19,220 nt of DNA from Octopus sinensis (taxonomy: Eukaryota): NCBI RefSeq assembly GCF_006345805.1, contig NW_021824264.1:1-19220 (forward strand), read 5' to 3'. Shown piece by piece: positions 1 through 19,220 of the stretch. The first letter of the stretch is position 1. The number at the start of each line of letters is the position of its first letter. Both the position numbers and the translations under genes were made by a program. Under the pieces are notes generated by a model that did not search any database, was not told the origin of the DNA, and was given only the letters and a program-made list of their open reading frames with translations.

Positions 1-886
1 CTTTGGGTTGTCGTATTTTGCCTATTTTAGGCGTCTTCTGCGTTTTTGTTCCCAATGGGGTTTGCCTCAATCTGGAATTGACAAATTTATCAAAAAAACT
101 CACAATATTTAGATTTGTGGTTAAATTGCTCGAATAATTTTTATTAAAATTTCACAATTACTTTATGTTGGTTATTCTAGAATTCAATTTAATCAATTAA
201 TTATGGAAAATAATGAGCGATCCAATTCTTAATAATTAGTTCAACCTGACTTCAGGAATGGTAGGTTTTCAGGAATGGTAGGTAAAGAGGTGTAATACAG
301 CCAATAATTCCGAATGTCAGATTTGTAGAACTTTGTTGATAGTTCCGGGTTTTTCTCATACAATTAAACTTTATATGTAAAATAATTTAAAAATTATAAA
401 TGTAATTAAATTCTGATTAATAATCTAAAATGATATAATTTTAAATTGTATAAAAGTTAAGAAATTCCCAAATTGTTTAAAAAAATTAATGAAAATAATA
501 ATCAATAGTTTTTTTCTTCATAGATAAATTTCTGATCATGTTGTTAATTGATTCAAGTGAACTTAAATCAAAATTTTCATTTTGATAATAAAATTTCTTT
601 AATTTATCGTGGGAGTTTTGAGGGTCTTTGATTTGGCAGGGAATCTTGTAGTCGGGGATGTCATATTTGTAGATTCCTCCGAGATTTGACGTTATTCCCT
701 TTTTGTTGATTACATAATCTTCTGGTTTGTCAGCTAAAGGGACTGTTTGTGTGTTTTTTAATTGTCCTTTTACTCGGGATGGAGTATAACTTGTGTTTAC
801 TAACCAATTCATGTTTGGAATTTCTAATTTAGTATTTAATGTTTAATACCTGAACTTATTGGATCTGATTCGTTGTCACAACTCAT
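1..886 (-). pseudogene. Probable NRDE2-like gene, 5' part, disrupted downstream of 486 and possibly running off the window start
   Basis: ATG at 886, a 37-nt exon and a 26-nt GT-AG intron (824-849) join in frame to ORF 486..812 (MSCDNESDPISSEIPNMNWLVNTSY...). MNWLVNTSY and VINKKGITSNLGGIYKYDIPDYK resemble recalled NRDE2 N-terminal motifs (DWLSNPSF; FTDKKPD..N....LYRGDIARYK). The downstream minus-strand pieces (YWLYYTSLP, RSLFSI, SRLRQT) are only loosely compatible and contain stops. Recall-based, not searched. Confidence 0.4.
251..283. repeat. Tandem duplication with 17-nt period (TTCAGGAATGGTAGGT x2)
   Basis: Identical 16-mers at 251-266 and 268-283. Confidence 0.9.
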
Positions 887-1210
887 GGCACCACAAGAAC
901 ATTCTTTAATTAAACTTTTTTTATTTTAAATAATTATGAAAATATATATATTAATAATACACTTATTAATTATGAATGACTCTGATTCAATAAATAAGTT
1001 AAATGGACTTGAAATTATTTTTCCACAGGAAACCATTTGATATTATGTCAGATTGTAAAAATTTCTACTTTGTAAAACATAAAATATTATTTTAAAATAT
1101 TTAGCAAAATTTGTGAACTAAATCATAGTTTCTGTTTATTCATTGTTCAATTATGTAAGAAATTACGTTTTAAAAAATAATATAACCCGTATTGTGACGT
1201 TTTTTTAGAA

Positions 1211-2173
1211 ATGGATTCTTTTTTTAATCCATTAGTATTAAACTCTAACAATTTGTACATTCCTAATTATTTTTACTCCACTGTTGATAACCAATATATT
1301 TCCGATTTTTATCTAAATAATTTAAACTTGGTCAACTTGGCAACTGAAATGTCAACCAACGTATTTGCTTCATTTGACACTCCAAATAATTGTTCTCTCT
1401 TATTCCACACCGAAAGCCCAATAAATTATTTTTCAGGATTCAATCACCCTGAATTTATGTTTTACGACAATCCACAAGAAATTGAAATTCTTATTGTCCC
1501 TTTGATGGCTGTATATATAACTTTTCAAATATTCATCCTTCAGAGGTTCATTATGACGACTTGTCCTGTCCTTCTGAAATTCAGATTAATCCTTATACAT
1601 ATCCGCAATTTTGTAAACCTTATATTATCGACAATCCACAAACAAATAGACAACCTTCTCCGTTTTTGAAATACAAAATTCAATCTTTGCCAAAAACTTC
1701 ACAAATAAATAAAAACTCTACTATTTCATCTGAAATCCAATTGAAACAAGTTTGTGTCACCTCTGAACAGTTTGACACGAAAATTTTAGGTGAAAACAAC
1801 CGTTCTCCTACCAAAATAAACTTTAAAGACAAAAAGCCAGCCGAATTATCAAATAAAGATCAAAAGAGTTTGGCAAAGTAATAATTTTTGATATTTTATT
1901 GTTTAGGATTGAAAAGAAAAGAAAAACTGCACTTCGTATGAAAATTCTACGACAAGAAGAACAAAAACAATTAAATGAATTAAAGAAGAAATTGAATATC
2001 ACTAGTAAAACCCAAGTGGAAACCTTAAAAAAATAGCCGCGGGATTGAAACAGACAAAAGAGACAGTTATGGAAAATATGGTGCACTCTTTTATGAAAAT
2101 GGGAGCTATCATAAATGAGATACACGGAAATAGCCACGATAAATACAAGGAAAAACATGACTTACCTTTATAA
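1211..2173 (+). CDS. Unidentified two-exon gene with low-complexity N-terminus and a basic/helical C-terminus weakly resembling bHLH; two apparent -1 frameshifts
   Basis: ORFs 1211..1669 and 1561..1881 join if one A is added at 1485-1487. A 29-nt GT-AG intron (1878-1906) removes the TAA and gives LAKIEKKRKTALRMKILRQEEQKQLNELKKKLNITSKTQVETLKK. One extra A in the A7 run at 2027-2033 continues IAAGLKQTKE...HDLPL to TAA at 2171-2173. Confidence 0.55.
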
Positions 2174-2338
2174 CTAGTTTTATTATTTGCGGCCGTAGAT
2201 AAAATATTAGACTGAATAAAGTTTTAAACTACTTAATGAGTGCCTGAATGGATAAGATCACTATTTGAAATCAGATCAAAACTACAAATATTTGTAATTG
2301 ATTAAATTCAACTTATTTAAGCGAAACCAACAAAAAAG

Positions 2339-2917
2339 TTAAAAAAACAAGAAATAAGAAAAGCTATTTTTTAAGAAGCCAATCGATACTGAAGACTGGA
2401 GGATCGTCTGAAATATAATTTTATTTTTGTCAAAAATACCGTTTCTGTCATCTTTCTTATACCCTTTATCATCTTTTTGATCTTCGCCGCATCTCTTTTG
2501 ATCTTTTTCTTGGTCTCGAAGTGCTTTTGGTTTTCTGTTGACACACACTTTTGGGATTTCCAAATTTCTCATAAAATGTGTATATGTCCGTTTTTTATCG
2601 ACGACATCTGATAAAATAATTGTTATACTAATCAAACAATATATTTGCCAGTCATCAGTTGTGATAGGGTCTGGTAGTCTTATAAATTTGGCTCTTGGAT
2701 TATCCCATTGACGCATAGCTTCTCTCTCGATATCTATAAACGCATCCCAACGTTTGCCCCAAATGTCATCATTCATTGTATTTGAATCGTCCCATTCTCT
2801 CCACAGAGATTTTCTTTGAGTCTCATTTTGGCTATTCCAGTTGATGTCTGAGCACTCATCAGCTTTACATCGACATGGAATTCTCATGCAAGTACAGTTG
2901 TGATTATCTTCAGGCAT
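2339..2917 (-). CDS. Orphan Trp/Asp-rich protein with a Cys-rich N-terminus (CTCMRIPCRCKADEC)
   Basis: 192-aa uninterrupted ORF, visibly less AT-rich than its flanks. A candidate in-frame 30-nt GT-AG intron (2608-2637) would remove the hydrophobic stretch CLISITIILSD. No recognised family. Confidence 0.55.
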   Translation of the reverse strand: MPEDNHNCTCMRIPCRCKADECSDINWNSQNETQRKSLWREWDDSNTMNDDIWGKRWDAFIDIEREAMRQWDNPRAKFIRLPDPITTDDWQIYCLISITIILSDVVDKKRTYTHFMRNLEIPKVCVNRKPKALRDQEKDQKRCGEDQKDDKGYKKDDRNGIFDKNKIIFQTILQSSVSIGFLKNSFSYFLFF

Positions 2918-3139
2918 ATTTGATCGTTAACGCGTAAATAATATTGACTGTATTTATAGTCGATTTGGGGCGTTTCGGCTTAATAAAATTAGAAAATCAA
3001 AAAAAATTTACGGCATTGACGCGTAATTTATTATTAAAATAGTAAGAAAATACATTTTATTACTAATATTTTTTCAATATATTATTAGTAAAAAAAAGAA
3101 TCCCGAAACAGTTTTTATTTACTTTTTTTGCATAACACA

Positions 3140-4739
3140 AATTCTTGAGTTTAGCCATTTCCTCAATGGCTTGTTCGTCCTGTGGCGTCCAACAGGGTGA
3201 TCCTTTGGGCCCATTACTGTTCGCTCTTGCAGTGGATGCCATTGCCCGCGTTAATGAATCGCCCCTTAATCTTTGGTATCTCGACGATTGCACCCTGGGC
3301 GGTCCGCCTGATCTTTTGCTAAAGGACTTAGCCAGACTAATTCCGGCTTTATCCGACATTGGTCTGGTTATTAATTCCAGCAAGTCCGAGATTGTCAATC
3401 TCTCTGTTGAGCCATCCCTGTTTAAGAACTCCTTCTCTCTTTTTTGCAAACTCCTTCCTGAGTTGAGACAGACACCTCTGTCTGATCTGGAAATTCTGGG
3501 GTCACCGATTCTCGCCGACTCAGCTACTCGAATCCTCCTTGGCAAGAAAAATCTTATTGCATCTCTTTGTGCAAAACTTTCTGTCATTGATCCTCATCCT
3601 TCATTTTACATCCTCAAGAACTATCTTTTGATCCCAAAAATTGTTTATATCCTGAGGAGCTCACCTTGTTTTTATGCAACCCAAATCTGGAATCTTATGA
3701 TTCCTTGGTTCGGAGGTCTGCGGAGAAAATTCTCAATGTGCATTTCGACGATATTGCCTGGTGTCAGGCTAAACTTCCTGTGAGCCACGGGGGTCTGGGC
3801 CTCCGTTCTAGTATGGATTTGGCTCTTCCTGCCTTTCTTTCTTCGGCGTCTGGATCATATCTTCTTGTCCAAAAGATTCAGGAAAAAACTACTGAATCAT
3901 CGTTAGACTCTGATATTGATTCGGCCCTCGCTTTTTGGAAACGCAATTTCTCTGAAGTCCTTTCCGATGTCTTTTCTCAGCGAGACTGGGACAAAATTCT
4001 TTGCCGTCGATCTTCAACATGACTTGGAACCACTCCTCGACCAACACAGACTGACATGTTTCCGATCCGCCTGTCAGCCATACTCAGGCTCCTGGTTGAA
4101 TGTTCTCCCGTCTCCGCTTTTGGATACTGTCCTCGATAGGGATTCACTCCGTCTGGGTATCTGTAATCGCCTTGGACTCCCTGTCTGCAGACCTCACCCA
4201 TGTCGTTGTGGGGATAAAGTTGACGCCTTTGGGCTACATCCTGTCGAATGAGCGCCGGCCGATTTCCTCGGCACACCGAAATCAACAATCTAATTCAGAA
4301 AGCTCTGGAAAGAGCTGGTTTCCCTTGTATTCTGGAACCGACGGGCCTTGTTCTTGAAGATGCAAAACGTCCGGACGGCTGTACGCTGTTCGTTTTTGAA
4401 TCCGGGAAACAGCTCGTTTGGGACGTCACCTGTTCCGACTCTTTCGCCAAGGGTGCCTTAAATGCTACGGCTTGTCGACCCGGTTCGTCGGCCGAGAAGG
4501 CCGAATTCGCAAAACTAACGAAATATGAGGATTTACTCGATCGATTTTGCTTTTGGGCAATTGCCGTCGAAACTTCCTGTGTTTTTGGGGCCAAGACGCT
4601 TGCTCATCTCAAGAAACTTGGCCGCTTGTGCACCCACCGCTCCAGAGATCCGAGGGAATTTATATTCCTTATTCAGAGGATCTCGCTGGCTGTTTTACGC
4701 GGGAATTGTTTTTCAATCCTGCGAGCCAGTTCATAGTAG
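3140..4739 (+). mobile_element. 5'-truncated CRE-clade-like non-LTR retrotransposon (RT + zinc knuckle + restriction-like endonuclease), frameshifted
   Basis: Consecutive ORFs give RT motifs GVQQGDPLGPLLF and WYLDD, GGLGLRS, the zinc knuckle CRCGDKVDAFGLH(PLS)C, RHTEINNLIQKAL, the RLE core RPDGCT...VWDVT, AVETS and QRISLAVLRGN. No APE domain. It starts mid-RT; frame breaks lie near 3670, 4015 and 4245. Confidence 0.88.
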
Positions 4740-4929
4740 CTAGTTTTTTTTGATGATTTCTTTTGTGGTTTTTAAGATATATTCCAAAAAAAAATTTTAA
4801 CTTTTGTAGATACTACGGTCTAATAATGATGAGATAAATATTCAATTTAATTTGTTTACAGTTCGGAGAAGACTGCAAGAAGTATTTAATTCTTAAAAAC
4901 GCAACATTTTTATTAATAAGACTAAAATA

Positions 4930-5760
4930 AACATTTAAAATTAAAAATTTTTCAAAAAATATGACCCTTCAGATTTAAAGCTTTTTATTTTGAAGTATTT
5001 TGCATTTGCCATCCAGCCTACAGTTTTAGACATCTACTTACAAGAATTTAAATATTTTTCTAAAATTGACATGATTTTCTTCTTGTCTTTTTTCATCATA
5101 TTTATTTATTTTTCAAGTAAAACACAAGAAGCACCTCAATTTGGATATAACTTGGGAAAAAATCAGTTTATCTTACATTAGACAACATCAAAAGTCTGTT
5201 TTGCTAGACTCAGAAAATCCTATAAGTTATTTTCAATGCTCACGTGTGCTTCTTTCCCAATGTCTTAACAAAATGTGAAAAAAAGACCAACGTCTTGAAA
5301 TGTCTTTTGAGCCTTTGGAAGTTTGGAAAACACCCCTGAACACGTTGGGCCTAGTCAACATGTTCACAGAAATATGCAATGTTGATCTATAGATATTGAA
5401 TTGGTTGACATTGCAAAATTAAAACGTGTTCCTATCAATCTTTGGCTCAACTTACTCATGCGAGCAAGTTTTTTAAAGCATAAGCATTATGAAATTTAAA
5501 TAGCTCACCAATTTACTAGCCAGAATCTAAAATTCTGCTTGGAGACCAAAGTCATGTTTTAAAGCTTCGAAATTATTTTTTGTGCCAAAGTTTAATTATA
5601 AAACATCACTCACCAAACTGTACGCCAATTCAATGAGTATCTCCAGCCCCTTCAAGTCACCCCTTCTCTCGTCTTTTCCACATTTCCGCTTTCGTCCCCA
5701 GCGCTCACTCGCCTTCCCTGTCAATGAATATTATATCTTAAATATTATAAAAATAGCCAA
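4930..5760 (-). CDS. Unidentified multi-exon host gene with tiny introns; exact frame and boundaries uncertain
   Basis: Regularly spaced GTRAG donors paired with AG acceptors give introns at 5432-5455 (24 nt), 5220-5243 (24), 5151-5176 (26) and 5018-5041 (24). Flanking exons read e.g. DFLSLAKQTFDVV and KYDEKRQEENHVNFRKIFKFL|LDGKCKILQNK. Several frame breaks. Confidence 0.5.
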
Positions 5761-5879
5761 TTATTTCAAAATATTTTAATAACCTCAAAATTTCATGTGT
5801 TTACTGTTGTTCTTGTATGGTTCGTAAAAAGAATTTAAAGATTAATCTTTTTAAATAATTATCAATTACAGCTACTATT

Positions 5880-6237
5880 TCTTGCATTAAAAAAAATTTG
5901 GTTTACTATTTTGAAAGGAAAATTATATCGGAGACAACGATAATTAATTGTTGGCAGAAAATTAACGAAAACAGATCAAAAATTTCTGAAAATGTACAAT
6001 TGGACAAAGAATTAATAAATACGTAATAGCAGATGTTATAATAATGGATTCGACAGATATTATTTAGGACAAAATCACCTATAATGGAAATGAATCCAAA
6101 AAATCATCAATTAAGGAAATCATAAACATCATGAATTCTCTATAAGATAATATTTTTAGTACATGTCCACAAGGTTTAAAATTCTACTACGAATTTCGAA
6201 AAACCAATTTGGTAGAAAAATTACTGATTATTTTTAA
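5880..6237 (+). mobile_element. Decayed 3' remnant of a pogo/Tigger-like transposase
   Basis: ISETTIINCWQKI resembles the W..V...TI.NCW.K motif after the DDE_1 domain. The fragment ends in KITDYF* (6217-6237), like the C-terminal PIP-box (Q..I..FF) of pogo/Tigger proteins. In-frame stops; no TIRs seen. Confidence 0.45.
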
Positions 6238-7150
6238 TAGTATTTTTTGTCGGATTTATTTTAATTTTTACATTTTATTAAAAAAAGACAAAACGTCGAA
6301 CAATCCCAATCTCAGATGAGTATAGAGGACGACGGGATTTTTCTCTGACAGACTACAGGGAGTTGACCCCCCAACAGAACGAGGACTTGTTAGGCCTATT
6401 CACTAACTTCGGGTTAATTAAAACAGAGTCCTTTCTAAGTAAGACCATAAAGAAAACGGTTGATCTTAATGACCAGATTAATTAAAATCAGATTTTGATC
6501 TATTTAAAACGAATACAGCAATATTCTTTGAGTTATGTGTTTTTGTTAATTTAATGGCCAGGAGCTTATTTTTAATATGTCACGTTACGAACGCGGTATT
6601 ATCATAATTCCCAGTCCAGTCTTTAATAAATTAAGGAATGGGAATTTTTATGAAATTGAGAACCTTAATGTAAGACAATTTGATATCACTGTCTCGATAA
6701 TACGACTCTGATTCAAAAGTAATAACACAACACAAATGCTGAATTTTGTTGAGAGTCATTGCAGGAACTACTGAATATAAAATACAAAGTTGCAGTATTT
6801 AATTAGTAGTTCGGAGTAATTAAAACAGAACACTGTTTACTAGACAAACTGATTTAACTACGGTTGTTGTTGGTTATAGACTTATTTGATTAGTTTATTG
6901 CACTAAAAAGACTAATTTCTCCTGTCTATCAATTACTAATGTACACTCAAAGCACAGATAAAGGAAACTAGTAAGTTTAATAGTTACTATTGCATTATAG
7001 AATCAATAACTTTGTATTTAGATAAGTTCAATCGTAAATGAGTACACTTGGAAATTTATACAAAATTCAGTTTTAGAAAATAGGACAATATTATGGAGAA
7101 CTACTACTATTGGCTAAAAGTAACCCTTGTGTTGAATTTGAATGTATATC

Positions 7151-9196
7151 CAGGGTTGTTAAAAATCATGATTTTTTTCAAAAAAATCAAAAAAATCTGA
7201 TTTTTTTGATTTAATCACGTTTTTTGATTTAAATCAGATTTTTTTGATTAAATGATCTTTATTTCAAAACGACCCTTTCCACCTGGCTTATCAGAGAACC
7301 TCTCTCTTTGTACATAAACACTGAAAAACGGCCACGCAGAACGATCTATCGTAGTTCCTTATGTCCAACGGGATCACTTAACTAGTTTGCATTACGCTTT
7401 CTTCTTTGTGGTCTTCGGGTTAATAAATAAAAAAATATTTCAAAGCGAACTAAAATAAAAAACAAAAACAATGGAAATCGTTTTTATTATTTAAAAGCTT
7501 GTAAATGGAAAAAAGTTGGCTGCTTTTTCGATCCCCAGCCTATTGCGTACATTTGAATGTAGAAATCCGAATGTTGAAAAAATTCTTTCTATTCCACTGT
7601 CGAAGCAACTGCTCCAAGAATTTTTTTGCATAGTGAAATTACTTGTGAAGGTAACTGGTATGAATTCGACTCCCACCAAGCTATAGGTGATACTTTACTC
7701 AATAAATTCGGAGCAAACATGTATTGTTTAAATGGATCAGCTTTTGCTCTGAAATTAATCAGAGTCGGAAGTGCATATTCATAATTTTGAGCACAATAAC
7801 TCAATGCAATGTCAATCTCAACATTTGAAAGAGATTTCCCACTACATGTCGGGTCGATCAAATTCGCAAGTAAGTGGAAAGGTGTTAATGCTTGTTTTGC
7901 TCGAATTCTCACTTTTCCTAAAATATTCGTACATCCATTGTCAATATATGTCTGTTCAAGTTCTTTCCAAATTTCTACAGCATGACTAATCGTGGTAGAA
8001 TCATTCTGAATTTTATCTAAAGCGACAGCAATTGGTTTAATAAGCATCAGATATTCTTCAACGCGTCGTTTTAGGGAAATATTTTGGACCTTGGAAAAAA
8101 TCTCTGTATCAATATCCGTTCTGTGTTCCTCACAAGTTCTCAAAATAATAGACCAATTATCCAGATAAGATTGAAAACAGTCTGATAAAGTGTTCCACCG
8201 TACATCAATCGGAAGAACGAGTTTTTTTCCTCCATTAGATTTGTACCATGCAGCTGGAAGATGGACGTTTCGGAAATATTTATTGATTGTTACAATAGTT
8301 CCTTTAACGTCCGCTACCTCGACATCCTTACAAGAAGGTGAGATAATGTGCCGAGCAACCATAAGTAATTATTTCATTGCCATCTTCCATCATTATCCGT
8401 CTCATTTTAGTCATGTTGGCAGCATTATCCGTTACAAGACTGCCGATTTTACATCCAAACCGTTGTTCAGCCATTGTGCGGAGGCTAAAGCAACAGATTG
8501 AAGATATTCCGCAGTGTGGCTATATCCAGAAGTGTCCACAGTGTCAATGAGATAATTTTCCCCATCTGATGTCACAACCGAGACACAAATAACGGGTTCA
8601 TTATGAATGTTGCTCCACCCATCATAGACACTGTTTTGTCCTGGAGTCTTTGTCGACAGTCTTCATGTATTTGGTCGTACACATGATCAAGTAATGTACC
8701 ACCAATTTGATGACGAGAGGGTAAACGATACCCAGGAAGAAGCATTTGGACGAATTTGACAAATTCGGGATGTTCTACAGCAGCAAACGGAGTGTTTGTA
8801 GAAAATATGTATCTAGCGAGTTGCAGATCCATCAAATCTTTCTTAGATGAAGTCGTCGTAGTTACGAAATTGATTAATGAATGGTCCTTCATCCTTGGAG
8901 GAAATTCGCTTTCAGGTCTCGGCATATTTTCAGGGATATCAATATTACTTCGACATAATAAATGATGCTGCCTCATCCGAGATACAAGACCTTGTATGTC
9001 CTTCCCACAATTACGACATCTGGCACGGCTTCCGGTCTTTCCAGGAATAATACGTTTATCAAATAAGCCCACAAAGAATCACGCTTTCTTCCAGACATTT
9101 AAAAAATTTAAATGATTTTTTTGATTTTTTTTAATGATTTAAATCATTGATTTTTATTGTTGATTAAAATCAAATGATTTAAATCTAACAACCCTG
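7151..9196 (-). mobile_element. Full-length hAT DNA transposon (2046 bp)
   Basis: 11-bp TIRs CAGGGTTGTTA (7151-7161, inverted at 9186-9196). Near-perfect 8-bp TSD: GTATATC at 7144-7150 versus GTAATATC at 9197-9204, one base missing on the left. Dense subterminal GATTT/AAATC motifs at both ends; encloses a hAT transposase. Confidence 0.92.
7487..9098 (-). pseudogene. hAT transposase (BED finger, DDE core, C-terminal dimerisation domain), frameshifted in this sequence
   Basis: Stitched frames give MSGRKRDSLWAY(F), the BED finger CRNC...HHLLC, catalytic DGWSN, TDNAANM, the CxxH motif CSAH, DVRWNT and ERIFSTFG...RNRL. The frame breaks are mostly single-base losses. Confidence 0.88.
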
Positions 9197-9286
9197 GTAA
9201 TATCTTACTCTCACCTGTTAGACACAAATAAAATATTTCCAATCTCATTAAAACACTTTTTTAAACATAACAAAAAATATAATATT

Positions 9287-10144
9287 TTAAATATCCAAAG
9301 CCAGAATATTTTGAGCGTATCTGACAAATCGGTCAAATTGAAGTGGCCAGGCAGCTTAAAATAAAAACGTAAAATCCAACCACCAAAATCATAAAAACGA
9401 AGACTTTCCAAATCAGGAAATTGTCTATAAAAAACCAAAAAAGTATTCCAACAATCCTTCGTAATATTCTTCCCATCATCCTACCAAAAATGTAAAAAAT
9501 AAAAAAACAGAAATAAAATCAATCCAAATGGATAAAAACACATTTCCGTCAAACAAAAGTCGCCAATAAGCAATGGCCAAGTCAAATTCAAGAAAATCAA
9601 CATTTTTTGAATACTCAAAAACAAAGAAATAAATTCGAGAAAATTCTTTTTTGTCTTTTTGGACAATTTCAGCATATTTCAGACATTCTGTGGCCAATTC
9701 GCTCAATGTTTGGACACTACGTATATTTGTTTAAAACACCCTAAATCATGGAAGACTGATAAAAATTCGTAATAAGTAAATTGGCACTGTTTTTTGGCTC
9801 CCATTTTCCAGGCTAAAATAAGAACTTCAATTTTTTTGTGATCGAAATTCAAATCGATCAATATTTTTTTTATTCTGTGGGTCCAATTATAAAGTTATTT
9901 TCTGATTTTTATTTTTTGAATAATAACCAGAATAGCTGTGAAATAAAAGGTCGATTTTTGATAGTTTTTGTTTATTTTTTAAAAATTCTTCAGATATTTA
10001 GCCCATATTTCCGTTATGAACTAAAAACATGTTTTCACCCCAATCAGCTGAACAATCAAATAATTCAATTAATCTATTAACAGTCCATATTTTCTACAAA
10101 TTATTTAAAATAATAAAAAATACGTTTTTGACGTACTCCGTCAT
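9287..10144 (-). CDS. DCN1: DCN1/DCUN1D-like cullin neddylation E3 (UBA-like + PONY domains), six exons; one -1 frameshift and one in-frame TAA in this sequence
   Basis: Exons 10124-10144, 9928-10093, 9740-9901, 9509-9716, 9381-9480 and 9287-9354; introns of 30, 26, 23, 28 and 26 nt, all GT-AG. The spliced product contains IEVLILAWKMGAKKQCQFT, FSRIYFFVFEYSK, LEFDLAIAYWRLLF, ITKDCWNTFL and YDFGAAWPLQFDRFVRYA, matching DCN1 hallmark motifs. Frameshift near 9875; TAA at 9998-10000. Confidence 0.9.
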
Positions 10145-10342
10145 GTTTATTACGAAGCTATACAACAACTAGAAAACAAAAAATCATTTTTTTAATTTAA
10201 TAATAAATAAAATAAAACAAAATTAGATGCTAGAATTGTTTTGCGATCAATTTTTAAAGTGAGATTTATATTAAAAATAATGATTTTACTAATTTAAATA
10301 TATTTCCCAATTTTGTAAAATTTTTATTTATTGAATGAATAT

Positions 10343-11131
10343 ATGGATGAAAGGATTTCGGTGTGATAGTATATAATCGCATGCTAGCAGGCCGTGACTG
10401 TAGTAAGACTATGGCTTTCTTTCAAACAGAATAAACTGCTTAAGGAAAAGATTTTGCTTAAATAGTAAAATAAGACTTTTATATTGAGTATGATAGTAAT
10501 AGTAATGACTAACAGATATCTTTATTAATCGAATTCGAATAACGCTTAAAAAACACCAATTTCCGAAACTTTTCAAATTTGAAATGCAGGATTGTGATAT
10601 TCTATGCGGAAAAATAAACAATTTCATATCGTGTTTGATTTTAAAATCGGTTTCCTTTGCTTATTTAGTCATTTATAGATTACACAAAATGGCCTATCAC
10701 ACTAGAAGCTTTTTTTTCACTGGTTATTCTCTAATTATATTTTTAGTTTCCATTTTTTTGATAATCAAAAGGTGTAACAAGTTAAGTTAGGAATGAACAA
10801 AAACGAATCCATTTAAAAATCTTGTTATTCTAAGAGTTTGTTTCTTCCCCATGGAGGGAGATTATCATAAAACTATATTTTATATTTTGTCTCAATGTTG
10901 TCAATCATAGGAACAAACCTGGGAATATACGTCATTCTTGTTTGTTATTTTATTTTCACTTATAGGGGAATTTACTGTCCAGAACTTGATTGTTGGAAAT
11001 CTCCACTTTTGTGTGTTTTCCTCATTCGATCCAATAATGAATATTTAATTTATAAGTTTTTGTATGCCATTTTTTGCTCATCACATGACTCTCCTAATAT
11101 TAGACCCAATCATGTTGAATTAAAAAAATAG
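10343..11131 (+). CDS. Unidentified multi-exon gene, head-to-head with DCN1; IQ-like N-terminus with weak resemblance to C11orf65/MFI; end uncertain
   Basis: ATG at 10343. Candidate GT-AG introns at 10361-10387 (27 nt), 10488-10515 (28 nt, with CTAAC before the acceptor), 10723-10746 (24) and 10940-10965 (26). Reads QAVTVVRLWLSFKQNK and NRIRITLKKHQFPKLFKFEMQDCDILC. In-frame TAG TAA at 10463-10468 is unresolved. Confidence 0.4.
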
Positions 11132-11443
11132 GAATCTTGTTTATTTTCTTTACACTCATCGACCCAAATGAAATATATTTATAAGATAACTGCAATAATT
11201 TTCATCTGAATATTTCTTCTGAGAAAGAATGAGATTTTAAGTATTGGAAAACACTGGATACAAAAAATTTCAACGCGAATTTATTAAATATAACAGAAAT
11301 CGGGCTTTAAATAAAAATATCACTTGGATAAACAAAAAATTATTCAAAAAGAAAACTGTAAATCACGATAAAGAAAATTTAAATTCTTAAATTAGTTGAT
11401 TTTTTTTAAACAATATATTTTAGTTCAAAGAAACTGTTATTTA

Positions 11444-11631
11444 CTAGAAGTTAACAAAGCCATCTATCCGAAGTGGACCCCGCCAACATATTGACGTTGC
11501 GTTGCCTCTCACGATAGCAACGGAAATCAACTAGAGAAGCCACCGGGTCTCACATGTGTCGTGGCTTTTTAATGTGGCTAAGCGTCCAAGCTTCTTTAGG
11601 AAGCGAAGCGATTCCGACTTATTCCTCCAGT
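11444..11631 (-). mobile_element. 3'-terminal fragment of a CRE-like retrotransposon (end of the RLE domain)
   Basis: Minus strand reads (TGGISR)ESLRFLKKLGRLATLKSHDTCETRWLL*LISVAIVRGNATSI, aligning by eye to KTLAHLKKLGRLCTHRSRDPREFIFLIQRISLAVLRGNCFSI of the 3140-4739 element. Not in the ORF track in this frame. Confidence 0.75.
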
Positions 11632-11659
11632 TGAATGAATGAATGAATGAATTTTTATT
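11632..11659 (-). repeat. LINE 3' tail: AATAAA followed by (TTCA)5
   Basis: The plus strand shows (TGAA)5 at 11632-11651 and TTTATT at 11654-11659. Confidence 0.85.
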
Positions 11660-11672
11660 AACGGAAAAGCCG

Positions 11673-11751
11673 AAAAAAGAGGGAGAAAGTTAATGAGACA
11701 ACGTATGCCTCTTCTTCGTTGTTTCCCTCTTTTTTTTTTTTTTTTTTTTTT
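11673..11751 (-). other. Predicted 3'-UTR stem-loop of the LINE, abutting an A22 tract
   Basis: AAAAAAGAGGGA(G)AAA (11673-11688) is complementary to TTTCCCTCTTTTTT (11722-11735). Inner stem CAACG (11699-11703)/CGTTG (11717-11721) with a 13-nt loop. T22 run at 11730-11751. Confidence 0.65.
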
Positions 11752-14489
11752 AAATTTAATTCGAGAAGAAAAGGCTCTCTCAAGAACACTTCCAACCGTT
11801 TCCGTCGCGTCTTCCATCACTTGAGGGATGGGTTGGTCCAACTGGAGTCCATTTGCCAATTTGATGGCATATCGCCTCGTCTTTTCGAGCTTAGCGATAA
11901 TGCCATCCCTTTCAGCAGTAGGATACCATCCCTCGAACCCGTAGGTAAGCAATGGTTCGACGCACGTTTTATAAACATATAAAAACGTTTCCGGGGAAAG
12001 GTGGAAGTGAATTATGCTCCTGAGAATTTGAGCGCATTTCCTTCTCCTCGAGTCGATGTATCTGAAGTAAGAACCCTTGGATCCAACTTCAACCCCAAGG
12101 TATTTCAGGTTCTCCGTTACTGTAAACCCATAGAGGTTTCTCGGCGGTTTTCGTTTTGCTCCCTGTTTTGCAATCCAAGTGGCGGTGCACTTTTCTTTTG
12201 CAAGCGACAGTCCTTTTGATATGCACCATTCTTCCACTCTTGTCACGTATCCTTTTAACTTCCTCCACGAGATGTCTTTTCTCCACGAAGCATCCGTTAT
12301 TAATATGTCGTCCGCGTAGATCATGAGACGACTGGTAGGATCTTTCGGTTTTGGAATATCAGCAACGTAAATATTAAAAAGCAGGGGGCTCAAGACCGAG
12401 CCTTGAGGTACCCCTCTTTGAGATCGACAGATTCCGACAAACGGTTTCGCATCGTATGTATGACCTTCTCATTGATAAATAGCTCTTCAGCCAATTGACC
12501 GTTTTAGACCCGGGTTTGCTCTTGGCGACACTTTCCAAGAGGCCCAGGTGCCATACGCTGTCAAAAGCTTTTGAGACATCGAGGCAGATAGCAATAGTCG
12601 CTGTATTATTAGCAAGACTAAGCGAGATGACTTTCTCGAGTTCTCCGAAACAATCACCACAGGATCTTTTTCGTCGGAATCCCCACTGCTCTACTGCAAG
12701 TGCACCTGATTCCTCTACGAAGTTCGAAAGTCTTGTGAAGACAATCCGTTCCATAATTTTAGAGACGGAGCATATTAGGCTTATCGGCCTATAGTTCTCT
12801 GCATGGTCCTTTATTTTTCCAGGCTTTGGAATCATACGTACGATTGACTTTTTCCAAGAGTCCGGTACGTATCCAAGTCTCCAGCTTGCATGTATAGTGC
12901 GGTCAAGTATCGTAGGAGAATATTTGGAGCATGTTTGAATACAGAAATTGGAATGTAGTCATGGCGGGTGCATTATTCTTGCAGCTCATAATTGCGGCAT
13001 ACGTTTCTTCCAACGTTATGTCTCTGCACAGTGGTCCCGTATGACTCAAATTAGCTCTTAGACTTCTCTGAGCCTCACATATAACTTCTTTCGGAACCAT
13101 CTCGATCGGATCCACCTCTTGAACTTTTGCCAGTTGACTTCGCAGATGTGAGGGAACTTCATCGAGCGGGATATCTATTCCTTCAGTTGTTTTTAGTCGG
13201 ATCTCTTCTCCTTTGTTCTCCATATTACTCAGTCTGTTGAAAACCTTCCAAAAATGAGGGTTTTTCTTATTCAGTTTCGAGCATTGACTCTTCCAAGCAA
13301 GGTCTGAATGTTTTTTTGCGACATCATTTATCTCTATTTTCACGGTACGAATCTTATCCCGAAGACGAATACGATCTATGGGGTCACTGCATCGTCTTAG
13401 CTTCTTTTCAAGGTTTCCCTTCCATTTTATAAGTTTTCTTAAAGATTCGTCAATCCGGGTTTTTCTGTTAGTATTTGACATGATGTATTTCCTGATTGAA
13501 GATTTTCGGAGAAAGTCCAGTATAGCTTCTCTGAGAATTTTATCAAGTTTTTCAATTTGTATATTCGAAGAGATTTTGTATTGGATACGGTGTCAAATGC
13601 TTTTTCATTGATACCTCAAGGTCCGACCAGATTGTCCGAGACGTATCGTATCCGATAAACAGATCTTCGCATATCGTAGATGATGTTCGCATACACAAGG
13701 ATTGAGGTAGGTGATCACTACCAATGTTTATCTCAATCCTTGGTATGCTGCATTGATGAACAAGATCTGCCGATACGAGGAAAACTCCAATACCCTCTCC
13801 ATAACAAGAGAAGTGGTTTGGTTCTCGTGAGGTCAAAACACTAAAACCGCAGTTCTCCGATAATCTGAGGAGTATATTACCGTCCGATTTGTGTTGGCAC
13901 ATCCGTACGATGTGTGTTTTGCGTTAAGGTCTCCTATTAGAATTCCTCTATCATTGTTCTGAAAAATTCTTCAATAAGATTTTGATAATTCTTCATTGCT
14001 TTGGAGTACATAGCTCCGACAGATATCCATCCAAGGGATGTTAGTAGTTTCAATGTAATCAGTTCGCACAAATTTTGTTCGACGATTTTCAAGTCCCTCA
14101 CCATCAGCACAAACTTGAACCCTTCCCGCATTAACTTGATTCCTCTCATTGCCAAAAGCGACTCCCTGACCAGACCAGAGTTGGAACAAATCAAATCATC
14201 GGTCTTACTCAGTCTAAAATCTGCTGAAATTAGAATTTTCAGTTTTATGGACAGTTCCCTGAACGTATTGCTTGCAGGACATAAACCATGCAGGACCTTG
14301 TGCCATTCGCAGTGGTGGGCAGTACAAGCAGAGTGGGAGACCTGAATGTCCTGGGGAGAGTGTACCCGTGGGGAGTCGTCGAGGGTACAGTCCTCCCTCA
14401 CTGCCGTAGTGGAAAACCCCGAACACGGCGAATGTATTTATCAATGTAAAAGAGTGAAGGAATCAGATGACATTTGAAGTTTGTTATTG

Positions 14490-15355
14490 ACAAATTGACT
14501 TGAAAAATGGCAGTTTTCGTGGAGCATGGCGACCGAGATTTCTGAAAGAGTCAAATCGTCTCTTTCCGGTAGTTTATTTTTGAAGAGATTCTCGCACCAA
14601 TTTCAGTGAAGAATTAAGACGCAGTCTTGCAGAAGATTCTTGCAGAACTTTCAAAGGCAAAGGGGAAAACTCAAAAGAGTCCGGAATACACAAATATTTT
14701 GTCTTATTTAACTATTCGGCACGAGAACTGGCTGAGCCCGGGTTGCTTTGGTAGCAACGCCGCCGAAAAAAGTCACGAAATTGGCATTCCAAAGCAGGGA
14801 CTTGCCTTCCTTAAGAGGAAAGATTATCATCCCGTCAGGACGCCTGCCGTCAATCCGGGAAAGGCCGACTGGCTCTAGAGTGAAACGGAAACCTCCAACT
14901 CTAGAGCCCTCCTGTGGCGAGGAATTCTAACGGCACACTTCTACGAAATTGTGGTCCCGCACCGGGCAAGGGTGGGAATAGCAGATTTTCAGTTCAAACG
15001 TAAGAAGATGCCAATCCGTAAGGATTAATCGTCTAGTAGTAATCACATGCTGGGGATAGAGAGTGCTTTGAGCCTATCTCCCCTATGCGACTAAAAAGCG
15101 CAATTTAGTGGAGACAGTTGCGGTTGGTCTTACTTTGAACAAAGTTTGCGTAAATTATTTATGCAGATTTCGTCCCAGTCCCTTTTTACTGAAGAAATTG
15201 CAGTTAAATTAAGGCCGAGAGAACAAAGCATGGAAGGGGAGGAATATTCCGAGAGCTCGTTGAGTTGGAAATAGGAAAATAGAACTGAGAAAACGGAATT
15301 CCCGAATGCCGACGTGAACAAAAAATAGCAGGGCAGGGGCAGGTCGGCATAAGAG
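14490..15355 (-). mobile_element. Heavily decayed, 5'-truncated CRE-like retrotransposon (post-RT region + RLE)
   Basis: Stitched minus-strand frames give YADLPLP, KRDWDEIC, LLLDD*SLRIGIFLRL, ICYSHPC, GFRFTLEPVGLSRIDGRRPDGMIIFPLKEGKSLLWN, PFAFESS and LFQK(I)SVAMLHENC. These are colinear with DLALP, QRDWDKIL, VLDRDSLRLGICNRL, VCRPHPC, LEPTG...RPDG...LVWD, AVETS and QRISLAVLRGNC in the 3140-4739 element. Many stops. Confidence 0.85.
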
Positions 15356-15481
15356 AGGAAAAATTTGACAATGATTAATTAATTAAGCATTAATTAATTT
15401 TAAGTTATTTTAAATTATTTACTTAATTTGTGAAAATTATAAATAAATAAATACTATAAGTTTGTATTTTTAAGTGGAGCA

Positions 15482-16430
15482 TTGATGCATTATCGAAAGC
15501 ATTACATATACAATCAGAAGGATATAAAGAGGCAACCAAACGATCCGCCTCAAATAGTTTCAATGGGATGTGATCTACAAAGATCCAGAGATATTCTCAA
15601 CATTAAACTTAAAGACTTAACTTTGAATGACAAAGTAACCGTTTTTGATGCACTTCAGATCCTGGCTCTTTCAGGGTACAATAATTTTGTCCAGTCCTTT
15701 GACCGCGTATCCGAAATACTAGAAAAATCTCCAAACGTATTTTTTGTTACATTCCCACAGCCTCTGGAGTGTCTAGTTGGGAGGGAAGGGGACCTGCCTC
15801 CTCAAATCATGTCCGCATTAATGACACTGACCATCTCCAAAGCGAACGAGCATGTCCAGAACTCCGCCGTGGATGTTCTTTCTGACTTTTTTGAGTCAGT
15901 TTTCAATATATCGGAGGAGAACTTTGGTTAGTGACTGATACCCCAATGCAGAGTCCGCGAGACTAAAATATTTTGGGAACACACAATACAGGAATATATC
16001 CTTGTACTTGTTCCTCATCATTTGCCTCCATTTCCCTCCCGAAAAGCGGAATTCTCCCAAAATATTTGATATCCTCAACAATACAGGTATTTTACCCGCT
16101 CAGACCAGAATTGAAAAAAGCGACGTCCAACTTGAAAGACAAGGAGGGACCCATCCTTTTTGAATTGGTAATCTGCGGTATAATTGGAAGGACGACTCGC
16201 CTCTTCTCCAGCAAATATTGAGGTCAGGGGAGTCATTGAATCGGGAGAAAATACGGGAGGCAATTCGGAAGAGTGAGGGCAAGATGACTATGCGGCAGTT
16301 GGCCGTGGCTCTGTCACATTTTATGAGTGGAGGGGTTAGTTCAGGGGTTCTCAACCTTTTTAGCTCATGGGCCAAATCGATAATTAAGAATATCTTTGCG
16401 GGTCGCACAAAAAATTTTTTATGTTATTAA
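15482..16430 (+). CDS. Intronless orphan coding region of roughly 300 codons, broken by frameshifts or stops; origin unknown
   Basis: ORF 15482..15931 (149 aa), then overlapping frames ending ...REKIREAIRKSEGKMTMRQLAVALSHF...NFLCY* at 16430. Sharp compositional contrast with the AT-rich flanks; no tiny introns seen. Confidence 0.5.
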
Positions 16431-16869
16431 TGAAAAGAAGGCTTTATTAAGTAATAAATATCAATGCGAGACTTGATTCTGTTTGGCGTCTATTATTTTG
16501 TCGAAACAGGGAGTAAAAGTCGAACACGATGTGCGTAAAAGTTGATTTAGGTGTCCATCAGTCAATCGATTTCAATACTTTGTTTTTATTTGCGTAAGTT
16601 TGCTGAAAAAAGAGCTGACGCGTCTTCCCGAATGTGGTTGCCCTGTCTGTTAATTGGCAGATGACGACGTTCGACAGCGTACGACACACTTGCTGAGGGA
16701 ATAAAGACTGGTTAATTACTCTTGACCACTTATCCTATTTCACCAAAGTGTGTTCTTCAAGAGAAATTCAGAATATGGTTGAAGCGTGTTGTGCTATTTC
16801 AGTCTCACTACAATCTGTTAATGTCCACAATCACCAAAGAAGAACTAGACAGCCTCCACACCTTCACGT

Positions 16870-17169
16870 AAGCGTGATTGAGAACCTGACTGTACTTGTT
16901 GGCAATGTACACATACAAACTATACACGTATTGTGTTGTGTTTCCACGTCACAGTCCAGGTCATCAAGATGGTCGAACATCGAAGAATGACGAAGAACTT
17001 GTGTAAATTCTTTACACAGTTTTTGCTTAAAAAACTGCTGCGAATTGAAAAGCAGATACACCCTTATTGCGTGCAACTTATCCTTGCACTTGATCACGAA
17101 TCTGGGACCTCCGATCTTTACGACATGGTCCTCTTACAAACACTCAGACTATACATTTCCTATACTAAA
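16870..17169 (+). mobile_element. Possible MULE (Mutator-like) transposase remnant with a SWIM finger
   Basis: The frame of ORF 16933..17178 extended upstream reads CTCWQCTHTNYTRIVLCFHV (CxC-x13-CxH) followed by QIHPY. No DDE core or TIRs identified. Confidence 0.3.
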
Positions 17170-17329
17170 TGGGATTAACGTCAAACAAGTGGGATTAAGG
17201 TCAAACTATGTGGGATTAACGTCAAACAAAGTGGGATTAAGGTCAAACTATGTGGGATTAAGGTCAAACTATGTGGGATTAAGGTCAAACTATGTGGGAT
17301 TAACGTCAAACAAAGTGGGATTAAGGTCA
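17170..17329 (+). repeat. 21-bp minisatellite, about 7.7 copies, with two unit variants
   Basis: A = TGGGATTAACGTCAAACAAAG, B = TGGGATTAAGGTCAAACTATG. Order: A (20 nt, 17170), B (17190), A (17211), B (17232), B (17253), B (17274), A (17295), partial B (17316-17329). Confidence 0.97.
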
Positions 17330-18747
17330 TTCATTATTAGAGTTTGATGGTTAAAGTTCGGGAGGGGACGTCTCTCCACATTCTGAGTATAATGGGGCAT
17401 TGGTTGGGGTGTCTTACTATTGCCATCGACCGAGGATTCCCTCTCACTGTTCTACTTTCCACTACAATTTAGAACTATAATCCGTATCGTATGACTCAGA
17501 TACTCTATTTCTTCCCAGCTGGCGTCCTGTTGAATGCTCACGTGAATTTTATAATTGAATTCCTGAAATGTTCAAAATATTCAGAAATTGTATTGTGAGG
17601 AGTATTCAGTGTAGGTCTTTGCAATGCCCAATCCTTATGTGCTGGGAATAATGAAATTGCTTATGTTACTGCATGTGGCAGGGAAGACTTTATGCGCAAA
17701 CAGGACTGAATTGGACTCGTTGTGCATTATTTTGTCCACCAATGACATTGTTAATTTATTGGTGGCAATTGTAGAACTTTCCTGAGAACAAGAACAGAAT
17801 GAGTCCAGATGAGGAGCCCTTTAATCAATCCATGCTTAATCTATTTATCCAACCATTTTTGCCATACAAGCCCCCTCCTTAGAAAGGGAATAATTTTGAG
17901 ACATATCCAGCGACTCTCTATATGGGCAGACTGGAGGGAGACACTATCTATGTCCACTTATAACTCAGGAGAACATTTGCATGTGGAAGACTTTCCTTCG
18001 ATTTGGTGACGTGGTATGATTGCCGTATTATTGCAGATAAACTTTGACTCGAATATTAAGCAGCAGATATGTTGGATGTGGAGTACATAATGAGTGATGA
18101 TTTACTGAGACATTCCTCAAGTCTTTTTCTGTGCAGCCGGGGGTTGTTGTGTGTGAGTTAGTGAATAGGAGGCAAGTGTTGAAAGGATTGTCATGTCACA
18201 ACAATTCCAAGTTAGTTCGCAGCAAAAGATGACTCTGCAAAACACTTTAGGCCAGTTCTACAACCTTGACGTAACCTGTTTGGTTTATTGTAGTCGGAAT
18301 CTATTCTTTTCAAATGTAATGACATTTGTTTCAAAACTGGACTCTATTTATCGATGCTATCCGATTTACTATTAAGAATTACTTGGAACACTACAATGTA
18401 CTGCGTTTGTTATCCAGGCGGAGATGTACAATACTACCAGTCATACCGACCATCACCAACTCCTCAGTAGCCAACAAACCGGAGGCACAACGACGAAAGG
18501 TCGTGGAGTGTTTGATGGAAATAAACGACAAGATGTTAGACAGAGTCGCCTTTTCGTGGATGTCCCTTCTTTCTAATCGGTTCGTTCTTGCCCGATTTTT
18601 TCGTAACCTGTCACTCTGTTCCTCAGTCAGTTTCTTCTTCATCATCATTTCGCTGGCAGTTAGGACTTGCTTAAACTGTAGTTTAAATTTAGCGATTTTT
18701 CCTAGATAATTTATTAATAATCACTGTAATTCAAAAAAAGTTATTAC

Positions 18748-18959
18748 TAGGGCAACAAAAAAATAGCAAAATTTTTGAAAAAAATAGCAATCACCAAAGA
18801 AAAAATAGCAAAAAATAGCATTTGTATAAAAATAGCAAAAAATAGCAAATTATTTATTTAAATAAATTAACAAAATAATTTTATTGCTATCATATTTATT
18901 ATTTATGGTATTTTTATTAAATTATATTTAATAGCATTTTATAGCATTTGGTTGCCCTA
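18748..18959. mobile_element. hAT-type MITE (212 bp, non-coding)
   Basis: TIR TAGGGCAAC(A/C)AAA at 18748 and inverted ending at 18959. Flanking 8-mers GTTATTAC (18740-18747) and GTGATTAA (18960-18967) match 6/8, a degenerate TSD. About eight direct ATAGCA motifs and one inverted copy lie inside. Confidence 0.85.
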
Positions 18960-19220
18960 GTGATTAACCATTACAATCAAGGGAGGGGTGCAAACCACTT
19001 AAATTTGCTTTTTATTAAATTTATAGATGAATAATGTTTTTTATAGATTTTTCAGAATTATATTAAAAACAAATTTATTTAACGATAGGAAAATAATTTG
19101 CTAATTTCCCTCCGGTTGCTGATTTTTTCATTTGCATTCCTAATATTTTTCTGGAATTATAACAATCTTTCAAAGCTTCAGGAAACAAATTGAAAACGTT
19201 TTCTTCATGTTTATTCATTG

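Follow-up and report, generated by a model that had tools for sequence, protein, structure and literature searches.

Results

Candidate introns and their chance level

Are the short GT..AG segments at this locus spliceosomal introns and, if so, in what kind of genome do they lie? For the window (the whole 19,220-nt stretch of DNA analyzed here), an initial annotation had listed sixteen such segments. All sixteen begin with GT, end with AG and have the lengths and coordinates claimed for them; eleven are on the minus strand and five on the plus strand (Table 1). Segments of this type are not more frequent than expected by chance, as 357 GT..AG segments of 23–30 nt were observed on the two strands of 824–10965, compared with 365±18 in dinucleotide-type shuffles. 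Support for introns must therefore come from the reading frame and from homology.

Table 1. Coordinates of genes, introns, candidate segments and lesions in the window
Feature	Position	Strand	Length (nt)	Detail
DCN1-like gene (DCUN1D1/2-type)	9287–10144	minus		six exons; TAA stop at 9287–9289
DCN1 exons 1 to 6	10124–10144, 9928–10093, 9740–9901, 9509–9716, 9381–9480, 9287–9354	minus		
DCN1 intron 1	10094–10123	minus	30	probable; phase 0; joins 7-codon exon MTEYVKN to KIWTVNRLIELF
DCN1 intron 2	9902–9927	minus	26	phase 1, Glu codon of HSYS-E-NNF
DCN1 intron 3	9717–9739	minus	23	phase 2, Gly codon of HDL-G-VQT
DCN1 intron 4	9481–9508	minus	28	phase 0, between DFIS and DDGK
DCN1 intron 5	9355–9380	minus	26	phase 1, Ala codon of DFG-A-AWP
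In-frame TAA in DCN1	9998–10000	minus	3	exon 2, linker between UBA-like part and PONY domain
Frameshift in DCN1	9859–9884 (near 9872)	minus	1	exon 3, GGACCCACAGAA^TAAAAAAAATATTG, beside A8 run
Gene A (orphan)	486–886	minus		108-aa ORF 486–812, ends in TAA
Gene A candidate	824–849	minus	26	optional
Gene B (orphan)	1211–2173	plus		~298 aa, ends in TAA
Gene B model intron	1511–1545	plus	35	
Gene B model intron	1878–1906	plus	29	initial candidate; plausible
Gene B model intron	2005–2036	plus	32	
Gene C (orphan)	2339–2917	minus		Cys-rich N-terminus
Gene C candidate	2608–2637	minus	30	initial candidate; optional
Gene C candidate	2408–2439	minus	32	
No coding support	5018–5041	minus	24	
No coding support	5151–5176	minus	26	
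No coding support	5220–5243	minus	24	
No coding support	5432–5455	minus	24	
No coding support	10361–10387	plus	27	
No coding support	10488–10515	plus	28	
No coding support	10723–10746	plus	24	
No coding support	10940–10965	plus	26	
CNOT1 mini-intron	17449–17472	plus	24	in frame but ends in a stop
CNOT1 mini-intron	17590–17614	plus	25	shifts the frame
CNOT1 long intron	17169–17342	plus	about 165–213	minisatellite at 17170–17329 (21-nt unit, 7.7 copies)

A DCN1-like gene with mini-introns

The DCN1-like gene is recognized by Pfam and PDB only once it is spliced. When introns 2 to 5 are excised, the PONY/Cullin-binding domain is uninterrupted, and the spliced product matches the Pfam family Cullin_binding (PF03556; E=2.5e-20; score 73.5 bits, cut-off 27.9) as well as DCN1-like 2 in PDB (4gao; E=5.5e-27) in an alignment that spans the junctions and has no gaps across that of intron 3. 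Because the lengths of these four introns are all 3n±1, their retention would break the frame. The gene has five introns per ~730 nt of coding sequence, and the GC content is 0.15–0.26 in introns as compared with 0.23–0.37 in the DCN1 flanks.

Intron positions were compared with those of a bird DCUN1D2 gene (Podargus strigoides, locus L002), which has six coding introns. Four of these are matched in DCN1 (bird codon/phase 148/1, 204/2, 276/0 and 308/1), three of them by both alignment column and phase: intron 3 with bird intron 3 (2663 nt, Gly of TEL-G; column 211), intron 4 with bird intron 5 (772 nt, between KFLL and EHHK; column 287) and intron 5 with bird intron 6 (856 nt, Gly of EE-G-AWP; column 324). 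Intron 2 shares the phase of bird intron 2 (2736 nt, Asp of YK-D-PQ) and lies two columns off (154 versus 152) in a gappy stretch. We estimate that, with ~720 position-phase slots available, three exact hits would arise by chance with a probability of the order of 1e-5. The bird introns measure 772–12,673 nt, whereas the four matched DCN1 introns measure 23–28 nt, and DCN1 lacks an equivalent of the phase 1 intron that the bird gene has at codon 248.

The initial annotation had considered all five DCN1 introns to be supported by restored protein motifs. For introns 2 to 5 this can be taken as proven at the level of sequence comparison, by homology, frame and conserved position and phase, and we regard these four as real spliceosomal introns. 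Intron 1 is probable; if it is left unspliced, the reading runs into TAG, and its position has no match in the bird or mite genes compared.

As assembled, DCN1 is not an intact ORF; because of an in-frame TAA and a frameshift, it could be a pseudogene or contain assembly errors. No combination of GT-AG introns of 15–80 nt opens the frame past the TAA. At the frameshift, the homology of exon 3 continues from IIGPTE in one frame to IKKILIDLNFD in another, and one added base gives GPTE-x-KKILIDL, to be compared with GIDG-I-QQFCDDL of the bird.

Mini-introns and a longer intron in CNOT1

The same window carries a CNOT1 gene, which lies beyond the range 824–10965 covered by the initial annotation. 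Removal of 17449–17472 joins GFPLT to NYNPYRM within the MIF4G/CAF1-binding domain, and removal of 17590–17614 joins KYSEIV to FAMPNPYVLG, which aligns with human SVVFRPPNPWTMA. The domain is matched by Pfam (PF16415, E=4.6e-9) and by yeast Not1 (4b89) and human CNOT1 (4gml) in PDB, with MIF4G alignments that are unbroken across both segments, and this homology supports the two as mini-introns of CNOT1.

A third CNOT1 intron is of another size. The exon on its 5′ side reads into a TAA (17176–17178) with no GT ahead of it. The sole GT-AG solution (17128–17340, 213 nt) loses a conserved helix, which is retained by an AT-AG solution (17169–17342, 174 nt). Like DCN1, CNOT1 contains an in-frame TAA, which is unexplained. 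The introns had been described as uniformly ultra-short and as the product of a length-constrained spliceosome. Neither description is supported, as a gene in the same window needs a minisatellite-bearing intron of at least ~165 nt; since CNOT1 has such an intron, shortness would be a strong bias and not a hard limit.

Orphan genes and segments without coding support

The case for introns in genes A, B and C is purely one of ORF logic, because these genes have no homologs. For gene B, the three-intron model gives a spliced-ORF score of 253, compared with 109±21 (maximum 169) in shuffles, and 1878–1906, which links two long ORFs, is a plausible intron, although no significant Pfam family was found for the product. 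Gene C has a 192-aa ORF that is open unspliced and has no homolog in Pfam or PDB; 2608–2637 is in frame, contains no stop and has a GC content of 0.20, as compared with 0.34 in its flanks, and as an intron it is optional. The same is true of 824–849, which would give gene A a 12-codon first exon, while the ORF downstream has its own ATG; the score of the spliced model (122) is inside the null, and searches including Pfam yielded no homolog of gene A.

Taking out the four candidates in 5018–5455 leaves stops in every frame, and the best spliced ORF in 4745–7140 (113) is within the null of 106±33. Stops likewise persist after removal of the four in 10361–10965, a region with no Pfam match, and on the plus strand of 9190–11450 the top scores belong to unspliced ORFs of 86–93 codons, within the null of 90±17. 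Thus, of the sixteen introns proposed initially, four to six have real support and eight lie in sequence without coding evidence; ten, being either unneeded or without coding evidence around them, are probably chance GT..AG strings. The reported variability of donors holds for GTTAT, GTGTT, GTTTT and GTTGG, to which the verified introns add GTATT and GTTCT, whereas the strong donors GTAAG and GTGAG fall only in unsupported candidates.

Discussion

We think it highly probable that the host is a fast-evolving, reduced animal with miniaturized ancestral introns, and that those parts of the window that are AT-rich and not repeats are its nuclear genes. Ordinary ancestral U2-type GT-AG introns would have shrunk to ~23–35 nt while retaining their positions and phases, and a conventional spliceosome may remove them via intron definition, guided by minimal signals: the GT, a weak A-rich or yUnAy-like stretch 8–16 nt before the AG, and the AG itself. 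The same scheme has already been proposed for dicyemids and myxobolids.

One could instead envision that the GT..AG strings are chance occurrences, that there are no mini-introns and that DCN1 is a decayed pseudogene interrupted by insertions at random. The chance-level frequency of the 23–30-mers, the ten unsupported candidates and the stop and frameshift in DCN1 all fit this scenario, and it is the best reading of the eight candidates in 5018–5455 and 10361–10965. Homology and intron positions contradict it for the introns of DCN1 and CNOT1: the agreement with bird introns in position and phase makes random insertion impossible, and a like pattern is seen in CNOT1, an essential gene. As an account of the whole locus, it is scarcely tenable. 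Less far-reaching, although in our view doubtful, is the idea that recent inactivation has made a pseudogene of this copy of DCN1, or that the allele is broken, with introns that are genuine relics no longer under selection. It would explain the TAA and the frameshift, which leave no open frame by any canonical splice route; however, ~170 PONY codons are fully open, GT-AG is intact at every junction, and the frameshift adjoins a homopolymer, a classic site of assembly error. Moreover, a comparable lesion occurs in CNOT1, an unlikely pseudogene, and this speaks for a data-quality problem or unusual splicing rather than for decay of the gene.

Another scenario is that the DNA belongs to a ciliate or other short-intron protist (Paramecium-like, Stentor-like, piroplasm or nucleomorph), or that the segments are ciliate germline IESs. 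Ciliates have introns of 15–30 nt in AT-rich genomes (~25 nt in Paramecium), most of those with short introns read TAA/TAG as Gln, and in-frame TAA codons occur in both DCN1 and CNOT1. Against this, the standard code assumed by the initial annotation is borne out: all 25 Gln codons among 600 supported codons are CAA or CAG, and genes stop at TAA or TAG, with gene B, DCN1 and the gene A ORF ending in TAA. The boundaries are GT/AG and not the TA repeats of IESs, and LINE and hAT elements occupy at least 40% of the window, a load unlike that of piroplasms or nucleomorphs. Animals supply the best relatives of DCN1, and the verified introns of 23–30 nt exceed the 15–16 nt of Stentor (PMC13644364). 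We consider a protist origin very improbable.

The reduced-animal host that had been suggested is consistent with the DCN1 relatives (1103 in the representative library, the best 35–40% identical): those named among the best 20 are all bilaterian animals with identities of at most 40%, and intron positions and phases are common to the bird gene. The suggestion of a dicyemid or myxozoan also fits, as these are precisely the animal lineages known for introns <30 bp (PMC13644364). Between the two, we lean toward a dicyemid, a preference whose only grounds are GC, TE content and the abundance of LINEs. Four ORFs of the window had no exact match and no close homologs were encountered, and in the collections searched nothing linked the window to a dicyemid at the sequence level. 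Origin from a myxobolid myxozoan (Henneguya, Myxobolus or Thelohanellus type), which would change the lineage and leave the intron biology as it is, seems to us unlikely but worth weighing. In myxobolids, the median intron length is 22–27 bp, the GTa...AG signals are reduced and intron positions are conserved (PMC13644364), and the 28% GC of the AT-rich host parts is near that of Henneguya salminicola. On the other hand, the window as a whole has 35.6% GC and the heavy TE load noted initially, including two LINE fragments in 19 kb, while relatively few TEs are described for myxozoans (PMC13644364) and LINEs make up 0.46 Mb of the 161-Mb M. honghuensis assembly, or ~0.3% (PMC8855578). None of the named best-20 DCN1 matches is cnidarian, a weak point owing to long branches.

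Comparison with known short-intron systems

Miniature introns are a phenomenon already published for both dicyemid and myxobolid animal parasites. Ciliates (Paramecium, Stentor) likewise combine AT-rich DNA with GT-AG introns that are very short; the window differs from them in its standard code and in its animal-like gene relatives and TE types. Mini-introns of myxobolids are known from H. salminicola, Thelohanellus kitauei and Myxobolus spp. (Hadjez et al. 2026, PMC13644364). The genome GC of H. salminicola (29.1%; PMC13644364) is below that of the window, and TE and LINE loads in this group are generally lower as well. In dicyemids, mini-introns were described earlier (Ogino et al. 2010, as cited in PMC6543705). 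In the passages of the later reports drawn on here, the median intron of Dicyema sp. measures 27 bp, with two-thirds <30 bp (Zverkov et al. 2019, PMC6543705), and D. japonicum has a mean intron of 38 bp, 6.2 introns per gene, 36.7% GC and 48.9% repeats, rich in LINE (Lu et al. 2019, PMC6736024); the mean of the one and the median of the other imply length distributions with a tail toward longer introns. Two in-frame TAA lesions and a minisatellite-expanded intron, as in the window, were not found in those passages (PMC6736024, PMC6543705). In the other features described there, dicyemids resemble the window: the size class of introns, ~5–6 introns per gene, weak GT...AG signals, ancestral intron positions retained in a "conservative exon/intron structure", and a genome with ~37% GC of which repeats, among them many LINE copies, make up about half.

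Results

Candidate introns and the chance background

The initial annotation listed sixteen GT-AG introns of 23-30 nt between 824 and 10965. All sixteen segments (11 on the minus strand and 5 on the plus strand) have GT at the start and AG at the end, and their coordinates and lengths proved correct. The number of GT..AG segments of 23-30 nt on both strands of 824-10965, however, was 357, versus 365±18 in shuffled sequences that preserved the dinucleotide make-up. Because such segments occur at chance frequency, each candidate was judged by the effect of its removal on the reading frame and on the homology match. By this measure, four of the sixteen are proven and two plausible, eight are unsupported and the remaining two (824 and 2608) are optional. 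The eight unsupported candidates lie in two regions, 5018-5455 and 10361-10965, where stops persisted in all frames once they were removed, the top spliced-ORF scores fell inside the shuffle null and a Pfam search gave no match. The gene proposed at 4960-5780 was dismissed because each frame contained stops after its four candidates had been taken out. Every GTAAG or GTGAG donor in the list belongs to the unsupported group; the donors of the verified introns are GTTAT, GTGTT, GTTTT, GTTGG, GTATT and GTTCT. The verified introns, from DCN1 (a DCN1-like gene of the DCUN1D1/2 type on the minus strand, 9287-10144) and CNOT1, are 23, 24, 25, 26, 26 and 28 nt long, with one probable intron of 30 nt in addition.

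Features located in the window outside the list of candidate introns
Feature	Coordinates	Strand	Remarks
5'-truncated non-LTR retrotransposon fragment	3145-4740	+	45-48% GC; C-terminal part of RVT_1 only
Decayed hAT-type DNA transposon	7151-9196	-	zf-BED and DUF659; transposase split over several ORFs
1-nt frameshift	9859-9884, around 9872	-	DCN1, ACAGAA^TAAAAAAAATATTG; adjoins A8 run
In-frame TAA	9998-10000	-	DCN1, linker preceding PONY domain
LINE	11729-14400 (approximate)	-	Full RVT_1, E=1e-38; ORFs frameshifted
Part of CNOT1 (CCR4-NOT scaffold)	15440-19220	+	~40% GC, well above other host genes (28%)
Minisatellite, 7.7 copies of 21-nt unit GTGGGATTAAGGTCAAACTAT	17170-17329	+	Inside long CNOT1 intron
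Mini-intron, 24 nt	17449-17472	+	CNOT1; in frame, stop at its end; required, fits alignment
Mini-intron, 25 nt	17590-17614	+	CNOT1; shifts frame; required, fits alignment

Ancestral introns in DCN1

Removal of 9717-9739, 9481-9508 and 9355-9380 (DCN1 introns 3, 4 and 5) brought stretches read in separate frames together as a single open frame of ~170 codons. The spliced frame matched the Pfam family Cullin_binding (the PONY domain; E=2.5e-20, with a score of 73.5 bits where the cut-off is 27.9) and human DCN1-like 1 and 2 structures in the PDB (E ~1e-26), with all junctions spanned by the alignment; the PDB matches comprised DCN1-like 1, 2, 3 and 4 and yeast Dcn1. When 9902-9927 (intron 2) was also removed, the match lengthened upstream to KIDLLFHSYSE/NNFIIGPTE. 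The four introns are all 3n±1 nt long, so that retention of any one of them breaks the frame. Frame and Pfam/PDB continuity thus bear out, for these four, the claim that the DCN1 introns restore conserved motifs, and on such sequence grounds we regard them as proven spliceosomal GT-AG introns.

HMMER, run in full over 1.8 billion representative proteins, returned 1103 DCN1 relatives, none above ~40% identity; 12 of the best 20 are named, and all 12 are from bilaterian animals (mite, nematodes, vertebrates and an acoel). Intron positions were compared with the genomic locus of one relative, DCN1-like 2 of the bird Podargus strigoides, by mapping its exons exactly and aligning the proteins with MAFFT. 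The coding introns of the bird gene are located at codon/phase 76/0, 148/1, 204/2, 248/1, 276/0 and 308/1, and range in length from 772 to 12,673 nt. DCN1 introns 3, 4 and 5 have the positions of bird introns 3 (column 211, phase 2), 5 (column 287, phase 0) and 6 (column 324, phase 1), respectively. Intron 2 agrees with bird intron 2 in phase and is offset by two columns in a gappy stretch; the two coincide when HSYS-E is read ungapped against NRYK-D. No intron of the window gene corresponds to bird intron 4. Given six bird introns and about 720 position-phase slots, the chance of three exact coincidences was estimated at ~1e-5; these four DCN1 introns are therefore ancestral, orthologous to those of the bird, and today measure 23-28 nt. 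As judged from this alignment, ancestral GT-AG introns are shown to have kept position and phase while losing nearly all of their length. DCN1 provides a clean one-gene example, in which introns of 772-2663 nt in the bird are shrunk roughly 30-100-fold with their positions unmoved.

The fifth DCN1 candidate, 10094-10123 (intron 1, 30 nt), is only a probable intron. It is required to join a first exon of 7 codons and has an in-frame TAG at its end; its position is unmatched in either the bird or the mite gene. A word-indexed homolog search of the protein collection with the spliced C-terminus gave no match, nor did a metagenome scan with an exact 38-mer from a DCN1 exon.

As assembled, DCN1 does not have an intact open reading frame, its 5' third being closed; an in-frame TAA interrupts it, as does a 1-nt frameshift (Table). 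One base added at the frameshift yields GPTE-x-KKILIDL, as compared with GIDG-I-QQFCDDL in the bird. When every GT-AG intron of 15-80 nt was tried exhaustively, the 5' half stayed closed. A combination of GC-AG 15-mers with a 103-nt intron does open it, and was rejected as contrived and as losing conserved residues. The gene also contains an AT..AG 21-mer, ATATGGGCTAAATATCTGAAG, the removal of which would take out the TAA in frame and which echoes the ATGGG at the start of the CNOT1 array. Faulty assembly may account for the DCN1 lesions, as may unusual splicing or a broken allele.

A long intron in CNOT1

The spliced model of CNOT1, a gene near the end of the window, matched Pfam CNOT1_CAF1_bind (E=4.6e-9) and aligned with yeast Not1 (4b89) and the human CNOT1 MIF4G domain (4gml); single-frame translations of the region had no match in the PDB search, where the spliced model alone was matched. 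Apart from two mini-introns (Table), CNOT1 requires a long intron between conserved exons, the first ending in VLLQTLRLYISYTKWD and the next starting with EGTSLHILSIMGHWLG. The exon upstream of the minisatellite reaches an in-frame TAA (17176-17178), and no GT precedes that stop. The sole GT-AG solution for the long intron is 213 nt and loses a conserved helix, which is retained in an AT-AG solution of 174 nt (17169-17342). The minisatellite unit begins with GTGGGATTAAGG, a potential 5' splice site, although the first copy has AT rather than GT, and the final copy, GTGGGATTAAGGTCATTCATTATTAGAG, is a 28-nt GT-AG string that fits the frame. Because of this unit start and this last copy, the array looks like a 28-nt mini-intron that has expanded as its own 5' end was duplicated in tandem. 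Whichever donor applies, the long intron contradicts the description of the introns in the initial annotation as "uniformly" ultra-short, and it counts against a hard upper length limit; the length-constrained spliceosome proposed there is likewise not supported.

In CNOT1, inspection by eye suggested a further probable longer intron near window position 16866, ~120 nt in length and with GTAAGC as a strong donor. At 18747-18960 (plus strand) there is an AT-rich, MITE-like insert with 10-nt inverted repeats (CTAGGGCAAC / GTTGCCCTAG) and AAAAATAGCA repeats inside; it follows the last CNOT1 exon that can be recognised, and probably lies within another long intron.

Orphan genes and spliced-ORF scores

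Three apparent host genes, designated A (486-886, minus), B (1211-2173, plus) and C (2339-2917, minus), are long ORFs in DNA of 28% GC. Homologs were sought in Pfam and the PDB and none were found; the genes are candidates for lineage-specific or very fast-evolving genes. A dynamic programme was used to find the best spliced ORF, in which GT-AG introns of 20-40 nt were permitted and each carried a penalty of 15 codons, with shuffles of the same segment as the null. Gene B scored 253 (null 109±21, maximum 169) and DCN1 180 (null 90±17); the score of gene C, 212, was also above its null, and that of gene A (ORF 486-812) was inside it. The programme over-chains within the GC-richer TE regions and, ignoring homology, chose a wrong DCN1 intron (9457-9484), which indicates that ORF continuity alone is unreliable.

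The model of gene B has three introns, 1511-1545 (35 nt), 1878-1906 (29 nt) and 2005-2036 (32 nt), the second of which is a listed candidate and is plausible in view of this model. Candidate 824-849 adds only a 12-codon exon upstream of the gene A ORF, which itself starts with ATG. The 192-aa ORF of gene C is open whether 2608-2637 (30 nt, in frame, stop-free) is removed or kept. The GC content of this segment is 0.20, versus 0.34 in its flanks, and its translation would place a hydrophobic decapeptide inside a charged protein; both features are no more than suggestive of an intron. A further gene C candidate is 2408-2439 (32 nt), splicing of which would alter the C-terminus.

Transposable elements and repeats

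The GC content of the window is 35.6%, that of the TEs 42% and that of the AT-rich host parts 28%. TEs occupy at least 40% of the window, with LINEs at about 20%, and include two RVT_1 LINE fragments and the hAT element. The fragment at 3145-4740 has a Cys/His-rich C-terminal region containing an RPDG...D motif, which is reminiscent of LINEs with a restriction-like endonuclease; this region had no Pfam match. The hAT element carries 11-nt terminal inverted repeats (CAGGGTTGTTA / TAACAACCCTG) and AT-rich subterminal repeats, and the 8-mers flanking it (TGTATATC / GTAATATC) are an imperfect duplication. The ~25-nt poly(A) tail of the minus-strand LINE appears on the plus strand as a stretch of T residues (11729-11752); a (GAAT)n microsatellite (11633-11655) adjoins the 3' end of that element. 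The closest relatives of the LINE RT core among 5.8 billion proteins are ~33% identical, and a word-indexed homolog search with the LINE ORF gave no match. One Octopus sinensis protein is 45% identical over 28% of the query, the conserved RT core only. Cephalopods are hosts of dicyemids. Near the start of the window, at 251-283, is a perfect tandem duplication of 17 nt (TTCAGGAATGGTAGGTT x2).

Genetic code and database scans

Among 600 supported codons, all 25 of the Gln codons are CAA or CAG and no internal TAA or TAG occurs; the genes terminate with TAA or TAG. This standard code, together with introns of 23-30 nt and GT/AG (not TA) boundaries, excludes the usual ciliate options: reassigned TAA/TAG, 15-16-nt introns as in Stentor and TA-bounded segments of the IES type were all absent. 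The window gave no match in an Rfam scan and none in a tRNA scan, and so offered neither rRNA nor snRNA by which to place the organism. Exact look-ups of four window ORFs in the assembly collection recorded none.

Discussion

Introns of <30 nt are a test of how closely a spliceosome allows the two splice sites and the branch point to be spaced. A conventional U2-dependent spliceosome would remove the mini-introns, recognising each one whole from minimal signals. This mode of removal has been argued for myxobolids on the basis of conserved U2 snRNA and U2AF (PMC13644364). Strings resembling yUnAy (TTTAC, CTAC and TTCAG), which are possible branch sites, were read 8-16 nt before the AG, and could be due to chance in introns that are 75-90% AT. 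Mini-introns in animals have already been published, and the window adds no new principle; in it, miniaturised introns co-exist with a TE-rich genome and occasional longer introns. In practice the window serves as a caution for annotation: GT..AG strings of suitable length arise at chance frequency, so that no intron should be accepted before its reading frame, a homolog or a transcript backs it.

Two loose ends are of interest: the intron expanded by the minisatellite, and the lesions (TAA, frameshift) carried by the two conserved genes. Splicing of the form ATGGG/ATATGGG...AG may be involved, as it would remove an in-frame TAA from DCN1 and CNOT1 alike, and a mini-intron may grow by duplicating its own 5' end, the putative donor GTGGGATTAAGG being present 7.7 times in the CNOT1 minisatellite. 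That the lesions are biology, reflecting mini-introns with non-GT donors and tandem growth at the 5' end, or alternatively that the host belongs to an animal lineage as yet undescribed, the third with introns of <30 nt, seems to us a long shot. Dicyemids and myxobolid myxozoans are the only animals for which introns of <30 bp have been reported (PMC13644364).

The core of the initial annotation, that mini-introns occur in the genome of a reduced animal parasite which is rich in TEs and uses the standard code, is sustained by the intron positions, the Gln codons, the TE share and the animal relatives. As for which parasite, the GC content, the TE content and the LINE abundance favour a dicyemid over a myxobolid, and we lean towards a dicyemid host on these compositional grounds. 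Dicyema sp. has a median intron of 27 bp (PMC6543705), and D. japonicum has GC of 36.7%, repeats of 48.9%, many LINE copies and 6.2 introns per gene (PMC6736024). The window resembles dicyemids in intron lengths centred on ~26-27 nt, with several introns per gene (five in DCN1), and in composition, since about 37% GC and a LINE-rich genome with about half repeats compare with 35.6% GC and at least 40% TE here, figures from one 19-kb sample that are indicative only. A myxobolid myxozoan is the less probable host, and we consider it rather unlikely. The median intron of 22-27 nt and the conserved intron positions of myxobolids are matched in the window, but these are common to dicyemids and do not separate the two (PMC13644364). 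H. salminicola has a median intron of 27 bp and GC of 29.1%, and myxozoans have been characterised as TE-poor (PMC13644364). TE content is variable among them (PMC13644364, PMC8855578); in M. honghuensis, LINEs make up about 0.3% and the mean intron is 507 bp (PMC8855578). The host parts of the window, at 28% GC, are close to the myxobolid value of about 29%, whereas the window as a whole (35.6% GC, TEs at 40% or more, LINEs at ~20%) departs from the low GC and the modest, LINE-poor TE load expected of a myxobolid.
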